In this document: positions 1 to 64,000 of the stretch, piece after piece
Layout: each line of letters starts with the position of its first letter
Numbering within the stretch: position 1 is the stretch's first letter
Source: Halobacteriota archaeon
GTDB lineage: Archaea; Halobacteriota; Syntropharchaeia; DAOWMC01
Direction: 5' to 3'
Assembly (NCBI GenBank): GCA_034190245.1
Contig: JAXHTJ010000001.1
Location: forward strand, 7,597 to 71,596
DNA length: 64,000 bases
The notes under the pieces: generated by a model
What the model was told of the DNA's origin: nothing
Database searches by the model: none
What the model saw: only the letters and a program-made list of their open reading frames with translations
Made by a program: the position numbers and the translations under genes

Positions 1-2921
1 TTCGTTATTTTCTACCCTAACCGAAACATCTGTCGTCTCACCGAGATAAAGATCAGTTGGGGGCGTATCATCGCCTTCTGAGTCGAATACATAGATCGAT
101 GTCGATTTTTCCTTTGTAACAACCGAGACAGGCTCTATCTTTACATCATCCATCCAAACGGTCACAGGGAAGTTTTTAGACCATTCCTTTGCGTATAGGC
201 GCAAATCAAGTCTATTTTTTCCCTGATCCAGCGTAATGGGAATCTGAATCTGCTGCCACTCCTCATCCCCGGCTACATCATCTTCCCAGATAACGATACC
301 ATTTAGCAAAGCCTGCTTGAATAAGACTCCCTCTGAACGGTTTATCTTGTAAGAGTCGATCATCTTGAAGGATAGAGCTGCCAAACCTTCATCTGATTCT
401 ATCTCCTGAGATATCCCTCCATAATACCCTTCTTCAATTATTGTTTCTGATGGGTACTCCACCTGGTACAGACTCTCTGGAAGGGCCCTGAGTTCAATAT
501 CCAGATATACTATCTGACCGCTCTTTATGGTAAACTCTATCTCGTCGGCGTATATACTTGGCAGCACATTCAACCATAGGTGTCCAGAAGCAACTTCTAA
601 CTCATAATATCCGCTTCCATCTGTTATCGTCGATTCTTCGTACTTGAAGCGATCGGTTACATGGATCTCTACACCAGGAAGCATTGTGCCATTGTAAGAG
701 ATGTATCCGCTGATTGTTGATGGTGGTGGAACCGGATTGAGCGTCATATTCACCGTCTTACTTTCAAGATAATCGACATTGAACTCGTTTTCGTTCCAGA
801 AGTATCCACCTTTGTTTGCTCTCAAAACCATCTCTCCCGCTATGATGTTTAACTCATAATAACCCGTTGAATTGGTACGTGTTCGGGCGCGATATCCGCT
901 TGCAGTCACACCTACATCTGCATCCGGGATAAAAGCACCGGTTCTATTGTCATATATATATCCTCTAACTATCGATCTTTCAGGCTCCAATCTCACATCG
1001 CCACTCGCCAATCCCGAGAACTCGAACCTTTCCTTTTTTGACATGTAACCATCTGCATCGGCCGAGATATATGACGATCCTGCAATTATTCTCGTCTCGA
1101 AGTAACCCTTCCGGTCAGTTGTCAGCTGCTTTTCAAAACCGTAACCACTGGTAATCTTGATACTAGCGTTTGGGATGGGTGAACCCGTCACATTATCTAT
1201 GGCATACCCCTTTACAATAGCAAGCCATTCCGGTAATCCGGCAGTTTCGTCATCAGCTTTTGCAATCGAAAAAAGATTAGATAGTAAACCAAAAGCACCC
1301 TTCCCGGGAATAACATACGTCTTAGGTTCAAGCCCTATATCAACGGAGGAGTTACCAGATATGTAAAACTCAAAGCTCTCTTCAATGTAACCATCTGCTC
1401 TTGTTGTTATTATAGACTGTCCAGGTAGTGCTACCATCTCAAAGTAGCCTATATCATTGGTTGTTGTACTTAAATCATAGCCAGAAGCCAAAATATTAAC
1501 CTCTGCGTCCGGTATCGGTAAACCTGTCATGTAATCTGTAACGCGCCCTTCAACAACATACAACCACTCCGTCGATTCGAGGGGCAGAGTCTCAATTGTC
1601 AAGTTCAGCAGGTATAACTCTTCCAGAGTCAAATTGAATGGCATTTCAGTTATTAGAGGTTCATTTATTATGTTCAGGAGAAATTTCTCGTCCTCTGCTA
1701 CACTCACATTAACGTAACTTCTTTCATAGCCGTTAGCACGTGACTCGATCCAGAAGTGGTCGGCAATTGTCTGCATCTCATAGTATCCGCTTTCGTTTGT
1801 TGTATTAGACCTCTCATATCCATAGCGGTTTGTGATACTTATGCGAGCGTTCTCTACTGGGAGGCCGGTCTGATTATCAGTGACATAACCGAAGATCGTT
1901 GAATTCTCCGAAAAAGAGTAAAATTTTGTGAGATGCCCCCTGAAGTTAAGTGAGTTATTTGTCATAGTCCAACCTCCTATCCGTTCCATATCCTCGTTTC
2001 TTATCTGTGGCAGCTCTGAAAGGGCATACGCTTCAAGTATTTTCAGGTTATCGTAGTCTATACTGGAATCCACCCACAGGTGTACAGATCTGTATGGTTC
2101 TTGTAGATCATCCTTGTACAATAATAACTGAAGTTTAAGGTTTTTACCAACATGTTTTGGGGTGAATGATAGGTTATGAACCCATTTCCAGTCATGATCG
2201 AGCCAAAATTCTTCTCGATTGAGCAGATAATCTTCGAGTCTCACCTCGAGCGTATAGTTTGCTGGAGCATGTTCATAGTTCTCCACGCCGACTGTGATCG
2301 TTGTGGGTTCCAAAAGATATAGGTCGGTTGGGTAATTCTCCGCCTTGCCGCCCTCGCCAAGAATATAAAGGGTTGTGAACTTCTCCTCCTCAAACGTTAT
2401 CTTAGCAAAGACGAGTATACCGCTTGCTATGATTATCGATCCTACAAGTGCTATTATAAGTGCCTTCTCAATCTCGGTTGGCTCCTCTGTATCCCTTCTT
2501 ATCAAGTCTATAAAATTTGAGACAGTTAAAAGATTGAAGGTGAACCTCTCATCTTTCGGGGTCCTCCACCTAACAATGATGGTGATGAGCACAAGAATGA
2601 GAGTTATCATTGATAGCGACAGAACAAGGGGCATGGGTCTGAAACGCCACTGTGTGACGCTAATGGCAAACCCATCGAAGACAAATATAGCGATGCTCAT
2701 TCCTATTCCCAGAGTGAACCTCTCGATTCCACTGAGGTCACTTCTTCTCGGAAACATAGCAGATATTAGCGCATATCCCGGTAGGAATAGCAAGATCGGT
2801 AGAGAGAATATAATCCGGAGTGGAGTTTGATTGAAAGGAGAAACAAGAGTGAATAATATGGAGAGCGCCATAAATAGAATTACAAGCACCAGATCTGATG
2901 ATAACCCGTATATCCATTTTG
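1..2921 (-). CDS. Large surface/membrane protein, partial (C-terminus lies before window start). N-terminal multi-TM segment resembling DUF1616, followed by many ~100-aa carboxypeptidase-regulatory-like (CarboxypepD_reg / Cna-B-like) repeats
   Basis: Reverse-strand translation from ATG at 2921 (MANSKWIYGLSSDLVLVILFMALSILF...) runs open to position 1. It shows repeated units of the type xTGxPIxNAxVxIxxSGYxxxxxTDxxGYYE. This ORF is absent from the supplied ORF track because its stop lies outside the window. Confidence 0.55.
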
Positions 2922-3014
2922 AGTTAGCCATTTTTATATCTGTTGTGTTCAATTCTATAAATGCTTTTTTAACGAGAGGGTCTATCTGGGGGTCTTAAAT
3001 CAAAGGATGAGTCC

Positions 3015-4790
3015 TCAGTCCATAAGCCTCTTGATCGAGTATAAACCGGCACCCATGATGAGCAGCACCAATGCCAAAACAATGAATATTGAGGTGTCCT
3101 TGCCACCACCGTCCCCATTCCAATCGTGCATAAAAACTTGCGTAAAGTACTCTGAGACATCCTGATTTTCAACTATAACACCCACTTCCCTGCTGTATGT
3201 TGGACTGTCCTTATTCCAGTTGATGCTCGATACCAGGGTCTTGTCTCCATCAACGATCACCCCTTTTGTGTGCACTTTATCCAGATCTAATTCACCATTT
3301 ATCAGTCTTCCCTCCAGATTGAGCCCCTCATCTTCTGCTATGCCGTTGACGTATGAGACCGTTTCGGTGTTGGAGGCCACATTGTACCAGCTACTGTCCA
3401 AGAGTATCTTCACCTCGCAGCCCCTTCTTGCCGCATCAATCGCCGATTCCAGATATAAATTTGGTTCATCATCCCACTCCTTATGGACGTAAAGCTGCTC
3501 GATGTAAACACTCTTCTTTGCGGAGTTCATCAATCCCAGGACAGTCTCGTTCAAAAGAGAGGTATCCGGGGCAATTACGGGCGTGACTGTAAAATCACCC
3601 GTTATCTCCCTTGATTCGAAGATGGGATCATATCTTCCTCCTTGAATCGTTATTTGTGGAATGTCCCTGTCAAATTCTTTGGCAGGTATAATGTCATCAC
3701 CCACCCAATCGTCATTAAAAAGTTCAGTAAAGTAGGATGTGACATCTGCATCCTCAATTGCGATACCCCAGCCTCTACTCCCGAATGTGCTATCAATCGG
3801 CACTCCGGTGTATTTGAAGTTCTCGGTGAGGATGAGTGTTGTCACGTTGTCGATGAGCATGTACTTTGCATGGATGAATCTGTATCTATCGGGCATTGTT
3901 TCGTTCCCACGCATGAAGGATACAGACCCATTGGCACCTACAATCTCGCTTGCAATGAAGAGTTCTTCATCCTCGATGCCTCCGATAGGCCCTCCTTCCA
4001 GCAAGACTCTAACACTGATGCCCCGTTTCGTGGCGTCGATTACGTGCTCCATGATCTTTAGATTGTCAAACTCGTATACGCATATATCAAGAGAGGACTT
4101 CGCAGCGTCTATCGCCCCTGTGACTTCTTTGTAACTGCTGTCAGGAGAGACAAAGACTCTCACGTCTCCATGGAAATCGAATCTCTCAACCGGGAACCGG
4201 GACTGCCCCAGATAATATATCCGCGACTCATCCCAATCACTCTTTGAATCGGTATCAACGACTCCATTTCTCTGAAGGATCTCGCCTTCGTGCGCCTTCC
4301 CTATGGTTGGACCGGACCAACCCTGCCCGATGTATTCGGAGTCTCCATAAATAACAACGTCGATCAAATTTCCATCGCTATCAAACAGTAGCAGTTCATC
4401 CCCGTCATTACTGAGGCGGATAGTACCTCCAGGCATCCGGGGGGTGTCTGGACTCGGGTCCGAAACGTACACAAAATCTGCAGTCTTTTTACTCTGCTCA
4501 CTGAATCGGAGGGCGTTCCTTGTGATATATATCGTCTTTTCTCCTTCGATAAAAGTGCCTTGGGGGAAGGATATGTTGGCTTCGATATCGCTGATTGCCC
4601 AGCCTGATATCTCGATCGAATAATTGGTTGGATTGCAGATCGCTATGTATTCGTCCAAGTCATTCTTGGTGTAGGTGTTCGGATAAAACTCGAATATTAT
4701 CGGATGATTAACTGAAGCAGAGGCCACTTGAAAAGACAACGGCAATAGCAGGAGAATGATTATAACTTGGGTAGAGTATCTTCCCTTCAA
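3015..4790 (-). CDS. Secreted phospholipase-D-superfamily protein with N-terminal lamin-tail-like (LTD) domain and C-terminal TM anchor
   Basis: Signal-peptide-like N-terminus (LLLLPLSFQVASA). Two HKD motifs (HAKYMLIDNVT; HTKGVIVDGDKTLVSSINWN). C-terminal hydrophobic tail IFIVLALVLLIMGAGLYSI. Confidence 0.65.
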   Translation of the reverse strand: MKGRYSTQVIIILLLLPLSFQVASASVNHPIIFEFYPNTYTKNDLDEYIAICNPTNYSIEISGWAISDIEANISFPQGTFIEGEKTIYITRNALRFSEQSKKTADFVYVSDPSPDTPRMPGGTIRLSNDGDELLLFDSDGNLIDVVIYGDSEYIGQGWSGPTIGKAHEGEILQRNGVVDTDSKSDWDESRIYYLGQSRFPVERFDFHGDVRVFVSPDSSYKEVTGAIDAAKSSLDICVYEFDNLKIMEHVIDATKRGISVRVLLEGGPIGGIEDEELFIASEIVGANGSVSFMRGNETMPDRYRFIHAKYMLIDNVTTLILTENFKYTGVPIDSTFGSRGWGIAIEDADVTSYFTELFNDDWVGDDIIPAKEFDRDIPQITIQGGRYDPIFESREITGDFTVTPVIAPDTSLLNETVLGLMNSAKKSVYIEQLYVHKEWDDEPNLYLESAIDAARRGCEVKILLDSSWYNVASNTETVSYVNGIAEDEGLNLEGRLINGELDLDKVHTKGVIVDGDKTLVSSINWNKDSPTYSREVGVIVENQDVSEYFTQVFMHDWNGDGGGKDTSIFIVLALVLLIMGAGLYSIKRLMD

Positions 4791-5395
4791 TCCAATCCCA
4801 ATTTGCTTCTTATCTTCACCACATTTTTCTCTACACTCTTGTTAACCTTCTCGTACAGGCTGTTACCATGTGCATCTATACCCACTGTTAGAGGGCCGAA
4901 ATCTTTTGCCTCAAATATCCATAGAGCCTCTGGCATCCCTATATCGAGCCAATGGACACCTTTCACCGCCGTCACGCCTTTTGCGGCAAGTATTGCAGCT
5001 CCACCCGTCATCGCCAGATACACGCAGCCGTATTCCTTCATAGCGTTTATCGTGGGCATGCTCATACCTCCTTTGCCGATTATCGCCCTTGCATTGAAGT
5101 TCTTTATGTAATCTGGTTCGAGCGAGTTCATCCTTGAACTGGTCGTGGGCCCAGCGGCAACCAATTCCCATCCTCCATTCTTCTCCATTACTATCGGACC
5201 GCAGTGAAATACTGCCGCACCATTTAGATCTACGGGTAAGTCTTCACCCTCTTCGTGATACTCCAGCGCCCTCATGTGGGCTTCATCCCTCGACGTGTAG
5301 ATCACGCCATCTAAATAGACGATATCTCCCAACTTCAGACTGCGCACATCTTCTTCATCTATCGGGGTTGTCAATCTAACATCCATATCAACCAC
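4787..5395 (-). CDS. Class I (Fe-S) fumarate hydratase / hydro-lyase beta subunit
   Basis: 202-aa protein homologous to the FumA C-terminal domain / TtdB. It overlaps the alpha-subunit gene by 4 nt, as expected for an operon. Confidence 0.8.
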   Translation of the reverse strand: MVDMDVRLTTPIDEEDVRSLKLGDIVYLDGVIYTSRDEAHMRALEYHEEGEDLPVDLNGAAVFHCGPIVMEKNGGWELVAAGPTTSSRMNSLEPDYIKNFNARAIIGKGGMSMPTINAMKEYGCVYLAMTGGAAILAAKGVTAVKGVHWLDIGMPEALWIFEAKDFGPLTVGIDAHGNSLYEKVNKSVEKNVVKIRSKLGLD

Positions 5396-5399
5396 TCCT

Positions 5400-6263
5400 T
5401 CAGTCTAAGTACTCTACCTTTCCATCCGGATATAACCTCGCAGAAGCTCTACGGGCCGCCCAACACTGTATATTTATGGCAACAGGCAAGCTTGCTGTAT
5501 GGCAATACGCCTTCTCGATATTTACGCCGAGAAGCGTCGTCTTTCCTCCCATGCCCATGGGACCGATTCCAGTATCATTTAATGCATCGAGAAGCTCTCC
5601 TTCCAGAGTCGCTACATCTTTATCTGCATGCCTCTTGTCTATCGGCCTGAGTAATGCTTCTTTTGCAAGTTTCATCGATATATCTGCGGACCCACCTATT
5701 CCCATGCCCATTATTATGGGCGGGCAGGGTTTTCCTCCCGCATTTACAACCGTATTTAATGCAAACTCCTTGATCCCGGAAATTCCCATTGACGGGGGTA
5801 ACATCACAAGGGCGCTCATATTCTCAGATCCCGCCCCTTTTGGGAAAGCACAGATCTCCATATACTCCTTGTCAGTTATCTTATAATTTATGAACGGCAT
5901 TCTTACTCCAACGTTTGTTCCCGGGTTTTCCCTTGTTAACGGATCTACCGCATTGGGTCGTAGAGGTACTATTTTAGTCGCCTCCATAACGCCTTTTCTT
6001 ATCGCCTCTTCGACATTCTGCGCCTCCCCTCTTCCAAGGCTGACGTAGAATATATGGATTCCCGTGTCCTGGCACATCGGCAGACTCTTCTCGTCCGCGA
6101 TAGCAATGTTATCAAGTATTGCCTGAAGCTGCATCCTCGGTACATCATCTTCTTCTCTTTCGTAGCCCTTCTGTAGAGCATCCTTAATGTCAGAAGGGAG
6201 CCCCGTAGACGCCTTCTTCAAAAGCTGGATAGTGGTTTTACTGATCAAATCCTCGGATATCAT
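5400..6263 (-). CDS. Class I (Fe-S) fumarate hydratase / hydro-lyase alpha subunit
   Basis: 287-aa protein homologous to the FumA N-terminal catalytic domain (…PMCQDTGI… Cys ligands). Confidence 0.8.
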   Translation of the reverse strand: MISEDLISKTTIQLLKKASTGLPSDIKDALQKGYEREEDDVPRMQLQAILDNIAIADEKSLPMCQDTGIHIFYVSLGRGEAQNVEEAIRKGVMEATKIVPLRPNAVDPLTRENPGTNVGVRMPFINYKITDKEYMEICAFPKGAGSENMSALVMLPPSMGISGIKEFALNTVVNAGGKPCPPIIMGMGIGGSADISMKLAKEALLRPIDKRHADKDVATLEGELLDALNDTGIGPMGMGGKTTLLGVNIEKAYCHTASLPVAINIQCWAARRASARLYPDGKVEYLD

Positions 6264-6417
6264 TTACTCCACCTTATTTCAAGAAGATTAACGCTATACT
6301 TTTTAATCCTTTCCTTTCACTTGCAAAGCTTTACACACGCAATAAAGAAAAGTATATTAGTGTTAACGTACATGACGTATTGCTATTGCTTTGACATGTA
6401 TTGAAGCTGTGATAAAA

Positions 6418-6873
6418 ATGACCGATTTATCCAATCAAAAGAGAATGGCATCTGAGATCATGGGTGTCGGGATCCACCGAGTATGGATGGATCCAGAAGC
6501 CGCGGAAGATATAGCTACAGTGATAACACGAGAAGATATCAGGGATCTTATAGCAGAGGGTATCATTAAACAAAAACAGAAGAAGGGAATAAGCCGGGGT
6601 AGAGCACGGGCAAGAGCTGCGAAGCGGGCTTATGGGCATAGAAAAGGGCACGGATCAAGAAAAGGTGCGAAAGGTGCCAGATCCCCGAGAAAAGAGCAAT
6701 GGATGCGAAAGATAAGGGCTTTGAGAAGGAGACTGAAAGAGCTTAGAGCCGATGGCACTCTTGATGTAACAACATACAGAAAGATGTACAACAAAGCCAA
6801 GGGCGGAGAATTCAGAAACGTCTCCCATCTGAACAATTATCTTAAATCTAAAGGTTATATTAATGAGGAGTAA
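6418..6873 (+). CDS. rpl19e: 50S ribosomal protein L19e
   Basis: [27 protein letters not shown]… is a typical L19e N-terminus. I chose the internal ATG at 6418 rather than the track start at 6391. Confidence 0.9.
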
Positions 6874-6875
6874 TA

Positions 6876-7388
6876 ATGGCAAGAGGACCTAATTATCGAG
6901 TTCCATTCAGGAGAAGAAGAGAGGGCAAGACGAACTATAGGAGACGGATCAAGCTACTTGTCTCAAACAAGCCCAGATTGGTGATAAGGAAGAGTAATAA
7001 ACACATAAGTTTGCAACTTGCGATACCGAAGAACGAAGGGGATGAGACTTTACTGACTGTCAGATCCACTGACCTTGCGAAGTATGGTTACAAAGGCAAC
7101 ACAGGAAATATACCTGCTGCTTATCTGACAGGGTTGTTATTTGGGATGAAAGCAGTATCTGATGGGTACAAGGAAGCAATTCTGGACATTGGACTGCAGA
7201 CATCGACACCGGGTTCACGTATTTATGCGGCATTGAAGGGTGCTATAGACGGGGGGATTGTTGCCCCATGTGATGAATCTGTGTTGCCAAATGAAGAACG
7301 AATTAAGGGAGATCATACATCTATTGCTGATCTACCCGATCATTTTGATTCTGTGAAGGGAAAAATATTGGACGTGTTTGGGGTGTAG
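6876..7388 (+). CDS. rpl18: 50S ribosomal protein L18 (uL18)
   Basis: [24 protein letters not shown]… is the canonical archaeal uL18 start. The gene is 3 nt downstream of L19e. Confidence 0.9.
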
Positions 7389-7389
7389 A

Positions 7390-8013
7390 ATGGTTCAAGA
7401 GTATGAAGAAGATTGGATTCCAAAAACCAGACTGGGTAGAATGGTAACTGAAGATAAAATTACCACCATAGAGGAGGCATTAGAATCAGGAATGGCGCTA
7501 AGGGAATATCAGATCGTCGATTTACTTGTGCCTGAACTGAGGGACGAGATACTTGATATAAATATGGTCCAGCGGATGACTGACTCTGGAAGGAGGGTGA
7601 AGTTCAGAGTTGTGGTTGCAGTTGGAAATGAGGATGGTTTCGTCGGAGTGGGGCAGGCGAGAGACGCCCAGGTCGGCCCTGCGATTAAAAAAGCGATAAA
7701 TGATGCAAAGTTGAACCTGATCAATGTTAAGCGGGGCTGTGGTTCCTGGGAGTGTGATTGTGAGCATGGGCACTCCATTCCATTTGAGGTGACCGGCAAA
7801 TGCGGTAGTGTTCAAGTTACCCTGAAGCCAGCACCGATGGGACTCGGTCTTGCATGTGGTGAGACGGCGAAGAAGGTTCTTGAATTGGGTGGTATAAAAG
7901 ATATCTGGGCAAAGTCCAAAGGGAGGACGCGTACCACACTGAACTTCGCAAAGGCGACGTTTGATGCATTGAAGATGACGACCGCTGTAAAACTCCCGCC
8001 GCAAGCTAAATAA
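7390..8013 (+). CDS. rps5: 30S ribosomal protein S5 (uS5)
   Basis: Carries the dsRBD-like and S5 C-terminal motifs (…[28 protein letters not shown]…). The ATG at 7390 lies 2 nt after the L18 stop; the track's TTG start at 7378 is less likely. Confidence 0.9.
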
Positions 8014-8015
8014 AT

Positions 8016-9173
8016 ATGGAGAAATCAAAAGTTGCACTTGTAAGATGCGAGTCATATGATGAAGGTGAAGTACAAAAGGCTGTCGAAGAAGGGATAGGCC
8101 TTCTTGGTGGGATTGCGAGTTTTATAGAAGCTAATGAGAAGATAGTAATAAAACCGAATCTCCTGTTTGGCGCAAAGCCTGAAAAATGCGTAAACCCCCA
8201 TCCATCCATATTTAAAGCTCTGGGAAACCTGCTAATAGAAGCCGGTGCTGAAGTGTATTGTGGAGATTCTCCCGGGTTTGGAAGATGCGAAAGGCAGATG
8301 GAACGGGCAGGATTGAAGCAGGTGGCCGATGAACTCGGAATAAAACTTGCCGATTTTGATAATGGTAGACCGGTCAGCCATAAAGATGCGCTACTCAATA
8401 AAAGGTTCGTCATTGCAAATGGTGTTCTTGATTCAGATGGCCTCATAAACCTCTCCAAATTGAAGACTCATCAGCTAACAAGACTTACCGGTGCCATTAA
8501 AAACCAGTTCGGCTGTGTTCCCGGTGTCAGAAAGGGTGAACATCACGTGAAGATGCCAGATCCATACGATTTCTCGAAAATGCTCATCGATTTGAACACA
8601 CTCACAAAGGCGCGCTTGTACATAATGGATGCTGTTATAGCAATGGAGGGTAACGGTCCGAGAAGCGGAGATCCAAAGAGGCTGAATGCTCTTTTGTTCT
8701 CAAGTGACCCCATAGCTCTGGATTCTGTCGCCTGCAAGATTGTAGATCTCGATGCAGAAGTTATCCCAACATCAAAGATCGGCGAGAAGGCCGGACTTGG
8801 AACGTATCATTACGAGAATATCGAGATAGTCGGAGATGAAGTAGAATCGTTCGTCGATAAAAGCTTCAATATAATTCGAAAGGCTCCGAGATCGTTCAAG
8901 GGTGGACGATTGAGGGCTTTCATAAGAAATCGAGTATCACCAAGGCCGGTTATAAACGATGAAAAATGTGATATATGTGGAACTTGTGTCAAGATGTGTC
9001 CTGTAGATCCAAAATCTGTCAACTGGCATACGGGTGACAAAAAGATACCACCCACCTATAAGTATGACCGATGTATCCGCTGTTATTGCTGCCAGGAGTT
9101 GTGCCCTGAGGGTGCTATCACTGTTGAGAATACCCTGCTTGGCAGAGTGGCGGAAAGGATCTTGTTAAGGTGA
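8016..9173 (+). CDS. DUF362-domain protein with C-terminal 2x[4Fe-4S] ferredoxin domain
   Basis: 385-aa protein whose C-terminus carries CDICGTCVKMCP and CIRCYCCQELCPEGAI cysteine clusters. The N-terminal region is DUF362-like. Confidence 0.6.
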   Translation: MEKSKVALVRCESYDEGEVQKAVEEGIGLLGGIASFIEANEKIVIKPNLLFGAKPEKCVNPHPSIFKALGNLLIEAGAEVYCGDSPGFGRCERQMERAGLKQVADELGIKLADFDNGRPVSHKDALLNKRFVIANGVLDSDGLINLSKLKTHQLTRLTGAIKNQFGCVPGVRKGEHHVKMPDPYDFSKMLIDLNTLTKARLYIMDAVIAMEGNGPRSGDPKRLNALLFSSDPIALDSVACKIVDLDAEVIPTSKIGEKAGLGTYHYENIEIVGDEVESFVDKSFNIIRKAPRSFKGGRLRAFIRNRVSPRPVINDEKCDICGTCVKMCPVDPKSVNWHTGDKKIPPTYKYDRCIRCYCCQELCPEGAITVENTLLGRVAERILLR

Positions 9174-9186
9174 TTGTTTTGAATAC

Positions 9187-9205
9187 CTTCCTTTGGGAAG
9201 TTTTT
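9187..9205 (+). terminator. Hairpin (cttcc-tttg-ggaag) followed by T5 just after the DUF362 gene
   Basis: Read directly from the sequence at 9187-9205. Confidence 0.3.
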
Positions 9206-9245
9206 AAGTATCTCAGAAGAAGATAATTTTCAGTCTGGTGTTAAT

Positions 9246-9725
9246 GTGATAATCGGGGTAATTTCGGATACGCATCTGCCAGTGAGGGCGAAAAGGCTTC
9301 CGGAGGAACTCGTCAACCGATTGAAGGATGTTGACCTGATACTGCATGCTGGAGATTTTGAGGAGATGAATGCCCTCAGAGAGATACAAAATATTGGAGA
9401 GGTAAAGGCGGTTCATGGCAACATGGACTCACTTGGGCTCAAGAGAGAGTTGCCAGAAAAGGTGGTCTTTGAAGCCGAAGGATTCAAAATTGGAATCACC
9501 CATGGATCAGGCCCACCGATTGGACTGGAGAAGAGGGTGAAAGCAAAGCTTCCTGATGTCGATGTAATCGTGTATGGGCACTCTCACAAGCCAAAAAATG
9601 AAGTGATAGGTGGGACTCTATTCTTCAACCCCGGCAGCCCAACAGACAAAATCTTCGCACCATTCAAATCCTTTGGAATACTCAAAATTGGAGAAGAAGT
9701 TAAGGGCGATATAATTAAGTTTTGA
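9246..9725 (+). CDS. Metallophosphoesterase, YfcE/MJ0936 family
   Basis: Motifs GVISDTH, HAGD, GNMD and GHSH spaced as in calcineurin-like phosphoesterases. Confidence 0.7.
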   Translation: MIIGVISDTHLPVRAKRLPEELVNRLKDVDLILHAGDFEEMNALREIQNIGEVKAVHGNMDSLGLKRELPEKVVFEAEGFKIGITHGSGPPIGLEKRVKAKLPDVDVIVYGHSHKPKNEVIGGTLFFNPGSPTDKIFAPFKSFGILKIGEEVKGDIIKF

Positions 9726-9829
9726 GGGGAAGGGAATGTCAATAACTCCTGATAAATAATATGACAAAGTCAAGGTATACAATCAAAGAAAACTTTCATA
9801 TCCAATCGGCATAAACTCATCATGAAGAT

Positions 9830-11500
9830 ATGCAAGATATAAAAGACCTCATCGAGAGGTATGCGCTGCAGAACGCTGTTAAATATGGATCAACACCAAA
9901 AGTAGATGCAGTTATAAAGAAGCTTCTGGGAGAGCACAAAGATCTGCGCCCGAGAGCAAAAGAGATCATACCGATAGTCCGAGAAGAGCTTGGTAAGATA
10001 GAGGATATGAGTGCCTCTGAGTGTGCGGATCGCCTGAAGGCAATCGCTCCCGAACTACTTGAAGAGCTAAGCGAAGCAAAAGAGCAGAAGAAGGGGCTAC
10101 CCGATCTGAAGGTCGATGGTGATGTGGTTATGCGATTTGCACCCAATCCGAACGGCCCACCAACGCTCGGGAGTGTCAGAGGAATCATAATAAATTCAGA
10201 GTATGCAAAAAGATACGATGGGAAGTTCATCATCCGATTTGACGATACCGACCCTCAGACCAAAAGGCCGTTGATAGAGGCTTATGAGTGGTATCTTGAG
10301 GATTGTGAGTGGCTTGATGCAAAACCCGATGAAGTTGTAATCGCTTCTGACAGAATTGATCTTTATTATGAGTATGCAAGAACTCTGATAGACATGGGAA
10401 AAGCGTACGTCTGTTTCTGCTCCGGAGAGGAATTTAAGAGTTACAAGAACTCGGCAAAAGCGTGTCCGCACCGGAATTATGTCCCTGATGAAAATCTAAA
10501 GCAATGGGATGAGATGTTGGCCGGTGGTTACGAGGAGAAGGAAGCCGTGCTCAGGATCAAAACAGATATTGAAAACCCAAATCCTGCCCTTAGGGACTGG
10601 GTCGCTTTCAGGATAGTGAAAGCAACACATCCAAGGACGGATGATAGGTATATTGTCTGGCCGATGCTCGATTTTGAATCTGCAATAGAGGACCATATCC
10701 TGAGTGTTACACACATCATACGCGGTAAGGATCTGAGAGACAGCGAGAGAAGACAGCGATTTTTGTATGATCATCTCGATTGGGAGTATCCGAAGACGAT
10801 TCATTGGGGCCGGATAAAGATTCACGAGTTTGGCAAGTTCAGCACATCCTCTCTTAGGGAAGGAATCGAGAAGGGGGAGTATACAGGTTGGGATGACCCA
10901 AAACTGCCCACTCTGCGCGCTTTGAAGAGAAGGGGGATCCAACCCCTGGCCATACGAAATTTTATGATAAGTTTTGGGGTTGGGGAGACCGATATAAGCC
11001 TGAGTCTCGAGACTTTGCATGCAGAGAATAAAAAGGTGGTGGATCCGATAGCAAATAGGTACTTCTTCGTCTGGGATCCTGTCGCAGTGGTTATTGAAGG
11101 GGGGAGGACGGTTGCATACCCACCGGTTCATCCAAGTAAGAAGGAACGCCGTGAGATCAAACTGGGATCGGAACTGCTCATCTGTAAAAAGGATGCATCA
11201 ACTCTCTCTTCAGGTGACAGGGTGAGACTCAAAGATCTATATAACATAGAAATCACGAGCCCGAGTCCTATGAAGGCGAAATTCATAAGTGATGAGCCCG
11301 GTAAGGAGAAGATAATACACTGGGTCCCTTCTGACGGGATAAAGGTCAGAGTGATCTCTTCCGATGGGGATATGAGCGGTATAGGTGAGCCATTGATACG
11401 AAAAGAGGTGGGGAATGTTGTTCAGTTTGAAAGATTCGGTTTTGTCAGGATAGATTCAGTTACAGAAGACGGAGTTGTCGCATATTTTGCTCATAGATAA
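9830..11500 (+). CDS. gltX: Glutamyl-tRNA synthetase (archaeal/eukaryal-type GluRS)
   Basis: 556-aa class I aaRS with HIGH-like FAPNPNGPPTLGS and KMSKS-like region, in the archaeal GluRS architecture. Confidence 0.88.
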   Translation: MQDIKDLIERYALQNAVKYGSTPKVDAVIKKLLGEHKDLRPRAKEIIPIVREELGKIEDMSASECADRLKAIAPELLEELSEAKEQKKGLPDLKVDGDVVMRFAPNPNGPPTLGSVRGIIINSEYAKRYDGKFIIRFDDTDPQTKRPLIEAYEWYLEDCEWLDAKPDEVVIASDRIDLYYEYARTLIDMGKAYVCFCSGEEFKSYKNSAKACPHRNYVPDENLKQWDEMLAGGYEEKEAVLRIKTDIENPNPALRDWVAFRIVKATHPRTDDRYIVWPMLDFESAIEDHILSVTHIIRGKDLRDSERRQRFLYDHLDWEYPKTIHWGRIKIHEFGKFSTSSLREGIEKGEYTGWDDPKLPTLRALKRRGIQPLAIRNFMISFGVGETDISLSLETLHAENKKVVDPIANRYFFVWDPVAVVIEGGRTVAYPPVHPSKKERREIKLGSELLICKKDASTLSSGDRVRLKDLYNIEITSPSPMKAKFISDEPGKEKIIHWVPSDGIKVRVISSDGDMSGIGEPLIRKEVGNVVQFERFGFVRIDSVTEDGVVAYFAHR

Positions 11501-11546
11501 TCCCGTAAAAATTCCCAATCAAAAATTTTAAAAAGGTGAACTGATA

Positions 11547-12833
11547 ATGAAAGAATCAATGTACAAGTCATATGAGGATCTACCCAAGATAAAACTCCCA
11601 GAAGGTAATAGTGATATAAATATCAGCGATTCAACTATTAGAGATGGTTCGCAGATGCCCGGCATCGTGATGAAGGGCAGACACAAACTCCAGATCTTCG
11701 AATATCTGCATCGGATAGGGGTCGAAAAGCTGGAGACTTTTCTATTCACAAAAGGTGATCAAAGCATAGTAAAAGAGATGCTTAACAGGGGATATGAAAT
11801 CCCGGAGATTACTGGCTGGGCAAGAGCAAATCCAAAGGATATAGACTATGTAATAAATATGGATGGGATCGAAGAGACCGGGATTTTGATGTCTGTCTCG
11901 GATTCACACATTATTGACAAAATGGGACTCAAAAACAGGGAAGAAGCCGAAAAAAAATATTTGGAGGCTTTAGATTATGCAATAGATCATGGTCTTCGTG
12001 TGAGATGCCATCTAGAAGACGTGACCAGATCAGATGTCGAAGGATTTCTCATTCCATTCACTAAAAAGATTATAGAAAGGTCACCAGATGCGATTATTCG
12101 ATTATGTGACACCCTGGGTTATGGAGTACCATTTATCGATTCAATCTATCCATACAGCTTACCCAAAATGATCCGTGAGATGAAGAATATCGGTGTCAAG
12201 AACATCGAGACACACGTTCACGATGACTTTGGGCTCGGTTCGGCTACTTCACTTGCAGGTTTCTGGTATGGAGCCAATTGGTCAAGTCTGACATTTCTGG
12301 GAATCGGTGAGAGGGCCGGGAACTCTGAGATCGAGAAGATGCTGATATTTTTAGAGTACAGATTGGAGGGCTTTCACAAGTATAATCTGGAGTGCTTTAC
12401 GGAGTTTTCGAGGTACATAGAGGATGAACTGGGGATCAGAGTGCCGAGAAACAAAGCTGTAGTGGGAAAGAACATCTTTGCTCATGAATCCGGAATTCAT
12501 ACAGCGGGTGTGATAAAGAACCCGTTCACCTATGAGCCATATCCACCTGATCTTGTCGGCGGAACGAGACAGATTATGATCGGCAGCACTTCGGGAACCG
12601 AGGTGATAAGATTTAGGGTTGAGGAGGCGATGAAAGAGCTGATGCATCTGGATGTATCCATCAAAAAAGATGATCACAGGATTCAGTCCATTCATAAAGA
12701 CATTCAGAAGTTGTATGATGAAGGTGAAAGAGTCTCCTGCATATCGGATGAAGAGATTCGAGGGTATGTCGAGAAGTATTATATGCTCCGCCCGATAATA
12801 GAGAAGGATATTGCGTCAGAGAAGGAAGATTAG
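11547..12833 (+). CDS. HMGL-like family protein (2-isopropylmalate / homocitrate / citramalate synthase family)
   Basis: DSTIRDGSQ and HVHDDFGLGSATSLAG motifs resemble the LeuA-family DxxLRDGxQ and HxHNDxG motifs. The specific activity cannot be assigned. Confidence 0.6.
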   Translation: MKESMYKSYEDLPKIKLPEGNSDINISDSTIRDGSQMPGIVMKGRHKLQIFEYLHRIGVEKLETFLFTKGDQSIVKEMLNRGYEIPEITGWARANPKDIDYVINMDGIEETGILMSVSDSHIIDKMGLKNREEAEKKYLEALDYAIDHGLRVRCHLEDVTRSDVEGFLIPFTKKIIERSPDAIIRLCDTLGYGVPFIDSIYPYSLPKMIREMKNIGVKNIETHVHDDFGLGSATSLAGFWYGANWSSLTFLGIGERAGNSEIEKMLIFLEYRLEGFHKYNLECFTEFSRYIEDELGIRVPRNKAVVGKNIFAHESGIHTAGVIKNPFTYEPYPPDLVGGTRQIMIGSTSGTEVIRFRVEEAMKELMHLDVSIKKDDHRIQSIHKDIQKLYDEGERVSCISDEEIRGYVEKYYMLRPIIEKDIASEKED

Positions 12834-12977
12834 TGTTTTAGCAAGTTGGTTTATATACTCGATGAATCTGGTCATATTTCCACAATAGGAAGAATGAATA
12901 GGTATAGTCTAATTTTTTTAAAAAGCTCCCTTGTTGCAAAAGGTTATTAGAATACCCGACATAATAGAAAGAATAAA

Positions 12978-13568
12978 ATGTCAACCGTAAAAGAGGCAAT
13001 AGAAGGGAGAAGAAGCATAAGAAAGTACAAGCCAGATCCAGTACCGGATGAATCTCTCTTGCAGATCCTTGAGGCGGCACGGCTTGCACCATCAGGATCG
13101 AACACCCAGCCATGGCGTTTCATCGTTGTTAAGGGCGAGGAGACTAGGAAGAAGCTCAAGGAAGCTGCATTTAACCAGAGATTTGTCGGACAGGCACCGG
13201 TAGTAATCGTTTGCTGTGGCGATCTCACCTGTTGGAGGCAATTATCAAAGAGGGCCACTGATTTGACCCCTGTGATGGAGGAATGGGGTCTAAAAGACGT
13301 GACCTCACGGATGACGGCAACGGTCAGAAACGTCGCAATCGCAGTGGAGCACATGGTACTTCAGGCTGAAGAGCTTGGTCTTGGCACTTGCTGGGTCGGA
13401 CTCATCGACAGGAAGAAGGTGAGGGAGATGCTCAAGATACCGGATCATCTCGTGATTGTTTCTTTACTTCCCATCGGCTATCCTGCGGAAGATCCGGGAC
13501 AAAGGCCGAGATTTGGGCTCTATGATATCGCCTTTAGTGAAGATTATGGCAGAAGTTTTGAGGTATGA
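12978..13568 (+). CDS. Nitroreductase family protein
   Basis: RRSIRKY… and SGSNTQPW motifs. Confidence 0.75.
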   Translation: MSTVKEAIEGRRSIRKYKPDPVPDESLLQILEAARLAPSGSNTQPWRFIVVKGEETRKKLKEAAFNQRFVGQAPVVIVCCGDLTCWRQLSKRATDLTPVMEEWGLKDVTSRMTATVRNVAIAVEHMVLQAEELGLGTCWVGLIDRKKVREMLKIPDHLVIVSLLPIGYPAEDPGQRPRFGLYDIAFSEDYGRSFEV

Positions 13569-14035
13569 AGTTCTACTCAGATTTTGCAGATAAATATGAT
13601 GTAATGATCACCTGGAGCAGGCGAGAAGAGTTACAGGCCCCCTTCTTCAGAAAGGTTTTTGATAAGCACAATGTGAAATCAGTTTTAGATTGTGCCTGTG
13701 GTACCGGTTTTCACACGATCATGTTATCAAAGATGGGATATCATGTCGAAGGTTGCGATATCACTCCCGGAATGATCGAAAAATCCCGATTGAATGCTGC
13801 GAAGGATGGGTTGAATTTGAACTTCGTCCAATCTGACTTTAAAGAGATGGTTGGCAAATTCGATAAAAAATTTGAGGTGGATTCCACAGATTATAATCCG
13901 ATCTCAAAGGATAAGCTATCGGATCTGATGAAAAGAGCGGGTTTTGGTAAACTCAAATTTTATGGGGATTTTGACTTTACCGAATTTGATGAAAGAAAGA
14001 GTGAAAATCTTATTGTGGTTGGGATTAAAGGATGA
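13565..14035 (+). CDS. Class I SAM-dependent methyltransferase
   Basis: VLDCACGTG glycine-rich SAM motif. The ATGA start overlaps the upstream nitroreductase stop. Confidence 0.6.
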   Translation: MKFYSDFADKYDVMITWSRREELQAPFFRKVFDKHNVKSVLDCACGTGFHTIMLSKMGYHVEGCDITPGMIEKSRLNAAKDGLNLNFVQSDFKEMVGKFDKKFEVDSTDYNPISKDKLSDLMKRAGFGKLKFYGDFDFTEFDERKSENLIVVGIKG

Positions 14036-14123
14036 CACTGAAGAGGTTTTGATGACTCTTCACAATAAAGAATAACTTTTATCATTAAGTGGATACCAAT
14101 GCATTGTCATTGGGGGCTAAAAG

Positions 14124-14687
14124 ATGGAACTTAAAGAGGCGATTTTAAAGAGAAGAAGCATCAGAAGATTCACCGACTATCTCGTTACGGATGATGAGAT
14201 AAAAGAGATGATCGAGGCTGCGAGATGGGCTCCTTCATGGGCGAATACTCAATCGTGGGAGTTTATTGTAGTCAGAGACAAGAAAATTATCGAAGATGTG
14301 ACAGCGACATATTCAGAGAAGAATCCTGCGACCAAGTGTTCGAATTCTGCTTCTGTGTTGATTGTCGCTTGTGCAAAGAAAGATATTTCGGGGTATAAAA
14401 AGGAAGAGAAGAAGACAAAATTTTCGGATTGGTTCATGTTCGATCTTGGCATGGCCGTTCAGAATCTTCTGTTGAGGGCTCATGAGCTTGGGCTCGGAAG
14501 CGTTGTCGTTGGACTCTTAGACCACGATGCTTGCAGAAAGGTCCTTGGTGTACCGGATGAATATGAGGTGGCTGTGGTAGTTCCAATCGGAAGACCCGAT
14601 GTAGAAGGAAAAGAGGGGCCTCCGCGAAAAGATCTAAAAGAGTTTGTGCATCTCGACAATTTTGATCGAACCTTTGATGTGATGTGA
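14124..14687 (+). CDS. Nitroreductase family protein (second paralog)
   Basis: RRSIRRF and PSWANTQSWEF motifs. Confidence 0.75.
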   Translation: MELKEAILKRRSIRRFTDYLVTDDEIKEMIEAARWAPSWANTQSWEFIVVRDKKIIEDVTATYSEKNPATKCSNSASVLIVACAKKDISGYKKEEKKTKFSDWFMFDLGMAVQNLLLRAHELGLGSVVVGLLDHDACRKVLGVPDEYEVAVVVPIGRPDVEGKEGPPRKDLKEFVHLDNFDRTFDVM

Positions 14688-14764
14688 CGAAGATAGAACT
14701 TTGATGAGATAACTTCCGAAAGATAGAAGGGGATGTAGGTCTATACGGATTGTGAGGTGAATAG

Positions 14765-15235
14765 ATGAAATCGCTTCTCGTCTATTATTCGAGGACTGGA
14801 ACGACTAAAAAGGTTGCCGAAGCCATTTCAGAAAAAATTGACTGCGATATTGAAGAGATCGTCGATACAAAGAATAGGTCAGGGATTTTTGGATTTTTAA
14901 CTTCGGGCTTGGAAGCAATACAGAAGAAAGAAGTGCCGATTGAGGAGATCAAGAAAGATCCCTCCGAATACGATCTTGTCATAATTGGCTCCCCTACCTG
15001 GATGCACAATACACCATCTCCAGTTAGAACCTACCTATCCCAGGTAAAAGGTCAAATTGATAACGCTGCCTTCTTCTGCACCTATGGTGGCACCGGTTAC
15101 GATAAAGTCTTTGAAGAGATGCAAAATATCTCAGGAAAAAAACCGATCACTTCGTTAAATCTCAGAGCGAGGGATGTGAAGAAGGAAGATAACACAGAAA
15201 AGGTCAACGAGTTCGTCAGTGGCCTATCGGGTTAG
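14765..15235 (+). CDS. Flavodoxin-like protein
   Basis: MKSLLVYYSRTGTTKKVAE is a flavodoxin phosphate-binding loop. Confidence 0.65.
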   Translation: MKSLLVYYSRTGTTKKVAEAISEKIDCDIEEIVDTKNRSGIFGFLTSGLEAIQKKEVPIEEIKKDPSEYDLVIIGSPTWMHNTPSPVRTYLSQVKGQIDNAAFFCTYGGTGYDKVFEEMQNISGKKPITSLNLRARDVKKEDNTEKVNEFVSGLSG

Positions 15236-15260
15236 GTTTCTTTTGATTCACGTCGCGGGA

Positions 15261-17447
15261 TCATTTCGGCCTGGCAAACTGCAATGCTTCACCTCTAGGT
15301 TTCGGTTTTTCGTAATTGAATTGGGCTTCAACAACTCCCGTAATCTTAAGAGATCTCACCTCAATCTTTGAAAAGTCCAGACTGAAGAGGATAACAAAAA
15401 GAGCAGCAACTCCTATTAAAATTGGAAGAATTGCGTCAGATATGCTTATTGAGAGCGTAAAAACGAACAGTATTATGAGAAGTCTGAGTAAAAATATCTT
15501 GAGTTCATATTTTAGCAAGTTGTTCACATGAGTTAGATTTTTAAAGGCCTCGACATATCTAATATTTCCTTCTGTTGCCTTTTTAAAGTTTTTGCGAGCA
15601 TGATGGAATCTGAGGGGGGCAACTACACTGCCCTTTCCATACTCTGCATACGTGCATCCAATGTTGTTGTAAAATTCAGAATCATCATTTAATTCTAAAG
15701 CCATCTTAAATTCTGCTATAGCATCATTATATGCTCCTCTCTTACTTAAAACGAGTCCGAGGCCGTTATGGGAATAACCAAGATCCTTATTTAGATTTAT
15801 CGCTTCCCTATACTCTTTTTCAGCATTGTCATACTCTTTGAGTATATAAGACGAATCTCCAAGATTGGCATGGGCAATGTCAAGATACGGATCCAATTCA
15901 ATAGCCTTTTTATAATCCTTTTTTGCCTTACTATATTTCTCCAATTTAAAGTAAGCAAGCCCTCTATTGTTGTAAGCAGAGACATATTCTAAATCGAGCT
16001 CTATTGCCTTTCCAAAGTCTCCTATTGCCTCGTCATACAACGATAGATCGAGATAAACACTTCCTCTATCATAATAGGCCAGAGCATAATCTAAATCGAG
16101 TTCTATAGCCGTATTATAATCCTCTATAGCCTCATCATACATCATCAAATCATGATAAGTAAGTCCACGACCGATGTAGGCATTGACATAGTCCGGATTC
16201 AGATCAATTGCTCTGTTGTAGTCATTTATTGCTTCATCGTATCGCTTTAAATTGTAGTTAGCAAGCCCGCGATTGTAGTAAGCTAGGTCATACTCGGAAT
16301 CGAGATCTATTGCCTTACTATTGTCCTCTACTGCTTCATCAAACATCATTAATTCATGATAAGCAAGCCCGCGATTGTAGTAAGCATCAACGTATGATGG
16401 ATCAAGCTCTATTGCTCTGCTGCACGCTTCTATCGCTTCATCGTATCTTCCTGAGTCATAATACTCAACTCCATTATTGAAATAATCCTCAGCACTACTC
16501 TTATCAACATTTTCTGATCTTTTATCTCCTTTAAGTTCAGAATAGAGATTCTCTCGGTTGTTGTGAGCTTCGGTATAATCGGGATCAAGCTCTATTGCTT
16601 TGTCGTAGTCTTTTATTGCCTCATCATACCGTTTTAGATTATATTTGGCAAGTCCCCTGTTGTTGTAAGCAGAAGCATCGCAAGGGTCAAGCTTGATTAC
16701 CATACTTAGGTCCTCGATTGCCTTCTCGTAATTTTTTAATAGCGAGTATGTATTTGCACGATTGAAATAGGCAACAGTATGGTTTGGATCCAGTTCGATT
16801 GCCCGGTTAAAGTCCTCTATCGATTCATCATATCTTCCCATATCAGAAAAGACACTTCCACGACCGTTGTAAGCGGCAATGTATTTGGAATTGAGCTTAA
16901 TTGCCCTTTCATAGTCCTCTAATGCCTCATCGTATCTTTTTAAAAGATAGTATGCACTTCCACGATTGTTAAAAGCATTTATATCCTTTGGATCAAGTTC
17001 AACAGCCTTACTCAAATCCTCGATTGCTTCATCGTATCTTTTTAAGATATAATAAACGGTTCCGCGATTGTTGTAAACATGAGCAAAGTTTGGATCGATA
17101 TCTATTGCCCTACTGTAGTACTCTACCGCCTCATCATATCTCTCCTGATTATGGTAGTCAAGCCCACTGTTATAGTTCGTAAGAACTTCCGCCGTTTTAA
17201 GGGTTTTTTCAAGTGCGCAACAGGCTATTGCACGCTCTTTGATGTCATCATCTACCGCGATCTCCCCGGCAAAAGTAAGATATACAATTGAAAGGATGTA
17301 ATCTTTATCTTCTCCAAATCTGGTCCCTTTTACGATCAACTCCTTGGCAAGGGAATCAGGATCGCTTGCCTTCTCTTTGACAAGGTCGTGAGCCTTTGCT
17401 ACTTCTCCACTCTTAAGAAGAGCTTCTATTTCTTCTGATTCTGACAT
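15261..17447 (-). CDS. Tetratricopeptide-repeat (TPR) protein with C-terminal membrane anchor
   Basis: More than 15 tandem 34-aa TPR units (YNNRGxxYxxLxRYDEAIEDYxKAIELDP) and a C-terminal hydrophobic segment. Confidence 0.8.
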   Translation of the reverse strand: MSESEEIEALLKSGEVAKAHDLVKEKASDPDSLAKELIVKGTRFGEDKDYILSIVYLTFAGEIAVDDDIKERAIACCALEKTLKTAEVLTNYNSGLDYHNQERYDEAVEYYSRAIDIDPNFAHVYNNRGTVYYILKRYDEAIEDLSKAVELDPKDINAFNNRGSAYYLLKRYDEALEDYERAIKLNSKYIAAYNGRGSVFSDMGRYDESIEDFNRAIELDPNHTVAYFNRANTYSLLKNYEKAIEDLSMVIKLDPCDASAYNNRGLAKYNLKRYDEAIKDYDKAIELDPDYTEAHNNRENLYSELKGDKRSENVDKSSAEDYFNNGVEYYDSGRYDEAIEACSRAIELDPSYVDAYYNRGLAYHELMMFDEAVEDNSKAIDLDSEYDLAYYNRGLANYNLKRYDEAINDYNRAIDLNPDYVNAYIGRGLTYHDLMMYDEAIEDYNTAIELDLDYALAYYDRGSVYLDLSLYDEAIGDFGKAIELDLEYVSAYNNRGLAYFKLEKYSKAKKDYKKAIELDPYLDIAHANLGDSSYILKEYDNAEKEYREAINLNKDLGYSHNGLGLVLSKRGAYNDAIAEFKMALELNDDSEFYNNIGCTYAEYGKGSVVAPLRFHHARKNFKKATEGNIRYVEAFKNLTHVNNLLKYELKIFLLRLLIILFVFTLSISISDAILPILIGVAALFVILFSLDFSKIEVRSLKITGVVEAQFNYEKPKPRGEALQFARPK

Positions 17448-17512
17448 CTTCTATGAGCAATCGGTATGTATTGTGCTTAAATTTTTTCCCGATCTATCCC
17501 ATCCGTCCCCCT

Positions 17513-18838
17513 CTATCCTGAAATTATCTGGTTTACGCATCTAAAAGCAGATGAGATGGGCGCTTCCATTCCTGCCCCGGTACTTCTGATTGTATCTCCG
17601 ACGAAGTAGAGACCTGATATCTCGGGAGCCTTAACATCAGGCTTATTCTTCCAGACAAGATGGGGCTTGCGATGGACTCCGTCCAAAACTACTTTTGGGA
17701 TGCTTACTGCAATGAATCTTTCACAATTTTCCTCCCAATCATAACCGGCAAAGATCGTGCGGATATCTTCTGAAAAACCTTCTTTTATGCTCTCGATCTT
17801 ATCTTTTGGGAACTCTTTATCCGAAGTGCTCCCTCCAAACAGGATATGTTTGCCTTCTGTCGATGCGTAAGCAGAAGAGAAATTCGTGGGATGAACGACC
17901 TGAAAGCCTATGTGGTTTACCGGAGAATCGATAACTGAAACATACTTATGCCCCTCGTATAAGGGTTTCTTCAAAACTCCTGTCAGCCCAATAACATGAT
18001 ACAGGGAGTTTTCCCGGAGGTGGCTGGCCATGCCAACGAACCATGAGGGAAAGTTATCTTCACTAGCTAGCTTGAAGATCTCCCAGATGGGTGCGTTGCT
18101 GATAACAACGTTACTTTCAATGAGCTTTTCACCATCACCCTCTTTCAATAGGACTCCTTTGACCTTTGCATCCTTTATTACAATCTCGTTCACCTTCGCC
18201 TTTGTGCGTACAACTCCACCATCACCCTCTATAGAAGCTGCAAGTCCATCCCAGATCGCTGTAAGTCCCTGCTCGGGGATGCCTGAGTGTATTCCTGTCT
18301 CAATCCACTTTTTCATGCGCCTGAGAAGCTCTCCGGCACTTATCTCTGAAATGTCATTTATTGTGGAGAATACAAGCGCTCTTGCAGTGAAGTATATCAG
18401 CGTCTCCTCAAGTTTTGCCCTCTCATCGATCCAGTCTTTGAATGATAGATCATCCAGCTCCTCAGTCTGCTCAAATGACATCGATAGAATCTCGGTCTTT
18501 ATCCTAAGGACCTCCTTTTGAGCTTCATCAGATGATATCAATCTTTTGTCGCTCTGGAGTTTTCCCTGATAGTAGATGAGAAGTTCCTCAAATGGAATTA
18601 TATTCACATCGATTCCGAGGAAGGTGAGTACCTTGCCCATCTCACCCCTATCAGCACATGGCAGTATGTGGGTACCATTTTCCATTATACGATCACCCCT
18701 TCTTCGGGACCATGCCCTGCCACCAAGTGCGCCGCTCTTCTCAAAGACCGCTACTCTTCTGCCGGATCTTGCAAGCAAGCCTCCTGATATAAGCCCCCCT
18801 ATACCCCCTCCAACTATCACGACGTCGAATTCAGTCAT
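17513..18838 (-). CDS. FAD-dependent oxidoreductase (phytoene-desaturase / amine-oxidase-like)
   Basis: N-terminal DVVIVGGGIGGLISGGLLARSGRRVAVFEKSGALGGRA dinucleotide-binding motif. Confidence 0.7.
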   Translation of the reverse strand: MTEFDVVIVGGGIGGLISGGLLARSGRRVAVFEKSGALGGRAWSRRRGDRIMENGTHILPCADRGEMGKVLTFLGIDVNIIPFEELLIYYQGKLQSDKRLISSDEAQKEVLRIKTEILSMSFEQTEELDDLSFKDWIDERAKLEETLIYFTARALVFSTINDISEISAGELLRRMKKWIETGIHSGIPEQGLTAIWDGLAASIEGDGGVVRTKAKVNEIVIKDAKVKGVLLKEGDGEKLIESNVVISNAPIWEIFKLASEDNFPSWFVGMASHLRENSLYHVIGLTGVLKKPLYEGHKYVSVIDSPVNHIGFQVVHPTNFSSAYASTEGKHILFGGSTSDKEFPKDKIESIKEGFSEDIRTIFAGYDWEENCERFIAVSIPKVVLDGVHRKPHLVWKNKPDVKAPEISGLYFVGDTIRSTGAGMEAPISSAFRCVNQIISG

Positions 18839-19077
18839 AGATAAGAAAACCCTCCTATTTTATGATGATCATTTAGGAGGATTTATCTCTTAAACCTTTT
18901 GTAAATCCGAACACATATGCCTCTTTGGTCTAAAACTTCAATATCTGGTGTTGATATTATTGTTGATAATGTGGTGAGGCATATGAGCCTATGTCAAGTA
19001 AACAAAACCAATCTTTTAATAAAAAGTAATTATATCACCATATATCACCCCCTGAAGATATAAGGTTGAGGTCACAT

Positions 19078-22000
19078 ATGATCAAAGAAATATCCGCACA
19101 GTACGATGGTAGATCGATAAAAACTGAGATTGAGAAATTCTGGAATGATGAGGACGTTTATTCAAAAGTACGCAGAAATAACAGAGAGGGGGAGAAGTTT
19201 TTATTTGTAGACGGGCCGCCTTACACAACAGGGAAGGTCCATCTCGGAACCGCATGGAACAAGATTATCAAAGATTGCGTGCTCCGTTATCTATCAATGA
19301 ATGGATTTGATCTGCAGGATCGAGCCGGGTGGGATATGCACGGCCTGCCAATAGAGGTCAAGGTAGAAGAGATGCTCGGTTTCAGCTCAAAGAAGGACAT
19401 AGAAGAGCACGGTGTGGATAACTTTATTGAGGAATGTAAGCGGTTTGCCATTAAAAACAAAGAGGAGATGACTGTACAGTTCAAGATGCTCGGAGCCTGG
19501 CTGGACTGGGAGAACCCCTATATGACGGTAAAACCCGAATATATCGAGGCTACATGGTGGACTCTAAAGAGGGCACACGAGCGAAATCTACTCGAGAAAG
19601 GCACAAGGGTCATCAGCTGGTGCCCCAGGTGTGAGACAGCGATTGCGGAATCGGAGATAGAGTATCGTGACGTGACAGACCCATCGATATGCGTGAAATT
19701 CCCTATCAAAGGTGAAGAGGATACTTATATAGTCATATGGACGACCACGCCCTGGACACTGCCATCAAATATTGCTGTTGCAGTGCACCCATCCTTCGAG
19801 TATACAAAGGTCAGGGCCTATAAAGACGACTGCGAGGAAACACTTATACTCGCATCTGATCTGATCGAACCTGTGCTGAGAATGGGGAGATACAAGGATT
19901 ACGATATCCTTGAGAGGCTCAGTGGAACAGATATCGAAGGGCTGGAATACACTCATCCGCTTGAAGGCGAAGTACCCAGGCAGAAGGAGTTCTCACACAA
20001 CGTTTATCTGGCTGACTTTGTAACGATGGAGAATACGGGATGCGTACATATAGCACCTGGACATGGTCCTGACGATTTTGCCCTCGGTAAAGCGCACGGT
20101 CTTCCGATATTCTGCCCCGTCGACAGTAGAGGGATCTTCAAAGAAGATGCAGGTAAGTACGCTAATAAGAATGTGAAGATGGCAAATAAAGAGATTTTGG
20201 AGGATCTTAAGGCCAATGGAATTTTACTCTCCACCGAATCGATCTCCCATAGGTACGGCCATTGCTGGAGATGTGATACTGCGATTATATATCTCACTAC
20301 CGAGCAGTGGTTCCTGCGTGTGACCGATATCAAAGATGAGATGCTGGCGGAGATTGACAGGGTGAGCTGGTATCCTGATTGGGCTGGTAAGTCCAGATTT
20401 TATGATTGGATCCTTGGTATCCGGGACTGGTGCATCTCCAGACAGAGGTACTGGGGCATACCGCTTCCTATATGGACCTGTAAATGTGGGAATATCGAGG
20501 TAATAGGCACGATAGAAGAGCTCAAAGAGAAGGCAATCGATTATGACGATACTGATCTTCACATTCCATACATAGATGGTGTTCACCTGAAATGTAGCTG
20601 CAAAGAAGAGATGACAAGGGTGAAAGACATCTTTGATGTCTGGTTTGACTCTGCCGTTGCATCATGGGCAGGCCTGTACTTCCCACAACAGAAGGATCTA
20701 TTTGACGAGTGGTGGCCTGCCGATTGGATAACCGAAGGCCACGACCAGACAAGGGGTTGGTTCTATTCACAGCTCGGCGCTTCCATGGTGGCTTTTGGCA
20801 GGGCACCTTACAAGTCTGTGCTTATGCATGGATTCACGCTCGATGCCGGTGGGAATAAGATGTCAAAGAGACTCGGAAACGTGATCGAACCTGAAGAGGT
20901 TGTAAATAAATATGGCACCGATACTCTGCGTCTCTATTTGTTGAGTACGAGCGCACCATGGGACGACCTTAAGTTCAACTGGGAAGAGGTTAAAAATGTA
21001 AACAGGGCACTTAATATACTCTGGAACGTCTACAGATTTCCCCTACCTTATATGGTGCTTGATAGCTTCGATCCGACAAGTGTTGAACTGGAGGATGTAA
21101 AGAAAGACCTGAGGCAGGAAGATAGATGGGTTCTGTCGAGATTGCAGTCCTTGATTGTCGAGATAAGTGAAAAGCTAAAGGTTTATGAACTCCATAAAGC
21201 CTCGCGCTTACTCCTGGATTTTGTACTGGAGGATCTGTCCAGATGGTACGTGCAGCTCATAAGGCCAAGGACATGGACCGAGAAGGATGACCCTGATAAA
21301 ATTGCAGCATATTACACGGTATACGAGGTGCTTATGACACTCACAAAAGTGCTTGCCCCATTCGCCCCATTCTTGTCAGAGGAGATCTACCAGAACCTCG
21401 TTAGAGGCACCTTCCCATCCGCTCCGATTTCAGTTCATATGTCCAATTGGCCAGAGGTAAATGAAGAGTTGAGAGATCAGGAACTTGAGGAGATGATGGC
21501 TGTCGCAAGGGAGTTTGTTGAAGCTACAAGCAACGCACGCCAGAGTGCCAAGAGGAAGCTGAGGTGGCCAGTAAAGAGGATTGTAATCTCTCCTGGAAAC
21601 GATCTGGCGTTCAAAACTGTGGACCAACTGAAACAGATACTTAAAGGGCAGACGAATGCAAAAGAGATAGTGCTTCTTGGTGTGGATGAAGAGTGGGATG
21701 AGCTCGGTTTAGAGGTTATACCGAATCCAAAAGTGATCGGTCCGAAGTTCAAAGGAAGATCAGGCGAGATAATAAAAGCGTTGAAAGAGGCAGATGGTAA
21801 GCTTGTAAAAGGCGCAATCTCGGAAGGTTACGAAGTTCTTGGCGAAGTGATATCGGAGGATATGGTCGATTTCAGGGAAAGTGTTCCGGAGTTTATAGCA
21901 TTTACAGAGTCCCAGAATGGGAGAGTGTATGTTGATGTTGAACTTACAGAGGAGATAGAATCCGAAGGATATGCAAGAGAGACGATCCGGCGACTTCAGG

Positions 22001-22224
22001 AGATGAGAAAGGAGATGGATCTGAATGTGGAAGATTACATATCAGCATCAGTCTCTGTCAAAGATGAAAGGATTGCAAGGCTCATGGGAGATTGGGAACC
22101 CTTTATATCCGAGGAGATAAGGGCGAAGGATTTGAAGATCGGGAATGATGTGACTGTCCAGTCAGAGTATGTAAAGGATTGGGTTGTCGAGGGCGTGGAG
22201 ATGAAGCTCGGGATCTCGAGATAG
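19078..22224 (+). CDS. ileS: Isoleucyl-tRNA synthetase
   Basis: About 1050-aa class I aaRS with HLGTAWNK (HIGH) and KMSKRLGN (KMSKS) motifs. The ATG at 19078 with a GGTGA-like RBS is preferred over the track's TTG at 19066. Confidence 0.9.
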   Translation: MIKEISAQYDGRSIKTEIEKFWNDEDVYSKVRRNNREGEKFLFVDGPPYTTGKVHLGTAWNKIIKDCVLRYLSMNGFDLQDRAGWDMHGLPIEVKVEEMLGFSSKKDIEEHGVDNFIEECKRFAIKNKEEMTVQFKMLGAWLDWENPYMTVKPEYIEATWWTLKRAHERNLLEKGTRVISWCPRCETAIAESEIEYRDVTDPSICVKFPIKGEEDTYIVIWTTTPWTLPSNIAVAVHPSFEYTKVRAYKDDCEETLILASDLIEPVLRMGRYKDYDILERLSGTDIEGLEYTHPLEGEVPRQKEFSHNVYLADFVTMENTGCVHIAPGHGPDDFALGKAHGLPIFCPVDSRGIFKEDAGKYANKNVKMANKEILEDLKANGILLSTESISHRYGHCWRCDTAIIYLTTEQWFLRVTDIKDEMLAEIDRVSWYPDWAGKSRFYDWILGIRDWCISRQRYWGIPLPIWTCKCGNIEVIGTIEELKEKAIDYDDTDLHIPYIDGVHLKCSCKEEMTRVKDIFDVWFDSAVASWAGLYFPQQKDLFDEWWPADWITEGHDQTRGWFYSQLGASMVAFGRAPYKSVLMHGFTLDAGGNKMSKRLGNVIEPEEVVNKYGTDTLRLYLLSTSAPWDDLKFNWEEVKNVNRALNILWNVYRFPLPYMVLDSFDPTSVELEDVKKDLRQEDRWVLSRLQSLIVEISEKLKVYELHKASRLLLDFVLEDLSRWYVQLIRPRTWTEKDDPDKIAAYYTVYEVLMTLTKVLAPFAPFLSEEIYQNLVRGTFPSAPISVHMSNWPEVNEELRDQELEEMMAVAREFVEATSNARQSAKRKLRWPVKRIVISPGNDLAFKTVDQLKQILKGQTNAKEIVLLGVDEEWDELGLEVIPNPKVIGPKFKGRSGEIIKALKEADGKLVKGAISEGYEVLGEVISEDMVDFRESVPEFIAFTESQNGRVYVDVELTEEIESEGYARETIRRLQEMRKEMDLNVEDYISASVSVKDERIARLMGDWEPFISEEIRAKDLKIGNDVTVQSEYVKDWVVEGVEMKLGISR

Positions 22225-22226
22225 TG

Positions 22227-24509
22227 CTATTGTAAGAGTTCTATTCTTCTCTTACTTCTCCAATTGTCCAGGGTTATCAATATCGGCGGCAGAACAATCA
22301 GTGCACTCAGAATGGCAAATCCGACATTTATCACTGTCACAAGCCCAAAATCACTATTCATTGGAAATGGGGATGCAATAAGGGCAGAAAAACCAAAGAC
22401 TGTTGTTAGCCCGGAAGCGACTATTGCTTTTCCAATCCTCGATGAAGATACTTCAAGCGCCTCGGTAGGCTCCATACCGTTGTCCCGCTCTTCAAAGTAT
22501 CTCCCCATAAGTAGGATCGTATACTCACATCCAATGCCTATGATGAGTGCGCCCAGAGTCGCTGTCAATGGGTTGTACTTGATACCCATCGCATACATAA
22601 CTCCCCCACTCCAACCGACCACCATCAAAATCGGGGTTATTGGAATGAAGGCTTTCATCCAGTCCCTGTAAATTGCAAAAAGTGCCAGAAATATCGCCAG
22701 GAGACCCACCATTGTCAGTTCAAATCTCCCGGATGTCAGTGCCCCAAAGATAGAAGCCATAAGAACCGGCCCTCCAGTTGCTGTTGCTTCCAGACCTATC
22801 GGTGAGCCGAACCATTCGATGTCATCCTCAACGTCAAGTATCAGTAACCTGGTTCTCTCAGTTCCAAGCCCCGTTACGCTGCTGATTTCAAGATTTAAAA
22901 CCGCGATGTTGTTGCCCACAACATATCTATTTTTTATCTGATCGGGGATCATCTCCATCGTGGATGCAATCTTTGTAGGATCATTGGGGATCTTGTCGCC
23001 ATTCATCCTCATTATCTCTGTGGCTATAGAAGAGGCTGAAATAACATTTTTTCTGCCATTGATTTCATGTTCTCCGAAGTCGTTCATCCAGTTCAGAACC
23101 TCGGGACTTGTGACATCGTCGGCCTTTACAATTATGTTGAGTTGGTCGCTTCTATCGTATAGAACTTCAAAATGGCGAAAGTCCAGAAGGGCAGGCATAT
23201 CCGGTGGGACAAACTCCATAATGTCGGTTTGAACGCCAACCTTCTGGTCGAAATAAAGTCCAGTTATAAGAAGCGTTGAAGCAATGAAGATGACGATTAC
23301 GGGGTTACTAGACATAAATACTGCAAGTTTGCCTACAGCATTTCCTATCAGATCGCCATCCTCGTTCTCCCGTTTCCTATGGTTTCTATTCCCCTTCTCT
23401 TCTGCCCTTTTATCTAAGAGAAAAAGCAGTGCAACACCGAGAGTCATTGCAACAATGTAACATATAACAAGGCCCATAAATGTCATCATCCCAAAGTCTC
23501 TTACCATCGGAACTGGTGAAATAAAGAGTGCAACAAATCCAAGACTTGTTGCGATGAAGGCAATACCAACTGCTGGGCCCATATGTTTCACAGTCTGCAC
23601 AATCGCTTCCTCTGTTGTCTCTCCCTTACCTAACTCTTCTTCCATGCGATTATGAAATTGAATCGCATAATCTATGCCAAGACCAATAAGTATGGGAAAA
23701 ACAGCCATCGATGTCATAGTCAATGGGACCTTGGTCACTCCCATAGCACCAAAAGTAAGTATGATTCCGATCCCCACCATGAGGAAAGGAAGTAACCTCC
23801 AGCGAACATTAAATACCATATAAAGTGCGACTACCATAAGCATAAAAGCAACCATCAACATCATTCCAAGGCTGCGGCCCATCTCGTCATTCATGGATAT
23901 GTCAAAGGCTGCATCGCCCGTAACAATAACCTCTGTTCCAGGTGGAAATTCAGCCCATGAAACTGCATTTTTTGTAGTATCAAGTGCGGTTACGGAATCT
24001 TCGAATGATATATCACTGGGCAATTGGACTGCAACTACTGTGTTGTGATCATCGGGCATAATTCCTTTTACAACATCTTCTGGCATCGTATTTAGAATGG
24101 CTTTGACATCGGCTTTGTTATTCGGTATGACAGCTTCACCAGTCATTAATTGATTCACATCTTTTAATAGGGTTACAAGACTTGATGAGCCTGAGATGTA
24201 CTCTCTGCCTTCCAGTTGTTCTTCGAATCTTTCTATTGCCCTGAGCACTTTTACATCGGTGACATCCTCTGATATCACAAGAACCATGATAGTGCCACCC
24301 TCAAGGAAATTCTCGTAGTAAGTCTCAAAGTCCTGGAAGAGCTGACTGTCTCTTTCAACGAATGTGTCGAGTCCGGTTGCCATCTCAATCTCTTGTGCAG
24401 CGAAGAAGGATCCAAAGACAAGGAGCACAATTGAGAGCAGGACTACTCCTGTCCTTCTCTCGATGAATAGTCCCAATCCCTCAAATATGTCAGCAACTTG
24501 TGATGCCAT
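22227..24509 (-). CDS. RND-superfamily / MMPL-family exporter (COG1033-like)
   Basis: 760 aa with two blocks of about 6 TM helices, each preceded by a large soluble loop, which is the RND topology. Confidence 0.7.
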   Translation of the reverse strand: MASQVADIFEGLGLFIERRTGVVLLSIVLLVFGSFFAAQEIEMATGLDTFVERDSQLFQDFETYYENFLEGGTIMVLVISEDVTDVKVLRAIERFEEQLEGREYISGSSSLVTLLKDVNQLMTGEAVIPNNKADVKAILNTMPEDVVKGIMPDDHNTVVAVQLPSDISFEDSVTALDTTKNAVSWAEFPPGTEVIVTGDAAFDISMNDEMGRSLGMMLMVAFMLMVVALYMVFNVRWRLLPFLMVGIGIILTFGAMGVTKVPLTMTSMAVFPILIGLGIDYAIQFHNRMEEELGKGETTEEAIVQTVKHMGPAVGIAFIATSLGFVALFISPVPMVRDFGMMTFMGLVICYIVAMTLGVALLFLLDKRAEEKGNRNHRKRENEDGDLIGNAVGKLAVFMSSNPVIVIFIASTLLITGLYFDQKVGVQTDIMEFVPPDMPALLDFRHFEVLYDRSDQLNIIVKADDVTSPEVLNWMNDFGEHEINGRKNVISASSIATEIMRMNGDKIPNDPTKIASTMEMIPDQIKNRYVVGNNIAVLNLEISSVTGLGTERTRLLILDVEDDIEWFGSPIGLEATATGGPVLMASIFGALTSGRFELTMVGLLAIFLALFAIYRDWMKAFIPITPILMVVGWSGGVMYAMGIKYNPLTATLGALIIGIGCEYTILLMGRYFEERDNGMEPTEALEVSSSRIGKAIVASGLTTVFGFSALIASPFPMNSDFGLVTVINVGFAILSALIVLPPILITLDNWRSKRRIELLQ

Positions 24510-24523
24510 ATACTCAACTGCAC

Positions 24524-26200
24524 TTACTTCCTACTTTTTTTGAAGTAGTAGATGAAGAGAACGATCAAGACCAGAACCACCAAACCGATAGCTGCAACTC
24601 CGGATACATTTGTTGAAGCGGGTTTAACATCAAAAGCGGCCTTCATAACGTCACTTACTTTCGTGTTGTCATCTTCATTTGAGTATTTTATCTCCGTATT
24701 AAGTGCATACTCTTTTGCTATGGCTTCACCGTCTACTTTTATCTGGAATTTACCAACTTTTGTTTCACCAGGACTTATTGTACCCAAAAATGCCGTGTCA
24801 TCTGTCGAGCTGAAGGGGGTTGTTGCACTGATTCTTGCGATTGAGTCTTTTGCAGCCTCACTTCCTATATTTTTGAATGTGACCTCAATAAGGCCCTTAG
24901 AACCGACCTCAAGGTCCGCATCGACCTTCACGATCTCAAAATCCATCATCCCTTCAACGGGCACACCAAATGTCGCAGTTGTGAATATTTTCTTATCATG
25001 ATTGCCATCTTCGTAGCTTATCATGGCGTCAAGTGGATACTGCTTTTCAGAAGCGTCCTCTGCGATTTGAACCTTGAATACGGCTGTTTTACTCTTCCCA
25101 GGTTTTAAATCCCCGATAAATGCAGTGTTATCTAAAATAGAGAACGGTGACTTCAGATTGAGCGATGCAACTGAAGAATACGCAGTTTCATCCCCATCAT
25201 TTTCTATCGTCAACGTGATGGTCCCTTCGCCTCCTGCATCCATTCCAGAGACTTCAACATTCCTGACTATAAAATCGGATTTCTCTGTGATAAGAATCCC
25301 GAAAATGGCCGTTGTTGACTGCTTGGATTGGGAGTTGGCATCTTTGTAATCTGCCACAATCTGCACAGGGTATTCTTTTGTCATAGCATCATTAGATATC
25401 GCTATCTCAAAGTTCACCTTCACCGATTCATCCGGTTTTACGTCGCCTATATATGTACTGGTTGTTGGTGTGAAAGGTGTCGGTGCCATGGAGGATGGAT
25501 ATGATGGAATTGTTGGGTTTATTGTAAGTACAGTGTCATATGCAGTTTCATAGCCGTTATTTTTGATTGTTAGTTCCAGATTACCATTCGATCCGCCGTG
25601 CATATTTGAGGTCCTGATATCCTCGATGAGAAGATCGAAGTTCTCGGCTATTTTGATATCGAGGTCTATTGTCCTCTTTTCATCGGTATAAGAGTAGCTC
25701 ATAGAGGAATAATCATCGGATATATACACGCTCAAAAGCCGCTTGTATTTTACAACAAGCGGGATAGTATATTCTCCGGGCCTTGCGTCTTTATCAACCT
25801 CGATTGAGAAGGCAATTGGTGGATATGGATACATGGACGGTAGAGCTCCCACGAGTACCTTTTCAGTCTTTACCGTGATCGGAACGTCACTATCCAAATC
25901 AAGTTCTGCTGTCAGATCTATTGCAGTAAGGGATGAATTGGCAGCTGCTGAAATTGAGGTGTCAAACGTCTCCAAAAGCCCGGTATTCTGGATCAGGATC
26001 TGGAGTTGAGTCGATTCTCCGGGGCTGAGTTCATTGCTCCCATAGACTATGGCGTCAAGATCGGGTTCCCCGGGTGCGCTGGCAGTCAACGCAAACGAAG
26101 GTGATACTATGCTCGCCATCAGAAACAGAGCTAAACAGGTTGAGATTATCTTATTCTTCTGTTTTATATCCATTTTACATCTTTTATTCTTTCTTCTCAT
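24524..26200 (-). CDS. Secreted surface protein with repeated COG1361/CARDB(DUF11)-like beta-sandwich domains and a C-terminal TM anchor
   Basis: Signal peptide (…SPSFALTASA), four to five repeated domains of about 100 aa (…TLTIENDGDETAY…, …LTIKNNGYETAY…), and a C-terminal AAIGLVVLVLIVLFIYYFKKSRK tail. Confidence 0.55.
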   Translation of the reverse strand: MRRKNKRCKMDIKQKNKIISTCLALFLMASIVSPSFALTASAPGEPDLDAIVYGSNELSPGESTQLQILIQNTGLLETFDTSISAAANSSLTAIDLTAELDLDSDVPITVKTEKVLVGALPSMYPYPPIAFSIEVDKDARPGEYTIPLVVKYKRLLSVYISDDYSSMSYSYTDEKRTIDLDIKIAENFDLLIEDIRTSNMHGGSNGNLELTIKNNGYETAYDTVLTINPTIPSYPSSMAPTPFTPTTSTYIGDVKPDESVKVNFEIAISNDAMTKEYPVQIVADYKDANSQSKQSTTAIFGILITEKSDFIVRNVEVSGMDAGGEGTITLTIENDGDETAYSSVASLNLKSPFSILDNTAFIGDLKPGKSKTAVFKVQIAEDASEKQYPLDAMISYEDGNHDKKIFTTATFGVPVEGMMDFEIVKVDADLEVGSKGLIEVTFKNIGSEAAKDSIARISATTPFSSTDDTAFLGTISPGETKVGKFQIKVDGEAIAKEYALNTEIKYSNEDDNTKVSDVMKAAFDVKPASTNVSGVAAIGLVVLVLIVLFIYYFKKSRK

Positions 26201-26829
26201 CAGACCATTTCTCCTCTTCTTTTCGCTTCTTCCATAATGTATTCAATTGTTTCTGTATCCACTGTCAGATCAAATTTTTCTTTGAGACTTTTTTGCAAGT
26301 TTTCAGAGTGATTCTTCTCTCCACCTTCAATCAGTTCATTTGTAAGGTTTATCAGGTCTTCAGTTATGTTCCATGGGTAGATTATCCATATCCATGGAAC
26401 TCTTTCAACCCAGAAATCTGGAATGCCATCTTTGGGTGTTGTGTCAAATATCTGCATTGTTGCAGTTTTTACGGTTTTGGGGTTCAGCTTTTGAAGGAAC
26501 TTTTTTGTTTCTTTGATACTTTCTCCCGTATCCGAGCAGTCGTCTACAACAAGCACCTTCTTTCCTGTGAGGTCGATATCTATCGGATATTTTATCTTTG
26601 CTTCGCCGTCTGGTGTTGCAGTGACCCCCCAGTGCTCGAGTTTGAGAGAGATGAGGTCTTTTATTCCAAGAAAATCGCAGAGGTTTCTTGCAGGTACCCA
26701 TCCCCCTCTTGCAAGACCAATAACTATGTCAGGTTCGTACTCGGCTTCCTTTACCTTATCTGACAGTTCTTTAGACCTCTTGTATACATTCTCCCATGAT
26801 CTTATTTCACAACTTCGTTTTTCCCACAT
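26200..26829 (-). CDS. Purine phosphoribosyltransferase-like protein (type I PRTase)
   Basis: PRPP-binding motif VLVVDDCSDTGESI. A longer N-terminal extension up to 26934 is possible but overlaps the upstream gene by 47 nt. Confidence 0.6.
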   Translation of the reverse strand: MWEKRSCEIRSWENVYKRSKELSDKVKEAEYEPDIVIGLARGGWVPARNLCDFLGIKDLISLKLEHWGVTATPDGEAKIKYPIDIDLTGKKVLVVDDCSDTGESIKETKKFLQKLNPKTVKTATMQIFDTTPKDGIPDFWVERVPWIWIIYPWNITEDLINLTNELIEGGEKNHSENLQKSLKEKFDLTVDTETIEYIMEEAKRRGEMV

Positions 26830-26887
26830 TTCATTAACCTCTTTTTTATCATTTATATCACTTATATCACTTCTGTTGTAAGCCGGA

Positions 26888-27478
26888 TCAGAGAAGTACC
26901 CTCCTGAAAAAATCACAGACCCTCTCTGATACAAGATCCATCACTCCTCCATAAAAGTGATCGGTTTCGAGTACAAACTGCTCTTTCTCTCCTTTTGCAT
27001 CCGAAAACAAACTCTCGAAATCCTTGAAAGGTGCAAGCGGATCCTTTCTCCCATGGATCATAAGCTTTGGACAATTTGAACTCAGATCTGCACTCACTTT
27101 CTCGATTCTTTTAAGGATGGACATGGCCACATAACCATCTATTTTATGAGGCGATTGAGCTACTGCATTTGATGAGACGACAGCACCAAATGAGTATCCC
27201 AAGACACCCAGCTTCTTTGCCTCCCCTTTCATATGCGATATCGCAGCCATAACATCACGAGCCTCTCTTGCGCCCCCGCCATATTTTCCGTAGTCGATGC
27301 AGAGAGCAGAAATACCGGATCTTCCGAGTTCTTTTGCCAGATGAACCAATCGCGCATCATAGCGGGATCCTCCAAACATCGGATGCGGTGGGCATAGTAT
27401 CACACATACTCCTGATGTTTTGTAAAGCGTCCCAGTAAGAATTTGATCACCGCTAGGAAAATGGATATCCTCTTGCAT
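26888..27478 (-). CDS. Alpha/beta hydrolase (dienelactone-hydrolase-like)
   Basis: GYSFGA nucleophile-elbow motif. Confidence 0.6.
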   Translation of the reverse strand: MQEDIHFPSGDQILTGTLYKTSGVCVILCPPHPMFGGSRYDARLVHLAKELGRSGISALCIDYGKYGGGAREARDVMAAISHMKGEAKKLGVLGYSFGAVVSSNAVAQSPHKIDGYVAMSILKRIEKVSADLSSNCPKLMIHGRKDPLAPFKDFESLFSDAKGEKEQFVLETDHFYGGVMDLVSERVCDFFRRVLL

Positions 27479-27576
27479 AAGATATAGATTGAGTGCAGAT
27501 ATTATAAGAATTTGTAGAGCTTATAATGTTTTGATGGTAAGTTTAATTATAAATCAGATAGTACAAAGGATTAGAC

Positions 27577-28020
27577 ATGTATCTATTCAGAAGGGATGAG
27601 AGAGCGCAGATAATTGTCTTAACCGGTTTTTTAGTGGCTTTAGCTATTGTGGCCTTTGCCACCGTCTTTTTTGCGGGTGCATTGGCCGGACAGGAGACGA
27701 TAAAACAGGAAGCGGACGATAGCAATTTCGTATATGGAGATCTCATCCATGCATACGGGCAGGTTCTGAAGCAGATCTCATCTAATGGTACTACTAATCC
27801 TTTCACCGGAGCAGCTAATTTGAATGATCTGGGCAAAGCCGAACAGGATATAACCGCGCTGCTACATACACGAGGATATGTTGTAGTCTTCTATAATCAC
27901 TCTTCAACAGATTACTCAAGCTCGGCAAAAGTAGCAAATGCCACAATTCTGCTCTCAAATGGTGTAACTACATATACAGAAACTGTGATGTATGACCTGA
28001 CAAATGGCAATTCTATTTAG
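27577..28020 (+). CDS. Possible archaeal type IV pilin-like protein (class III signal peptide)
   Basis: N-terminus MYLFRRDERAQ|IIVLTGFLVALAIVAFATVFFAG has a charged n-region, an [KR][GA]Q cleavage-like site and a long hydrophobic stretch. The remainder is Thr/Ser/Asn-rich. Confidence 0.35.
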   Translation: MYLFRRDERAQIIVLTGFLVALAIVAFATVFFAGALAGQETIKQEADDSNFVYGDLIHAYGQVLKQISSNGTTNPFTGAANLNDLGKAEQDITALLHTRGYVVVFYNHSSTDYSSSAKVANATILLSNGVTTYTETVMYDLTNGNSI

Positions 28021-28183
28021 GCGGATCTGGCAGTTTCCCCCTCGTAAGTGAAATAAATATTTCCCAACCTTAAATTATTGCAGATGGTACGACCCAATTT
28101 TTAAGCTGAAAAGGCAATCATTAAGTATAGGTACCCCATATTAATCAGAAAAATACCTTTAAAACTAAAAAGGGGGTTATTCA

Positions 28184-29365
28184 ATGAGAGGAGTTTCAAT
28201 AGTTGCCGTCGGGATGACTGAGTTCAGGCATAGGCCAGAGTCATTCATGGACATAGGTGCTGATGGGATCGCAGAAGTATTTAAAGACTCGGATCTTAAG
28301 AATCTGGACATGAATGATATGGAAGCAGCATACTGCGGCACGATGGGTGGAGGCCCTCAAGCTGGCCAGAGAATCCTGGCAAGGTTGAAGAGCAGGATGG
28401 AGGAGAAAGGACTGGAACCACAGGAAGGCTTAACAGGGATTCCTGTCTCAAACTGGGAGAATCAGTGTACAAGTGGAACATGCGCTTTCGATGCTGGTTA
28501 TCGTGATATAGCTGCCGGGTTCCATGATATTGTACTGGCGTTCGGTGCCGAAAAACTCGGAAAAGGTTCATTATCTATGGGTGCTGGTGGAGGACTTTCA
28601 ACGGCAAAATTCAGAGGACCACCTCCGGTTCCAACGATGTTTGCCGGAAATGCAAAGCGTCACATGAAGAAATTCGATACAAAGAGAGAGCATCTTGCGA
28701 TGGTCGCTGTAAAGTCGAAGGAATATGCAGCCAGGAACCCAAATGCACAGTACAGAAACAGGATAACACTGGATGAAGCTTTAAATGCGAAGATGATTGC
28801 AGATCCGTTATCTATGTACATGTGCTGTCCTACATCAACAGGAGGATCTGCCTGTATACTCGTCGCAAGCGATATAGCAAGGAAATACACCGAGACACCG
28901 GTAGAGATAGTATGCGGCACAAATAAAACGGCAAGAGCAGGAATTAGTGCGTTAGAGTCTGGTTGGGATCCAAATTTAAGAGCTGGTAGAGAAGCATACA
29001 GACTTGCAGGTATCGGTCCAGAGGATATTGATGTTGCTCAGGTACACGACTGCTTCGCAATAGCAGAGCTGATGCACTATGAGAGCTTCGGATGGTGCGA
29101 GATAGGAAAATGTGGCGAGTGGATTGAATCCGGAGGGCCATGCATGGGTGGTGAGCTACCTGTGAATACAGATGGTGGATTGATATCGAAGGGTCACCCA
29201 CTCGGTGCAACAGGCTTTGCCCAGATCTACGAGCTGACTCACCAGTTGCGAGGCGACGGTCATAATCAGGTTCCAGATGCAGAAATCGCATGGAAGCACA
29301 ATATGGGTGGTGGTGTTGGTGTCGGAATGACGTACATTGTCCACGTACTGAAAAGGGGAAGATAG
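28184..29365 (+). CDS. Thiolase-like protein (SCP-x-type thiolase family), paralog 1
   Basis: Thiolase fold with an N-terminal active-site Cys region (NQCTSGTCAF) and a C-terminal …NTDGGLISKGHPLGATG… motif. Confidence 0.7.
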   Translation: MRGVSIVAVGMTEFRHRPESFMDIGADGIAEVFKDSDLKNLDMNDMEAAYCGTMGGGPQAGQRILARLKSRMEEKGLEPQEGLTGIPVSNWENQCTSGTCAFDAGYRDIAAGFHDIVLAFGAEKLGKGSLSMGAGGGLSTAKFRGPPPVPTMFAGNAKRHMKKFDTKREHLAMVAVKSKEYAARNPNAQYRNRITLDEALNAKMIADPLSMYMCCPTSTGGSACILVASDIARKYTETPVEIVCGTNKTARAGISALESGWDPNLRAGREAYRLAGIGPEDIDVAQVHDCFAIAELMHYESFGWCEIGKCGEWIESGGPCMGGELPVNTDGGLISKGHPLGATGFAQIYELTHQLRGDGHNQVPDAEIAWKHNMGGGVGVGMTYIVHVLKRGR

Positions 29366-29373
29366 GTGTCAAA

Positions 29374-30582
29374 ATGAGAGATGTTGCAATTATTGGTGTT
29401 GGTAGAACAGAATTTATTATAAGCGATGAATTCTCAAGCGGTATGGGTGCCATGACGGGCTTTGCCGGTCTTGGTGCAGAGGCAGTTAAAAAGGCATTGA
29501 AGGAAGCTAAGAATCTCGAGAAGAAAGACATCGAAACCGTTTATTGTGGCAGGTCAAATCCGGTTACAAATGCTGGTCAAACGATTATGCAGAAGATGGA
29601 GATGTTGAGTGAAGGTTCCTTCAGTGTGGACAACGGAGTGACAAGTGGCACAACCGCGCTTCTGTCTGCATATCGTGATGTTGCTGCTGGAATGCGCAAT
29701 GTGGCGTTAGTCGTTGGTTTCGAGACAATGGCTCCCGGGCAGTTATACATCACTCCTGACGGACAGGGATGGAAGAACAGGGATTCTGATTCACCACCAA
29801 TTCCAAGGTCTTTAGCACAGCTTGCGAGAAGGCATATGAGTGAATACGGTACCACCAAGGAACAACTTGCGATGGTTACTGCGAAGAACCGCAAAAACGG
29901 TGCTCTAAATCCGAATGCATTGAATAAAGAAGAGGTTTCGGCAGATGATGTCCTGAACTCAAGGATGGTTGCAGAGCCCCTGACAGAACCGATGTGTTCT
30001 ATTCCGGCGAGTGGTGCTACTGCTGTTGTTATCTGCGATGAGAAGTCAGCAAGTTATTACACCTCACATCCAATTAAGATAGCCGGATTTGCTATGACAA
30101 CCGGAAAAGCCGGTCTTGGTCTTCTGGATTCTGCCTATGATCCGATTGTGAGGGCTGCAAGGGAAGCGTACAGGATGGTAGGCCCATTCTTCAGTGGAAA
30201 AGATGTCGATATCGCACAGGTGGATGACACAACTGCAATAAATGAGCTTATAGCTTATGAGGCGCTTGGTTTCTGTAATAAAGGCGAAGCCGGAAAGATG
30301 GTTGAGGACGGTGTCACCAATCTGGATGGAGCTCTTCCAGTAAATACAGACGGTGGAATGCTTGCCAATGGTCAACCACTCGGTGCCTGCGGACTGGCTC
30401 AAGTCTATGAGCTTGTTGAACAACTAAGAGGGAAGGCAAAGGACAGGCAAGTTAAAGATGACATCGAGTATGCTGTTCAGTACAACGGTGGAAGCTTCGG
30501 TAGCGGTTTCTGCGGTGGTATAGGGGGAAGAGGCTTTGGAACCGGAGGCTCTTACATAGTCAACGTCTTTACGAAAGTCTAA
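29374..30582 (+). CDS. Thiolase-like protein (SCP-x-type thiolase family), paralog 2
   Basis: MRDVAIIGVGRTEF… …NTDGGMLANGQPLGACG…. The ATG at 29374 follows an aaggggaag RBS-like element. Confidence 0.7.
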   Translation: MRDVAIIGVGRTEFIISDEFSSGMGAMTGFAGLGAEAVKKALKEAKNLEKKDIETVYCGRSNPVTNAGQTIMQKMEMLSEGSFSVDNGVTSGTTALLSAYRDVAAGMRNVALVVGFETMAPGQLYITPDGQGWKNRDSDSPPIPRSLAQLARRHMSEYGTTKEQLAMVTAKNRKNGALNPNALNKEEVSADDVLNSRMVAEPLTEPMCSIPASGATAVVICDEKSASYYTSHPIKIAGFAMTTGKAGLGLLDSAYDPIVRAAREAYRMVGPFFSGKDVDIAQVDDTTAINELIAYEALGFCNKGEAGKMVEDGVTNLDGALPVNTDGGMLANGQPLGACGLAQVYELVEQLRGKAKDRQVKDDIEYAVQYNGGSFGSGFCGGIGGRGFGTGGSYIVNVFTKV

Positions 30583-30604
30583 ATCACAAAATAAAAAAAG
30601 TTGA

Positions 30605-30630
30605 CCTGCCACAATGGCAGGTTTTTTTCT
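30605..30630. terminator. Bidirectional terminator-like hairpin (acctgcc-acaa-tggcaggt) followed by T7
   Basis: Perfect 7-8 bp stem plus an oligo-T run, lying between convergent genes. Confidence 0.4.
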
Positions 30631-30651
30631 GTTTTTTAATAAATTTTTATC

Positions 30652-31083
30652 CTAAACTTTGAGTTCCATCTTTTCTGCAACTGCAGTTATAAGGGGCATC
30701 AGATCCATCGCTTTTGACATATTTCCGACTCGTCCATCTCTCCACATCGCAATATCTCCACCCATAAGCGATGTAGTCACATCTCTCTCGCCCGAGATTA
30801 TTGCCGATAATGTACCATAGGATAATTCCATAAAGAAGTCCGCTTCATCGGATAGGCCGGAACTGACTGATGGTTTACCACCTTTTAACTCAACCTTCAT
30901 TCCAATAACAGGATCTGACGATATATTGAAGACCATATCTGGAGTTAGAGACATCTCAGTTTTTATATCATCGTCCTCACTCATCTTCTCTATTGCACTG
31001 CTTACAACGCTCAGATCGATCCCTTTCTTCTCATCAATTGCCTTTTTTAAAGCATCTTTAAGTTCATTTGCCATACAATGCAC
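30652..31083 (-). CDS. SCP2 sterol-carrier-like domain protein
   Basis: About 140 aa, alpha/beta SCP2-like, with conserved …LSYGTLSAIISGE…. Confidence 0.55.
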   Translation of the reverse strand: MHCMANELKDALKKAIDEKKGIDLSVVSSAIEKMSEDDDIKTEMSLTPDMVFNISSDPVIGMKVELKGGKPSVSSGLSDEADFFMELSYGTLSAIISGERDVTTSLMGGDIAMWRDGRVGNMSKAMDLMPLITAVAEKMELKV

Positions 31084-31123
31084 CTGCGAGAATAATCTAC
31101 TTATCTATATAAAAAAATTGCGT

Positions 31124-32302
31124 TTATATCTCACCCTCGACAAACGACTCAATCCTTCTCAAAGCCTCTTTCAATGCATCTCTAGAAACTGCATACGAGC
31201 ACCTTACAAAACCCTCACCTGATGCGCCAAAGACATCTCCTGGCACGCAGGCAACACCCTCTTTTTTTAGTAGCCTTTCTGAAAACTCTTCGGATGACAA
31301 ACCAGTCTCTTTGATGCTCGGAAATGCATAGAAAGCCCCTTTTGGTTTGCTGCAGGCTAGCCCCATCTTGTTGAACCCTTCCACTATGAGTAGCCTTCTT
31401 CGGTTGTATTCGCTCTTCATCTCTTCGACGTTCTCCACTCCATTCTTAATTGCTTCTATTGCTGCGAATTGTGCCATTATCGGAGAGCATAACATTGTAT
31501 ATTGGTGCACCTTCATCATCGATTCTATAAACTCCTCGTTTCCTGTCGCAAAGCCTATCCTCCATCCCGTCATCGCATGAGACTTAGAAAAACCGTTCAA
31601 AACGATAGTTCTATCCCGCATTCCGTTGAGAGAAGCAAATGAAGTGTGCTCCCCTTCATAGGTCAACTCTCCGTATATCTCGTCGGATATAACGAGTATA
31701 TCGTGCTCTATTACAATATCCGCTATCTCTTCCATCTCTTTTCTATTCATAGTCGATCCGGTTGGATTATTTGGATAACCAAGAATGATCGCCTTTGTTT
31801 TATCAGAGATTTTCCCTTCTATATCTTCGGGGGCAGGTTTAAACTCGTTCTCGGGTTTGGTTGAGATGTGCACAGGTATTCCATCTGCGAATAATATGCA
31901 TGGAGAGTACGCAACATAACAGGGTTCGATTACGAGGACCTCTTCACCCGGGTTTACAGTGGCACGGATAGCAAGATCGAGCCCCTCCGATACGCCGGTG
32001 GTTATAAGTATCTCGCTTTCTGGATTATACCTCAATCCCCGTTTTGATTTAATATATTCTGATATCAGCTCTCTGAGCTCAAGAATCCCCCAGTTAGAAG
32101 TATATGAAGTATACCCGTTCTCCAGGGAGTACATGCAACCCTCTATTATGTGCCAGGGCGTAACAAAATCTGGTTCGCCAACCGCGAGTGATATAACATC
32201 CTCCATATCCAGCACCATCTCAAAGAATCTCCTGATTCCGGAACCTGTTACTGATCTAACCCTATCCGAAACGATATCATCTGGAATGAATGTCAATTTC
32301 AA
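31124..32302 (-). CDS. Class I/II (aspartate-family) PLP-dependent aminotransferase
   Basis: …NPTGSTM… and the SKSHAMTGWRIG PLP-lysine motif. Confidence 0.8.
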   Translation of the reverse strand: MKLTFIPDDIVSDRVRSVTGSGIRRFFEMVLDMEDVISLAVGEPDFVTPWHIIEGCMYSLENGYTSYTSNWGILELRELISEYIKSKRGLRYNPESEILITTGVSEGLDLAIRATVNPGEEVLVIEPCYVAYSPCILFADGIPVHISTKPENEFKPAPEDIEGKISDKTKAIILGYPNNPTGSTMNRKEMEEIADIVIEHDILVISDEIYGELTYEGEHTSFASLNGMRDRTIVLNGFSKSHAMTGWRIGFATGNEEFIESMMKVHQYTMLCSPIMAQFAAIEAIKNGVENVEEMKSEYNRRRLLIVEGFNKMGLACSKPKGAFYAFPSIKETGLSSEEFSERLLKKEGVACVPGDVFGASGEGFVRCSYAVSRDALKEALRRIESFVEGEI

Positions 32303-32435
32303 GCACGCTCCCTATGTAATACATCATACGAGTCTTTATACCATTTTCCCTCAACACCTATTTAACTTACGTTCTAAAATCACAACATCGGTTTTTCGTT
32401 TTCAGTTTGGAGTTATCCCGAAGATAATAGAGAAC

Positions 32436-33143
32436 CTACGAGATCAGAACTGCAATTACGCCAGCCAAAAATACACCATCGAATGTTCCTGCACCGCCAA
32501 TGCTGGCCATTGGAGCCCCGAGTTTGGAGATACCTCCAAGATTCAAGATGTCTGCACCGATGAGAGTTCCAAGAACTCCGCTTGCATATGCTATAACAAA
32601 AACACTACTCTGCGGAATATTAAATGCCAATCTTAGGAGTATGACAGATGCGGCAGCGGTTAGTGGAGGAATAAAAGCCGGAACTGTTATACCAAGTCCA
32701 CGAACAGGTCTTGCCATGCTATGAGTAACGACTGTAACTATCAGTATGCCGAAGAGAGCGAAGATCAGTTGGGATGGTATTCTAAAGAGGAGATATATAG
32801 ATATGAAAGCCGGTATTATAGCACCACCAACATTTGCGGCTATGACTGTTTTGGTTTGATGGGCATCAAATATTGGAATACGACGTGGAACACCGAAAAC
32901 CCGTATATACTTTTCGGGAACAGCAGGTTTTTCCGATTCAACGGTTTTTATCGGAATATTGATAACGCTCCCGATCAATGTCGCAAAGAGCAGTATCATT
33001 GCATGTCTCCAATTGAAACCGATTCTGACAAAAGCGACTCCAACCAAGCCAAAGAAGAAGAGACTGAATACCAGCCCGGCTACAACCAAGAAGAGTACTA
33101 TGAAGGCGAGATGCAATGGAGCGAATATCAATCGTGTTCGCAT
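32436..33143 (-). CDS. Integral membrane protein (DUF1614-like)
   Basis: About 6 predicted TM helices with a conserved-looking IGGAGTFDGVFLAG segment. Confidence 0.45.
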   Translation of the reverse strand: MRTRLIFAPLHLAFIVLFLVVAGLVFSLFFFGLVGVAFVRIGFNWRHAMILLFATLIGSVINIPIKTVESEKPAVPEKYIRVFGVPRRIPIFDAHQTKTVIAANVGGAIIPAFISIYLLFRIPSQLIFALFGILIVTVVTHSMARPVRGLGITVPAFIPPLTAAASVILLRLAFNIPQSSVFVIAYASGVLGTLIGADILNLGGISKLGAPMASIGGAGTFDGVFLAGVIAVLIS

Positions 33144-33157
33144 TCGTTACCTGCTAA

Positions 33158-34045
33158 TCATTGATTGACTATTGAAACAAATATCTCCTCAAGAGGGGAC
33201 TCATCGGTCTTGATGTCAATTATCTTTCCGCTATTTTCGGTTATCAATTTTGTAATTTGATTGACCTCTTCGACACTACTCGTTCTTTTCAGATAGTGGT
33301 CCCCAATTCGTTCGAGATCCCTATCCAACCCACCATTTCCACCGTTCAGATCGAATTCAAGGAGATATTCTCTTCGTCCAAAATCCCTCTTTAACTCATC
33401 TATACTGCCCGATGCCACTTCATTACCGTTACTGATGATCAGCACCTTATCACATATCGATTCTACCTGGTACAGGTTATGTGCGCTGAATAATATGGTC
33501 TTACCCTGTGCCTTCAGATCCTTGATGAACTTGACCACATACATGGAAGTCATTGGATCGAGTCCGGATGTCGGTTCATCGTATATAAGGACATCAGGGT
33601 CGTTGATCAAAGATCTGGCTATTATGATCTTCCTCTTCATCCCTTTCGAACAGTCGCCTATCTTCTTATAATCCGCAGAGAGGTTTAAAGAGGAGAGTAG
33701 TCTTTCGATTCGATCATCAGCCACCTTCCTATCCAGATCGAAGATCTCTGAGAAGAAGTGCAGATAGTCCCGCACGTACATACTCTCGTACAATGGAGAG
33801 TCCTCTGGAACAAAACCTATCAAGCTCTTGATCTCGAGTTCGTTCTTTGTCATATCATAGCCTGAAATTGAGATACTCCCTTCGGTCGGTTTGATCAGCC
33901 CACAGCACATCTTGAGTATTGTGGTCTTTCCGGCACCGTTGGGTCCAACAATGCCGAATATTTCCCCCTCACCAATATCAAAGGTTATATCGTTTACAGC
34001 AGTGAAGTCACCGTATCTTTTTATGAGGTCTACAGATTGAATCAC
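33158..34045 (-). CDS. ABC transporter ATP-binding protein
   Basis: Walker A GPNGAGKTT, LSGG-like signature and Walker B LIYDEPTSGLD. Confidence 0.8.
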   Translation of the reverse strand: MIQSVDLIKRYGDFTAVNDITFDIGEGEIFGIVGPNGAGKTTILKMCCGLIKPTEGSISISGYDMTKNELEIKSLIGFVPEDSPLYESMYVRDYLHFFSEIFDLDRKVADDRIERLLSSLNLSADYKKIGDCSKGMKRKIIIARSLINDPDVLIYDEPTSGLDPMTSMYVVKFIKDLKAQGKTILFSAHNLYQVESICDKVLIISNGNEVASGSIDELKRDFGRREYLLEFDLNGGNGGLDRDLERIGDHYLKRTSSVEEVNQITKLITENSGKIIDIKTDESPLEEIFVSIVNQ

Positions 34046-34278
34046 TTAAAACAACCATACATATATTTATCTTCAGCCATTATATGCTTTGTTCTCACAC
34101 GGGGAAGGCTAGATAGATTATAGTAAAGAGTAGAGCCACCATAACCACCAGAATCAGGAGTATCTCTTCTTCGCTTTGCATCGGTATATTCAAGTCAACT
34201 TAAAGGTTCTTTAATATTTATTAAGAGCAGGATATAAAGAAGAAAGATAACGATCCCTGCTTCAGTATGGTGAGAAGA

Positions 34279-34434
34279 ATGCCAAAGTGTAATATGTGTG
34301 GAGAAACATTCGATGTGGAAACGGCGCCGGGGGCAATATTATTTGCTCCGCCAGAACGAGTGGACATGGCATGTCCTGTAATGAAGTATCACATCTGCAG
34401 GAAGTGTTTCGATGGACTGACTCTGCTTGATTGA
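34279..34434 (+). CDS. Small zinc-ribbon protein (51 aa, CxxC…CxxC)
   Basis: MPKCNMCGETFDVETAPGAILFAPPERVDMACPVMKYHICRKCFDGLTLLD, with a GGTGA RBS 6 nt upstream. It is shorter than the track threshold. Confidence 0.3.
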   Translation: MPKCNMCGETFDVETAPGAILFAPPERVDMACPVMKYHICRKCFDGLTLLD

Positions 34435-34594
34435 TTGGGGAGCCTGCTGGGTAAATCTTGCATTTCCTTTCAACCATTAATAATTAATATATTTTTATCA
34501 TAATATTGGCCATTTTAATGATAAAACGATAGATTAATATACTTTAAAGTAGCATTTTCTTACTATAAGAGGTGAAAACACAGGAGTAGCAATT

Positions 34595-35395
34595 ATGGAG
34601 GAGAGTTTGGATATAATACTTGGACGAGGACATTCCCACAAACACAATTCTAAGAGTTCGGTGCAGTCCCCATCAGTAACTGTGGAATCAGCTACCTCAC
34701 CCATCAAATCAACCGGAATCAATTTTCTTGATAATGAGTTGAGTGGAGGTCTGCCGGCTGGTACGGTCGTTTATTTCTATGCAGATGCCGATGAGACTAC
34801 ATCAGAAGTCTTTCTTCATCATTTTTCGTCTGTCAGAAAAACATATTACTTTACCACAGTGAGACGCCCAAAATACATCTCTCAAAATATCACAGATCTG
34901 GGCCTTGATACTGAAAACATCAACTTTATAGATGTATACAGTCAGTATTATCTGAATAAATTCGGAGATATGATCGATAACGTTGGTAACGAATTTGTAG
35001 ACAAAGATATCTTGGACTTCACGGAGTACCAATTGAAGAATATCCGGGCCCAAGATGAGAAAGACTTTAACATCATCATTGACACGTTCTCGTTCTATCT
35101 GGGTTTGAATGTGAACTTTGGTAATATTCTGAGGCTTACAAACCTCATTTATGAGATAACGAAGGAGACGGAATCCATCTCGTATCTTTATGTCCTAAAC
35201 GATTACGATAAACCAGAAAACAAAGTAATGAATCTGTGTGATGCAGTATTTGATGTTACATCGGATAGGATTGGCGATAATATATACAGTAAACTCTCCA
35301 TTCCAAAGATGAGAGGAAAAACAGAAGTCAACGATCTTATCAAATTCAAAGTAGCCAGTGGTATACAGATAGATACGACTAGAGACATAGCTTAG
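34595..35395 (+). CDS. KaiC/RecA-superfamily ATPase-like protein with degenerate Walker A (probably catalytically inactive)
   Basis: GINFLDNELSGGLPAGTVVYFYADADETTSEVF aligns to the KaiC GIpGLDelLgGGlprGsvvlvsGppGtGKTtfalqF segment but lacks GxxGxGKT. A Walker-B-like IIIDTFS and a C-terminal KMRGKTEVNDLIKFKVASGIQID are present. Confidence 0.55.
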   Translation: MEESLDIILGRGHSHKHNSKSSVQSPSVTVESATSPIKSTGINFLDNELSGGLPAGTVVYFYADADETTSEVFLHHFSSVRKTYYFTTVRRPKYISQNITDLGLDTENINFIDVYSQYYLNKFGDMIDNVGNEFVDKDILDFTEYQLKNIRAQDEKDFNIIIDTFSFYLGLNVNFGNILRLTNLIYEITKETESISYLYVLNDYDKPENKVMNLCDAVFDVTSDRIGDNIYSKLSIPKMRGKTEVNDLIKFKVASGIQIDTTRDIA

Positions 35396-35453
35396 AAATT
35401 CACCACCATATTATGATTAAATAGTAAAAAAAGATGTATTGGAGGTTGATGAT

Positions 35454-35726
35454 ATGAATTCAGGTTCGAATGGTTTTGTGGCTGTTGTTTTTGTCCTGAT
35501 TATGGCCGTGGCGATGTTTTCCATTGCTGCTCCTGCGATGATACAGGAACCTTTAACTCCAGACACTTTATTTGGATCACCAACACCGACACCCGAAGAA
35601 ACAGCACCATCAGTAGGAGAGGAACCATTAGTTATAATGTGGGTAGGGGTGATTGTTATGATAATTTTGACTGCCATAGGCTGTGGAATCCTCTTAGTGA
35701 TTGCAGGGAGTGTGAGAGAATATTGA
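35454..35726 (+). CDS. Small membrane protein (2 TM) with Pro/Thr-rich linker
   Basis: ATG at 35454 preceded by a GGAGGT RBS. Two hydrophobic helices flank a PTPTPEETAP segment. Confidence 0.4.
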   Translation: MNSGSNGFVAVVFVLIMAVAMFSIAAPAMIQEPLTPDTLFGSPTPTPEETAPSVGEEPLVIMWVGVIVMIILTAIGCGILLVIAGSVREY

Positions 35727-35761
35727 GGGTGGTATGAGTCACCCATTCGGTTGAATCTGTT

Positions 35762-36694
35762 TTATTCGACTCTCTCTCGCAATGCCGCCACTATCATGGG
35801 AAGGGCGATTGTTGCATCGGCATAAACGGTGACAGCGCGAGCTTCTTCTTTTACCTTTGTCCAGGATTTCGCCTCATCCGGTGTTGCCCCGGAGAGTCCT
35901 CCTGAATCAGGTCGATCGGTCGTTATCTGGATGAAGTGGTCAAAACCCTCTTTCATGCTCACAAGCATCGACTGGAGTATGTAGTTTTTGGGCACGCCAC
36001 CCCCAAGTATTATCACACCGGTCTTTTTAGCATTATAACAGATGTCAATCAATTCAGAGAGATCATCGAATGTGTCCACGCTCAGCTTTTGCGTCTGTTT
36101 GTAAAGCCATACGTTGAGTCCGATTATCGAGTCAGAAATAGCCGGACAGAATACCGGAACGTCGCAGTCAACGGCACTTCTGAGAATCGAATCCGGGTCA
36201 TCTATGCTCTGACCAATAACAGATATGAACTCACGTATTGTGAGCTTGCGGTCAATGTCTTCCAGAACGCCCATCATATGATCTTCCAATACCGTGAAAT
36301 GCTCTTCCGGTAGAAAAACATCGAATATTCTATTTATTTTCTGATCTCTCAAGATGAGATCATCAGCCTTCTCACTGCCCTTGTAATGATGACCCCCAAG
36401 CGATTCAATCATATCATGAACGAGATTTGCGCCGGTGGTTACCAGTACATCGATGTAGCCATCTCTTATCATATCGCTTATGATCTGTCTCATCCCGGCT
36501 GGAACGAGAGCTCCGGCAAGCCCAAAGAATTTAGTAGCCCCATCTTCCACCATACCCTCATATATGTCCACAGCTTCTGCAATTCTTCCGGCACCAAGTC
36601 CACAACCATCTAAAGCTGAGACGAGCTCATTCGCACTCATGCCAGAGACGATTTTTGCTTGCTTTATCTCTTGAAAGGGAATTTTGGAGTTCAT
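35762..36694 (-). CDS. dys: Deoxyhypusine synthase
   Basis: 310 aa of the DHS family (…GGGVPKNYILQS…). It is the archaeal eIF5A-modification enzyme. Confidence 0.8.
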   Translation of the reverse strand: MNSKIPFQEIKQAKIVSGMSANELVSALDGCGLGAGRIAEAVDIYEGMVEDGATKFFGLAGALVPAGMRQIISDMIRDGYIDVLVTTGANLVHDMIESLGGHHYKGSEKADDLILRDQKINRIFDVFLPEEHFTVLEDHMMGVLEDIDRKLTIREFISVIGQSIDDPDSILRSAVDCDVPVFCPAISDSIIGLNVWLYKQTQKLSVDTFDDLSELIDICYNAKKTGVIILGGGVPKNYILQSMLVSMKEGFDHFIQITTDRPDSGGLSGATPDEAKSWTKVKEEARAVTVYADATIALPMIVAALRERVE

Positions 36695-36798
36695 TATAAC
36701 CTCGCAAATTCAACGGATCTTCATTGGGAAAAAACCCTTTACCGTAAAAAGTTTATGCATCATTACCCCATATAATGATTAGATTTTGTGGGGTCAAC

Positions 36799-37563
36799 AT
36801 GGAAGATGATCAAGAAGTTGATATAAACCTGGCCGCAAAACAGATTCTTCGATCTAAATATCTCATTGCATCTACCGGTGCGGGGTTCTCAACAGAAAGT
36901 GGCATACCCGATTTCAGAGGTCCTGATGGAGTATGGACGAAATATGGTGAACCGAGTATGGACGGTTTCCAGCGCTTTATGGAAGATCCCAGTAGCATGG
37001 CTAAGGAACTTATGAAACCCAAAAGGATGAGCATGATCAGGAACTTTCTGGGTAGCAAGCCCAATCCGGGTCACTATGCTCTGGCTGAGCTCGAAGAGAT
37101 GGGTATATTAAAGTGCCTGATCACACAGAATGTTGATAATCTGCATAGGGCCGCCGGTAATAAAAATGTCCTTGAATTTCACGGTAACGTCTACAGATTG
37201 CGTTGTTTAACCTGTAACTCAAGATTTGACCTGACACAGTCGGATGATATTCGTGAGCATCGTTCCCGTTGCAATGGTCGTGTTAAGACAGATGCTGTTA
37301 TGTTCGGGGAGCCAATTCCTCAGGACGTTCTGAGAAGATCCTTTGAGGAGGCGAAGAGGTGTGACTGTTTGATAGTGGCCGGAACATCAGCGGTTGTTTA
37401 TCCTGCTGCCAGCTTGCCGGGTATTGCAAAGGAGCAGGGAGCCACCATTATTGAGATAAACGGTGAAGAGACGCATCTGACCTACTCCATCACAGATAAT
37501 TATATAAAAGGTAAAACAGGCGAGGTTTTACCTCGGATAGTCAAGGAGATAAAGGGCCTTTGA
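36799..37563 (+). CDS. cobB: NAD-dependent protein deacylase, Sir2 family
   Basis: GAGFSTESGIPDFRG, the Zn-binding CxxC…CxxC pair, and the HGN motif. Confidence 0.8.
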   Translation: MEDDQEVDINLAAKQILRSKYLIASTGAGFSTESGIPDFRGPDGVWTKYGEPSMDGFQRFMEDPSSMAKELMKPKRMSMIRNFLGSKPNPGHYALAELEEMGILKCLITQNVDNLHRAAGNKNVLEFHGNVYRLRCLTCNSRFDLTQSDDIREHRSRCNGRVKTDAVMFGEPIPQDVLRRSFEEAKRCDCLIVAGTSAVVYPAASLPGIAKEQGATIIEINGEETHLTYSITDNYIKGKTGEVLPRIVKEIKGL

Positions 37564-37999
37564 TAGGGAAGGGCTACCGCCCTTTCCAAACCTGTGTCCG
37601 CCTTCGGCAGGACTAATCGGGCTTTCGCCCGATGATTTATCTGGCCATTTTATAGGGATTGGAATTATTCTTAGCTAAACCCCTTTTAATGCATATAAAA
37701 CATCTCGCCGTAGATGAGATTAGTCCAGCATAAAACTGGAATGGTAATATTCGACATCTTAAAATTCAAAGTTTTTTCATTTGAGTTACGTCACACAATT
37801 GTGAATTTATTAAAAAAGGCTTTATTTTACTTCTTTAAAAAACTTCTTTGGGACATTTTTCTTCTTTTTTTATATTGGAGGGCACTCATTCATTTTTGAT
37901 GAAAATTTTGGTAGATTTCTACTATATGGTCTTCTTTTTACAAGTTCTCCGAACTTTTTTTCTTATTTTTAAGAATAAAGGTTTAATAATGTTTTATTT

Positions 38000-38565
38000 G
38001 GCTATCAAAAGCTTTATATAGGTTTAATCTCAATGTTAACGTTGTCATGATGAAAGCTTGCAGGATGACAGGAGAAGAACTCCGACATGACAGGCACACG
38101 GTGTCACTCTTAACAGATCACATGGTTATTACTCCAAAATATAGGGGTAAAATATTAACTGACGATGTTGCTATGGTTTGTGAAGGTCTTATCAGGAAGA
38201 CATGCAGGGAGATGGATATTGAGATAATTGATATGGCAATCAATACTGATCATGTTCATCTGTTTATAAAGTATCCGCCAAAGTATTCTGTTAGCTTTAT
38301 CGCAAAGAAGATCAAAGGCAGGACAAGCAGAATACTGAGGCAGCACTTCCCACATTTGAAAGAATGGTGTCCTGACCATTTATGGGCACCGGGTTGTTTT
38401 CATGGTTCAGTAGGCCATGGTTGGGAGTGGTGGAAAATTATATCTTAACTCAGGTTCATTCACCTAAACAAGGGAAAAGTATATAAAATGGCTGGACACC
38501 TCCAGCCTGAGAGGTGTCCGATTTTCAATCGGACTAAAGGGGTGTATAAGCACCCCTTGTTTTGA
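38000..38565 (+). mobile_element. IS200/IS605-family insertion sequence (tnpA only); ends approximate
   Basis: Y1/HUH transposase ORF followed by two subterminal hairpins (38495-38521 and 38538-38562). The left boundary is not resolved. Confidence 0.5.
38047..38448 (+). CDS. tnpA: IS200/IS605 family transposase TnpA (HUH Y1)
   Basis: 133 aa with an HVHLF (HUH) motif. The C-terminal …LWAPGCFHGSVG… matches the IS200 LWSPSYFxGSVG pattern. Confidence 0.8.
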   Translation: MMKACRMTGEELRHDRHTVSLLTDHMVITPKYRGKILTDDVAMVCEGLIRKTCREMDIEIIDMAINTDHVHLFIKYPPKYSVSFIAKKIKGRTSRILRQHFPHLKEWCPDHLWAPGCFHGSVGHGWEWWKIIS

Positions 38566-38684
38566 TTAACCTTTTATTTAAAAGGTTACTAACAAGCCTG
38601 GTACCTATAAGTACGGGGTATAGTGACTTAATACAGGATATTTTCATGTACTATAAAATGAGTATATGTATGGTTGTGTCTGTT

Positions 38685-40658
38685 ATGTTTGGAGATTCAA
38701 GATATGTTGTTAGATTAGCTATTATAATACTTCTGCTAACTCTTTTCATTGGTACAGCATCCGCTGAGATATGGTATGTTGATGATGATAGTGGTGCGGA
38801 TTTTACAAAGATACAGGATGCGATTGATGCTGCGGTTGCAGGCGATACGATTATTGTAAAAGATGGTACGTATCATGAGAATGTGGATGTGTATGAGCGT
38901 TTAATAATACGATCTGAGAATGGGTCTGTATCGACAACTGTTATTGCATCAAATCCTGAAGATCATGTTTTCGGAGTATTTGGAAATTATGTGAATATCA
39001 GTGGGTTTACGATAGAAGGGGCAACTGGATCATGGATAGCCGGGATTTATCTCAAGGTTGCGTATGACTGCAATATTTCGGGTAACATCGCATCGAACAA
39101 CAGCTACGGCATCTACCTAGATCGTTTTTCAGGTAACAACAGACTTGTGAGCAACATCGTGAGTGGAAACCACAACGGTATCCGCCTGTATTCTTCATAC
39201 AACAACACACTCACGGGCAATATGATGTTGGATAATACCCACAGTCTTGGTGTTTATAGTCCTAATCTTTATGATTATTATGGTTCCAGTTATGGCTCCA
39301 GTCTCCCTGACTACACTCAAAACATAGACAACACAAACAAAGTAAATGGAAAACCGGTCTATTACTTGGTTGATAAGCAAGATCAGGTAATATCTGACGA
39401 TGCTGGCTACGTGGGAGTTGTGAATTCCACAAACATTACAGTGAAAGATTTAACGTTAACAGGCAATCGTCAAGGAGTGCTTTTTGTTTACACAAATAAT
39501 TCAAAGATAGAGAATGTGAATGTATCGAACAACCACAACGGCATCTACCTAGAATCTTCAAGCAACAACACACTCACGGGCAACATCGTGAAGGGCAACA
39601 ACCACAACGGCATCTACCTAGAATCTTCAAGCAACAACACACTCACGGGCAACATCGCGAATTCGAACAACGGCGACGGCATCTACCTGTTTAAATCAAA
39701 AAACAACTCACTTGTGAACAACACCGCGAATTCGAACAATAACTACGGCATCCACCTGTGGAATTCAAGAAACAGTACACTTTTGGAAAACAATATGTCG
39801 GGGAATGGCTACAACCTTTATGTTTTAGGTTCAATTCTTTGTGATTATTATGGTTCCAGTTATGGTTCCATTCTTCTTGGCTACACTCAAAACATAGACA
39901 ACACAAACAAAGTAAATGGAAAACAGGTCTATTACTTGGTTGATAAGCAAGATCAGGTAATACCTGACGATGCTGGCTATGTTGGAGTTGTGAATTCCAC
40001 AAACATTATAGTGAAAAATTTAACGTTAACAGGCAATCGTCAAGGAGTGCTTTTTGTTTACACAAATAATTCAAAGATAGAGAATGTGAATGTATCGAAC
40101 AACCACAACGGCATCTACCTAGAATCTTCGAGCAACAACACACTCATGAACAACACCGCGAAGGGCAACAACTGCGGCATCATGCTGCGGTATTCAATCA
40201 ACAACACAATAGAGGGCAACAATGCAACGAACAACAACTACGGCATCTATCTGGAAAATTCAAGAAACAACACAATCTACAACAACTACTTCAACAACAC
40301 AAAAAATGCCTTTGATATCAAAAACAACATCTGGAACATCACAAAAACAGCAGGAACAAATATAATCGGTGGGCCTTACTTAGGTGGAAATTACTGGTCG
40401 TCAGACTATAAAGGAGCTGATACTGATGGAGACGGCTTGGGTGATACATTGTTCCCGCACAACTCTTCAGGATTAATAACGAACTCCGGAGATTATCACC
40501 CGCTGATGAAGACGTGGATACCAACTCCAACACCTACTCCAACCCCAACATCAACTTCAACGCCATCCACACCCGATGAGGAACAACCCGGATTCGAAGC
40601 AATATTCGCAATCATTGGACTTTTGGTGATAGCATATCTTGTGAGAAGAAGAAAATAA
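38685..40658 (+). CDS. Secreted right-handed parallel beta-helix repeat protein (NosD/pectate-lyase-like) with PGF-CTERM archaeosortase sorting signal
   Basis: Signal peptide MFGDSRYVVRLAIIILLLTLFIGTASA. Many NxxHNGIYLxxSxNNTLTGN PbH1-like repeats. C-terminus PTPTPTPTPTSTSTPSTPDEEQPGFEAIFAIIGLLVIAYLVRRRK. Confidence 0.7.
   Translation: MFGDSRYVVRLAIIILLLTLFIGTASAEIWYVDDDSGADFTKIQDAIDAAVAGDTIIVKDGTYHENVDVYERLIIRSENGSVSTTVIASNPEDHVFGVFGNYVNISGFTIEGATGSWIAGIYLKVAYDCNISGNIASNNSYGIYLDRFSGNNRLVSNIVSGNHNGIRLYSSYNNTLTGNMMLDNTHSLGVYSPNLYDYYGSSYGSSLPDYTQNIDNTNKVNGKPVYYLVDKQDQVISDDAGYVGVVNSTNITVKDLTLTGNRQGVLFVYTNNSKIENVNVSNNHNGIYLESSSNNTLTGNIVKGNNHNGIYLESSSNNTLTGNIANSNNGDGIYLFKSKNNSLVNNTANSNNNYGIHLWNSRNSTLLENNMSGNGYNLYVLGSILCDYYGSSYGSILLGYTQNIDNTNKVNGKQVYYLVDKQDQVIPDDAGYVGVVNSTNIIVKNLTLTGNRQGVLFVYTNNSKIENVNVSNNHNGIYLESSSNNTLMNNTAKGNNCGIMLRYSINNTIEGNNATNNNYGIYLENSRNNTIYNNYFNNTKNAFDIKNNIWNITKTAGTNIIGGPYLGGNYWSSDYKGADTDGDGLGDTLFPHNSSGLITNSGDYHPLMKTWIPTPTPTPTPTSTSTPSTPDEEQPGFEAIFAIIGLLVIAYLVRRRK
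39272..40147 (+). repeat. Intragenic direct duplication of about 305 bp at about 95% identity (39272-39577 vs 39842-40147), plus a perfect 57-bp tandem duplication (39531-39587 / 39600-39656)
   Basis: Direct comparison of the two stretches; the copies differ by only a handful of substitutions. Confidence 0.7.
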
Positions 40659-40754
40659 AAACAAATACCCAACCAACCGCCCCGTGGATGCACCCGAATT
40701 CATTCGGGTGTGGCGTGGATGGGGCTTAAACACTTTCACCACACTTACTCAACC

Positions 40755-40762
40755 TTTATATG
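40755..40762 (+). promoter_or_regulatory. TATA-box-like element (tttatatg) about 40 bp upstream of the Panacea-domain gene
   Basis: AT-rich octamer at the appropriate distance for an archaeal promoter. Confidence 0.2.
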
Positions 40763-40800
40763 TAATTCATACCTACATATTATTAGAAACTGTGATATAT

Positions 40801-41403
40801 ATGATTCATTTTAAAGGAATTGATAATAAAAAATTAAGGGATGTTATTGTGTATTTTACCTTTAAAACGAATTATTTGACCTTAATACGTCTTATAAAAT
40901 TGGTTTATATTGCAGAAATCTATTCTATAAAAAAATTTGGCAGAAGATTGACGGAGGTAGACTTTCTCAACTATCACTATGGCCCTTGGAGTTCTGAGAT
41001 TAACTCTATAGGAGAGATAATATCTGGTGATGATATCTTAATCGAGTTTGATAGAACTCCTCAAGGTCATGATGCTTCTTTCTTTAAACCGAATGTAGAT
41101 GAACCTGCTATCAACCTTTCTGAAGAAGATATATCTTTACTAGATGATGTCATAAATGAATGGGGATTCAAAAAGACTGAGGAAATAATCACATTTGTAA
41201 AATCTACTTCTTCGTATAAGAATTCTGGATTTGGAGAATTGATAAATTTCGATGAATATATCGATGAGTGTAGATCTGCGCTGGTTGAGAGTGATGATAA
41301 AATTCTTTCTGGTGTCCATGAGGCAATAGAAGAATACAAAAAAGGCCTTGGAAAAACCTTTGAAACAAAAGATGAGCTCTTAAGACATCTTCAAAGTTTG
41401 TAG
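40801..41403 (+). CDS. Panacea (DUF4065)-domain protein, putative PanA-type antitoxin
   Basis: …TNYLTLIRLIKLVYIAEIYSIKKFGRRLTEVDFLNYHYGPWSSEI… matches the Panacea/SocA core (T.LKLqKLlYyA….G.pl….F.a…GP). The ATG at 40801 is preferred over the track's upstream extension. Confidence 0.55.
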   Translation: MIHFKGIDNKKLRDVIVYFTFKTNYLTLIRLIKLVYIAEIYSIKKFGRRLTEVDFLNYHYGPWSSEINSIGEIISGDDILIEFDRTPQGHDASFFKPNVDEPAINLSEEDISLLDDVINEWGFKKTEEIITFVKSTSSYKNSGFGELINFDEYIDECRSALVESDDKILSGVHEAIEEYKKGLGKTFETKDELLRHLQSL

Positions 41404-41411
41404 ATGGTTTT

Positions 41412-41669
41412 ATGGGCTTTACATATCGTACAGAACCCCGATTCGATAAGAATTTTAAGAAACTGACTAAGAAAGACAAGGATTTGAAAGAAAGAGTACT
41501 AAGTAAAATCGAAGAGATATGTACAAATCCAACGATAGGAAAGCCTTTGAGAAATGAACTTAGAGGCATGCGAAGAGTTCATATTGGTTCTTATGTGATT
41601 ATTTATGCAATCATTGGAAATGAGATTATCTTTATGAACTTTGATCATCATGATTTTGTATATAATTGA
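41412..41669 (+). CDS. RelE/ParE-superfamily type II toxin
   Basis: 85 aa: …FDKNFKKLTKKDKDLKERVLSKIEEICTNPTIGKPLRNELRGMRRVHIGSYVIIYAI…FDHHDFVY. This follows the classic RelE/ParE layout, 8 nt after the Panacea gene stop. Confidence 0.7.
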   Translation: MGFTYRTEPRFDKNFKKLTKKDKDLKERVLSKIEEICTNPTIGKPLRNELRGMRRVHIGSYVIIYAIIGNEIIFMNFDHHDFVYN

Positions 41670-41842
41670 TGATAAAAACAATCACCCAACCTACGGCTCA
41701 CTTCGTTCACCCAAATTCCGCCTTAGGTGGAGCCTCGCATGCCCTCCAAACGTTATTTAATTCTCGCTTTCAAACTTGGATAGAGAGATTCTGTCAAGTA
41801 AGTTTTTTGGTGTGAAAAAGTCAAGCTAAGGATGGTGTTAAT

Positions 41843-43222
41843 ATGCAGGTAGATGAGATCATAGATAGCCTCGTTACAATAGTAGGAAGAGAAAATGTTC
41901 TTTCTGGCGATGAGATCCCCGAAGAGTATGGACGCGACGAGGCACTCACTCTGAAGCCCTGCTTACCGGAGGTAGTGGTTAAACCAGAAAGCGCAGAAGA
42001 GGTATCAAAGATATTGAGTCTTGCTAATTCCTGGAAGATTCCGGTAACACCAAGAGGTGCAGGAACCGGTCTTTCCGGTGGTTGTGTGCCCCTCTATTCA
42101 GGCATACTTCTCTCCCTCGAACGAATGAATAAAATCATTGAGATCGATGAGGAAAATAGTGTGGCTGTTATTGAAACAGGTGTTGTTTTGGCAGATTTGT
42201 ACAAAGCTGTCGAAGCACGTGGACTATACTATCCGATCTATCCGGGAGAGGTGAGTGCCACAATCGGAGGAAATGTCGCTACGAATGCGGGCGGGATGCG
42301 GGCGGTGAGGTACGGTGTGACAAGACATTTTGTTCTGGGATTGGAAGCAGTATTGCCCACCGGGGAGATCATAAGCACCGGTGGAAAATATGTGAAAGTT
42401 TCAACCGGTTACGACCTAACCCAGCTAATCTGCGGCTCAGAAGGCACCCTAGCAGTGGTAACAAGGATAATACTAAAACTTCTCCCGCGTCCCAGAGCTA
42501 AGGCAACTCTTCTTGTTCCTTTCAAGGACGTGAGTGATGCAATCGGAACTGTTCCAATCATACTCAAATCCGGGGTGATCCCGGTAACAATCGAATTTTT
42601 GGAAAAATTTGGGCTAATAGGCATGGAGAGCTATACAAAGATGAAAGTTCCCATTGGAAAAGAAGCACGCAGTAAGGCAAGAGCCTATCTGATCATAGTC
42701 CTGGAAGAGAAGAGTTCCGAAGCGGCTTTCAAGGATGCCGAACTGATCTCCGATATCTGTATGGAGCATGGAGCAATAGACGTATTCATACCCTCCACCG
42801 AAAAAGATGGCCGGGAGCTTCTGGAGCTGAGGGAAAAGGCCTTTTATGCCACAAGGGATGCGGGTGCTTCAGATTTGATCGATGTAGTGGTCCCCCGTGG
42901 CGAGATACCGAAATTTTTGGAGAATATACGTGAGATATCTGCAAAATACTCAACAGTGATAGCTGGTGCAGGGCACGCCGGAGATGGAAATTTGCACATG
43001 GGAATAATGGTGCGGGATTCCGAGAAGAAGTCAAAGATACTCGAGGATATCTATCGAGCCGGAAGAGATCTTGGGGGGACAATTTCTGCTGAGCATGGTA
43101 TCGGTTGTGAGAAGAGAAGGTATCTACTAAAGATGGAAGACGAGGTAAAAATTGAGCTTATGAGAAGGATAAAAGAAGCCTTCGATCCAAATAAAATACT
43201 GAACCCTGGAAAGATTTTTTAG
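41843..43222 (+). CDS. FAD-linked oxidase (GlcD / D-lactate dehydrogenase family)
   Basis: N-terminal PCMH-type FAD-binding domain (PRGAGTGLSGG) and C-terminal FAD-oxidase domain. Confidence 0.7.
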   Translation: MQVDEIIDSLVTIVGRENVLSGDEIPEEYGRDEALTLKPCLPEVVVKPESAEEVSKILSLANSWKIPVTPRGAGTGLSGGCVPLYSGILLSLERMNKIIEIDEENSVAVIETGVVLADLYKAVEARGLYYPIYPGEVSATIGGNVATNAGGMRAVRYGVTRHFVLGLEAVLPTGEIISTGGKYVKVSTGYDLTQLICGSEGTLAVVTRIILKLLPRPRAKATLLVPFKDVSDAIGTVPIILKSGVIPVTIEFLEKFGLIGMESYTKMKVPIGKEARSKARAYLIIVLEEKSSEAAFKDAELISDICMEHGAIDVFIPSTEKDGRELLELREKAFYATRDAGASDLIDVVVPRGEIPKFLENIREISAKYSTVIAGAGHAGDGNLHMGIMVRDSEKKSKILEDIYRAGRDLGGTISAEHGIGCEKRRYLLKMEDEVKIELMRRIKEAFDPNKILNPGKIF

Positions 43223-43277
43223 GGTTGCTTGGGTTCATACAACAACATATTTAATAACCATATACTATCTCTAAGTT

Positions 43278-44045
43278 ATGCTCACCTTCGTTGGTGCCGG
43301 GTTGTACGATGAGAAGGATATAACGCTCAAGGGTATGGAAGCGATCAAAGAAGCAGATATCGTTTATGCAGAATTTTACACCTCCCGACTTATGGGAACA
43401 ACGATAGAGAAGATAGAAGATGCTTATAAAAAGAAGATCATCCTTTTAGAGAGAGAAGATATCGAAGTTGACCCGGATCCTCTTTTAAGAGAGGCGAAAT
43501 CTTCGAATGTGGTCCTTTTAACCGGAGGCGATCCAATGATTGCAACCACGCATATCGATCTCAGACTCAGGGCTTTTGACGCCGGTATCAAGACTACGGT
43601 GGTCCATGCACCATCGATATTTTCGGCAGCATTAGGGCTTTGTGGCCTTCAGAATTACAGATTCGGTAAATCGGCTACTATTGCACCCCCGTATAAAGAC
43701 CGGCCATCAGAAGTACCGTATGATACAATAAAGATGAATAGTTTTAATGAGCTTCACACGTTACTCTATCTGGACATACCCATGACTATAAATCGCGCTT
43801 GTGAAATACTGCTCATTTTGGAAGATAAGAGAGGAGAAGGCCTATTTAATGAGAGGATGATAGTGGGAATTGCGAGGGCAGGGTCCAAAAAACCAACAAT
43901 TAAGGCAGATTATATAGAGAGGATAAAGGAGTATGATTTTGGGCCACCGTTACATATAATGATCGCTACCGGAAAATTACACTTTATGGAAAACGAGGCG
44001 CTTTTAAAGTTTGCAGGCGCTCCTGTGGAGATTATGAAAGAATGA
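43278..44045 (+). CDS. dph5: Diphthine synthase
   Basis: MLTFVGAGLYDEKDITLKGMEAIKEADIVYAEFYTS… is a tetrapyrrole-methylase-fold Dph5. Confidence 0.85.
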   Translation: MLTFVGAGLYDEKDITLKGMEAIKEADIVYAEFYTSRLMGTTIEKIEDAYKKKIILLEREDIEVDPDPLLREAKSSNVVLLTGGDPMIATTHIDLRLRAFDAGIKTTVVHAPSIFSAALGLCGLQNYRFGKSATIAPPYKDRPSEVPYDTIKMNSFNELHTLLYLDIPMTINRACEILLILEDKRGEGLFNERMIVGIARAGSKKPTIKADYIERIKEYDFGPPLHIMIATGKLHFMENEALLKFAGAPVEIMKE

Positions 44046-44731
44046 AGAACAAGTTTTTTGATCTCAATGTACATTCTCAGCCAGAAAATTCAAGCTCACA
44101 GGCAGAGTTGTGCGAGGTTTCAAAGAGGTATGGTTACTCCGGAATTGCCTTCACAAACCATTCTGATTTTTTTGGAGGCAGGATGGAGATGAATGTTTGG
44201 AATTTTGAAGTCTATAACGGTGTCGAGATCGTTTCCAGCGTCTCGAAGTTGAAAGATGAGATCAGGAGATTCAGGCCGAAGGTGACTGTTTTATCTGTTC
44301 ATGGTGGAGATGAAAGGATAAACAGGATGGCTGTTGAAGACAGAAGAGTTGACATTCTCTGTCATCCGGAAGAGGTCGATGGTCCCGGTTTAAATCATGT
44401 ACTGGCAAGATCCGCAACGAAGAATGGTGTGGCCATAGAGTTCAATATCGGAGAGATAATACACAACAGGGGCAGGTCCAGATCACGCATCTTATCCTTT
44501 ATGGCCAAAAATCTGAAACTTGCAAGGAAGTACGATGTTCCAATGGTGCTAACAAGTAGCGCAAATTCCATATACGATCTACGTGCACCACGGGAGATGA
44601 TGGCGCTTGCAAGTCTCTTTGGAATGACAGGAGAAGAAGCTCTGATTGCGCTGAGTTTAACTCCACAGCAGATAATAAGAGATAATATGTCGAGGTTACC
44701 CAATGGTGTGGAGGTTGTGGGATCCCATTGA
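44042..44731 (+). CDS. rnp3: Ribonuclease P protein component 3 (Rpp30)
   Basis: FDLNVH start and PHP/TIM-barrel Rpp30 pattern. Its ATGA overlaps the dph5 stop. Confidence 0.8.
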   Translation: MKNKFFDLNVHSQPENSSSQAELCEVSKRYGYSGIAFTNHSDFFGGRMEMNVWNFEVYNGVEIVSSVSKLKDEIRRFRPKVTVLSVHGGDERINRMAVEDRRVDILCHPEEVDGPGLNHVLARSATKNGVAIEFNIGEIIHNRGRSRSRILSFMAKNLKLARKYDVPMVLTSSANSIYDLRAPREMMALASLFGMTGEEALIALSLTPQQIIRDNMSRLPNGVEVVGSH

Positions 44732-44849
44732 TCGCTTCACCCAAAGATCTCTTCAAGCTGTTCAAGTATAAATGTGGGCATGCGAAACCATCATAAACCT
44801 GCAATGGTTCGGAATTGAACCAAACTTTTACAAAGGTTAGGAGTAGATA

Positions 44850-45521
44850 TTGGGCTGGAGGGGGGTCTTGGTCCCTTCATGGCGGGAGATGACTGAAGAT
44901 AAGAGCGAGTTACCAGAGGAAGATATTGAAGAATATATTGAAGAATATATTGAAGAGTATGCCAGCATTCGCTCTATAGTATCAGAAGCGCTGCCTTTTG
45001 AGATCGTATGCGCATTGGGTGGTGTGGTTGCGGGTATAATCCTCTTCGGAATGGTGGATGAGATCGCTTCCATAGCCGGATTGCTCGTGATAGTGCCAGC
45101 AGTAATGGGAATGAGGGGGAACATATCCTGCGCTCTGGGGTCCAGATTGGGTTCAGCCATACATATGGGTCTGATAACAAAGATTGAGCGGAACCCGGAA
45201 CTAACAAACAACATCATCGCTTCATTAACCCTCAGTCTCATCATGGCAATCGTGCTTGGACTGGCGGGTCACTACGTTTCTATCTTCCTCGGATTGCCGA
45301 GTCAAGGTCCTCTTATTCTTGTATCAATAGCGGTTATATCCGGATTGGTCTCAGGGATCATCTTGGCGGGTGTTGCAGTGCTTCTAGCCACCGCTGCATT
45401 CAGATTTGGAGTTGATCCGGACAATATAGTTACCCCCGCCATTGGAACAATAGGTGATATAGTTACGATGCTTTTGATATTTGCAAGTGCGAAGGTGGTA
45501 ATATGGCTTTTTATAGTGTAA
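44850..45521 (+). CDS. MgtE-family divalent-cation transporter TM-domain protein (paralog 1)
   Basis: VPAVMGMRGNISCALGSRLGSAIHMGLI motif and about 5 TM helices. Confidence 0.45.
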   Translation: MGWRGVLVPSWREMTEDKSELPEEDIEEYIEEYIEEYASIRSIVSEALPFEIVCALGGVVAGIILFGMVDEIASIAGLLVIVPAVMGMRGNISCALGSRLGSAIHMGLITKIERNPELTNNIIASLTLSLIMAIVLGLAGHYVSIFLGLPSQGPLILVSIAVISGLVSGIILAGVAVLLATAAFRFGVDPDNIVTPAIGTIGDIVTMLLIFASAKVVIWLFIV

Positions 45522-46072
45522 GGAAGATCGTTGAGAATAGTATCCCGGTGCTTATGTTGACGGCCATGATAAGCATTGCATCAGGGCAGATACTAAGTGT
45601 CAATCAAGGTGTGTTGATCGGAGTATTTCCAGTCCTATTGATCTTGATCCCACCGCTGATAAAGGTTGGTGGCGACACCGGAAGCATCCTTGGAGCAAGG
45701 CTTTCATCGGCGTTACATCTCGGTTTGATCGACTCAAAACTTGAAAGAAGCTCCGTTATCGAAAATAGCATTATAGCATCGTTTATTATTGGAATTGCAA
45801 CATGTTTTATACTCGGAATTGCCGTCTGGACAATACAAATAATTTTAAGTATTAATAGTAATATTGGTTTTGTAGCTTTGGTTGCGATAAGCACAATTGC
45901 TGGAGCTATACAGATGCTTATTATGTTCAGCATGACGACGGTGATAGCGTTACTCTCACATCGGTTCGGAATGGATCCGGATGATACAGTTATTCCCATA
46001 ATCACTACTTCTGGTGACTTTTTTGGAATAGCCTGTATCTTCTTAGTCATGCACTTGGTAGGGTTTATATGA
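45503..46072 (+). CDS. MgtE-family divalent-cation transporter TM-domain protein (paralog 2)
   Basis: IPPLIKVGGDTGSILGARLSSALHLGLI; paralogous to the upstream gene. Confidence 0.45.
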   Translation: MAFYSVRKIVENSIPVLMLTAMISIASGQILSVNQGVLIGVFPVLLILIPPLIKVGGDTGSILGARLSSALHLGLIDSKLERSSVIENSIIASFIIGIATCFILGIAVWTIQIILSINSNIGFVALVAISTIAGAIQMLIMFSMTTVIALLSHRFGMDPDDTVIPIITTSGDFFGIACIFLVMHLVGFI

Positions 46073-47259
46073 GTCAAAAGGAGATAAAGTACCATCCAGA
46101 GAATGTAAAAGATCTGTTGAAGGAGATGAAGGACATCTCAGAATTGATGGTGGATCTGAGTTATTCGGCCGTCCTATTTGATAACGAGGATATTGCAGAA
46201 GAGGTATTGCGATTGGAAGAGGAGATAGATATACTATTGTATCATGCAAGAATTGCAGCAATGCTTGGTGCAAGAGGGACTGATGAAGCTGAAAAACTGT
46301 CGGGAGTGCTCCAGATTGCTTCTGCCACAGAGAATATATCAAATGCTGCAGGAGACATCGCAAAGGTTGCTTTGGCAGACCTGAAACTCCCGGAAGAGTT
46401 TAAGGCTCACCTAAAAAAAGCAGAAGAGACTGTTACTAGGGTTAAAGTCAGTCCGGATTCGGATTTTGCCAGTAGAACCTTGAAAGATTTGAAGTTAAAG
46501 ACCGAGACGGGGATGAGAGTTATAGCGATTCGTAGAGGGCATGAGTGGATATTCGATCCAGATAAAGAGATGATGCTCTTAAGAGAAGACGTATTATTTG
46601 CCGAGGGGCCAGATGAAGGCGTACCGCATTTTTATGAACTTGCGAGTGGGGAGGCCTACCCCAAAAAAGAGTTTGAGTCGAAAGCAAAGATAGATGCCCT
46701 CGAAGAGGCAGCCGATCTGATTACAGATATGAAGGACACATCCGAGCTGGCTGCAGGTCTCGCTTACTCCGCCGTACTCTTCAACAGTGAAGAGATCGCG
46801 TATGAGGTCGAGCTCCTTGAGCAGCAGATGGATGGGATGAGGAGTAAGCTTGAATCACTCGTCCTCGAATCTGCAAAAACGATCGATGATACAGATTCCC
46901 TCAGAGGACTTCTGCAACTTGGAACATCCTCAGAAGTGATATCAGATGCTGCATATGAGATTGCAGATATCGTTCTAAGGGACATTGAACTCCATCCAGT
47001 CTTTATGCTTGCACTTAGAGAATCCGACGAAGTGATATCGCGGGTGAATGTTGAAGAATCATCAGAGATAGTTGGAAAGACACTAGGAAGCCTGAAACTC
47101 GAGACTGAGACGGGCATGTTTGTCCTTGCTATCAGGAGGAGGGACAAGTGGATATATCATCCGAGTGCGAAGACTATAATTGAAGAGGGAGATTCTCTGA
47201 TCGCGAAAGGGACAAAAAGTGGTGAAGAGTTGCTGATAGCATTGAGTTCGGAGAAGTAA
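46069..47259 (+). CDS. PhoU-like / 2xTrkA-C domain regulatory protein
   Basis: Two TrkA-C-like segments (VKVSPDSDFASRTLKDLKLKTETGMRVIAIRRG…; VNVEESSEIVGKTLGSLKLETETGMFVLAIRRR…), each preceded by a PhoU-like helical region. Confidence 0.55.
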   Translation: MSQKEIKYHPENVKDLLKEMKDISELMVDLSYSAVLFDNEDIAEEVLRLEEEIDILLYHARIAAMLGARGTDEAEKLSGVLQIASATENISNAAGDIAKVALADLKLPEEFKAHLKKAEETVTRVKVSPDSDFASRTLKDLKLKTETGMRVIAIRRGHEWIFDPDKEMMLLREDVLFAEGPDEGVPHFYELASGEAYPKKEFESKAKIDALEEAADLITDMKDTSELAAGLAYSAVLFNSEEIAYEVELLEQQMDGMRSKLESLVLESAKTIDDTDSLRGLLQLGTSSEVISDAAYEIADIVLRDIELHPVFMLALRESDEVISRVNVEESSEIVGKTLGSLKLETETGMFVLAIRRRDKWIYHPSAKTIIEEGDSLIAKGTKSGEELLIALSSEK

Positions 47260-47474
47260 AGGGGGTAGCGAGCGGTTTAAAATAAGGCTAGACAAGAGGT
47301 GAATAACATTTTACGGGCCATTGAATCTCGGCTACCCCACACTTCCTCCGGAGGGTGTATAAGCCATGGTCCACTATATATACCTTATGGCCGCAGTTTC
47401 TTAATAATTATGGCCATGATCTTAGCACCCAATTATAAGATAACTTTAAGTTATTAAAGGTGGTAATCGGAGTA

Positions 47475-48401
47475 ATGTTTACAAAAAGAGAGATCATTTC
47501 GATGAGAGATTTCTCGCGAGAAGAGATTAATTACGTATTGAAAAGAGCCGAAGAGCTAGAGGTTTATGCTCTTGGGAAGAGGTCTGATCTTTTGGGCGGT
47601 AAAATAATGGCAAATCTCTTCTTTGAGCCTTCAACAAGGACACGCCTCTCTTTTGAGACTGCTATGAAACGTTTGGGTGGCGAGGTCTTAAATTTAGGAT
47701 CGGAAGAAGCGAGTTCTATCGTAAAAGGTGAGACACTTGCAGATACCGTGCGTGTCATCTCCAACTACTGCGATGTGCTTGTGCTCAGACACCCAAAACA
47801 GGGTGCGGCAAGGATGGCTGCTGAATACTCCTCGGTTCCGGTCATAAATGCTGGAGATGGTGCAGGGCATCATCCAACGCAAACACTTATTGACCTGTAT
47901 ACGATAAGCAGGGAGAGCCATCTGGATGGGATCAACATTGCGTTGGTGGGTGATTTAAAGTACGGGAGGACAGTCCATTCATTAGCATACGCTTTAGCCT
48001 TGTATGACACAAATATCTGGCTGGTCTCTCCTGATCAATTGCGCATGCCGGACAGCATTAAAAGCGACTTAAAGAGTCTCGGAATCGAAGTTATTGAGAC
48101 GAGCGACATAGCGGACGTGATCGATGAAGTAGATGTTTTGTATGTAACAAGAATTCAGAAGGAGAGGTTCCCGGATCCTGCGGAGTATCGTAAGGTTGCA
48201 GATTCATATCGCATCTCTATAGACCTGCTCAAAGAAGCAAAGGAAAATTTGATAATTATGCATCCACTTCCGAGGGTGACCGAAATTGATGTCGAAGTCG
48301 ATTCCTCGAAATATGCCAAGTATTTCAAACAGACCTTCTATGGCGTACCGATAAGAATGGCATTGTTGACTCTGCTTCTGGAGGGAAGAGATGAACAATA
48401 G
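47475..48401 (+). CDS. pyrB: Aspartate carbamoyltransferase catalytic subunit
   Basis: STRTR and HPTQ motifs. Its end overlaps pyrI. Confidence 0.9.
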
Positions 48402-48855
48402 GGAGCTCAGGATAGAGGCAATTCGTAGTGGAACCGTCATTGACCACATCATGGCAGGCCATGCATTGCAGGTCTTGAATATCCTGGGAATCGCCGGGAG
48501 ATCTGACGCTGTTGTATCGGTAGCAATGAATGTTCCTAGTGAAAGGGTGGGTACAAAGGACATCGTAAAAGTTGAAGAGCGGGAGTTGATAACCGATGAG
48601 GTTAACAAGATAGCGTTGATCGCCCCCAATGCCACGATAAATATCATCCGCGATTACGAGGTCATAGAAAAGAATGTTGTGCACCTGCCGGATCTGATTG
48701 AAGGCATCATAAGCTGCCCAAATCCAGATTGTATCTCGAATACCAGAGAACCAATTCTATCGAGCTTCATTGTGCATAAACGAGAACCACTCCAATTCCG
48801 TTGTTACTACTGTGAGGGGCTTGTAGAGAATGTAGCTGATTACCTTCTTTTGTAG
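48391..48855 (+). CDS. pyrI: Aspartate carbamoyltransferase regulatory subunit
   Basis: C-terminal Zn domain CPNPDCIS…CYYC. Confidence 0.9.
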
Positions 48856-48873
48856 AAGAAATTTAAATTATCA

Positions 48874-50460
48874 CTATCTCCGCTCCAATTTTGCATTTTC
48901 CGCTGAAATTTTGTTCAAGTGCTCTACAATCTCAACGCTTGATAACTCTTCTGGCCAAATCACATAGTCGGTCAGCTTTTCTTCCCTCAGCCTGCTGGAT
49001 TGTTCTATAGTATGCACTACCGAGATGACATAACAATTGGGATTAATATCTTTGATTCTTCTCAAACATAGATACTCTTCGTGCTCGTCTGGTATCGTAA
49101 CAATCACCGTTTCAGCCTCCTCGATACCTGCTTTGAAGAGCACGGTCCTATCAGCCCCGTCACCGTATACTACGTCCGTTCCGGTCACCTTTAGCTCCTC
49201 TACTACAGCCATATTGTTATCTATAACAATCAGGGATTTTTCCTGTATCTTGAGTAAATTTGTTATGAGGGCCGAGTTACGACCGTAGCCAACAACGATG
49301 GTATGTTTGCTAAGTGCGTGTTTTTTCTCTTCTTCTCTTGTCAGTAATCTGAGTACAAATGGGGTTGAGATTGCCGTAAATATCGACATTATCACAACTG
49401 AGACGAGTATCTGTTGATCAAAGATCCGGAACTCAAGTCCGATGGCTGCAGCTGCAAGAGTGGCACTCAGTTGTGGCCAAAATGTGATCCCAAGAATGAT
49501 GCCTTTCTTTATGCCAAGACCTTCGGTTTCTGCAAATATCAGCCCTCCAAGGATCTTACAAAGCATCAACATCCCGATTATCGATGCTGTTATAACGATG
49601 TTTTCGATGCTTGAGAGAATTCCAATATCAAGTTCCATCCCAAGCACAATAAAGAAGATAGGTATGAAGAAGCCATGACCGAAGCCATACAGCTTCGAAA
49701 ATGTCCTCTCATTGATGTACTCTCCCATAACAATTCCTACCAGAAATGAGATCACGATTCCGTGGAGGTTTATCAGCTCCCCTATTCCAACCATTGCCAA
49801 AAGTACAGTCAGCACAAACCTCAAATCGGTCTCTTCTGGTTTTCTTCTCAAAAGAGAGAAAAATTTTTGGGCTATTCTTGGGATAACATAGATTATCAGG
49901 AGAATAAGAAAGAGAGAACCGGTGATAAATAGGATATTTGAATATAACCCTTTATCAAGCTGAATGATAAAAGCGAGGGCGAATAAACTTGTGCCGTCCA
50001 TAATAATGATAGCAGGAAAGATGAAATGCCCAAATTCTTCCCTCAAAAATGAGGAGGATTGGACCATGGGAATTATCTCTGCTACCGAAGAGGACATCAT
50101 TATCGTTCCGATCAAGAGGCTTGCAGGCATTGGGTAGCCCAGAATCCTGCCCAATAAGAATCCCCCAATAAAGCATATGCTTGCAGAGACTGTGCTAAAT
50201 TTTATCGACTTATTAATATTTTTCAGCCCCGTCTCATGGATCTCCAGTCCTGCAATGAAGACCAGCATGAAAAGCCCTATATCAGCGATAAAATCGAAGG
50301 CTGGATGGGTATTAAAACCCAAAACAAAAGGACCCAGCATAATTCCTGCGAGTATATAAAACGGAACGTAAGTGACTTTCAACCGTCTGAAAAGCTCCGG
50401 AATTGTGAAAGCTATGATGAGGATGATGACAAAAGCATGTATCGGATCAATTTCAACCAT
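48874..50460 (-). CDS. CPA2-family cation:proton antiporter with C-terminal TrkA-N (RCK) domain
   Basis: About 12 TM helices, then a Rossmann-like TIVVGYGRNSALITNLL region. Confidence 0.75.
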   Translation of the reverse strand: MVEIDPIHAFVIILIIAFTIPELFRRLKVTYVPFYILAGIMLGPFVLGFNTHPAFDFIADIGLFMLVFIAGLEIHETGLKNINKSIKFSTVSASICFIGGFLLGRILGYPMPASLLIGTIMMSSSVAEIIPMVQSSSFLREEFGHFIFPAIIIMDGTSLFALAFIIQLDKGLYSNILFITGSLFLILLIIYVIPRIAQKFFSLLRRKPEETDLRFVLTVLLAMVGIGELINLHGIVISFLVGIVMGEYINERTFSKLYGFGHGFFIPIFFIVLGMELDIGILSSIENIVITASIIGMLMLCKILGGLIFAETEGLGIKKGIILGITFWPQLSATLAAAAIGLEFRIFDQQILVSVVIMSIFTAISTPFVLRLLTREEEKKHALSKHTIVVGYGRNSALITNLLKIQEKSLIVIDNNMAVVEELKVTGTDVVYGDGADRTVLFKAGIEEAETVIVTIPDEHEEYLCLRRIKDINPNCYVISVVHTIEQSSRLREEKLTDYVIWPEELSSVEIVEHLNKISAENAKLERR

Positions 50461-50504
50461 ATAATCTAATTTTACTTTTATTACGCCATCATATATAATT
50501 CTCT

Positions 50505-51206
50505 CTACGGTCTGATTATCTGGTCATAACTCACGTTTGCCCTGACAATGCTCGGAAGATCCCCCCAGGTACCTATACGATCTCCACAGATGATCAGAAC
50601 ACCATCCACGCCATCAACCTCTTTTAAATTCTCAATTGCGCAATCTATAGAATCTACATCGGTCACAATATTACCTATGGCTGTAGCAGACGAATCTGCA
50701 AGAGAGGTATTTCTGGAAACAACAGTCACAGCATCGGCATTTCCAAAGCTTATAGAAGGGCCGATCTTCCCGGAGGATGTGCAGATACCGAGAATCAAAT
50801 TTCTGGGTTCAATCCTGAAGGCAAAATCTTTAATCTCACCGGCATAGATCCCCACAAGTACAGGTCTTTCATTTATCATCGCAATATCGCCACCGTTGTC
50901 AACGATGGCATCTGTAGCACCAGCATCGATCATCGCTTCAACAGCCAATTGTGAGATGGTTCCGGCAACCGCAGACATGGGGCCTATCCCTACCTTTGCA
51001 CTTGCATCGGTCATCCTCTTGACGATCTCAGGGGCATTCTTTGACTGTGGATAGGGCTCGAGAGTCGTTTTAAAGAAGGGGTCTTCTGCTATAAAGTGCT
51101 CCAATTCTCTTCTGTGGAGTACTATTGCCTCTTTTGCTACATCGATATATTCTTCTTCTGCGATTATCGTCAAAACTGTCTCTTTTATCTGGAATTTTGT
51201 CTTCAC
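50505..51206 (-). CDS. UPF0280-family protein (ApbE-like superfamily)
   Basis: 233 aa containing …IGPMSAVAGTISQLAVEAM…. Family assignment is from memory of archaeal UPF0280 proteins. Confidence 0.4.
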   Translation of the reverse strand: MKTKFQIKETVLTIIAEEEYIDVAKEAIVLHRRELEHFIAEDPFFKTTLEPYPQSKNAPEIVKRMTDASAKVGIGPMSAVAGTISQLAVEAMIDAGATDAIVDNGGDIAMINERPVLVGIYAGEIKDFAFRIEPRNLILGICTSSGKIGPSISFGNADAVTVVSRNTSLADSSATAIGNIVTDVDSIDCAIENLKEVDGVDGVLIICGDRIGTWGDLPSIVRANVSYDQIIRP

Positions 51207-51349
51207 TTCAATATAGATATAACCGACCTTTTACAATAAATAAATTTCATTTTGAAGAAGAAAACTCCCGATGAGATCGATATAGAAAAAAGAAGGGTGA
51301 AGAAGACAGAATACTATATTTAGAGAGAATTTAAGGAGGTGATAAAGAG

Positions 51350-52231
51350 ATGGGTTTATTTGCAAAAGAAGGTGAGTATGGGAGACAACTGAGATGGGGT
51401 AGATTATTTGGATTGTTCATTTTATTCATAATACTGTTTATACTTCTATTTTCAATGTTCGTCATAATCAGTGCCGGTGAGGTTGGTGTAAAATTTGATC
51501 CATTCCGTGGTGGTGTCCAGTCAGAGGAGTTTACAGAGGGATTTCATTTTAAGGCGCCGTGGGTACGTGTAGACAGGTACAACATCAAGACACATGACTA
51601 TACTATGAGTAGATTGGTGGAAGAAGGACAGGAGAAAAGAGACGACAGAATAAGAACCGTGACAAAAGAAGGTCTTTACGTAGATCTGGACCTGACAATC
51701 CTTTACAAGATCAATCCGATGAAGGCTGACGAGATAAGAAAAAGCATCGGTGTGGATGGTCAGTATCAAAAGATAGTTGTGAGACCAACGGTTCGAAACA
51801 GTGTGAGGGAAGTGATCAGCAACTACGATGCAGGGGATATTTATGGCGAAAAGAGACCTGTAGTAGAGCAGGAGATGTATAATAGGATATCTGATCAGCT
51901 GAGTGCCAGAGATGTCATTGTCGAAGGAGTGCTTTTAAGGGACGTTGGATTGCCATCAGAGCTTACAAAATCGATAGAAGAGAAGAAGACAGCTGAGCAA
52001 CAAGCACTGAGAATGGAGTATATTCTACAGCAAGAAAGACTGGAAAAAGAGCGAAAAATCATAGAAGCCGAAGGGATTACCAAGGCTAACGATATCATCG
52101 CAGGAAGTCTAACAAGGAACTACCTGACATGGTACTGGATCGACAACCTGGATACTCATGAGAGTGTGATTTACGTGCCTGTAGGAGAGGGAGGAGTTCC
52201 GCTGTTTAAAGAAGTCTCCGAAGTTCCGTAG
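51350..52231 (+). CDS. SPFH/band-7 (prohibitin/HflK/C-like) membrane protein
   Basis: N-terminal TM followed by an SPFH domain and a coiled-coil region. Confidence 0.75.
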   Translation: MGLFAKEGEYGRQLRWGRLFGLFILFIILFILLFSMFVIISAGEVGVKFDPFRGGVQSEEFTEGFHFKAPWVRVDRYNIKTHDYTMSRLVEEGQEKRDDRIRTVTKEGLYVDLDLTILYKINPMKADEIRKSIGVDGQYQKIVVRPTVRNSVREVISNYDAGDIYGEKRPVVEQEMYNRISDQLSARDVIVEGVLLRDVGLPSELTKSIEEKKTAEQQALRMEYILQQERLEKERKIIEAEGITKANDIIAGSLTRNYLTWYWIDNLDTHESVIYVPVGEGGVPLFKEVSEVP

Positions 52232-52493
52232 ACTTCTTGAGCGAATGTATCATGACCGGTATCGCCTTTATCTTATTTTGCTCGCACATTTCTAAATCAA
52301 AAATAATATATAGCATAAACATAAAGAGCATGAATCATAGGTCTGTTATACTTTAAGCACGGCTCAATGGACAAATAGAACCGATTTTTATTTCTTAAAA
52401 CTCCAATATTATTTTTTGTGGTACATGGGTTTCACATATGCATAAAGTTTATATAGTATTAATGGAAATAAGGTCACTAGAGGGATAACAATT

Positions 52494-53834
52494 ATGGATC
52501 AAGACGAAAAATTGGTTAGAGCACCTGGTAGAATAACCACACAACAGAGTGAATTTCTCGAAGGGGAGGTCAGAAGTGGCAGGTTTGCCTCGGTGAGCGA
52601 AGCTCTCAGAGCAAGTATAAATGCTTATGGGCAGCAGATATTAAGGGACGAAGTTTACCTTATAGGCGAAGCTTTGATGGGTGATGAGCCGGAACTAGCG
52701 CACATCGATCTTATGATAGGGGATAAAAAAGGCCAGATAGGGTTAGCATTTGCGAACAGCATAAGCCAATTATCAGTAGGCCACACACCCCTACTTGCAG
52801 TGGTGAGACCCAACCTACCATGCAAACCTTACACGCTTGTGGTACCCAAGGTGACTATCAAGGACATGGAGGACACGGGTAAGATCTTTGGTCCTGCACA
52901 AGCAGCAGTGGCAAAAGCGATAGCCGATTCCGTCGAAGAGGGAGTCATACCGAAAGAGAGTGTTGAAGACCTCGTAGCTATTGTAAGTGTCTTTATCCAT
53001 CCTGAAGCAAAAGATTACAATAAAATTTTTAGGTATAATTATGGTGCGACCAAATTAGCTCTTAAACGGGCAATGGAAGGATTTCCATCTGTTGATAAGG
53101 TCCTTTATGAGAAGGACAGGTCCACTCACCCTGTGATGGGATTTAAAGTGACACGTCTGTGGGATCCACCATACCTCCAGGTTGCCCTAGATATAACAGA
53201 ATGGGAAAAAGTAAGCAGAGTTCTGAAGGATTTGCCCAAGAATGATCACTTGATCATAGAAGTGGGCACACCACTGGTGAAGAGGTTTGGTATTGAGGTG
53301 ATAAACAAGATAAGAGAGGTACGCCCGGACACTTTTATCATCGCCGATCTGAAGATACTGGACACCGGAAACCTGGAAGCCAGAATGGCATCTGATTATG
53401 CTGCTGACGCCGTGGTGATCTCCGGGCTGGCACCTATACCAACCATAGAAAAGGCGATTGAAGAGGCAAATAAAACTGGCATATATTCTGTAATCGACAT
53501 GTTAAACGTCTCCAATCCGATAGACCTCCTAAAAAAATTGAGTGTGAAACCGGGAGTTGTCGAGCTGCACAGGGCGATAGACGCAGAACTTGCCGGGAGT
53601 GAACACAAGTGGGGAGACATCTCAAAGATTAGAGAGATAGACGAAAAGATTGTTGTTGCGGTCGCTGGAGGAATCAGGGTTGATAATGCTCCTGAAGCGT
53701 TGAAATCCGGCGCCAATATCCTAGTAGTCGGGCGGGCGATAACCAATGCCAAGGACATTGAAGGGGCTGCAAGAAGATTCCTGTCGCTGATGAAAGAAGA
53801 GATAGATCAGTTCAGAGTGATGACGGACTTCTGA
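52494..53834 (+). CDS. fae-hps: Bifunctional formaldehyde-activating enzyme / 3-hexulose-6-phosphate synthase (Fae-Hps) with an unusual N-terminal RHH-like extension
   Basis: Fae core …[26 protein letters not shown]…. The HPS (OMPDC-like) part includes …[11 protein letters not shown]… and …[12 protein letters not shown]…. The first ~50 aa ([30 protein letters not shown]) look like a CopG/ParD ribbon-helix-helix. Confidence 0.8.
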
Positions 53835-53909
53835 TGTGAGAGTGAGAACGGTAACGATGTTAAGGGCAATGGGGGTAGGTTATACATAGACCGTTAAAAC
53901 CCTTAAACC

Positions 53910-54407
53910 TTACATCAACAGAAAGGCCACTCCGATAAATATCAGGATCAAGTGCAGTGCTGCCAGCCATGCCATAACTCCAGAAATAATCAGTTTGATC
54001 GAGGGTAATCCACCACCTCCTCTGACTCTACCAATACCCTCTATGGAACTACTCCACTTCTCTTCAAAATCATCTATACTCTCCTTAAAAGTGTACATGT
54101 TGGTTGATATAGTGCCAAGGCTCTTTCCAAGCTCCCTGAAAGATCTGCCAACAAGCGGCAAAGAACCACCAATATCAAAAAATATTCTCGACACACCATC
54201 TATAATAGGTGTCGATGTCCCCAGAAATTCACTGGCGTTGTGTACCGTGCTGTTTAAGGTGTCTGCTGTTTCAGCAAAATTATCAAGACTACCGACTATT
54301 CCAAAAAGAGCGCTCCTGCGAATTGAGAGATAACCGAATATTACAGCCAGGATACCGACAGAACCAAAAACAATCAAGAATATTGCAAGGATATCAACAA
54401 ATGTCAT
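53910..54407 (-). CDS. Hypothetical membrane protein (TM helices at both termini)
   Basis: Hydrophobicity pattern only. Confidence 0.4.
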   Translation of the reverse strand: MTFVDILAIFLIVFGSVGILAVIFGYLSIRRSALFGIVGSLDNFAETADTLNSTVHNASEFLGTSTPIIDGVSRIFFDIGGSLPLVGRSFRELGKSLGTISTNMYTFKESIDDFEEKWSSSIEGIGRVRGGGGLPSIKLIISGVMAWLAALHLILIFIGVAFLLM

Positions 54408-54589
54408 TTTATCAACCTTCCAACCGCAAAATAACTTGAAAACGATCTAATGAGAGTAAATCAACAGATGAGCCAATTTGCTTACAGAATAAGTAATTCC
54501 GGGCAAGATAAAGGTTGTGATTGGTTGAAGTAAATATAATATATTGGATATAATAATTAAAAATGGAGGAGACCAACCCCTTTGTTTCT

Positions 54590-54700
54590 ACTGGAGGTTT
54601 TGGTGGGTGGTGGTACAAGATTTTAAGTGAGCATGGTACAGGAGGTTTTTGTCGGGGGTTGTAATTGAACTTTTTGTGGGTGGTGGTAATGGAGGTTTAT
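54590..54700 (+). repeat. Three degenerate copies of a ~23-nt G-rich unit (ggaggtttTggtgggtggtggta)
   Basis: 54597-54619, 54645-54667 and 54675-54697 (the third with the half-sites permuted). Confidence 0.3.
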
Positions 54701-54746
54701 GCGAGTTGTGAGCGGACCAGCAAAAAACAGTCATCTCACAGTTGCT

Positions 54747-55553
54747 TCATAACTTTAAAGCAAGCATACTTGCAAGTTTAATTGCCCGTCCATAACTGTC
54801 ACTTGCTCTTGATGTGTCGATAAAGACTTTATCCATCAAAATGGGGGCTCCAAAACCCATGCCACCACCAAGTAGCACCAGTGTTCTGAAGATCAGGTTT
54901 CCAGATATTCCATCCGGTGCGATAATGATGTTTGATTCTTTTACAGCGTCCTCAATCAAGATCTGGTGGTGTTTTGCACAGATACCCATTCCGGTAACTT
55001 TCTGTACAATTAGCTCGGCCTCTTCTAAACTCCTGTCCACAACTTCACTGCGGCCTACATCACCGAACCTGCCTCCAGACAGAACTCCGACCTTTGCCTC
55101 GAGGTCGAATCTCTTTAAAAGCTCGCTTCCGAGCCTGATGATCTCGATCTTTTCTTCTGCGCTCTTCCCCTCGTCAATACCAACAGGAGAAAGGAAGAAG
55201 GTGTCCTTAGAAGTGGTCTGTAATAGCGCCATTCTGTAGATCTTTTCCAGATTCGTCTGTGTTTTTAGCTGATTTAAAGTCTCCGAAGCTCGCAGATTTC
55301 CCCTCACCGCCGCATCTATCTCTCCTTCAACAAGCAGGCTGATAAGTTCTTTTTCTGGACTCTTCGTATCGATTATTTCGATATCAGTTCCGGTTGAAGA
55401 AATCTTCTCTTCATCTCCAACAAGCACAATATCTGCAAAATCTTCTGCGTCTATTGCATAAAAAATGACGTTCTCATGGGGATAATCGACACCGATTCCC
55501 ACTCGGACTATACTACCTTTTGTGATGGTATCAATTTTTCTTTGCAGATTCAT
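54747..55553 (-). CDS. Phosphate acetyl/butyryl-transferase-fold (Pta/PlsX-like) protein
   Basis: C-terminal …IIIAPDGISGNLIFRTLVLLGGGMGFGAPIL… resembles the Pta …PDLEAGNIGYK…G.IGPIL… segment. Confidence 0.45.
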   Translation of the reverse strand: MNLQRKIDTITKGSIVRVGIGVDYPHENVIFYAIDAEDFADIVLVGDEEKISSTGTDIEIIDTKSPEKELISLLVEGEIDAAVRGNLRASETLNQLKTQTNLEKIYRMALLQTTSKDTFFLSPVGIDEGKSAEEKIEIIRLGSELLKRFDLEAKVGVLSGGRFGDVGRSEVVDRSLEEAELIVQKVTGMGICAKHHQILIEDAVKESNIIIAPDGISGNLIFRTLVLLGGGMGFGAPILMDKVFIDTSRASDSYGRAIKLASMLALKL

Positions 55554-55687
55554 TTCATCCCTTGCATTTATAAGGTTAAGTTAACTACCATAATTCTTTA
55601 ATTTGGACTATATCCAAAACCATTTAAGTCGTTAGCTATATAAAATATGTTAATTTGAAAGGTTTTGAAGTGTATACAAGGTGAATA

Positions 55688-56983
55688 ATGATCGAACTCA
55701 TTTGGTATGGAATCGCTCTTTTTCAGGTCCATATCAATCCACGGATTCCCCCTAAATGGCAACGAAAGTTGGCTGAAAGAAGGGTGATTCGCCAGATTCA
55801 ACGTGCCTACAAGGATGTCCCCTATTACCGGAAGAGGTATGATGAAGCAGGGGTGGATATCAGTTCCATACGCCATATAGAAGACTTAAAAAAGCTTCCG
55901 TGTATCACCAAAGAAGAGGTCCGACAAAATTTTCCGGAAGGCATGCTTGCAGATGGAGTTGATATTGACAGATGCCATTATTCGGCAACAGCAGGATCCA
56001 CTGGTAAACCACTCTCATTCATATTTTCTAAAGCAACGTTTGCTTTCTATATTCTTACCAGTGTACGAGTCTATACAATGATTGGATATAGGCCATGGCA
56101 TAAAATGTGCTACATCAAATACACAGCTGTGGATGCTGCCCCCCACCTCAATATGGGTCCATTCTTCCGACAGAGCCATATCTCCTCCAATATCCCGGTG
56201 GAAGAGCAGATCGCCCGTCTCAGGGAAGAAAAACCGGATCTACTTATAGGCTATTCATCCAGCATCTCGGAGATTGCCCGGTATATAACGCCAGAAGATA
56301 GGAAGCACTTTCGTCCCAAATTTATCTCTGTCAATTCAGGGATGTCAACTCAGGAGGAGCGCAAATACATTTCGAGTGTCTTTGACTGCCCGGTCTATGA
56401 CGAATACTCAACAGAAGAGACCTGGATGATCTCTTCCCAGTGCCATCATAACAATTACCACCTATTTACTGACAATGTATGGGTGGAATTTCTGGATGAG
56501 GAAGGAAATGATGTAACTTCAGATAAGACAGGCGAGATAGTTCTCACCACCATGCGCAGCCCAGCCATGCCGTTCATACGATACAGGATCGGAGACTTGG
56601 GGAGGCCTAGCGACCGTACCTGTCCTTGTGGTCGAAGCTTTCCCTTGATGGAATCGCTTGAGGGGCGCTCCAACGATTCTTTCATCTTACCAAGTGGTAG
56701 ATTTATCTCACCATCCAAAATCCATACAGTGTTTTACCCCTTTATAAAAAAATACCCCAATACGATAGAGCAATTCAAAGTCATTCAGAAGGAAAAAGGG
56801 CTGATTGTCATCCAACTTGTGAAGGGCAAAGAGTACAGTGAAGACCGCTTCAAGGAAGTGATAGACAGGTTACATGAAATCTTTGATGAACCTGTGACAA
56901 TAACAGTAGAGATGGTGGAGGAGATCCCTAAGAAATATATCAAACGTAAAGCTATTGAATCGTGGGTAGAAAAATCGAGGTGA
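55688..56983 (+). CDS. Phenylacetate-CoA-ligase-like (PaaK / coenzyme F390 synthetase family) adenylate-forming enzyme
   Basis: …YSATAGSTGKPLSF… AMP-binding motif and the PaaK-family N-terminal region (…VPYYRKRYDEAGVD…). Confidence 0.7.
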   Translation: MIELIWYGIALFQVHINPRIPPKWQRKLAERRVIRQIQRAYKDVPYYRKRYDEAGVDISSIRHIEDLKKLPCITKEEVRQNFPEGMLADGVDIDRCHYSATAGSTGKPLSFIFSKATFAFYILTSVRVYTMIGYRPWHKMCYIKYTAVDAAPHLNMGPFFRQSHISSNIPVEEQIARLREEKPDLLIGYSSSISEIARYITPEDRKHFRPKFISVNSGMSTQEERKYISSVFDCPVYDEYSTEETWMISSQCHHNNYHLFTDNVWVEFLDEEGNDVTSDKTGEIVLTTMRSPAMPFIRYRIGDLGRPSDRTCPCGRSFPLMESLEGRSNDSFILPSGRFISPSKIHTVFYPFIKKYPNTIEQFKVIQKEKGLIVIQLVKGKEYSEDRFKEVIDRLHEIFDEPVTITVEMVEEIPKKYIKRKAIESWVEKSR

Positions 56984-56984
56984 T

Positions 56985-58019
56985 ATGAAGGGAGTGAGGA
57001 AATGGCTGATACTGTCTCTAACGGTTAGTGTAATAGCCATAATTGTAGTCTTATCTGTTACCATGACCGAAGAAACGGTAGATAGTCTTGCTAAAATCCG
57101 TCCAGAATACCTTCTTTTGGCTGTTGTTGCTCGTGCCATGTGCTGGGTAGCCATGGGATCACGTATAAAAATCTTAAGCAGGGTGGTTGGCTGTAAAATA
57201 AGTTTGCTACAGTCCATAAAAATTGTACTGCCCGGAACTTTTGCCGCTGGTGTTACTCCTTCATATATCGGTGGGGAACCGGTTAGGATTTATCTCTTGA
57301 GTAAGAAGGGCCTGTCTATTGGAGATGCAGCGGCAGTTGATTTAGGTGGAATGATATTGAATGGATTGGTAGTAGCGATGATGCTTCCATTTGCCTGGTT
57401 CATATTTAGAGATACGATCAGACCAAACTTCGTCCTATCATCTGTCTTTTTATTTGTTGGGATATTATTTGGTCTTGCTTGGGGATTTGGTATATATGGT
57501 ATGCTATACCCGGAACAACTTAAAAAACTCCTTGATCGTCTCGGAAGATCTAAACTTATCAGTGAGATAACCTTTGGTAGATCAGAGCAGATTATCAGTA
57601 GAGTTGTTATTGAATTTGATAATTTTCGTAATGGTTTGCTAAGGTTTGTTAGAGAGGGCCGAAGAGAATTAATATTGGGACTACTCTGGACGATGGCATA
57701 TTGGTTCTTCCTGATAATACTACCGTCTATTATTTTGTTGGGCATGAATCTGGATCCAATGTGGGTACCATCTATGGCAGCTCAGGTGATACTTATGACC
57801 ATCGTTATGATTCCAATAGCACCAGGTGGTAGCGGAATTGCCGAGATCGGTGCTGCATCACTCTACTCTGTCGTCCTGCCTGCAGATGGTATACAGTTGC
57901 TGGGTGTATTTGTGGCGATATGGAGGTTTGTGGAGCATTACATACCTTTGCTGATTGGGGGACTGGTCAGTTTGAAAGTGATGCGGGAGATAGACCTGAA
58001 TAAATTGATCGAAGGATGA
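56985..58019 (+). CDS. UPF0104 / lysyl-phosphatidylglycerol-synthase-TM-region-like (MprF flippase-domain-like) membrane protein
   Basis: About 8 TM helices. Begins 1 nt after the ligase gene. Confidence 0.55.
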   Translation: MKGVRKWLILSLTVSVIAIIVVLSVTMTEETVDSLAKIRPEYLLLAVVARAMCWVAMGSRIKILSRVVGCKISLLQSIKIVLPGTFAAGVTPSYIGGEPVRIYLLSKKGLSIGDAAAVDLGGMILNGLVVAMMLPFAWFIFRDTIRPNFVLSSVFLFVGILFGLAWGFGIYGMLYPEQLKKLLDRLGRSKLISEITFGRSEQIISRVVIEFDNFRNGLLRFVREGRRELILGLLWTMAYWFFLIILPSIILLGMNLDPMWVPSMAAQVILMTIVMIPIAPGGSGIAEIGAASLYSVVLPADGIQLLGVFVAIWRFVEHYIPLLIGGLVSLKVMREIDLNKLIEG

Positions 58020-58153
58020 AGCTCATTGTTGTATTTGGATAGACATTTTGAGAATTTATATAGATGATGAAAGACATATAAATAAAAGAGATAGAAAAAT
58101 TCTGGAGTTCTGATATCAATGAGTGGGGGGCTCTTTGAACAGATATATTAAAA

Positions 58154-59026
58154 GTGATAACTATGGAAGATGATTTGGCACATCCGCTTAAACCGTACGA
58201 TAAACTGATAATTAATGTTGCTCTTACCGGAATGGTACCTACAAAGAAAGACTCGCCTTTTGTTCCGACTACCGTTGATGAGATCATAGAGGATGCGATC
58301 AAGTGTGCCTCAGTAGGTGCAAGTATCCTTCATATCCATGCTCGTGATAGTGACGAGGCGCCAACATATAAAGCAGAGGCCTACGCAGAAATAATCGAAG
58401 GTATCAGAAGTAAATGCCCTGACGTTATCATATGCGTAACAACCAGTGGTAGGACATATGGAGAATTTGAGAAACGTTCTGAGGTTCTAGAACTTCGTGA
58501 TCATGTTAAACCGGATATGGCAAGTTTGACTCTCGGTTCTATCAACTTTCCTGACCAGACCAGTATTAATGAACCGGAAACGATACTTCGATTGGCAAAA
58601 AAGATGAAATCCGTAGGGATAAAACCCGAACTCGAAGTCTTTGATACCGGAATGATAAATACTGCAAGATATCTCTACCGCAAGGGAGTTATTGAGCCCC
58701 CATTCTATTTTAATATCTTATTCGGATCGATATATGCAACACAAGCAAGAATGTCAGATCTCTGTTATCTGGTAAGTCAATTACCACAGGGATCTATTTG
58801 GGCAGGTGCAGGAATTGGGATTTTTCAATTGATCATCAATAGTGCATCAGTTATAATGGGTGGTAATGTTAGAACTGGTATTGAAGACAATATCTGGTAT
58901 GATCATGAAAAGACGGAGTTGACAACCAACGTAAAAACGATTCAGAGGGTTTGCGAGATTGCTGCAATAATCGGACGTGAGATAGCAACACCGTCAGAAA
59001 CAAGAAAGATGTTGGGATTTGTTTAG
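58154..59026 (+). CDS. Beta-keto-acid cleavage enzyme (BKACE / DUF849; 3-keto-5-aminohexanoate cleavage enzyme-like)
   Basis: TIM-barrel Kce-like motifs …NVALTGMVP…, …ILHIHARD… and …EVFDTGM…. Confidence 0.7.
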   Translation: MITMEDDLAHPLKPYDKLIINVALTGMVPTKKDSPFVPTTVDEIIEDAIKCASVGASILHIHARDSDEAPTYKAEAYAEIIEGIRSKCPDVIICVTTSGRTYGEFEKRSEVLELRDHVKPDMASLTLGSINFPDQTSINEPETILRLAKKMKSVGIKPELEVFDTGMINTARYLYRKGVIEPPFYFNILFGSIYATQARMSDLCYLVSQLPQGSIWAGAGIGIFQLIINSASVIMGGNVRTGIEDNIWYDHEKTELTTNVKTIQRVCEIAAIIGREIATPSETRKMLGFV

Positions 59027-59056
59027 GTTAAAAATAGTGTAGGAATTGATATTAAT

Positions 59057-59617
59057 ATGATTAGAAGGGCGGAAGAATCCGATATTGAGAGAATATTGAG
59101 TGTATTATCCTGCTATAATTTCAAAGTACTGAATCCTGTTGACGATTCCCCCATTGATGATGAAAGTGAAGAACTGATAACACTCTACAATGGTGCAAGT
59201 GAATTAAACCTTGATAAAGGGTTCGTTGCGGAATATGAAGGGAAAATTGTTGGTTTTTCACATTACAAACGACACGAAGACGGTAAAGCAAAGACGACGT
59301 TACTCACCGTCATGCCAAAATATAGGAAACATGGATTCGGTAAGAAACTTCAGATTGCCCGGATGAAGGACGCATACGATAATGGATATGAGATCCTTAT
59401 GACATTCACAGAGAATCCCAAAGCATCAAAGTGGTATGTCAAACATTTTGGATATCAGGTAATAGGAACAGATGTCTGTTATCACCGTCTACATTTTATA
59501 CCGCTGAGCAATCGGATTATATGGGGCGTTCATTATGGTATATATGGGTATGATAAAGTAGATGTGTTGGAATGTGATCTGGGTGAATTTTTTATGAATG
59601 CGACATCATCTTTTTAG
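59057..59617 (+). CDS. GNAT-family N-acetyltransferase
   Basis: …RKHGFGKKL… acetyl-CoA-binding motif. Confidence 0.7.
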   Translation: MIRRAEESDIERILSVLSCYNFKVLNPVDDSPIDDESEELITLYNGASELNLDKGFVAEYEGKIVGFSHYKRHEDGKAKTTLLTVMPKYRKHGFGKKLQIARMKDAYDNGYEILMTFTENPKASKWYVKHFGYQVIGTDVCYHRLHFIPLSNRIIWGVHYGIYGYDKVDVLECDLGEFFMNATSSF

Positions 59618-59623
59618 CACAAA

Positions 59624-60592
59624 CTACCACCCAAGGAGTCGTTCGAAGAATTCCGTGATTGGAGTTACTATTGTGCTCACTATCTCAGGAAGATAAATGT
59701 CGGATTCTTCTTCCTGGGATTCGGATGTTGGTGAAATAACAACAGTAGGTGTTAACGTTTGATTGAGAGTTGGTTCAATTGTTGGCGTGGATGTTGGAGT
59801 TGGTGTAGCCGTTGGAGTGGCTGTCGGAGTTGGGGTGGGTATTGGTGTAGGAGTTGGTGGGGTTATAGGTGTTGGCGTGGGTGTAGGTATCGGTTTTGCT
59901 CTCACCTTATTTGAGAAATCGCTTTCACCAACGTCATTTACTGCCTTAACCATGTAGTAGTGACTTCTCCTATTTTTTATATTGTCACTGTCATTAAAGG
60001 TGGCCCAATCGGATGATATAATGGCGTGAAGAGTCCGTGTTTGATGGGATAGCCGTCTATAGATCGTGTAACTGGTCACCTTTGAACCACCATCATTTGA
60101 CGAGGGGTCCCAAGCGATTTCTATATAATCATGGCCAACATCCGTTATTGTTAGATTTGTTGGTGGAGATGGAGCTGATGCTGATGTCTTAAAAAAGATA
60201 TCATCTCCGTAACTTATTCCATCAAAATTCAATGCACATGCTCTGAAGTGATAAGTTGTTCCAGGACTCAAACCAGTGATATCTTCACGAAATGAACCTG
60301 GCGATGACATGGATATATTAGCGGTTGAGCATCCATAATATTTCGTTAAGCCATATTCAAACCAAACCTGGCAATCTTCTTGATATTGAAAATCAGAAGG
60401 AACGCCTGTTGAATCAAGATTACCATTCAAAATAGCAGTTGAAGTTGTAATACAAGAGGCATTATCAGTCGTTGCTAGGGGTTTACCAGCTTTTACTAAC
60501 CTTAATGAAGCAGCATTGTCCGATGCATCAACCACCACAATAACTGATAAAACCAATCCCATAAATATGAGTATTGCAAGAATTTTTTTCAT
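59624..60592 (-). CDS. Secreted protein with two fibronectin-type-III-like domains and a long Pro/Thr linker
   Basis: Signal peptide [23 protein letters not shown]. …[11 protein letters not shown]… and …TSYTIYRR… are FN3-like. [33 protein letters not shown] linker is present. Confidence 0.6.
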
Positions 60593-60756
60593 GTGTAGAT
60601 ATACCAATGTATCTTATTTTGTATATATTTTTTGTTAGTCACTATACACCATATCTAACAAAACCTTGCAAAGCATGTTCCAACTCTGGAGGTTGAGTTA
60701 TTAATCACCGTAAAATTTAATATTTATTTATGGCATAATTTATATGGGGTAAGAAA

Positions 60757-60909
60757 ATGATATGTGACATCTGTGGAAAAGAGTTAGAAACTGAGGTTAG
60801 ATCAGTATCTACAGATAGCATAATAACGTGTGATAGGTGCACACGGTGGGCTAAAAAGATAAGCGATGATTATGTGATGGGCTTTGGAAACTCAAGAGGA
60901 CAGGGATAA
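60757..60909 (+). CDS. Small zinc-ribbon protein (50 aa)
   Basis: MICDICGKELETEVRSVSTDSIITCDRCTRWAKK… has a CxxC…CxxC pair. There is an AT-rich TATA-like stretch upstream. It is below the ORF-track length cutoff. Confidence 0.3.
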   Translation: MICDICGKELETEVRSVSTDSIITCDRCTRWAKKISDDYVMGFGNSRGQG

Positions 60910-61127
60910 ATTCCACACTTTTTTGTAACGTCTCTTGGATAAAGTGCTCCAATAGTTGCTTGGGTTAAGTGAGCAACTGCCATCTGACTATCTGCTGTAC
61001 GCACAAATCCATCAAGAGTAAGAGATTCCACGTAAAATGAGAGGATCCACATAACACAGTATGATATCATAACGTGGCTTCATTACAATATTACTCCCAT
61101 ATCCATAGTTCCGATTGATCAGGAGTG

Positions 61128-61565
61128 CTAATATTTTCCGGTCAGCTTTCTTATTCCTCGATGTATCCCATGCATACCGAAGCTGCCTCCAAGATATGTC
61201 ATTGGACAACGTCCGGTAATGCATTCTATTTGAGACTCGCTACATCTCTTTTCTACTTCTGGCGTCTCAGTCCTAAAATGTATCCAAATGTTTTTGATAC
61301 CTTTATCTTCCACTTCTTGCATCACCTTCGCAGGCTCGATCTTCGTCACTCCGATTACTGCACCATCCACACCTTGCGGAAGCTCGGAGACACTATTTAA
61401 GGTACCATCATCTGGCTTATCAGAGATATCAACAACATGGACCTTCTTTTCCCTTTTGGTCAGTTCTTTTATTGTCCACTTCATTGCCGGTTTTGTCTTA
61501 TCAGTAACCACCACAAAACTATTGGCATCCCAGAAAGATTCTTGCTCGGTTGACATTTTTTTCAC
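61128..61565 (-). CDS. CoA-binding-domain protein (YccU-like)
   Basis: …DGAVIGVTK…IWIHF…GRCPMTY… follows the CoA_binding_2 pattern. Confidence 0.5.
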   Translation of the reverse strand: MKKMSTEQESFWDANSFVVVTDKTKPAMKWTIKELTKREKKVHVVDISDKPDDGTLNSVSELPQGVDGAVIGVTKIEPAKVMQEVEDKGIKNIWIHFRTETPEVEKRCSESQIECITGRCPMTYLGGSFGMHGIHRGIRKLTGKY

Positions 61566-61753
61566 CCCACCTATATTCCGGTATGCAATTATTGGTATTG
61601 TTACATCTTATAAGCTTTATGGATCCCTGAAGATTTTCGTCTCTGTACTCATAGGGGTACATCATTGCTTAATATAAAAGCTCAGTCCTTGTTTTTCTTC
61701 ATTGACATAGAGAATAGGGAAGGTATGTGAGATATATTTTACGGAAGCCGAAG

Positions 61754-61906
61754 TTAAAAGACATAACCTTCATAAAACTCTTCAAGAAATGGATTCTTTT
61801 CATGTTCTTCTAATATTTTTCCCATTTTTAATTCATGTGAGAAATAGTTGGTCAGGCTTGTTTTACCGGCGCCTACACATCCCTCGAAGCTTATTATTTT
61901 TGTCAT
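61754..61906 (-). pseudogene. Truncated N-terminal fragment of a P-loop deoxynucleoside/nucleotide kinase
   Basis: MTKIISFEGCVGAGKTSLTNYFSHELKMGKILEEHEKNPFLEEFYEGYVF then a stop. Only the Walker-A region of a dNK-like kinase is present, and it overlaps the 3' end of the upstream gene. Confidence 0.4.
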
Positions 61907-62819
61907 TTGGATTACCGTTCTTATTTTTTGACCTCGTTTTAGAACACGCAAAAATTGATATTAATAAAGCTAAAATTGAAAAGATAACAGTGAAATAAGC
62001 CCAACAGGGGAGGGTTTCTTCTACTCCTTGAGTGGAACTAACAAGTATAGACAGGGCAGCAACTAAAACAGCTATAGCAGTGAAGATTATTCCTATCGAT
62101 GTATCAAGTTTTGTTTCAAATCGGTTTGTTCTTTTTTCAATTTCGTCAATCCGTTGTGCTGCCTCGGTAAATAAAGCACTTTTCAACCAATAATCATAAT
62201 CATCAAGATCCTTACGGCGTGGTGGTCGAGGGAATTTTTTACTCTCTTCCTTAAAAGTGGTAGTCTTGGCAAAATCGATCGTAGCAAGTTTTTCCCCTTT
62301 CTTAATTATAACAGCTTCGTCTGATAGATTATATATTGGACAAAAGAGGTGACCGAACCAACCTGGATCAACTTGAGGGCCACCAACCCAGAGTAAACCT
62401 TTATAAGCCCATTTTACCCTTATGTTCCAACGACCGATAAGGAATCGGGGGATGTTAACTATTTCTCTTGTTTTGATTATAGCAACCTGAAAAGGGGGTA
62501 TGACTATCTTATCATTTTTTTTGTTCAACTCTTCCATTATTCCTCCAAGAGCGTATTTATCCCCTACCGTCAGCTGGTATGAGGCGGCTTTTAAATTTTT
62601 TTTGTCAAATGGATAGATTAACTTAAATTCTTTTACATATCTCTCGATTTCATCGCTCAAAAGTATTCCTGGCTCCCCGTTTGGGTCCTTTGCAGGATCA
62701 GGAAATTTTTCCAGAATATCATCTATAGATAAATGTTCCTCTATTTCCTCCAAAGAATATCTATTTAAAAGTTCATCCAAAGAGAGTTTCTTCAATTTTT
62801 CTGGGTTGACTTTGTTCAT
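61863..62819 (-). CDS. dCTP-deaminase/dUTPase-fold domain protein with N-terminal extension and C-terminal 2-TM tail
   Basis: …ILLSDEIERYVKEFKLIYPFDKKNLKAASYQLTVGD… and …GGPQVDPGWFGHLFCPIYNLSDEAVIIKKGEKLATIDF… match Dcd/Dcd-Dut signature regions. The last ~90 aa contain two hydrophobic helices (IGIIFTAIAVLVAALSILV; YFTVIFSILALLISIFA). Confidence 0.6.
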   Translation of the reverse strand: MNKVNPEKLKKLSLDELLNRYSLEEIEEHLSIDDILEKFPDPAKDPNGEPGILLSDEIERYVKEFKLIYPFDKKNLKAASYQLTVGDKYALGGIMEELNKKNDKIVIPPFQVAIIKTREIVNIPRFLIGRWNIRVKWAYKGLLWVGGPQVDPGWFGHLFCPIYNLSDEAVIIKKGEKLATIDFAKTTTFKEESKKFPRPPRRKDLDDYDYWLKSALFTEAAQRIDEIEKRTNRFETKLDTSIGIIFTAIAVLVAALSILVSSTQGVEETLPCWAYFTVIFSILALLISIFACSKTRSKNKNGNPNDKNNKLRGMCRRR

Positions 62820-63867
62820 ACTCTACCACCATAGTACTTGTTCTTCTATCAATAAGTTCTTGGTCTGTTGGTCCAGTCCCAACAAAATCTATTTTTATCC
62901 CTATCTCCAATTCTAACCACGAGATAAACTCTTTAGTTTTTTGTGTTAACCCACTATAATCCTTCACACCTTTATTTTTATAATCTAAATAATCTACCCC
63001 CATCAAGGCTATTTCAGTTGGCCTGTTTACGGAGATGGCCTTTTTCACGATATCAAGATCGAATCTTGCTACCCTACGTAGTTTTTTGGTTACTGATGTG
63101 AATTCTTGAATTTCATAGGGATAACCACTTTCGCACTGGATAGTTTTCCAGTTAATTTCTTTTGGAAGGGGACCTGAGTTCCCACTTACTCTGATTGGAA
63201 ATGTCCGTATCACCATAACAATATCAGAAACCACTAACGGACTTATTCCGACTTCACTCAAAAACCCTGAAACTGTAGTATCTCTACTGGTGGCATAGGG
63301 GTAATAAGGGCTATGGTATAAAGACAAGCCAAACCCTTGTGTTCCTTCAATGACAATTTTTTTACCATTCAAATGATGATTCATTACGTTTTGAGAAACA
63401 CAAGTTAGATACGGCTTTAATTCGGGGACATCCCTAGCTAACTTAAAATCACCCCCTCTTAAAACCCGATTGGCAACAGCAATACCTGTGCCTGTGCATG
63501 TAGAGCCAATTCTCTTGTTAAGTTCCAATTCCTCTTCTTTTTGGTTATACTCTTCATTTATAATAGCTGCATTAGAATCTATTCCCAATCTATCTGGACT
63601 TAGGTCGAATGTGTCTATCTCCTCAAATAAAAGATCGAGGTCTATAAGGCAACCTGCTGCAAGGAGCAGTTTCGTATTATCATTTACTACTCCTGCAGGG
63701 ACGGATCTAAGTACTATCTGTCCATGATTTATGGTAATAGTATGCCCTGAGTTCGGCCCTCCACATCTAACCGCTACATCAAATCCTTTTTCACGGCACA
63801 TATAGGCCGTTATTTTACCTTTTCCTTCAGATCCAAACTGTCCACCCACAACTACTTTAACAGGCAA
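62773..63867 (-). CDS. Adenylosuccinate-synthetase-family protein (short archaeal/PurZ-like type) with noncanonical P-loop
   Basis: MPVKVVVGGQFGSEGKGKI…GGPNSGHTI…GTQGFGLSLY…VTKKLRRVARFDL…. Canonical PurA has GxQWGDEGKGK, whereas here the Asp is Ser and Trp is Phe. Start is TTG at 63865-63867 with an AGGTGA RBS. Confidence 0.7.
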   Translation of the reverse strand: MPVKVVVGGQFGSEGKGKITAYMCREKGFDVAVRCGGPNSGHTITINHGQIVLRSVPAGVVNDNTKLLLAAGCLIDLDLLFEEIDTFDLSPDRLGIDSNAAIINEEYNQKEEELELNKRIGSTCTGTGIAVANRVLRGGDFKLARDVPELKPYLTCVSQNVMNHHLNGKKIVIEGTQGFGLSLYHSPYYPYATSRDTTVSGFLSEVGISPLVVSDIVMVIRTFPIRVSGNSGPLPKEINWKTIQCESGYPYEIQEFTSVTKKLRRVARFDLDIVKKAISVNRPTEIALMGVDYLDYKNKGVKDYSGLTQKTKEFISWLELEIGIKIDFVGTGPTDQELIDRRTSTMVVEYEQSQPRKIEETLFG

Positions 63868-63869
63868 AG

Positions 63870-64000
63870 CTACTCACCTATACATAAATGAAGATCTGCC
63901 ATTTTAAACTTTGGCATAGGTTTAAGATTTGGTATAATCAGATACCTTTCCTCTTCATTTCCTAAAGCTTCATAATCCCCTGCAAGATAAAAATATCCAA
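63870..64000 (-). CDS. 3' end of an upstream ORF (partial), same strand as the PurA-like gene
   Basis: Open frame …ERYLIIPNLKPMPKFKMADLHLCIGE* whose stop overlaps the PurA-like RBS. Confidence 0.3.
   Translation of the reverse strand, partial: GYFYLAGDYEALGNEEERYLIIPNLKPMPKFKMADLHLCIGE

Follow-up and report, generated by a model that had tools for sequence, protein, structure and literature searches.

ArlH (FlaH), exemplified by S. acidocaldarius FlaH (4yds), is a single-domain protein of KaiC/RecA fold that binds ATP and whose Walker A motif is functional, and its binding to the archaellum ATPase ArlI is controlled by nucleotide state and autophosphorylation. The binding of FlaI by FlaH is credited to Chaudhury 2016 where PMC4858521 cites it. 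The same fold is present in KaiC and the archaeal KaiC-like ATPases (PF06745; CirA, PH0284, SSO2452), and these have been put forward as hubs of archaeal regulatory networks in the terms in which PMC10983859 cites Makarova 2017. Shared by these ATPases and by the family dealt with below are the N-terminal 'TGI.gLD..LgGGlP.G', the Walker B strand, and KxRG with the terminal 'f.I...GI.v' strand. In KaiC-type rings the PKxRG motif extends into the site of the adjacent subunit. Proteins of RecA fold can also be without ATPase motifs, as with yeast Csm2 and Psy3 of the Shu complex, which are Rad51-paralogue pseudo-ATPases. On the side of the machines that proteins of this type might serve, the accessory cytoplasmic components of archaeal adhesive pili are, to our knowledge, essentially unknown.

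The window, by which is meant the whole 64-kb stretch of DNA that was analysed, encodes a P-loop-less relative of these proteins, and the features pertinent to it are as follows.

33158..34045, minus strand: ATPase of ABC-2-type transporter (Pfam ABC_tran), divergent from the DUF7125 gene
34279..34434 (alternative start 34267), plus strand: zinc-ribbon mini-gene, CxxC...C...CxxC, 51 aa (55 aa)
34483..34594, plus strand: upstream block, likely promoter and 5′ leader, with DNA-level conservation in locus L001
34488-34531: AT-rich near-palindrome within the upstream block
34543-34548: TATA-like TTTAAA in the upstream block
34564-34569: TATA-like TATAAG in the upstream block
34583-34586: GGAG Shine-Dalgarno of the DUF7125 gene
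34595..35395, plus strand: DUF7125 gene, 266 aa, P-loop-less KaiC/ArlH-fold protein
35454..35726, plus strand: 90-aa ORF (95 aa if the TTG start at 35439 is used), two predicted transmembrane helices, Pro/Thr-rich linker

A preliminary description of this DNA had placed three ORFs here, for a zinc-ribbon mini-protein, a KaiC-family pseudo-ATPase and a small membrane protein, and all three were confirmed at the positions given for them.

DUF7125 (PF23442), to which the 266-aa protein genuinely belongs, is an already catalogued and uncharacterised archaeal family, and this gene is one more, selectively maintained, representative of it. The Pfam match of the protein, split into two stretches, scores 73.7 bits (E 1.5e-20; gathering threshold 29.1 bits, model length 207 positions) vs 167 bits for a Haloferax member, and a precomputed PF23442 hit is present in all close homologues. 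A homologue search found 165 homologues, none of them with a Walker A, and the family is spread over Methanosarcinales, ANME, Methanoperedens, Archaeoglobales (with a member in a MAG), Syntropharchaeia and Halobacteria. The HMM comparison that had been suggested as a check on 34595..35395 came out for DUF7125 and not for KaiC proper: the PF06745 model covers residues 39-259 at 25.5 bits, just under its gathering threshold of 26.6 bits, unlike many homologues that carry a precomputed PF06745 hit. Members are named 'recombinase RecA' or 'RAD55 family ATPase' by NCBI, a misleading annotation for DUF7125 proteins; the names are taken from the generic COG0467 label. The name DUF7125 was not found in the literature searched, and the gene goes unmentioned in the pilB4 papers. 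The family is probably the same as arCOG01175 ("RecA-superfamily ATPase, inactivated"), the two being matched on description, size and gene order only. Members of arCOG01175 have about 227-230 aa (supplement, PMC4858521), and for Archaeoglobus the same source places KaiC-family proteins, the 'inactivated' arCOG01175 among them, beside a FlaI-like ATPase and TadC (PMC4858521, text and supplement); the supplement's order (inactivated ATPase, FlaI/PilB-like ATPase, TadC) agrees with that of some DUF7125 loci.

The window protein falls, within DUF7125, in a Methanosarcinales-type branch of greater length (about 230-300 aa), distinguished by a disordered and variable N-terminus and by an insertion of ~25 residues, here at about residues 119-145 (YYLNKFGDMIDNVGNEFVD). 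A disordered stretch (residues 1-32) is followed by a RecA-type core (33-250) and then by the invariant C-terminal tail GIQIDTTRDIA. The family motifs are all recognizable, namely TGI..LD..L.GG.P.GS, a replaced P-loop, R.TYY.TT.R, hhhhD, PKxRG and a C-terminus of DTSRDIA type. At the P-loop site the sequence reads YFYADADETTSEVF, the Walker A GxxxxGK[ST] being missing and YADADETTSE standing in its place. The earlier proposal of a KaiC-family pseudo-ATPase is borne out by the replaced P-loop together with the above-threshold PF23442 match and the KaiC/FlaH fold, and the retention that it had claimed of a Walker-B-like hhhhD and of KMRG...GI is seen in NIIID163 (IIID163, with the Asp D163 kept), in PKMRG at 237-241 and in GIQI at 256-259. 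It had also been allowed that relatives might retain a normal Walker A, and they do not: a P-loop is absent from all 84 aligned homologues, close and mid-range, and GxxxxGK[ST] likewise from 132 of 133 distant representatives. Since the loss is common to every one of the homologues examined it goes far beyond chance or error, and sequencing error and pseudogene status are both ruled out by its family-wide extent combined with purifying selection (dN/dS 0.16 for the DUF7125 gene against its closest relative, L001).

The degenerate P-loop is S-x-S-E in most members and T-T-S-E here (...DETTSEVF...), where Ser takes the place of the Lys of Walker A and the invariant Glu E71 that of the Thr. In the alignment onto PH0284, GGPGTGKT falls opposite adaksmse and EE opposite e-R, so that of the catalytic Glu pair after strand 2 the first corresponds to a position that varies (V89 in the window protein) and the second to an invariant Arg, R90. 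Homologue alignments show K238 and R240 of PKxRG and the Walker B hhhhD to be invariant; the DT[ST]xDIA end, PKxRG and the degenerate P-loop are common to the 84 homologues and the haloarchaeal type of ~208 aa, and PKxRG and the DTSRDIA end are kept in nearly all of the 133 distant representatives. We infer that the window protein has lost ATP binding.

The AlphaFold model (pLDDT 80, core 33-250) confidently predicts a KaiC/FlaH-type RecA fold, with Foldseek probabilities of 1.00 against KaiC, FlaH, PH0284 and RecA, and superposes on FlaH 4yds with a TM of 0.77 at 21% identity. By sequence the nearest characterised family is ArlH/FlaH, the FlaH model being matched by 82 of 84 members and the ArlH model by 80, at a considerable distance: the window protein scores 29.4 (NF052589) and 29.3 bits (NF004723) against NCBIfam ArlH/FlaH models with cut-offs of 215 and 194 bits, and the best DUF7125 member reaches only E 6.5e-14. 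ArlH and DUF7125 have in common the single domain and a similar size, and some DUF7125 genes adjoin a FlaI/PilB-type ATPase and a TadC/ArlJ-type platform just as arlH adjoins arlI and arlJ. They differ in the P-loop, which DUF7125 lacks, and in surroundings, for DUF7125 is without nearby arl genes and its associated loci are of adhesive-pilus type, with pilin-like DUF7287-7289 proteins and PilB3-type rather than archaellum ATPases. In comparison with KaiC-like ATPases, DUF7125 has no Walker A and no conserved Glu pair, is single-domain, and has the additional invariant C-terminal tail. Csm2 and Psy3 offer an analogy, in that their RecA fold has lost the ATPase motifs and they are presumed structural partners of an active ATPase; they are of a different lineage, however, the DNA-repair context is missing from DUF7125, and the sequence relationship is at the superfamily level only.

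Neighbours were clustered all-against-all for 80 Methanosarcinales-type genome loci and 80 hypersaline metagenome loci, and no universal DUF7125 neighbour was found across them. Pilus-type genes occur within 4 kb of DUF7125 in 14 of 80 loci, which are phylogenetically clustered and so amount to no more than a few independent events. Linkage to pilus genes takes four different arrangements. On Haloferax mediterranei pHME505, DUF7125 is followed by a T2SSE/PilB3_C ATPase, T2SSF and DUF7287/7288, with Pilin_N and DUF7289/7305 divergent upstream. In the ANME-2 loci L073 and L075 a PilB3-like ATPase, TadC and DUF7125 follow one another in one direction. The order in Methanoperedens (L088, L089) is DUF7287, DUF7288, a hypothetical gene, DUF7266, two DUF7289 genes, a TPR gene and DUF7125, with DUF7305 fused to the second DUF7289 in L088 and a separate gene in L089. 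In L066 and L078 DUF7289-type pilin-like genes are convergent with DUF7125, and L066 also has DUF7266. Most members, in contrast, stand alone away from pilus genes. In one chromosomal group of haloarchaea, all 34 loci with good flanks were free of pilus genes within 10 kb, on account of which the pilus role was downgraded from 'component' to 'subset-supported'. The window itself has no PilB/ArlI-type ATPase, TadC/ArlJ-type platform or pilin-like protein anywhere in its 64 kb, and no arl genes are present among the annotated genes at 22-46 kb.

The reading tentatively favoured, with a probability that is appreciable and short of even, is that DUF7125 is a nucleotide-independent, ArlH-like accessory of type IV pilus machinery. 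With its own nucleotide site remodelled family-wide, DUF7125 would neither bind nor hydrolyse ATP in cis and would serve as a structural or regulatory subunit, much as ArlH (FlaH) docks onto ArlI. Its partner machine would be a PilB/TadC-type type IV pilus, addressed without a nucleotide switch of DUF7125's own; formation of an oligomeric ring and interaction with PilB are presumed. In this genome, as for the majority of members, the gene is a transcription unit of its own at a distance from the core genes of the pilus. Were the pilus link true, archaeal adhesive pili would have in DUF7125 a nucleotide-independent counterpart of ArlH, and the family would be a clean natural case of a KaiC-fold protein whose ring-interface residues are kept while its own ATP site is filled. 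In an extended version, which is unlikely as a whole, DUF7125 would be the counterpart of ArlH that has long been missing for the adhesive type IV pili of euryarchaea. It would form a KaiC-fold ring that is constitutively 'locked', with the invariant Glu/Arg pair occupying what was once the nucleotide pocket and the invariant DTxxDIA tail docking on PilB3/PilB4-type ATPases, and in the window lineage it would also have gained a 90-aa membrane partner of its own, derived from a pilin-like N-terminal helix.

The usual stand-alone position of DUF7125 amid unrelated housekeeping genes, which also surround the Archaeoglobales MAG and Syntropharchaeum copies, would sit well with a generic KaiC-type signalling scaffold, a dead subunit whose partner in an archaeal 'KaiC hub' is a KaiC-like paralogue that is still active or some other protein. 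Such a scaffold would not be tied specifically to pili, and the pilus adjacency of some lineages would be one output among several. It could draw on the GvpD/KaiC-type ATPase and response regulator that lie 4 kb from DUF7125 in Syntropharchaeum, on the TPR protein, a typical adaptor, that is the constant upstream partner of DUF7125 in Methanoperedens (27 of 80 loci), and on the kept PKxRG and Walker B Asp, which with a dead cis site fit a hetero-oligomer donating trans-acting residues. KaiC homologues with inactivated ATPase domains are reportedly also covered in the abstract of Makarova 2017. However, in none of the loci examined does DUF7125 adjoin a known partner of KaiC, whether KaiB-like, DEATH-like or other, nor was a KaiB gene found in the 64-kb window; the specific contexts that recur are limited to pilus genes and an ABC-2 transporter, and similarity is highest to ArlH/FlaH, above the multi-purpose KaiC_arch groups. 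The scaffold is judged somewhat unlikely. Also to be considered is a recombination mediator of RadA-paralogue type, a Rad51/RadA-like structural protein without ATPase motifs that would assist RadA filaments, for which eukaryotic Rad51 paralogues lacking ATPase motifs are the model. The NCBI names point that way, the closest solved sequences are those of PH0284 and SSO2452, which we take to be RadA paralogues of aRadC type, and a Salinibaculum plasmid copy adjoins PCNA with Hjc near. Yet the names are no more than the generic label already mentioned, the RadA (sms) model is matched weakly by three of 84 members and Rad51 and Dmc1 by one each, against 82 for FlaH, Walker A is missing, and over 160+ loci there is no recurrent DNA-repair neighbour. 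The Methanosarcinaceae copies do lie between a helicase and MTA phosphorylase, but that helicase has DEAD, Helicase_C and DUF5814 domains, adjoins an LSm gene, and is of a type presumably associated with RNA. By analogy a mediator can be envisaged, and it is improbable.

Two further readings turn on immediate neighbours. An ABC-2-type exporter could have DUF7125 as its accessory, regulating or scaffolding the neighbouring transporter with no role in pili. The divergent ATPase next to DUF7125 in the window (its DrrA1-3_C match, 22.3 bits, is below the 27.4 cut-off) groups in cluster c25 with neighbours of ANME-2-type DUF7125 loci. An ABC ATPase and/or ABC-2 permease adjoins DUF7125 in 11 of the 80 loci, these being of ANME-2 type, and in L088 the pilin cluster with DUF7125 at its end is immediately preceded by ABC genes. 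The orientation in the 11 loci is convergent or divergent and never operonic, though, no ABC-2 permease is present anywhere in the window, and the association is missing in Halobacteria, Methanosarcinaceae, Archaeoglobales and Syntropharchaeum. The 11 loci are close relatives, so that the adjacency was likely inherited along with them; the divergent ATPase in the window is possibly a remnant of such synteny. An exporter accessory is quite improbable. The preliminary description had joined the pseudo-ATPase to its two small neighbours as a trio, and as one unit the pseudo-ATPase, the 90-aa two-helix membrane protein and the zinc-ribbon mini-protein would make up a membrane-anchored regulator with its zinc-finger partner. 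The 58 nt from the DUF7125 stop to the membrane ORF, the strong GGAGG and the lack of an obvious terminator make co-transcription plausible, and indeed the two are probably co-transcribed to judge from this spacing; the DNA block shared with L001 spans the promoter, DUF7125 and the start of the membrane ORF, the first 18 codons of which have a coding-like substitution pattern, and its N-terminal helix is the best, though weak, pilin-N HMM match of the window. Against this, the synteny check, run on 80 genome loci with ORF scans, tblastn searches and alignments of the DNA, found no conserved trio. The zinc-ribbon ORF is upstream of DUF7125 in none of the 80 homologue-bearing genome loci, and in a sister MAG its gene has a cyclase neighbour instead; the membrane ORF has no homologue elsewhere, the trace of it in L001 being frameshifted and disrupted by an insertion sequence, and the next relatives have an MFS transporter. 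As neither small ORF is conserved beside DUF7125, the trio was rejected as a module and is very improbable as a unit. The two genes are not conserved partners of DUF7125, and the trio that lent the finding its appeal is not a conserved system.

Of the membrane ORF, the 90-aa form (P0122) is the version annotated in the source MAG and, as had been described, has two hydrophobic helices by hydropathy, at about residues 3-32 and 53-89, with GGAGG at 35441-35445, 8 nt before the ATG at 35454. Among 5.8 billion proteins it finds only itself. In L001 the conserved first 18 or so codons show 5 synonymous and 2 non-synonymous changes ahead of the frameshift, and the ORF is then cut off by an IS66-type transposase insertion; the MFS transporter that occupies its place is in relatives at 66% identity. 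The protein has no Pfam hit, Pilin_N (PF07790) included, its N-terminus (MNSGSNG|F, without a basic residue) does not conform to a class III signal peptide, and its C-terminal second transmembrane helix is atypical for an archaeal type IV pilin. With a custom DUF7289-type pilin-N HMM the N-terminal helix gives a weak, mostly hydrophobic match (10.5 bits, E 0.012), which is the top one among 694 window ORFs. From these comparisons the ORF is best described as a lineage-restricted orphan.

The zinc-ribbon ORF is, on its pattern of codon changes, a real small gene independent of DUF7125. The 51-aa form, preceded by GGTGA 6 nt 5′ of the ATG at 34279, agrees with its sole homologue, P0121 (78% aa identity), in which C4, C7, C40, C43 and also C32 are conserved. 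Codon changes between the two are 20 synonymous and 11 non-synonymous (dN/dS about 0.05), and DNA homology to the P0121 gene is limited to the ORF. The gene in the sister MAG is on another contig, 5 nt upstream of the PF04199 cyclase gene. No curated family in Pfam or NCBIfam matches the protein, and no convincing mobile-element repeats flank the ORF.

Identity to L001 by blastn is 85% across 34483-35527 and the homology begins exactly at 34483, and from the archaeal TATA-box consensus 34483-34594 is likely the promoter and leader of DUF7125. Rfam gave two sub-threshold matches only in the AT-rich gap, which are taken as chance and not as a non-coding RNA. The gap (34046-34594), reported earlier as about 550 bp and AT-rich, is 549 bp long with 36.8% GC vs 42.9% for the whole window; the zinc-ribbon ORF within it has 46.8% GC, and the 160 bp from there to the DUF7125 start 28.7%.

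The 266-aa product belongs to DUF7125 (PF23442), scoring 73.7 bits against the Pfam model (cut-off 29.1), with sub-threshold matches to KaiC (25.5 bits, cut-off 26.6) and ArlH/FlaH (29 bits); the database name on the identical sequence is 'recombinase RecA [Halobacteriota archaeon]'. A search of 5.8 billion proteins yielded 165 homologues from the Methanosarcinales in the broad sense (Methanococcoides, Methanolobus, Methanomethylovorans, ANME-2 and Methanoperedens), and 600 relatives were found by profile search among 1.84 billion cluster representatives, named members being from Syntropharchaeum, Methanocellales, ANME-1, Methanoperedens, Archaeoglobales and Halobacteria. The three ORFs of the preliminary description are all present as described, between two genes on the opposite strand.

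Genes at the DUF7125 locus (window coordinates, strand)
33158-34045, minus: ABC transporter ATPase, flanking the DUF7125 ORF on one side
34279-34434, plus: 51-aa zinc-ribbon mini-ORF, best start ATG 34279, GGTGA 6 nt upstream
34595-35395, plus: 266-aa DUF7125 ORF, GGAG upstream
from 35454 (best start ATG), plus: 90-aa membrane ORF, GGAGG 8 nt upstream, also 90 aa in the source MAG annotation
35762-36694, minus: deoxyhypusine synthase, flanking on the other side

Loss of the P-loop, first noticed in this one protein and open then to explanation by sequencing error had relatives kept a normal Walker A, is family-wide: a Walker A is missing from every member of two DUF7125 alignments (21 and 84 sequences), and GxxxxGK[ST] is absent from 132 of the 133 best profile-search matches that cover the region (a ~208-aa haloarchaeal type, PPASQSELLLYE, which matches the full Pfam model, is among the 132). 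The former P-loop region has the consensus GSVVYxSADxKSMSEVFLYQF in the DUF7125 alignments. When PH0284, a KaiC-like protein of archaea, is aligned with DUF7125, Ser and invariant Glu71 stand where PH0284 has its Walker A Lys and Thr, and a variable residue and invariant Arg90 where it has its catalytic Glu-Glu pair. The Walker-B-like Asp and KMRG motif noted earlier as retained are Asp163 and part of PKxRG (Lys238 and Arg240), invariant in the family, as are an N-terminal TGI..LD..L.GG.P and the C-terminal GIQIDTxxDIA. Against the closest relative, L001 (86% identical), dN/dS is 0.16, indicating purifying selection. Membership of DUF7125 is firm, as is the KaiC/ArlH fold, and the protein's own nucleotide site is confidently predicted to be dead by design.

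An AlphaFold model, with the 84-sequence alignment as input, has a confident core at residues 33-250 (mean pLDDT 80.4) and low confidence at residues 1-32 and in the C-terminal tail, invariant though the tail is. Its Foldseek matches are KaiC, S. acidocaldarius FlaH (4yds; target-normalised TM 0.77, 21% identity), PH0284 and RecA. Since the NCBIfam FlaH model matches 82 of the 84 members and ArlH 80, vs only 3 for RadA, ArlH/FlaH is the nearest characterised family, although every DUF7125 score is far below the membership cut-off of that family.

KaiC-family proteins are associated with archaeal type IV pilus loci (2016 census, PMC4858521), and for DUF7125 such adjacency takes several forms. 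When a short-type member was compared by tblastn with annotated plasmids, matches were found on haloarchaeal replicons. In Haloferax mediterranei, plasmid pHME505 carries a full-length DUF7125 gene (167 bits) that is immediately followed by the gene of a 931-aa T2SSE/PilB3_C ATPase and then by T2SSF (TadC) and DUF7287/DUF7288 genes; divergent from it and upstream are genes for a Pilin_N pilin and for a DUF7289/DUF7305 protein. The census gives the same order of inactivated KaiC-family protein, FlaI-like ATPase and TadC for Archaeoglobus. A Halobaculum plasmid has a pilus locus a few genes from DUF7125. The remaining examples belong to the subfamily of the window protein. Two ANME-2 loci have PilB3-like ATPase, TadC and DUF7125 in that order on one strand. 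Methanoperedens-type contigs have DUF7125 last in a co-directional series of DUF7287, DUF7288, a hypothetical, DUF7266, two DUF7289 and a TPR protein, with DUF7305 fused to the second DUF7289 in one locus (L088) and separate in another (L089). In L066 and L078 DUF7125 is convergent with DUF7289-type pilin-like genes, L066 also having DUF7266. The TPR protein is a constant upstream partner in Methanoperedens (27 of 80 loci: L015, L024, L074, L088, L089 and about 20 more), and in front of it there is often a DUF7287/7288/7266/7289/7305 pilin-like cluster that lacks PilB and TadC within 10 kb.

The pilus link is recurrent but partial. Pilus-type genes are within 4 kb in 14 of 80 loci, and no pilus, archaellum or KaiB gene was found across the whole 64-kb window. 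For the main haloarchaeal chromosomal group, a metagenome scan gave 80 loci, 34 with good flanks, and none of the 34 has pilus genes within 10 kb, the neighbours being housekeeping genes. Methanosarcinaceae copies have a DEAD/DUF5814 helicase gene on one side and the MTA phosphorylase gene on the other, and those of an Archaeoglobales MAG and Syntropharchaeum stand alone. A general scaffold role as a KaiC hub is the main rival, though a rather doubtful one. The likeliest mechanism, tentatively preferred because ArlH similarity and the retained inter-subunit KxRG coincide with pilus adjacency in four arrangements and distant lineages, is that DUF7125 would be an ArlH-like accessory or regulatory subunit of PilB/TadC-type pilus machinery, working without a nucleotide switch of its own.

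Less likely is an accessory role for an ABC transporter: ABC-2 transporters are the second recurrent neighbour (in 11 loci of ANME-2 type, and ahead of the pilin cluster in L088), and an ATPase of the window type is paired with two ABC-2 permeases in ANME-2 loci; the 64-kb window has only the ATPase (33158-34045, minus) and no ABC-2 permease. Recombination mediation is also less likely. On a Salinibaculum plasmid (L087; NZ_CP129994.1, 502-517 kb) DUF7125 has PCNA as its neighbour, with Hjc, a TFIIB gene and an A24 prepilin-peptidase-like gene close by, a mixed context that fits neither pilus nor repair hypothesis cleanly. Pfam and arCOG already have entries for inactivated KaiC-like proteins, whose occurrence at pilus loci is likewise on record, and the window gene adds one more member to a known family; the literature searched has no mention of DUF7125, and no member is known from experimental work.

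Joint function of pseudo-ATPase, membrane ORF and zinc-ribbon, proposed earlier with a search for conserved synteny as a check, is another less likely reading. The zinc-ribbon ORF, for its part, is a true gene under strong purifying selection (dN/dS ~0.05): the one homologue, at 78% identity, has all five cysteines conserved and differs by 20 synonymous vs 11 non-synonymous codons, and homology ends at the ORF borders. In the sister MAG that homologue lies on a different contig from DUF7125, with a PF04199 cyclase gene 5 nt downstream; it and the window gene are the only members found among 5.8 billion proteins. Since the database has no protein identical to the 51-aa product, the gene is seemingly unannotated in the source MAG. 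Among 80 reference-genome loci no zinc-ribbon ORF is upstream of DUF7125 and only L001 has a membrane-ORF trace beside it; neither small ORF being conserved there, a three-gene module is not supported.

The 90-aa ORF encodes two strongly hydrophobic helices with a Pro/Thr-rich linker between. DNA homology with L001 runs from 34483 (112 nt before the DUF7125 start codon) to 35527, covering the probable promoter and leader, the DUF7125 gene and the first membrane-ORF codons. There the first 18 codons are coding-like (5 synonymous, 2 non-synonymous changes), after which L001 is frameshifted and then cut by an opposite-strand transposase gene.

Features of L001 (strand)
3-494, plus: serpin fragment, upstream, in place of the ABC ATPase
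1859-2254, minus: IS66-type transposase C-terminus (EPTNNRAERALRE motif), truncating the small membrane ORF

The L001 contig is 2.3 kb and its two ends repeat each other. The sister MAG, MAG25_tar_biofilm, has two DUF7125 paralogues, L001 and L003 (66% identical to the window protein, its gene followed by an MFS transporter), or may be a mixed bin. Besides the L001 trace no homologue of the 90-aa ORF was found, an MFS transporter having its position in the next relatives (66% identity). Its first helix resembles DUF7289 pilin N-termini weakly (10.5 bits, E 0.012, top of 694 window ORFs), a lead only. The DUF7125 gene is probably transcribed alone here, possibly together with the lineage-specific 90-aa ORF.

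The 549-bp gap, earlier called AT-rich, is moderately so overall (36.8% GC vs 42.9% for the window), the description holding best for the 160 bp immediately 5' of the 266-aa gene (28.7% GC); an Rfam search of the gap gave no credible match. The upstream block conserved with L001 contains an AT-rich near-palindrome at 34488-34531, with 22-nt arms that are 77% complementary and not separated by a spacer, where a regulator of the DUF7125 promoter might bind. A 32-aa hydrophobic mini-ORF (34095-34193, minus; MNIPMQSEEEILLILVVMVALLFTIIYLAFPV), just 5' of the start codon of the ABC ATPase, may encode a small membrane peptide or be there by chance alone.

Genes at 22-46 kb of the window are housekeeping or miscellaneous: MMPL, CARDB, phosphoribosyltransferase, thiolases, aminotransferase, DUF1614 (a membrane protein gene downstream of the ABC ATPase), ABC ATPase, deoxyhypusine synthase, Sir2, FAD oxidase, RNase P p30, MgtE and three in succession.

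Successive genes beyond the locus (window coordinates, strand)
38047-38448, plus: IS200-like Y1 transposase
38562-40658, plus: NosD/beta-helix surface protein with PGF-CTERM anchor
40684-41403, plus: SocA/Panacea-domain protein, possibly antitoxin-like

The thiolase-like genes 28184-29365 and 29290-30582 (both plus) apparently overlap by ~75 nt in different frames, the true start of the second being probably further downstream.

Follow-up and report, generated by a model that had tools for sequence, protein, structure and literature searches.

PanAT systems are two-gene operons in which the antitoxin, PanA, carries a Panacea (DUF4065) domain. ParE-type toxins are among the Panacea partners reported by Kurata et al. 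(PNAS, 2022; PMC8832971), and Panacea was found in three archaeal phyla. Dataset S1 of that study contains Methanobacteriales PanAs, encoded antitoxin first, that are paired with toxin cluster pT15/T14, for which the HHpred matches are HigB-2, YoeB/ParE and RelE; WP_067091870.1 with WP_067091868.1 is one such Methanobacteriales entry. These archaeal PanA:pT15/T14 pairs, from Methanobrevibacter and Methanosphaera, are predictions and are marked 'NoTest' (PMC8832971). The principle of "Panacea plus linear neutraliser" has been demonstrated for other toxins by Ernits et al. (2023; PMC10440598). The PanA of B. choladocola is a stand-alone Panacea antitoxin, and multidomain PanAs are found in the C. 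doosanense PanA(Phd-C):Doc, PAD1-Panacea:toxSAS and ZBD-HTH-Panacea:MqsR pairs (PMC10440598). Fusion with single-domain neutralisers, such as the archaeal RelB type, was explicitly proposed in the same work.

The window, meaning the whole 64,000-nucleotide stretch of DNA that was analysed, contains a gene pair that is a new example of the already described PanAT design, with a modest architectural twist. Like the PanAT systems, it has a Panacea/DUF4065 antitoxin in a two-gene operon, here with the antitoxin first. It shares with the archaeal pairs of Kurata et al. a toxin of the RelE/HigB/YoeB/ParE fold, an archaeal host and a patchy, mobile distribution, and both sets are known from sequence prediction (PMC8832971). 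Unlike those pairs, it belongs to a host order of Methanosarcinales-type relatives of Ca. Argoarchaeum, which has a single, differently partnered entry in the Kurata dataset, and its PanA has a C-terminal tail. The initial annotation had read the pair as a candidate archaeal PanAT-type module whose toxin has the RelE/ParE fold; this reading stands because both profile searches are positive and the pair is conserved as a unit in relatives. It had also called such an archaeal pairing uncharacterised. This is true experimentally, since the earlier pairs are predictions marked as above, but the novelty was overstated, similar pairs having been predicted in 2022 (PMC8832971).

The panA and toxin genes

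The panA gene (40801..41403, forward strand, stop codon included) runs from an ATG at 40801 to a TAG at 41401-41403 and encodes 200 aa. The toxin gene follows on the same strand after 8 nt (41412..41669, stop codon included), with an ATG at 41412 and a TGA at 41667-41669, and encodes 85 aa, so that the two open reading frames of the initial annotation are present as it described them. A 239-aa version of PanA starting at GTG 40684 is unlikely because its homologues are mostly 200–204 aa long and the extension would cross a conserved TATA-like promoter stretch.

PanA matches PF13274 (SocA_Panacea) with 45.4 bits (E 1.8e-11; gathering score 25.7) over model positions 1-108 of 113. The extent of this match defines the Panacea (DUF4065/SocA-like) core at residues 31-135 (40891..41205, forward strand), as the initial annotation had supposed, and the domain is carried by all 12 PanA homologues compared (12/12; 61–98% identity). 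An exact-sequence look-up with PanA gave no match, and no recognisable DNA-binding domain was found in it by Pfam and NCBIfam profile searches. The monomer model of PanA, with a pLDDT of 38, is too poor for a fold search.

The RelE/ParE assignment of the 85-aa protein is borne out by two families, PF05016 ParE_toxin (46.8 bits, E 4.7e-12; gathering score 23) and NCBIfam TIGR02385 RelE_StbE (38.5 bits; cut-off 27.9). The YafQ model TIGR00053 gives 51.9 bits, which is below its cut-off of 87.25. The AF2 model of the toxin has a pLDDT of 87 and shows two helices and, after them, three long strands, in agreement with the RelE/ParE fold, in which an N-terminal helical hairpin lies on an antiparallel sheet. 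Its best Foldseek matches are RelE2, RelE, RelE1, RelK, YafQ and YoeB (TM up to 0.84), and against RelE/YafQ/YoeB/ParE structures the probability is 1.0 with TM 0.65–0.84. The toxin is thus modelled, with confidence, as having a RelE/YafQ/YoeB-type fold. The family motif F-D-H-H-D-x-x-Y is conserved, with H80 and D81 invariant and H79 and Y84 at least 90% conserved in a set of 38 family members; the invariance of R55 and K44 is confined to the six closest relatives.

The antitoxin-first order with a gap of 8–12 nt is found in the window, three Argoarchaeum loci, L005 (twice), L007, L015, L016 and L026. The tight same-strand pair is kept in at least six lineages with differing genomic contexts, so that its co-occurrence in related genomes is established. 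Comparison of the window with L005 gives a dN/dS of 0.18 for both panA and the toxin gene, and both genes are under purifying selection. The pairing is far beyond chance because it recurs in many assemblies and because both genes are selected in this way. With its Panacea domain and its conserved, tightly spaced partner, the locus is, on sequence grounds, a real two-gene toxin–antitoxin cassette.

The C-terminal tail of PanA

Residues 136-200 of PanA fall outside the PF13274 match. A PanA extension that is strongly conserved among the homologues begins at about residue 141 (41221), and its last 41 residues form the tail (residues 160-200, ALVESDDKILSGVHEAIEEYKKGLGKTFETKDELLRHLQSL; 41278..41400, forward strand), a putative toxin-neutralising module. 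This conserved tail outside the core is the most informative feature of the locus and was absent from the initial annotation. It is homologous to free-standing ORFs of 52–54 aa, which immediately precede the genes of the nearest related toxins that have no PanA partner. Toxins P0027 and P0035, which are 53–56% identical to the window toxin, have 54-aa ORFs located 3–6 nt upstream. With a profile made from the PanA tail only, hmmsearch scored these two ORFs at 29–32 bits, with the next match among 3024 ORFs at 9.3 bits, and the mini-ORF of a further mini-ORF/toxin pair from outside the training set (L029) scored 42 bits. Alignment of PanA 160-200 with residues 14-54 of the mini-antitoxin by hhalign gave a probability of 98% (E 2.4e-13). 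This homology, as judged from the profile comparisons, is the new element found here. Since the tail is homologous to stand-alone ORFs, PanA looks like a fusion of a Panacea domain to a mini-antitoxin.

Purifying selection on the tail is visible already at short distances, with 5 nonsynonymous and 7 synonymous changes (p = 0.004 against neutrality). The Panacea core over the same distances has 24 nonsynonymous and 5 synonymous changes, and these recent changes look neutral; the substitution patterns of tail and core differ (p = 0.02). A search of 1.84 billion representative proteins turned up the tail in no further PanA.

Searches of Pfam, NCBIfam and the PDB with the tail and the mini-ORFs gave no match to any known family of antitoxins, the only matches being spurious ones to zinc fingers and designed repeats, and no sequence similarity to solved antitoxin chains was detectable. 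Because no such family was matched, their probable antitoxin role is drawn from position and homology. By eye, a similar C-terminal motif is present in the 66-aa ORF that precedes toxin P0039 of Methanocellales, but the tail profile misses this ORF. The upstream flank of toxin P0017, which is 41% identical to the window toxin, is cut off in the sequence.

The architecture is of the type described by Ernits et al., with an extra PanA module outside the core that is kin to the mini-ORFs of sister toxins. As in the multidomain PanAs, the Panacea core comes with a distinct small or linear module resembling the canonical antitoxin of the toxin class, and the module is C-terminal, as it is in the Phd-C PanA (PMC10440598). 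The differences are that the window module is kin to a 52–54-aa archaeal mini-antitoxin, that the toxin is RelE-like and that a neutralising role is suggested by homology. The locus also resembles archaeal RelBE, P. horikoshii aRelB-aRelE (1wmi) and M. jannaschii RelBE (3bpq), in its small RelE-fold toxin, both PDB structures being Foldseek matches, and in that the sister toxins are partnered by a tiny antitoxin that lacks a DNA-binding domain. Unlike in archaeal RelBE, the mini-antitoxin in the window is joined to a Panacea domain.

The cassette provides a natural example for the idea, put forward by Ernits et al., that fusion of Panacea with a minimal single-domain neutraliser gives rise to hyperpromiscuous antitoxins. 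As fused and free forms occur beside toxins that are 53–56% identical, this hypothesis is directly testable. The cassette also extends the range of PanAT to Argoarchaeum/ANME-related Methanosarcinales, which are essentially unexplored for TA biology, and flags an unannotated family of mini-antitoxins. The general concept of TA systems is unchanged by it.

Proposed mechanism and alternatives

The reading that we favour, at a probability of roughly 0.6, is that of a mobile chromosomal type II PanAT cassette with a RelE/StbE-YafQ-like toxin, in which the tail neutralises and the Panacea domain is accessory. The 85-aa toxin would most likely act as a ribosome-dependent mRNA endonuclease, with the C-terminal His-His-Asp...Tyr cluster, Arg55 and Lys44 as candidate catalytic or RNA-binding residues. 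PanA would have two modules, the Panacea core (~31-135) and the conserved C-terminal tail (~141-200). The tail is the likely neutraliser of the toxin, and is proposed as such because homologous free-standing ORFs partner the closest related toxins; it would bind the toxin directly and block it, in the manner of single-domain archaeal RelB-type antitoxins. The Panacea domain would then be a stabiliser or sensor and not the neutraliser, a role that matches, by analogy, the findings on Panacea fused to Phd-C, ZBD and PAD1.

The roles could be reversed, with the globular Panacea domain neutralising the toxin, as the stand-alone PanA of B. choladocola does, and the tail serving in dimerisation, autoregulatory DNA binding or as a degradation tag. 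For one system it has been demonstrated that a Panacea core neutralises directly (PMC10440598), PanA offers no other candidate for operator binding, and the tail has no match to known antitoxin families. However, the closest sister toxins have no upstream partner other than a tail-only protein, which suggests that a toxin needs no more than the tail module as its partner, and over short distances no other part of PanA is as constrained as the tail. This assignment is considered rather unlikely. A type VI arrangement like that of SocAB, in which PanA would be a proteolytic adaptor handing the toxin to a protease, is extremely improbable. ClpXP is a protease of bacteria, and archaea are not known to have it. 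The Pfam family takes its name from SocA, the Caulobacter adaptor, and a Panacea-family domain is common to both antitoxins, but the toxin here has the RelE fold and is not SocB-like, and the other PanAs tested all form complexes with their toxins (PMC8832971). Direct binding is expected for the window pair.

The activity of the toxin can also be read in another way. In place of the Arg of the 'Y-R-L-V-Y' stretch (RelE Arg61, YoeB Arg65) it has Val62, and its His57 is variable across the family; because of these two features a ParE-like, non-nuclease activity is conceivable. The toxin would then be a DNA gyrase inhibitor and not an mRNA interferase. Caulobacter ParE1, with which the RRxxxGS[YH]V[IV][IF]Y stretch aligns, also has Val at this position, and the best Pfam family bears the name ParE_toxin. 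That family, PF05016, spans RelE as well as ParE, however, and while the RelE/StbE model passes its cut-off, the ParE-specific profile PF15781 (ParE-like_toxin) does not (24.9 bits against 28). In addition, the nearest structural neighbours of the toxin model are the RelE, YafQ and YoeB nucleases, and its conserved terminal D-H-H-D-x-x-Y lines up with DHRADIY, the last residues of M. tuberculosis RelE2. Solved ParE toxins usually have no terminal motif of this type. A gyrase poison is therefore held to be unlikely. The cassette might also be a decaying or domesticated remnant in which PanA survives chiefly as an orphan or anti-addiction antitoxin, with an inactive toxin in the window. Several lineages have a frameshifted or truncated toxin gene beside an intact PanA (L003/L014, L004/L017/L018 and L008), and in the closest comparison the dN/dS of the toxin reaches 0.56–0.73, on few substitutions. 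Loss of the toxin first with PanA intact is, though, the order expected if the downstream product is harmful. Both frames in the window are intact, the conserved toxin residues K44, R55, H79, H80, D81 and Y84 are kept, and the long-range dN/dS is low, all of which makes a remnant quite improbable. A metagenomic contig (L020) has a frameshifted PanA beside an intact toxin, which is either an assembly error or a sign that the toxin can be tolerated.

Extent, mobility and surroundings of the cassette

The whole mobile cassette occupies 40725..41688 on the forward strand and comprises the promoter region, panA, the toxin gene and the start of a 3' element. Over its ~960 bp it is 94% identical at the nucleotide level to three loci of Candidatus Argoarchaeum ethanivorans (L001, L002 and L006), and the edges of the match are sharp. 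Its GC content is 31–35% against 42–48% in the flanks, and it is present in several Methanosarcinales-type archaea, with other genes as neighbours in each lineage compared. The cassette is chromosomal and horizontally mobile. The conserved region upstream of panA (40725..40800, forward strand) is a putative archaeal promoter and leader, with a TATA-like TTTATAT at 40755-40761 and an SD-like GTGAT at 40792-40796. Within it, the block TTCACC.C.CTTACTCAAC.TTTAT is invariant in 8 loci with cassettes that are 61–98% related.

A flanking element is found at both ends. Copy 1 (40655..40731, forward strand) has ...GGGGCTTAA as its final letters, at the cassette's left edge, and contains a perfect hairpin, CACCCGAAT-TC-ATTCGGGTG, at 40691-40710. 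It may be a recombination site, a terminator of the upstream gene or a remnant. Copy 2 is the degenerate 3' element that follows the toxin gene (41672..41751, forward strand), in which a 47-nt direct repeat (D7) has 74% identity to 40655-40701. By nhmmer, L005 and L007 have the 3' element behind their toxin genes as well (E ~1e-6), and it is detected weakly in the window (E ~0.1). Hairpin + CTTAA junctions recur among the cassette loci; the hairpin sequences differ and no bounding pair of left and right ends is defined. Integron attC identity of these elements was rejected by eye, as their ends are unlike the RYYYAAC/GTTRRRY core sites and are not mutual reverse complements. No empty insertion site was recovered, because a look-up with the neighbouring FAD oxidase returned the locus of the window only.

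The IS200 element and surface-protein gene that the initial annotation placed upstream are an IS200-type Y1 transposase gene (38047..38448; PF01797, 102 bits) and a NosD/beta-helix protein gene (38562..40658), the product of which carries a PGF-CTERM archaeal sorting signal. The Y1_Tnp gene is 2.3 kb upstream of the cassette, and an IS right-end-like motif directly adjoins the cassette in L001, L003 and L014; both bear on the possibility that the unit moves as an IS200/IS605-borne passenger or a PATE-like element. It is possible to imagine a virus-triggered archaeal switch, in which a fast-evolving Panacea domain senses an invader and frees the toxin held by the tail, and which spreads by insertion at a hairpin + CTTAA junction beside IS200-type elements. 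If so, the unit would move among anaerobic alkane-oxidising archaea with a cassette-array-like mobility so far undescribed for archaeal TA modules. This is regarded as distinctly unlikely. A look at viral contigs gave no relatives. A PADLOC run assigned no defence system, an Rfam search of 40400-42000 gave zero matches and there is no tRNA gene in the window. The host is a methane/ethane-cycling type of archaeon, and its archaeal character is evident from the deoxyhypusine synthase gene, a TP_methylase-family gene positioned like diphthine synthase and the RNase P p30 gene that flank the locus.

The gene pair and its relatives

In the window, panA (ORF A, + strand, ATG at 40801, stop codon at 41401-41403, 200 aa) is followed after 8 nt by the toxin gene (ORF B, + strand, ATG at 41412, stop codon at 41667-41669, 85 aa), both reading frames lying where the initial annotation had placed them. 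The Panacea (DUF4065) and RelE/ParE assignments proposed there are borne out by profile searches. Pfam SocA_Panacea (PF13274) matches residues 31-135 of ORF A at 45.4 bits, above the gathering score of 25.7 and over almost the full model. ORF B is matched above cut-off by Pfam ParE_toxin (PF05016; 46.8 bits, gathering score 23) and by the NCBIfam RelE/StbE subfamily model (38.5 bits, cut-off 27.9), and below threshold by the YafQ, YoeB and ParE-like models. A 239 aa reading of panA from a GTG at 40684 is unlikely, homologues being mostly 200-204 aa and the extension spanning a conserved promoter-like stretch.

The accessory context that had been noted upstream of the pair consists of an IS200-type Y1 transposase gene (tnpA, 38047-38448) and, between this and panA, a gene for a NosD/beta-helix surface protein with a PGF-CTERM signal (38562-40658). 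Archaeal housekeeping genes surround the block: deoxyhypusine synthase, Sir2, an FAD-linked oxidase, RNase P p30 and a TP_methylase-family gene positioned like diphthine synthase. The surface-protein gene has many 66-69 nt beta-helix repeat units and an internal duplication of 300 nt (39172-39471 and 39742-40041; 84% identity, 570 bp spacing), and its true start is probably 3' of the TTG at 38562. The interval separating the Sir2 gene from tnpA is very AT-rich (37600-38040, ~30% GC), and an imperfect inverted repeat (37646-37671 and 38635-38660) encloses the tnpA region and may delimit the insertion sequence.

PanA belongs to a narrow family, with 12 clusters of 61-98% identity among the 5.8 billion proteins searched; loci are present in 3 of 185,579 species-representative genomes (Ca. 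Argoarchaeum ethanivorans, a 'Methanobacteriota' MAG and a Methanosarcinales MAG) and at 7 further places in metagenome contigs, and no relatives were found in the viral contigs searched. The order panA then toxin gene is conserved, as a unit, in the window, three Argoarchaeum loci, metagenome contig L005 (twice) and the related loci L007, L015, L016 and L026. This conserved pairing and the two profile matches support the proposed PanAT-type module with a RelE/ParE-fold toxin in an archaeon. The flanking genes vary by lineage, among them Fic, thermosome genes, a radical-SAM gene with PK_C, and PPDK. Across long distances both genes are under purifying selection, the dN/dS in the comparison of the window with L005 being 0.18 for panA and 0.18 for the toxin gene.

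Three lineages combine a broken toxin with an intact PanA. The toxin is truncated after residue 39 in L003 (5613-5729) and L014 (4613-4729), frameshifted in three independent assemblies (L004, 3800-4062; L017; L018), and frameshifted in L008 (3311-3563). The context of L026 is that of L004, yet its toxin is intact at 89 aa. Loss of the toxin before PanA is the expected order of decay if the downstream product is harmful. The reverse case, a PanA frameshift beside an intact toxin, is seen on one contig (L020, 112-694) and may be an assembly error.

The PanA tail and free-standing mini-antitoxin-like ORFs

The Panacea core of PanA is followed by a highly conserved extension of 60-65 residues (...GELINFDEYI...AIEEYKKGLGKTFETKDELLRHLQSL). 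With this tail as the sole query, 1.84 billion representative proteins yielded five matches in all: the PanA family itself, a 103 aa fragment, the 52 aa protein P0020, which is practically the tail alone (whole-library E 7.7e-6), and two long, repetitive proteins that match weakly over several stretches and are regarded as spurious. The neighbouring genes of the nearest toxins without PanA linkage were then compared. An unannotated 54 aa ORF lies 3-6 nt upstream of P0027 (56% identical to the window toxin, on 24 contigs), and likewise upstream of P0035 (53% identical).

With a profile trained exclusively on PanA tails, these 54 aa ORFs score 29-32 bits (E ~1e-7 to 1e-8), and the highest score among the others of the 3024 ORFs is 9.3 bits. 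PanA residues 160-200 are aligned by hhalign with ORF residues 14-54 (probability 98%, E 2.4e-13), and a mini-ORF/toxin pair of locus L029 from outside the training set scores 42 bits. On these sequence comparisons, the 54 aa ORFs are homologous to the PanA tail. Restriction-modification genes end ~57 nt before the mini-ORFs in L024 and L029, which therefore leaves no space for a degraded Panacea domain upstream. The PanA of the cassette is thus best read as the fusion of a Panacea domain with a mini-antitoxin; the fused and free forms may differ through either fusion or loss.

An unannotated family of mini-antitoxin-like ORFs of 52-54 aa is found in L021 (2333-2497), L024 (2333-2497), L025 (623-787), L029 (1330-1494 and 2933-3097) and L009 (151-309, P0020). 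Their motif is ...AGLGKxFxxxxEFxxHLxxL, their position is directly upstream of RelE/StbE-like toxins, and no Pfam or NCBIfam model matches them. P0020 has no same-strand toxin and adjoins a convergent RelB-like/ParE-like pair. The L024 and L029 pairs lie just 3' of a type IIG (MmeI/Eco57I-like) restriction-modification gene, with up to three pairs in succession in L029.

When the window is compared with Ca. Argoarchaeum, core and tail of PanA differ in their substitutions. The tail (41221-41400) has 5 nonsynonymous versus 7 synonymous changes (dN/dS ~0.16-0.19; p = 0.004 against neutrality), whereas the Panacea core (40801-41220) looks neutral, with 24-25 versus 5-6 (dN/dS ~1.1-1.2). The counts are small, and the difference has a Fisher p of 0.02-0.05. 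This pattern fits a conserved, putatively toxin-binding tail beside a more freely evolving accessory domain, and for the core it would suit an accessory or sensor domain that evolves rapidly.

Toxin activity, neutralisation and published systems

The AlphaFold2 model of the toxin is confident (pLDDT 87). Foldseek matches it with probability 1.0 to RelE2, RelE1 and RelK of M. tuberculosis, T. thermophilus RelE, H. pylori HP0894, YafQ and YoeB, with ParE toxins slightly below this group and the archaeal RelE structures 1wmi and 3bpq among the matches. Profile search gave a family of 2820 proteins, mostly archaeal and annotated at source as RelE/StbE or YafQ, with the signature ...KRVHIG.[FY]V[LI]I[FY]...FDHHDxxY. 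In a 38-sequence sample of the family, H80 and D81 are invariant and the conservation of H79 and Y84 is 90% or higher; the C-terminus can be aligned with DHRADIY, the final residues of RelE2. Ribosome-dependent mRNA interferase activity is the more likely function. A ParE-like activity is the minority alternative, favoured by a Val, as in Caulobacter ParE1, where the aligned Y-R-L-V-Y motif of RelE/YoeB has Arg; the variability of His57 across the family also speaks against a simple RelE assignment.

A type II TA mechanism is most likely, by analogy with multidomain PanAs. An adaptor mechanism like that of SocAB is unlikely, the toxin not being SocB-like and ClpXP not being known from archaea. 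Under the type II mechanism, the tail at the PanA C-terminus would wind around the RelE-like toxin and so block its ribosome or RNA-binding surface, and the Panacea domain might stabilise the tail or serve as a sensor. In the multidomain PanAs, truncation and SUMO fusion attribute neutralisation to Phd-C, ZBD or PAD1 and not to Panacea (Ernits et al. 2023, PMC10440598); the putative counterpart of this separate module in the window is the tail. No DNA-binding domain was detectable in PanA by Pfam and NCBIfam searches.

The phyla with Panacea antitoxins number 27 in bacteria and 3 in archaea, and the toxins paired with them represent at least 88 domain types, ParE included (Kurata et al. 2022, PMC8832971). 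Dataset S1 of that study lists Methanosphaera and Methanobrevibacter PanAs with a toxin cluster matching HigB-2, YoeB/ParE and RelE by HHpred; these pairs, predicted and untested there, resemble that of the window in having the antitoxin first and RelE/ParE-type toxin matches. Its sole Methanosarcinales entry has another partner. Because Dataset S1 lists such archaeal pairs, both the PanAT kind and the archaeal PanA/RelE-ParE-fold sub-kind are already catalogued. The novelty suggested in the initial annotation is thus narrowed to experiment: no experimentally characterised archaeal PanA-RelE pair was described in the literature searched. What is added is a new PanA-toxin family in Argoarchaeum-related archaea and evidence, from sequence, for a recruited mini-antitoxin as its putative neutralising element. 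This would be a fresh instance of a published principle; the fused architecture is informative, for the specialist a neat confirmation and not a surprise.

Mobility of the cassette

The block at 40725-41688 (965 bp) has 94% DNA identity between the window and Argoarchaeum with abrupt edges, and a GC content of 31-35% against 42-48% around it. These features mark it as a small mobile cassette. A structured element of ~75 nt flanks it in two diverged copies, one upstream (40655-40731) and one downstream (41672-41751), the upstream copy with a perfect hairpin of 9 bp stem (CACCCGAAT-TC-ATTCGGGTG). The element recurs 3' of the toxin gene in L005 (976-1034 and 3413-3471) and L007 (4914-4964), in both at nhmmer E ~1e-6, with weaker matches 3' of the Argoarchaeum toxin gene. 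Rfam contains no match for the element; an attachment site, a terminator or a remnant are candidates.

An IS200-type right-end-like motif (GTACC..AAGTACGGGGTATAGTGACTTAA) lies just 3' of tnpA in the window (38596-38632, or 38603-38632 by a narrower delimitation) and in the Argoarchaeum locus L006 (~2400-2440). In the Argoarchaeum locus L001 (90-135), L003 (4877-4930) and L014 this motif adjoins the cassette directly (...GACTTAA|ACAC...). Exactly at this junction, the window and L006 hold different cargo segments of 1.5-2.1 kb: that of the window (38633-40724) carries the PGF-CTERM beta-helix surface-protein gene, and that of L006, where ~3890-3930 also belongs to the arrangement, a 334 aa ORF. 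Since both segments end in a hairpin and then CTTAA, hairpin-guided insertion is suggested, either IS200/IS605-like or cassette-array-like, and the junction may be a hot-spot for it.

L005 is a 4446 bp contig in which a PPDK gene lies between the arms of a perfect 1048 bp inverted repeat (1-1048 and 3399-4446), each arm holding a complete PanA-toxin cassette with the 3' element. Either the structure is a genuine composite or it is an artefact of assembly. Over the pyrB/pyrI region, the window (48087-48848) and L003 (4-762) share 75% DNA identity. The L003 organism is by this likeness a relative, but its cassette is on the opposite side of pyrB, which points to independent insertion or rearrangement.

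Follow-up and report, generated by a model that had tools for sequence, protein, structure and literature searches.

Enzymes that double as transcription factors form a small, well-studied class in bacteria, with PutA and BirA among its members; to our knowledge they are hardly documented in archaea. The closest functional analogue of the protein analyzed here is PutA, the trifunctional “trigger enzyme” of Escherichia coli and Salmonella, whose sites are GTTGCA motifs and whose switch is redox-driven membrane binding. PutA has been described as an autogenous repressor whose operators, to which it binds, lie within its own control region (PMC5293562), and it is to this self-operator binding that the system proposed below may be likened. 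The enzymes themselves are unrelated (proline dehydrogenase and P5C dehydrogenase in PutA, Fae and Hps here), the promoter type is bacterial in one case and archaeal in the other, and the ribbon-helix-helix (RHH) domain belongs to a different, ParD-like subfamily.

ParD antitoxins (PF03693, COG3609; PDB 3kxe, 7b22, 8c24, 5ceg/6x0a) are the closest relatives in sequence and fold of the N-terminal extension described in this study. They are free-standing proteins of ~80 aa, encoded beside parE, that repress their own promoters via palindromic operators and end in a C-terminal toxin-neutralizing tail. Common to both are the signature F-[LI]-x3-[VI]-x2-G-R-[FY]-x-S-[VA]-S-E-[AV]-[LMIV]-R and, as predicted for the extension, the RHH topology, whereas in the fusion a linker and a 392-aa enzyme take the place of the tail, no toxin gene is adjacent, and only the fusion family has the ribbon R-x-P-G-R-I-T. 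NikR and MetJ also join an RHH DNA-binding module to a small-molecule-sensing part, but their partner is a dedicated sensor rather than a bifunctional enzyme, and sequence kinship is limited to the RHH fold. Small RHH proteins of the CdrS type are described as transcription regulators in archaea (PMC7439475), with no significant sequence relationship to our extension beyond that fold.

Canonical archaeal Fae-Hps (NF009833; Methanosarcina barkeri type, 390–397 aa) shares with the protein studied here both full-length domains and the catalytic motifs. The enzyme converts hexulose-6-phosphate to ribulose-5-phosphate, and the formaldehyde released is handed to tetrahydromethanopterin (H4MPT). Canonical genes have an ATG or TTG of their own at the Fae Met1, with the promoter immediately ahead of it, but lack both the RHH domain and the TGTG-N12-CACA palindrome reported below. 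Fae of M. extorquens is a pentamer, which agrees with the 10 chains that its two PDB entries contain. Our search of the literature on Fae together with RHH, CopG or ParD found no paper describing the fusion or its operator.

The fusion gene and its enzyme core

The window, by which we mean the whole 64-kb stretch of Halobacteriota DNA that was analyzed, contains a fae-hps gene whose features are listed in Table 1. Upstream lies a Band_7/SPFH gene, and downstream are unannotated genes on the minus strand, encoding 165 and 268 aa. Pfam models place Fae at aa 57–215 (E 2.8e-70) and Hps/OMPdecase at aa 226–429 (E 2.8e-37) of the 446-aa ORF, and the NCBIfam equivalog model for bifunctional Fae-Hps, NF009833, scores 656.1 bits against a cutoff of 274, which identifies a full-length two-domain enzyme. 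Model positions 2–392 align with aa 55–446, putting the usual Met1 at V54 (codon GTT); the extension therefore comprises 54 residues, compared to the approximately 50 estimated in a first-pass annotation from the ORF start at 52494. The purine-rich stretch which that annotation took for a ribosome-binding site is likewise present ahead of the ATG. The Hps motif D285-x-K287-x-x-D290 and the Fae motif AH70xDL are invariant in a 36-sequence alignment, and dN/dS of the core is 0.03–0.07 in comparisons with four relatives. From this selection and these motifs the core is predicted to be catalytically active, in formaldehyde condensation with H4MPT and in hexulose-6-phosphate cleavage/synthesis.

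Table 1. Features of the RHH-fae-hps gene and its promoter (window coordinates).
Feature	Position	Strand	Details
Candidate operator, 20-bp inverted repeat TGTGGTACATGGGTTTCACA (frame TGTG-N12-CACA)	52417..52436	.	11 nt upstream of TATA box
TATA-box-like element TTTATATA (archaeal promoter)	52448..52455	+	invariant in 4-locus window-clade alignment
GTCAC half-box between TATA box and start codon, near predicted transcription start	52473..52477	+	kept in six Halobacteriota-clade loci
Shine-Dalgarno-like AGAGGGAT, purine-rich	52479..52486	+	7 nt before ATG; GAGGGAT invariant in clade alignment
fae-hps fusion gene, ORF, 446 aa	52494..53834	+	54-residue N-terminal extension in frame with complete Fae-Hps
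Predicted ParD-type ribbon-helix-helix domain, aa 1–46	52494..52631	+	predicted ribbon V8-T15, helix A 16–28, loop G29-R-F-A-S-V-S-E, helix B from 34
Variable linker RHH to Fae, aa 47–54	52632..52655	+	length and sequence differ among 15 diverse members; codon 54 GTT = usual Fae Met1 position
Fae (formaldehyde-activating enzyme) domain, aa 55–215	52656..53138	+	PF08714 E 2.8e-70; TIGR03126 E 1.8e-76; PDB 1y5y E 8.8e-43
Hps (3-hexulose-6-phosphate synthase, OMP-decarboxylase fold), aa 226–446 and stop codon	53169..53834	+	PF00215 E 2.8e-37; PDB Hps 9lj9, 3f4w, 3ajx

The N-terminal extension resembles ParD

Taken alone, the extension of the window protein falls below the family cutoffs, with E 0.006 and 17.4 bits for PF03693 (cutoff 21) and E 2.4e-5 and 24.3 bits for TIGR02606 (cutoff 46.2); the NCBIfam CdrS model matches the protein weakly (E 0.0056). 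The family as a whole gives a clearer assignment. A profile of 15 extension members aligned with a profile of 10 ParD proteins in hhalign at a probability of 98.8% (E 4.2e-17, 36 columns), placing the extension in the same sequence family; PF03693 is matched by 14 of the 15 members, compared to all 10 of the reference ParD set (down to E 5e-29), and RHH_1 by nine of the 15. ParD antitoxins also rank top in a PDB sequence search with the extension, and in Foldseek the best PDB structures are ParD1 (8c24; TM 0.67–0.71, rmsd 1.1 Å over 40 columns) and ParD3 (6x0a), at E values of only 0.46–1.3.

The AF2 model of the extension alone has helices at 16–28 and 34–53 following an extended segment (pLDDT 81–94 in residue blocks 11–40), and the full-length model has helices at 16–27 and 34–48, with a mediocre pLDDT of 69.8 at which the packing of RHH on Fae is not reliable. 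Both monomer models have the two helices and no strand, in keeping with a ribbon that takes shape only in the dimer; residues 8–15 do alternate between hydrophobic and polar, as for a ribbon. Sixteen residues are invariant in the 15 diverse members (R9, P11, G12, R13, I14, T15, Q18, L22, V26, G29, S33, S35, E36, A37, R39, A40), among them the outward-alternating positions of the predicted ribbon, R9, P11, R13 and T15, which are invariant across phyla.

The toxin-neutralizing C-terminal region of ParD is absent: the hhalign match covers ParD columns 8–43 only, and the linker and Fae follow residue 46. No parE- or relE-type toxin gene adjoins the fusion in the window or in related loci. The suggestion in the first-pass annotation of a CopG/ParD-like RHH module is upheld by the ParD profile homology, the PDB sequence and fold matches, the purifying selection discussed below and conservation across two phyla, and we assign the extension, from sequence, as a ParD-type RHH domain without the antitoxin tail.

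A palindrome specific to fusion promoters

The new result of this study is a conserved 20-bp inverted repeat in the promoters of the fusion genes. The pattern TGTGNNAC-N7-TCAC has a single exact match in the 64-kb window, and it matches on both strands, hence is palindromic. A homologous site is found at the same position in all 74 dereplicated fusion promoters; the TGTG-N12-CACA frame scores at least 7 of 8 in every one of them and 8 of 8 in 58, compared to 33 of 1480 (score at least 7) and 1 of 1480 (score 8) in shuffled controls, although the 74 promoters are related by descent and the count overstates their independence. Information content reaches ~2 bits in the boxes, above that of the TATA box, and drops to ~0–0.3 bits in the flanks. 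All 68 occurrences of the full motif lie 60–90 nt ahead of a start, with none elsewhere in 331 kb of loci, and the operator is also unique both in the window and within the 21 kb scanned of a closed Bathyarchaeia chromosome. None of the promoters of the four closest extension-less fae-hps genes, the only ones available and each with its own TTG or ATG start, contains it. The palindrome and the fusion are conserved together, and the palindrome is specific to the fusion promoter.

The candidate operator consists of two GTG-W-CAC-type boxes with centers 11 bp apart, and most lineages have a single distal box ~50 bp further upstream. The Bathyarchaeia consensus is TGTGACACCTAGAGGTCACA; the window operator is a degenerate version that has lost its distal box. 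Across loci the operator lies about 11–14 bp upstream of the TATA box, and in Bathyarchaeia-type loci the TATA equivalent, GTTAAATA, carries 1–1.8 bits/position at a fixed distance from it. In the window, transcription is predicted to start near 52478. The GTCAC half-box just before this point is identical to the operator box's right half (G-W-CAC), is kept in the window and in loci L001, L002, L004, L006 and L022, and may have a role in repression. Residue 16 of the protein covaries with the operator variant, being T with TGTGGTAC (7/7) and Q, K or R with TGTG[AT]CAC (49/50), an association that comes from one phylogenetic split.

Other sites in the sequence were considered and set aside. There are four copies of TGTGGTAC in the window vs. 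0.83 expected, including the operator-like TGTGGTACCGGTTTTCACA at 13697; those at 7931, 13697 and 52838 were rejected as chance matches inside coding sequence, the one at 13697 also having the wrong spacing. One-mismatch operator matches at 42244 and 56106 lie within ORFs and were likewise attributed to chance, and loose-frame matches in L024, L046, L052 and L053 fall in unrelated sequence. GGTCACA by itself shows no enrichment in the window (5 copies vs. 6 expected), and a repeat search of the window intergenic region returned AT-rich pairs only, missing the operator. We also rejected the palindrome as an RNA element: it has no Rfam match, its arms are conserved by identity, the variable symmetric pair 4/15 is Watson-Crick in just 23 of 39 cases, and at some loci the site is in a divergent intergenic region.

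Distribution of the fusion

The first-pass annotation regarded a DNA-binding-like module on this enzyme as unusual. An exhaustive search of representative proteins, together with DNA-pattern scans, gives a different picture: throughout a large Bathyarchaeia-type clade the enzyme normally takes the fused form. The fusion occurs in more than 100 protein clusters (90% identity), mostly from Bathyarchaeia and all labeled only “Fae/Hps,” as well as in some alkane- or methane-related Halobacteriota, and is conserved over two archaeal phyla. The same in-frame fusion is seen at every related locus with a traceable ORF, far beyond chance. The search covered 1.84 billion representative proteins and gave no close homolog of the extension that stands on its own; a word-indexed search with the 54-aa extension alone, a method too insensitive for this purpose, gave one match (P0121).

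The window core is 68–75% identical to Halobacteriota/ANME-1 enzymes without the extension and 52–59% identical to the Bathyarchaeia fusions. The RHH domain and the operator sit here on a phylogenetically different enzyme core, and the two enzyme clades on which they co-occur are not sister groups, a pattern that may stem from transfer of the module or from repeated loss.

Autoregulation and competing explanations

A real, conserved RHH domain and a matching palindrome in the gene's own promoter together imply that the gene is most likely under the control of its own product, and we consider regulation through the conserved palindrome probable. The feature that defines a trigger enzyme, a DNA-binding domain covalently fused to an enzyme, is present in predicted form in a single ORF without a conserved internal start in more than 100 lineages. 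The first-pass annotation had raised autoregulation as an idea; the co-conserved palindrome in the gene's own promoter now lends it strong indirect support, and from this co-occurrence we infer that the RHH domains dimerize and bind the palindrome sequence-specifically via their paired strands. In the proposed mechanism, the oligomeric enzyme would bring RHH domains together in pairs to make two-stranded ribbons, and these would bind the 20-bp palindrome that immediately precedes the gene's BRE/TATA. In this way the protein would govern transcription of its own gene, with autorepression the likeliest mode, as for ParD, CopG and PutA, and ligand occupancy of the enzyme part could possibly modulate the outcome. 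The direction of regulation and any ligand response we infer only. The operator is upstream of BRE/TATA, a placement that in archaea often serves activation, not repression, so that either direction may apply.

A further-reaching version of this proposal is that RHH-Fae-Hps is the first archaeal PutA-type trigger enzyme, that operator binding responds to formaldehyde, H4MPT, or hexulose-/ribulose-phosphate, and that the RHH domain, together with promoter and operator, makes up a portable cassette which was transferred from one phylum to another and joined to an enzyme gene already resident there. We offer it tentatively, as possible but on balance rather doubtful.

The domain could also be real and translated yet act in oligomerization or protein docking, with the palindrome serving a separate transcription factor that regulates fae-hps. 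ParD-type RHH domains are described as driving higher-order oligomers too (PMC8251345), the operator is on the upstream side of the TATA box, a site of action for many archaeal regulators, and DNA binding by the domain is a prediction. This division of roles is nonetheless improbable given the strict co-occurrence of palindrome and domain (74/74 with the domain vs. 0/4 without), their joint presence on a phylogenetically different enzyme core, the invariance of the predicted base-reading ribbon residues next to a linker that varies freely, and a spacing of 11 bp between box centers that fits tandem RHH dimers.

We think it equally improbable that the protein is mainly the transcription factor of a wider regulon, e.g., of pentose-phosphate or C1 genes, with its own promoter one target among many. 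Motif scans covered the 64-kb window, 331 kb of flanks and 21 kb of chromosome, and the window has the excess of TGTGGTAC noted above, TGTGGTACCGGTTTTCACA included; however, the extra window sites are within ORFs, the one resembling the operator is wrongly spaced, and neither a second full motif nor a second 8-bp box was present in the 21 kb of Bathyarchaeia chromosome or the 331 kb of flanks.

Far less credible is the possibility that the extension is an untranslated leader that is open by accident, with translation beginning from a non-canonical codon at the Fae core. Automated annotation appears to favor it: PGAP called the L001 ortholog as 393 aa with an ATT start at 5001, and gave some Bathyarchaeia orthologs as 402–411 aa. 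Yet comparison with orthologs points the other way. Four relatives at ~85% identity retain the whole 446-aa ORF and have no start codon at the usual Fae start, where the codon varies between GTT, ATT, ACT and ACC, and dN/dS of their extension is 0.02–0.10 at a dS of 0.6–2.3 (saturated). Among 71 unique fusions, a start-type codon occupies the Met1 position in one, and any such codon lies within five codons of the Fae core in eight. The claim that the extension holds no in-frame ATG, GTG or TTG is literally wrong, since there is a TTG at 52512 (codon 7) and a GTG at 52593 (codon 34), but its point stands: relatives have TTA and GTA instead, and a start at either position would not yield a normal Fae N-terminus. 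The extension protein is moreover conserved over two phyla and homologous to ParD, and a promoter and SD-like sequence precede its ATG. The untranslated-leader reading is effectively refuted, and the comparisons indicate a genuine, translated fusion under purifying selection.

Virtually no probability attaches to an assembly, frameshift or chimera artefact that merged a separate small RHH gene with fae-hps, an alternative that the first-pass annotation had left standing: the window does come from a metagenome-assembled genome, and the ORF of one relative, L005, is interrupted by an in-frame TAG, but an independent Logan assembly is identical over 1941 nt, junction included, the fetched loci contain 45 distinct complete fusion ORFs, the same architecture recurs in more than 100 lineages, and the search of representative proteins gave no free-standing ortholog of the RHH part, which together rule it out.

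Implications

In Bathyarchaeia, a large sediment lineage that is uncultured and abundant worldwide, and in some Halobacteriota, a central carbon enzyme normally begins with an unannotated domain of DNA-binding type. The domain is invisible in current annotation because databases say only “Fae/Hps” and because PGAP sometimes trims it by choosing ATT or internal start codons. The candidate operator is sharply defined and keeps a constant spacing to the TATA box, which makes the hypothesis testable with one protein and one oligonucleotide, and the system offers a way to ask how a regulator upstream of BRE/TATA affects the archaeal basal transcription machinery. If the trigger-enzyme reading is true, transcription in Bathyarchaeia and some Halobacteriota would be directly tied to pentose and formaldehyde flux.

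A translated extension on an apparently intact enzyme

The NCBIfam Fae-Hps equivalog NF009833 matches the protein encoded in the window at 656 bits (cutoff 274), with model positions 2–392 aligned to residues 55–446. The usual initiator methionine position therefore falls at V54 (GTT), and residues 1–54 are extra, in agreement with the first-pass annotation, which had placed an additional N-terminal segment before the Fae core. The sequence AGAGGGAT is found 7 nt upstream of the extension ATG. The same annotation held that the extension contains no alternative in-frame start; a TTG at 52512 (codon 7) and a GTG at 52593 (codon 34) are in fact present, but both are unconserved (TTA and GTA in relatives) and neither gives a normal Fae N-terminus, so the claim stands for usable starts. 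AF2 modeled the full-length protein with only mediocre confidence (pLDDT 69.8).

Features of the fusion gene and its surroundings. Nucleotide positions are those of the window; the Halobacteriota clade is the window with the fetched relatives L001, L002, L004, L006, and L022.
Feature	Position	Strand	Remarks
ApbE-like gene	50505–51206	−	Direct divergent neighbor of fae-hps in L001 and L002
Band_7/SPFH gene	51350–52231		Between ApbE-like gene and fae-hps in the window only
Candidate operator	52417–52436	both	TGTGGTACATGGGTTTCACA
TATA-like box	52448–52455		Directly upstream of extension ATG; invariant in clade
GTCAC half-box	52473–52477		Between TATA box and ATG; conserved in Halobacteriota clade
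SD-like GAGGGAT			Directly upstream of extension ATG; invariant in clade
Fusion ORF	52494–53834	+	446 aa
Fae domain	aa 57–215		Pfam, E = 2.8e-70
Hps/OMP-decarboxylase domain	aa 226–429		Pfam, E = 2.8e-37
165-aa membrane-like product	53910–54407	−	No Pfam match; syntenic in L001, L003, and L004
268-aa product	54747–55553	−	No Pfam match; syntenic in L001, L003, and L004

An assembly or fusion artefact, considered in the earlier annotation, is contradicted by the independent Logan assembly of run SRR24907504, in which 1941 nt spanning the junction are identical to the window. NCBI record MDY6964395.1 is the identical protein at full length. Nearly all of ~6000 Fae-Hps homologs are 390–397 aa long. 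The three closest relatives are 85–86% identical to the window protein, and the 446-aa frame is open in all of them: two are called at this length, while the third is called by PGAP at 393 aa from an ATT (open frame at L001 4842–6182). The codon at the Met1 position is GTT, ATT, ACT, or ACC across the four sequences. Of 71 unique fusion genes, only 8 have an ATG, GTG, or TTG no more than five codons from the Fae core; at the Met1 position itself, only one does. Nei-Gojobori dN/dS for the four sequences is 0.02–0.10 in the extension (dS 0.6–2.3) and 0.03–0.07 in the core; such low extension values are characteristic of a domain that is translated and kept by purifying selection.

Annotation of orthologs is inconsistent, some being trimmed and others full length, and the ribbon-helix-helix (RHH) domain is never named. 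PGAP removes it in several cases (L001 at 5001 [ATT], L109 at 10001, and the protein homologs P0209, P0242, P0258, and P0260), starting at ATT or an internal ATG/GTG to give 393 or 402–411 aa. In locus L005 (contig shared with L032), an in-frame TAG at 5238–5240 replaces the conserved Fae lysine codon (GD-K-xG) and divides the fusion into calls of 79 and 366 aa; a sequencing error, a pseudogene, or a recoded stop would each account for it. The close relative L024 is open at this position.

The extension is related to ParD

Taken alone, the window extension is below threshold for PF03693 (17.4 bits, cutoff 21) and TIGR02606 (24.3 bits, cutoff 46.2). When a profile of 15 diverse extensions was aligned by hhalign with one built from genuine ParD antitoxins, every one matching PF03693, the probability was 98.8% (E = 4.2e-17), and individually 14 of the 15 matched PF03693 and nine matched RHH_1/CopG, which bears out the earlier reading of a CopG/ParD-like RHH domain. 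ParD-type antitoxins were also five of the six best matches in a PDB sequence search (3kxe, 7b22, 8c24, 6x0a, 5ceg), at marginal E-values of 0.05–1.1 and resting on a common signature that begins F-L-x3-V-x2. In the AF2 model, an extended N-terminal stretch leads into helices at residues 16–28 and 34–53 (pLDDT 81–94, blocks 11–40). The best structural matches were Mycobacterium tuberculosis ParD1 (8c24; TM 0.67–0.71, rmsd 1.1 Å over 40 columns) and ParD3 (6x0a), with E-values that are non-significant for such a small domain.

Residues R9, P11, G12, R13, I14, T15, Q18, L22, V26, G29, S33, S35, E36, A37, R39, and A40 are invariant in the family. Polar or basic residues alternate with hydrophobic or small ones over V8-R9-A10-P11-G12-R13-I14-T15, which would fit a ribbon with R9, R13, and T15 toward DNA, and residues 46–54 are linker-like, variable in length and sequence. 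ParD antitoxins are the closest sequence relatives of the extension, but the ParD toxin-binding tail is absent from it and no toxin gene was found near fae-hps, which excludes an antitoxin. The enzyme part is canonical Fae-Hps, and by sequence the protein belongs to the RHH/ParD-type domain family and the Fae-Hps family.

Distribution of the fusion

Used to search the GTDB representative genomes, the extension profile returned in-frame fusions of 446–450 aa in two “Halobacteriota archaeon ... tar_biofilm” MAGs and four Bathyarchaeia MAGs, and one fusion on a contig binned as Patescibacteria; the next-best matches were free-standing alphaproteobacterial ParD proteins of ~80 aa. On the Patescibacteria contig (L010, DATLAV010000199.1, “Patescibacteria group bacterium”), the RHH-Fae-Hps gene is typically archaeal, as is its TATA box, and the operator is present; the contig is probably mis-binned. 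Metagenomes yielded 118 loci. The extension continues into the core in all fetched loci where R-x-PGRIT was located and the frame was traceable, and core onset (GE[AG]L.G) is at aa 57–64 where the start is well defined. With a Bathyarchaeia fusion as query, the 120 best-matching clusters (90% identity) were nearly all 446–452 aa at full coverage, down to 67% identity; they are labeled only “Fae/Hps” with Fae and OMPdecase as their only Pfam domains, and PGAP shortened a few of them to 402–411 aa.

An exhaustive search of 1.84 billion representative proteins gave seven matches at E < 1e-10, six of them fusion fragments and the seventh a repetitive 638-aa protein; hence no close free-standing homolog of the extension was found in this set. 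In the solved structure 8ub7, chain B (“Avd”, 290 aa) has a Fae-like domain at residues 128–286 (E = 2.7e-42), which suggests that an N-terminal fusion to the Fae fold is structurally tolerated.

A candidate operator in fusion-gene promoters

Apart from the TATA box, almost the only thing that upstream regions of the fusion genes have in common is an inverted repeat of 20 bp, TGTG[A/T]CAC-N5-(G)G[T/A]CACA (consensus TGTGACACCTAGAGGTCACA), which ends 11–14 nt before the TATA box; a lone TGTGACACA box lies ~50 nt further upstream. This candidate operator is newly described here. Its TGTG-N12-CACA frame scores at least 7/8 in all 74 dereplicated promoters and 8/8 in 58, compared to 33 and 1, respectively, of 1480 shuffled controls. 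Information content is ~2 bits in the boxes, compared to ~0–0.3 bits in the flanks and 1–1.8 bits for the TATA box; the box centers are 11 bp apart, or one helical turn. All 68 copies of the full motif in 331 kb of fetched loci are 60–90 nt before the start codon; the single box has two positional peaks and just five stray copies. In the 21 kb covered of the closed 1.5-Mb Bathyarchaeia chromosome CP070640.1, motif and 8-bp box occur only at the fusion promoter. The closest fae-hps genes without extension, four distinct promoters, served as controls; all four carry a TATA box and a separate TTG or ATG at Fae position 1 that follows closely on an in-frame stop, and no component of the motif was found in them. 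In the promoters compared, a promoter-specific palindrome co-occurs strictly with the RHH domain.

An RNA element is unlikely: the arms are kept by identity, with the variable symmetric position complementary in only 23 of 39, and an Rfam search of the palindrome gave no match. The site's position upstream of the TATA box and its divergent intergenic location in some loci also oppose it.

The conserved upstream neighbor in Bathyarchaeia loci, on the same strand, is a DUF371 gene (L046 949–1380; L109 9302–9757). Its TGA stop is inside the distal TGTGACACA box in some loci and another reading frame covers the box in others, so coding constraint does not explain its conservation. In L026, L027, L029, and L037 (~−52 from the start codon), the operator GTGTCAC-N4-GTGACAC adjoins the TATA-like box (TATTTAAG), rather than lying 11–14 nt upstream as elsewhere, and would occlude BRE/TATA. 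Locus L023 (Ga0315282_10138184), a third lineage with ribbon RITTEQ, has a near-perfect palindrome, TGTGGTAC-TACA-GTACCACA, at ~−87 from the start, which connects half-sites of the window type with a symmetric ancestral operator. The ORF in this locus stops after 277 aa, possibly through a frameshift.

The window operator pattern has a single exact match in 64 kb, a site that fits the pattern on either strand, and the window has lost the distal box. A closely operator-like sequence with a spacer 1 nt shorter, TGTGGTACCGGTTTTCACA (13697–13715, within ORF 13565–14035), encodes C-G-T-G-F-H-T, a SAM-methyltransferase-like glycine motif, and the likeness is probably chance. A second TGTGGTAC at 52838–52845, followed by CCAAGGTGAC, is inside the fae coding region (L-V-V-P-K-V-T); TGTGGTAC occurs four times in the window (0.83 expected).

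Evolution of core, domain, and operator

In a neighbor-joining tree of the enzyme core alone, built without bootstrap, Bathyarchaeia-type fusions form one clade and the window clade is nested among extension-less Halobacteriota enzymes. The window core is 68–75% identical to the latter and 52–59% to Bathyarchaeia fusions. Both fusion clades share the RHH domain (44–57% identity), the operator frame, and operator-TATA spacing. This reflects either transfer of a promoter-operator-RHH module to a resident gene or repeated loss of the domain; under both histories, operator and domain stay together. Residue 16 is T with the TGTGGTAC box (7/7) and Q, K, or R with TGTG[AT]CAC (49/50), a pairing that is suggestive, yet reflects a single phylogenetic split.

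Proposed function

A literature search found no paper joining Fae with RHH, CopG, or ParD. The closest functional analog would be trifunctional PutA, a bifunctional enzyme with an N-terminal RHH domain described as an autogenous repressor (PMC5293562). Kinship with PutA is limited to the fold, and a PutA-like working of RHH-Fae-Hps is our proposal. A ParD-type RHH domain that is evidently translated and selected sits on an apparently intact Fae-Hps. We propose that RHH domains pair, helped by enzyme oligomerization, that paired domains would bind the two operator boxes as tandem dimers, and that, as the comparative evidence suggests, the bound protein would control transcription of its own gene.

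ParD, CopG, and PutA-type RHH proteins are autorepressors where characterized. We favor autorepression for this reason, and because a half-box lies where transcription is predicted to start in the window clade and the operator adjoins the TATA box in the L026/L027/L029/L037 subclade. In archaea, a site upstream of BRE/TATA is also able to activate, so the regulation may instead be positive. More speculatively, RHH-Fae-Hps may respond to a ligand. Archaeal Fae-Hps makes ribulose-5-phosphate via the reverse RuMP route and detoxifies the formaldehyde that this sets free; a ligand response would therefore be physiologically sensible.

Follow-up and report, generated by a model that had tools for sequence, protein, structure and literature searches.

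The membrane domain variously known as PF03706, UPF0104, PplT or arCOG00899 occurs in MprF, GpgF and the C-terminal domain of AglD. Flippase activity has experimental support for MprF only; for GpgF (unverified) and the PplT proteins a lipid-flipping role has been proposed, while archaeal members (arCOG00899) are predicted flippases of glycosylation pathways (PMC5898192). MprF and the gpgSDF system share a logic in which a cytoplasmic modifying enzyme is encoded beside, or fused to, the translocase. The PaaK/CapK-like proteins include VpsH of Vibrio cholerae and the CapK-like proteins of capsule loci; VpsH, whose chemistry is itself unproven, is genetically required for addition of glycine to the uronic-acid carboxylate of a bactoprenyl-PP-linked GulNAcA disaccharide, a lipid-anchored membrane substrate (PMC13463779). 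BKACE (DUF849) enzymes are Zn-dependent; from a beta-keto acid and acetyl-CoA they form acetoacetate together with an acyl-CoA that has lost two carbons, a reaction also set out in the flavophos preprint, although BsfD performs a C-acetylation whose product is not an acyl-CoA. Finally, PglD- and PseH-type enzymes catalyse N-acetyltransferase steps in the bacillosamine and pseudaminic-acid pathways. In the window (the whole 64-kb stretch of DNA analysed), relatives of the first three families lie together with a GNAT acyltransferase, in the following arrangement.

55636..55645, + strand: TATA-box-like motif CTATATAAAA, about 43 nt 5' of the ligase ATG
55678-55684: AAGGTGA, a Shine-Dalgarno-like motif upstream of the ligase
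55688-56983, + strand: CapK/PaaK-like adenylate-forming ligase, 431 aa, soluble, 0 TM segments
56985-58019, + strand: stand-alone PF03706/UPF0104/PplT flippase-like membrane protein, 344 aa, 7-8 TM segments
58020-58153, + strand: A+T-rich spacer of 134 nt between the flippase-like and BKACE genes
Within the spacer: BRE/TATA-like GAGAATTTATATA (TTTATATA at 58055-58062)
58076-58087, within the spacer: second element, ATATAAATAAAA
58154-59026, + strand: BKACE (DUF849) TIM-barrel enzyme, 290 aa from GTG 58154 or 287 aa from ATG 58163
59057-59617, + strand: GNAT acyl-CoA N-acyltransferase, 186 aa, soluble, conserved partner of BKACE

The ORF listing places four plus-strand ORFs at 55688-59617, matching the co-directional genes and the gaps of 1, 134 and 30 nt (5' to 3') described in the original prediction, and profile searches or Pfam assignment bore out all four of its family calls (PaaK-like ligase, flippase-like protein, BKACE and GNAT). 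The NCBI model of a protein identical to the BKACE (P0121, 287 aa) fits the start at ATG 58163, with which the middle gap would widen to 143 nt. In hydrophobicity profiles the ligase, BKACE and GNAT appear soluble, and the flippase-like protein has 7-8 hydrophobic segments. The neighbours on either side (MtxX, Fae-Hps, an SPFH protein, a Na+/H+ exchanger, an fn3 surface protein and PurA) are unrelated housekeeping genes, and the four-gene cluster thus forms a discrete island. The TATA-like motifs were read from the sequence; a sigma-70 promoter scan does not apply to archaea. CTATATAAAA is a putative promoter of the first unit.

The ligase has no match in the local Pfam copy, and its precomputed Pfam family is PF27533 (CapK_C), an assignment which, together with published descriptions, underlies its likeness to VpsH and S. 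aureus CapK. It aligns to PaaK-type structures (4r1l, 6e-31; 2y27, 5e-21; 6wuq, 4e-16; 6siw, 5e-15), with a P-loop (SATAGSTGKP) and IRYRIGD and CPCGR motifs that align to PaaK in 4r1l and 2y27, and judged by these motifs it should be able to adenylate a carboxylate. Both the adenylation motifs and the overall alignment are shared with PaaK and the PaaK-like ester and amide ligases (AjiA1, NatL2-type, BagE/FevW; the BagE_FevW model of NCBIfam matches at 5.8e-22). Some enzymes of this group need no CoA and hand the acyl group directly to an O or N nucleophile. The window protein differs from the PaaK group, however, in having no paa genes nearby and a membrane flippase-like protein as partner, and its matches to the PaaK, DVU_1553, FlxY and F390-synthetase models all fall far below the cutoffs. 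A methanogen-like host (MtxX and Fae-Hps are nearby) and the weak similarity to PaaK and F390-synthetase models might suggest a true phenylacetate-CoA ligase, or else a coenzyme F390 synthetase, with the cluster a housekeeping coincidence, but this is extremely improbable: the scores effectively refute it (PaaK, 111.7 against a cutoff of 646; haloarchaeal PaaK, 131.5 against 700; F390 FtsA, 72.5 against 458.7), the closest relatives form an uncharacterised, mostly bacterial CapK_C clade, and the pairing with PF03706 is conserved.

Assignment of 56985..58019 to LPG_synthase_TM/UPF0104, which had been proposed as a check by HMM, is confirmed by a PF03706 match that spans residues 9-325 of the 344 (E=6e-39, with 134.7 bits where the cutoff is 33.4). 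The flippase-like model TIGR00374 matches at 3e-43, and the GpgF model scores 74.9 bits against a cutoff of 320. The protein, whose homologues are archaeal, contains the same full-length membrane domain as MprF, GpgF and AglD, but lacks both the aminoacyl-tRNA-dependent MprF synthase domain (DUF2156-type) and a fused GT2 domain. The gene arrangement follows the logic of MprF and gpgSDF, but the partner here is an ATP-dependent adenylating enzyme, a type absent from the lists of the PplT survey and the arCOG analysis. The ligase stop codon (TGA, 56981-56983) sits within GAGGTGA, immediately before the flippase ATG at 56985 (GAGGTGAtATG), which suggests that the start of the second gene is probably translationally coupled to the stop of the first.

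In the nearest relatives the two halves of the island occur apart. The archaeal locus L003 encodes a ligase and a flippase that are 80% and 84% identical to those of the window, again 1 nt apart, without BKACE or GNAT, while L009 has a BKACE of 78% identity with its GNAT and a CapK-like ligase of another kind (27% identical to that of the window) but no flippase; four-gene synteny is absent from L003, L009, L013 and L098. The original prediction had staked a single four-gene operon on co-conservation in relatives, and this fails in L003 and L009. The island is a composite of two separately conserved two-gene modules, not one conserved unit, and neither pairing (ligase with PF03706, BKACE with GNAT) has a characterised member. 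The spacer yields no significant RNA structure (z=0.69) and no Rfam family; its motifs are a possible internal promoter for BKACE-GNAT, and given the TATA-like motif the two pairs may be separate transcripts. GC3 is 0.48 and 0.39 for the ligase and flippase genes and 0.35 for both BKACE and GNAT.

The first pairing extends well beyond the archaea. Besides L003, the ligase lies beside a PF03706 gene in L096 (Bacillota, 10-nt gap), L094 (Smithella) and L100 (Deltaproteobacteria), the orthologues in Bacillota and two deltaproteobacterial-type lineages being 57–69% identical to that of the window. The bacterial PF03706 partners show no BLAST similarity to the archaeal one although the ligases are 57-61% identical, so the pairing has either been retained or arisen anew in different lineages. 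In L096 and L100, PF03706 is followed by a GNAT-domain protein. Other genes of the bacterial clusters encode a C45-like acyltransferase, RND/MacB and RND/MMPL exporters, OEP, a LolA-like TP_0789 protein, PlsB/PlsC, a BcrAD/HGD-D neighbour and paralogues of ~395 aa, with ApeI-like dehydratase, ACP and KS genes in L094. This is a lipid-export-like context, and it sets the orthologues, which lie near PF03706 and RND exporters, apart from VpsH and CapK in their Wzx/Wzy loci.

The BKACE matches its family profile (PF05853, 2.7e-89) and the structure 2y7d (3.5e-50), and shares the TIM barrel and the HxH, E and ED motifs of Kce, BsfD and other DUF849 proteins. Its LHIHAR, PELEVF and GIEDN motifs align to 2y7d and 3no5 with Zn and catalytic motifs retained; H57, H59, E156, E158, E241 and D242 are invariant in 54 clade members, and F160 is present in at least 90%. 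The original description of it as making beta-aminoacyl-CoA or acetoacetate needs correcting: BKACE enzymes release acetoacetate and an acyl-CoA that has lost two carbons and need not be a beta-aminoacyl-CoA, the score against the Kce equivalog misses the cutoff (272.9 bits against 382; the 3-oxoadipate and dioxohexanoate equivalog cutoffs are likewise missed), and the CoA-contacting Tyr145 of Kce aligns with Phe, as it does in BsfD.

Kce, a lysine-fermentation enzyme, is nonetheless the best characterised match, and BKACE and GNAT might on that account act as soluble enzymes in the catabolism of a beta-amino or beta-keto acid, or in an osmolyte pathway for one, without relation to the envelope, e.g. 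turnover of beta-lysine or N-epsilon-acetyl-beta-lysine via 3-keto-6-acetamidohexanoate. A GNAT serves in the synthesis of N-acetyl-beta-lysine by methanogens, cleavage of 3-keto-6-acetamidohexanoate is a step of a Pseudomonas pathway, and a class-III aminotransferase lies near BKACE-GNAT in L028. However, besides the missed equivalog cutoff, Glu14 of Kce, which we take to bind the amino group of the substrate, is replaced by Val in the alignment to 2y7d; the GNAT has no AblB match among the NCBIfam results at E<=0.01; no lysine-aminomutase motif was found in the window, nor any aminotransferase or dehydrogenase adjoining the pair; and the neighbours in related loci are glycan and amide-ligase genes. 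We consider such a pathway improbable.

The GNAT itself matches PF00583 (8.6e-10, above threshold) and PF13508 (1e-9), and scores only weakly, below cutoff, against MshD, RimI and WecD. Its homologues adjoin or are fused to BKACE in 32 of the scanned loci, which include 14 fused ORFs of ~450 aa (fusion proteins include P0186 and P0236), and a GNAT adjoins BKACE in all loci of the nearest clade (480 bits or more) save two that end at a contig edge. BKACE and GNAT are thus an obligate pair, often fused, and this defines the clade; an acyltransferase partner or fusion for it was not found in the BKACE literature searched. In a sister clade the place of GNAT is taken by a PglD-like acyltransferase (PglD_N+Hexapep), encoded directly 5' of BKACE in ~20 loci, within amino-sugar and nonulosonic-acid clusters containing DegT aminotransferases, glycosyltransferases, NeuB and CMP-transferase genes. 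This suggests that an amino sugar receives its N-acyl group from the acyltransferase partner, although the window has a GNAT rather than an LbH enzyme and no sugar genes.

An ATP-dependent amide-ligase-type gene (CapK-like, Asn-synthase-like, ATP-grasp, AMP-binding or Mur-ligase-like) lies within 5 kb in 15/18 GNAT-BKACE loci, compared to 2/12 loci of the PglD-type sister clade, counting loci with at least 4 kb of flank. CapK-like ligases occur in seven BKACE loci besides the window, directly beside BKACE-GNAT in L009 and L028, and bacterial locus L074 has all four functional roles in a single operon, with a CapK-like ligase, PF03706, BKACE and an acyltransferase. The BKACE-GNAT pairing, its ligase-type neighbours and the ligase-PF03706 pairing together support a joint reading, to which we give a probability of about 0.45, in which the two modules cooperate to decorate a lipid-anchored envelope component. 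Their most likely function would be acyl-group supply, N-acylation or amidation, and translocation of that component. The original proposal that an acyl or aminoacyl group is made, activated and transferred onto a membrane acceptor fits these comparative data (the BKACE+GNAT pair, the 15/18 count, the recurrence of ligase with PF03706, and L074), though its single operon does not stand.

Several points weigh against joint function, namely the absence of four-gene synteny, the TATA-like motif, the lack of glycan genes in the window, and the fact that CapK-like ligases by other BKACE-GNAT pairs belong to other subfamilies (87-200 bits on the ligase HMM, compared to 743-790 for orthologues). The pairs may instead be functionally independent and merely adjacent, ligase and PplT serving one lipid or export process and BKACE and GNAT another with no common product. 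Their separation in L003 and L009, the spacer motif, the difference in GC3 and the differing bacterial contexts (ligase with RND/MMPL, C45-like and ~395-aa paralogue genes; BKACE relatives in glycan or amide-ligase clusters) all point this way. Independence is a serious but unlikely alternative, as it leaves aside the co-recurrence of functional classes against an internal control, the arrangements in L009, L028 and L074, and the GNAT-domain protein that follows PF03706 in bacterial ligase clusters too.

If the modules do cooperate and are co-transcribed, BKACE would supply an acyl-CoA by its family chemistry, with which GNAT may N-acylate an amino group; alternatively the Tyr-to-Phe change may divert BKACE to BsfD-like C-acetylation which, with no acyl-CoA made, would break the hand-off to GNAT. 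The ligase would activate a carboxylate and pass the acyl group to CoA or straight to a nucleophile, in the manner proposed for VpsH and its lipid-linked uronic acid. The intermediate, anchored to dolichol or archaeol, would be modified at the cytoplasmic face and could then be moved outward by the PplT protein.

A lipid-linked glycan seems to us a likelier acceptor than the head group of a polar lipid. The latter would make the island a tRNA-independent analogue of MprF, in which ligase and/or GNAT place an acyl group derived from BKACE on the head group of an archaeol lipid (serine, ethanolamine, glycerol or amino sugar) and PplT exposes the product in the outer leaflet. PF03706 is the translocase domain of MprF, its gene is probably coupled to that of the ligase, the bacterial clusters resemble lipid-export systems, and searches across the window turned up no glycan genes, whether for glycosyltransferases, sugar aminotransferases or others; in this respect, and in lacking uronic-acid genes, the window differs from the VpsH system. 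We nevertheless find an MprF analogue doubtful, as there is no DUF2156-type domain, in archaea PF03706 typically occurs in linkage with glycosylation genes, and no such acylated head-group lipid is known to us from archaea. The evidence on the BKACE/acyltransferase module favours a glycan context more than a membrane-lipid one, most of its relatives being found among glycan or amide-ligase genes: L011 is a polysaccharide cluster, and L074 is a NeuB/CMP-transferase/PseG-PseH-like nonulosonic-acid cluster.

The ORF list confirmed exactly the layout originally described, with four co-directional genes separated by gaps of 1, 134 and 30 nt:

55688–56983, + strand: ligase (gene 1), a CapK/PaaK-like adenylate-forming protein, 431 aa
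56985–58019, + strand: flippase-like membrane protein (gene 2), PF03706 (UPF0104/PplT), 344 aa
58154–59026, + strand: BKACE (gene 3), a DUF849 beta-keto-acid cleavage enzyme, 290 aa, GTG start
59057–59617, + strand: GNAT acyltransferase (gene 4), 186 aa

The identical BKACE in NCBI (P0121) is 287 aa long, matching an ATG start at 58163 which would extend the preceding gap to 143 nt. The ligase ends on a stop codon embedded in a GAGGTGA motif, and the flippase ATG follows directly, which suggests that these two genes are translationally coupled. The 134-nt spacer holds GAGAATTTATATA, a BRE/TATA-like element; its RNA fold was no better than that of shuffled sequences and showed no significant structure. 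A scan for sigma-70 promoters and intrinsic terminators gave counts at or below shuffle expectation, the sigma-70 model being uninformative for an archaeon, and neither Rfam families nor tRNAs were found across the 64-kb window.

The original prediction treated the four genes as a single operon, a claim weakened by comparison of gene neighbourhoods, since two loci each keep only part of the island. One of these (L003) carries the closest relative of the ligase (80% identical) together with a flippase gene (84% identical), again at 1-nt spacing; a paralogous CapK-like ligase lies before this pair and a restriction-modification system after it. Of the BKACE relatives on long contigs, the closest (78% identical) lies in the other locus (L009), where the order is CapK-like ligase, BKACE, GNAT; the ligase there is only 27% identical to that of the window, and there is no flippase. 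No CapK-like ligase accompanies the archaeal flippase homologues at 56–61% identity, one of which lies opposite a classical AMP-binding enzyme. The island is therefore best seen as two conserved modules, ligase with PF03706 and BKACE with GNAT, whose functional classes are repeatedly found together. Both pairings appear to be uncharacterised, while all four families are already known.

The ligase has the motifs of an ANL/PaaK-like enzyme: its phosphate-binding loop SATAGSTGKP aligns to SSGTTGNP/SSGTTGKP of PaaK 4r1l/2y27, and the hinge motif IRYRIGD corresponds to IRYRTRD in the same proteins. CapK_C (PF27533) is the precomputed Pfam family of the ligase and its homologues. The ligase scores far below the curated cutoffs for PaaK (TIGR02155, 111.7 versus 646.3 bits; NF041878, 131.5 versus 700), F390 synthetase (TIGR03335, 72.5 versus 458.7) and the F390-related family TIGR02304 (74.6 versus 251.9), and both identities were rejected; this also closes the escape route under which the PaaK-like gene would be a bona fide F390 synthetase among unrelated neighbours. 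VpsH, a PaaK/CapK-like protein, is required for addition of glycine to a lipid-linked uronic acid (PMC13463779), and on the strength of this precedent and the family label the window ligase may perform a comparable amide ligation; the window contains no uronic-acid pathway genes.

Gene 2 had been predicted to belong to the LPG_synthase_TM/UPF0104 family, and positions 56985–58019 indeed give a full-length PF03706 match (134.7 versus 33.4 bits, model positions 2–302 of 302, E = 6e-39), together with TIGR00374 (3e-43) and 7–8 hydrophobic segments. PF03706 is the translocase domain of MprF, but the 344-aa protein is filled by this domain and is not itself an MprF: the C-terminal aminoacyl-PG synthase domain (DUF2156/PF09924) is absent, the protein has no other Pfam match, and no synthase was found in the neighbouring genes. 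Nor does it reach the GpgF model (NF053789, 74.9 versus 320 bits), and no glycosyltransferase or deacetylase lies adjacent, unlike in the GpgF-type operon with its GT4 and deacetylase; GpgF is itself only a putative GlcN-PG flippase. Members of PF03706 have been predicted to act as flippases in archaeal glycosylation (PMC5898192), and adenylate-forming ligases are missing from the partner lists published for PF03706/PplT/arCOG00899 (PplT survey; PMC5898192).

Where the organism is named, the nearest relatives of the ligase (55–69% identity) are bacterial, from Spirochaetota, Smithella, Desulfomonilia and Bacillota, and the flippase homologues are archaeal, which suggests that the ligase may have moved between domains. 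The bacterial orthologues lie in what is apparently an undescribed, conserved ligase-centred cluster of anaerobic bacteria, comprising the ligase, a C45/AAT-like protein, PF03706, a 335–342-aa GNAT-domain protein and an RND/MMPL or MacB exporter (accompanied in L100 by OEP and an adaptor). PF03706 is present in the cluster at five of eight distinct ligase loci, and at two of the other three hardly any downstream sequence, or none, is available. BLAST detects no similarity between the archaeal PF03706 protein and its bacterial counterparts, even though the ligases are 57–61% identical, so the pairing has been kept, or rebuilt with different PF03706 lineages. As PF03706 usually occurs in one copy per genome (PplT survey), chance adjacency is very unlikely. 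The proteins following PF03706 share a family (GNAT-like) only in L096 and L100, those of L094 and L098 being unrelated. A contig scan with the ligase alone returned only two distant Bacteroidota loci (L001 and L002, 29–32% identity), which were set aside.

The bacterial clusters also contain two to three tandem paralogues of ~395 aa to which no family could be assigned (L094, 8348–11974; L096, 4158–6567; L097, 378–3974; L007, 1503–4989; L100, 3166–6846). These are 37–62% identical to one another, always lie alongside bacterial ligase orthologues, and have no Pfam or NCBIfam match. In Smithella (L094, 12434–15305) the cluster runs on to an ApeI-like dehydratase, an ACP, two radical-SAM genes and a ketosynthase, and in a spirochaete (L007, 9318–16991) it adjoins a 1409-aa BcrAD/HGD-D/DUF2229 protein and PlsB-/PlsC-like acyltransferases; both surroundings hint at unusual lipid biosynthesis. 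None of the ~395-aa paralogues, C45-like protein, RND pump or paralogous ligase was found in the window. In another archaeal ligase locus (L005, 8294–9584; 69% identical) the place of the flippase downstream is taken by a 44-aa phosphatidylserine-decarboxylase-like fragment and a PP-loop (Asn-synthase/QueC-like) ATPase.

Gene 3 is a clear BKACE/DUF849 protein (PF05853, 299.6 versus 24.8 bits; 2.7e-89), in which LHIHAR, PELEV and GIEDN align to H46/H48, E143 and E230/D231 of the 3-keto-5-aminohexanoate cleavage enzyme Kce, preserving the zinc and catalytic residues, which are invariant across 54 members of the clade. For none of the four named BKACE equivalogs does its score reach the curated cutoff. 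The position of Kce Glu14, which we take to be the residue tied to the substrate amino group, is Val in the window protein, which argues against an amino-keto-acid substrate. The position of Kce Tyr145, which contacts the CoA sulfur (flavophos preprint), is Phe in this protein, as in 90% or more of the clade members; the same change is found in BsfD, a family member with a different reaction that releases no acyl-CoA (flavophos preprint). Gene 4 is a GNAT (PF00583, 39.3 versus 20.7 bits; PF13508, 39.1 versus 27) with weak matches, far below cutoff, to the named families WecD (17.7–20.8 bits), RimI (23.1) and MshD (22.5). The sequence kinship to Kce raises the question of a lysine-fermentation or osmolyte role for the two genes, but this is a weak candidate, as the window has no KamA-like motif, the GNAT has no match to the beta-lysine N-acetyltransferase AblB at E ≤ 0.01, and the BKACE does not qualify as Kce sensu stricto (NF052387, 272.9 versus 382 bits).

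The BKACE–GNAT pairing was followed through metagenomes in a scan that took the BKACE clade as its anchor and gave 80 loci, annotated by custom HMMs and clustering. In the closest clade a homologous GNAT is adjacent at every locus except two that end at a contig edge, usually upstream and overlapping the BKACE. Two database homologues, P0186 and P0236, are BKACE–GNAT fusions, and the two genes are fused into a ~450-aa protein in 14 further loci (~445–463 aa; L018, L029, L044, L054, L061, L064, L065, L068, L069, L077, L080, L084, L087 and L088). The fusions often lie beside ATP-grasp or AMP-binding/ATP-grasp genes. In the sister clade a PglD_N plus hexapeptide acyltransferase lies directly upstream of the BKACE in ~20 loci, with DegT aminotransferases and glycosyltransferases nearby. 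Among the glycan settings, L074 is a nonulosonic-acid cluster (PseG/PseH-like, NeuB, CMP-transferase, DegT, WbqC, GT2) and L011 a polysaccharide cluster (sulfotransferases, pyruvyltransferase, deacetylases, GT2). Adjacency, fusions, PglD-type partners and glycan clusters together define a BKACE clade by its obligate N-acyltransferase partner, in largely envelope-glycan settings. No relevant account of BKACE or DUF849 in a polysaccharide, GNAT or nonulosonic-acid context was found in the literature that could be searched. 

Of the GNAT-type loci, 18 have 4 kb or more of flanking sequence, and in 15 of these a gene of ATP-dependent carboxylate-amine-ligase type (CapK-like, Asn-synthase-like, ATP-grasp, AMP-binding/ATP-grasp or Mur-ligase-like) lies within 5 kb, compared to 2 of 12 PglD-type loci. 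The window ligase, BKACE and GNAT fit this triad, the ligase being of a different CapK subfamily from those at the remaining loci. Another ~395-aa family lacking a Pfam match, unrelated to the paralogues of the ligase clusters, recurs beside BKACE–GNAT in L016, L020, L022 (12734–13933), L023, L025, L028, L078 and L079.

The same four roles recur together through non-orthologous members. In L074 a single co-directional operon contains, in this sequence, a PglD-like acyltransferase, BKACE, PF03706 and GT2, with a CapK-like ligase further on; CapK-like ligases lie beside BKACE in L009, L028, L035, L038 and L049/50; and the bacterial ligase clusters place a GNAT after PF03706. The proposal that the four genes form one pathway thus survives in part, in that the families are confirmed, each pair is conserved and the roles recur, but the foursome itself is not conserved in the nearest relatives.

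GNATs move acyl groups from CoA onto amines, and PaaK-like enzymes adenylate carboxylates. From a beta-keto acid and acetyl-CoA, BKACE enzymes form acetoacetate together with an acyl-CoA shortened by two carbons (flavophos preprint). In a pathway joining these activities, the BKACE would supply a non-standard acyl-CoA, the GNAT would N-acylate an amino group with that acyl, the ligase would attach or activate a carboxylate on a lipid-anchored intermediate at the expense of ATP, and the PF03706 protein would translocate this intermediate. We consider it unlikely, at roughly one chance in seven, that the archaeal ligase and PplT (with BKACE and GNAT) are an ATP-driven, tRNA-independent counterpart of MprF, acylating the head group of an archaeal membrane lipid with an unusual BKACE-derived acyl and flipping it to the surface, and that the bacterial relatives are a widespread, undescribed modified-envelope-lipid system of anaerobes, in which the ligase, PplT, GNAT, C45-like acyltransferase, RND/MacB pump and three uncharacterised ~395-aa paralogues would make and export the lipid.

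To our knowledge nearly all that has so far been described of BKACE/DUF849 proteins concerns catabolism and a single phosphonate pathway. If our reading of the BKACE clade is correct, this large family would gain a biosynthetic, envelope-decorating role, feeding an unusual acyl to a dedicated N-acyltransferase, whether fused to it or encoded next door, in bacterial as well as archaeal glycan and related amide-forming clusters. The adenylate-forming ligase would likewise be a new class of partner for the PplT/UPF0104 flippase domain, a partnership pointing to a way of modifying lipid-anchored molecules that depends on ATP but not on tRNA, and a methanogen-related archaeal lineage would possess an additional, uncharacterised step of surface-glycan or lipid tailoring. 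Both ideas are directly testable because the modules are small, soluble except for the flippase, and found as natural fusions.

The genes flanking the island are unrelated housekeeping or surface genes, among them MtxX (methanogenesis marker 4) and Fae-Hps, which point to a methanogen-type host. Base composition is unremarkable. Each of the four families is represented only once, as judged by Pfam over the other 44 window genes and by profile and seed searches; seed searches of the window likewise gave no glycosyltransferase, DegT, Asn-synthase or ATP-grasp homologues, which are also absent among the 25 listed of its 102 Pfam families. A defence-system reading was dropped, as none of the four proteins has a PADLOC match. 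Positions 1–48855 hold mostly housekeeping genes (tRNA synthetases, fumarase, deoxyhypusine synthase, thiolases), together with an MMPL-family protein, DUF1616, a NosD-like protein and a protein with PLD and lamin-tail domains. The Fae-Hps ORF (52494–53834, + strand) extends ~54 residues beyond the family model at its N-terminus, with a weak ParD/ribbon-helix-helix match (4.3e-4); the probable cause is an ORF called too long, not a real fusion. A dCTP-deaminase-like protein (61863–62819, − strand; PF22769, 2.3e-16) has a C-terminal membrane region weakly resembling the Pycsar PycTM effector (PADLOC, 1.7e-4), and an adenylosuccinate-synthetase homologue (62773–63867, − strand; PF00709, 2e-53) lies upstream, overlapping it by 47 nt. 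The pairing is unusual and might reflect nucleotide-depletion defence, or simply housekeeping. Convergent with the GNAT, and ending 6 nt from its stop, is a gene for a secreted fn3-domain protein whose long linker is rich in Pro and Thr (59624–60607, − strand), and in L009 a PKD-domain surface protein (8807–10273, + strand) follows the orthologous GNAT. These surface proteins could be acceptor glycoproteins, or their placement could be coincidental.
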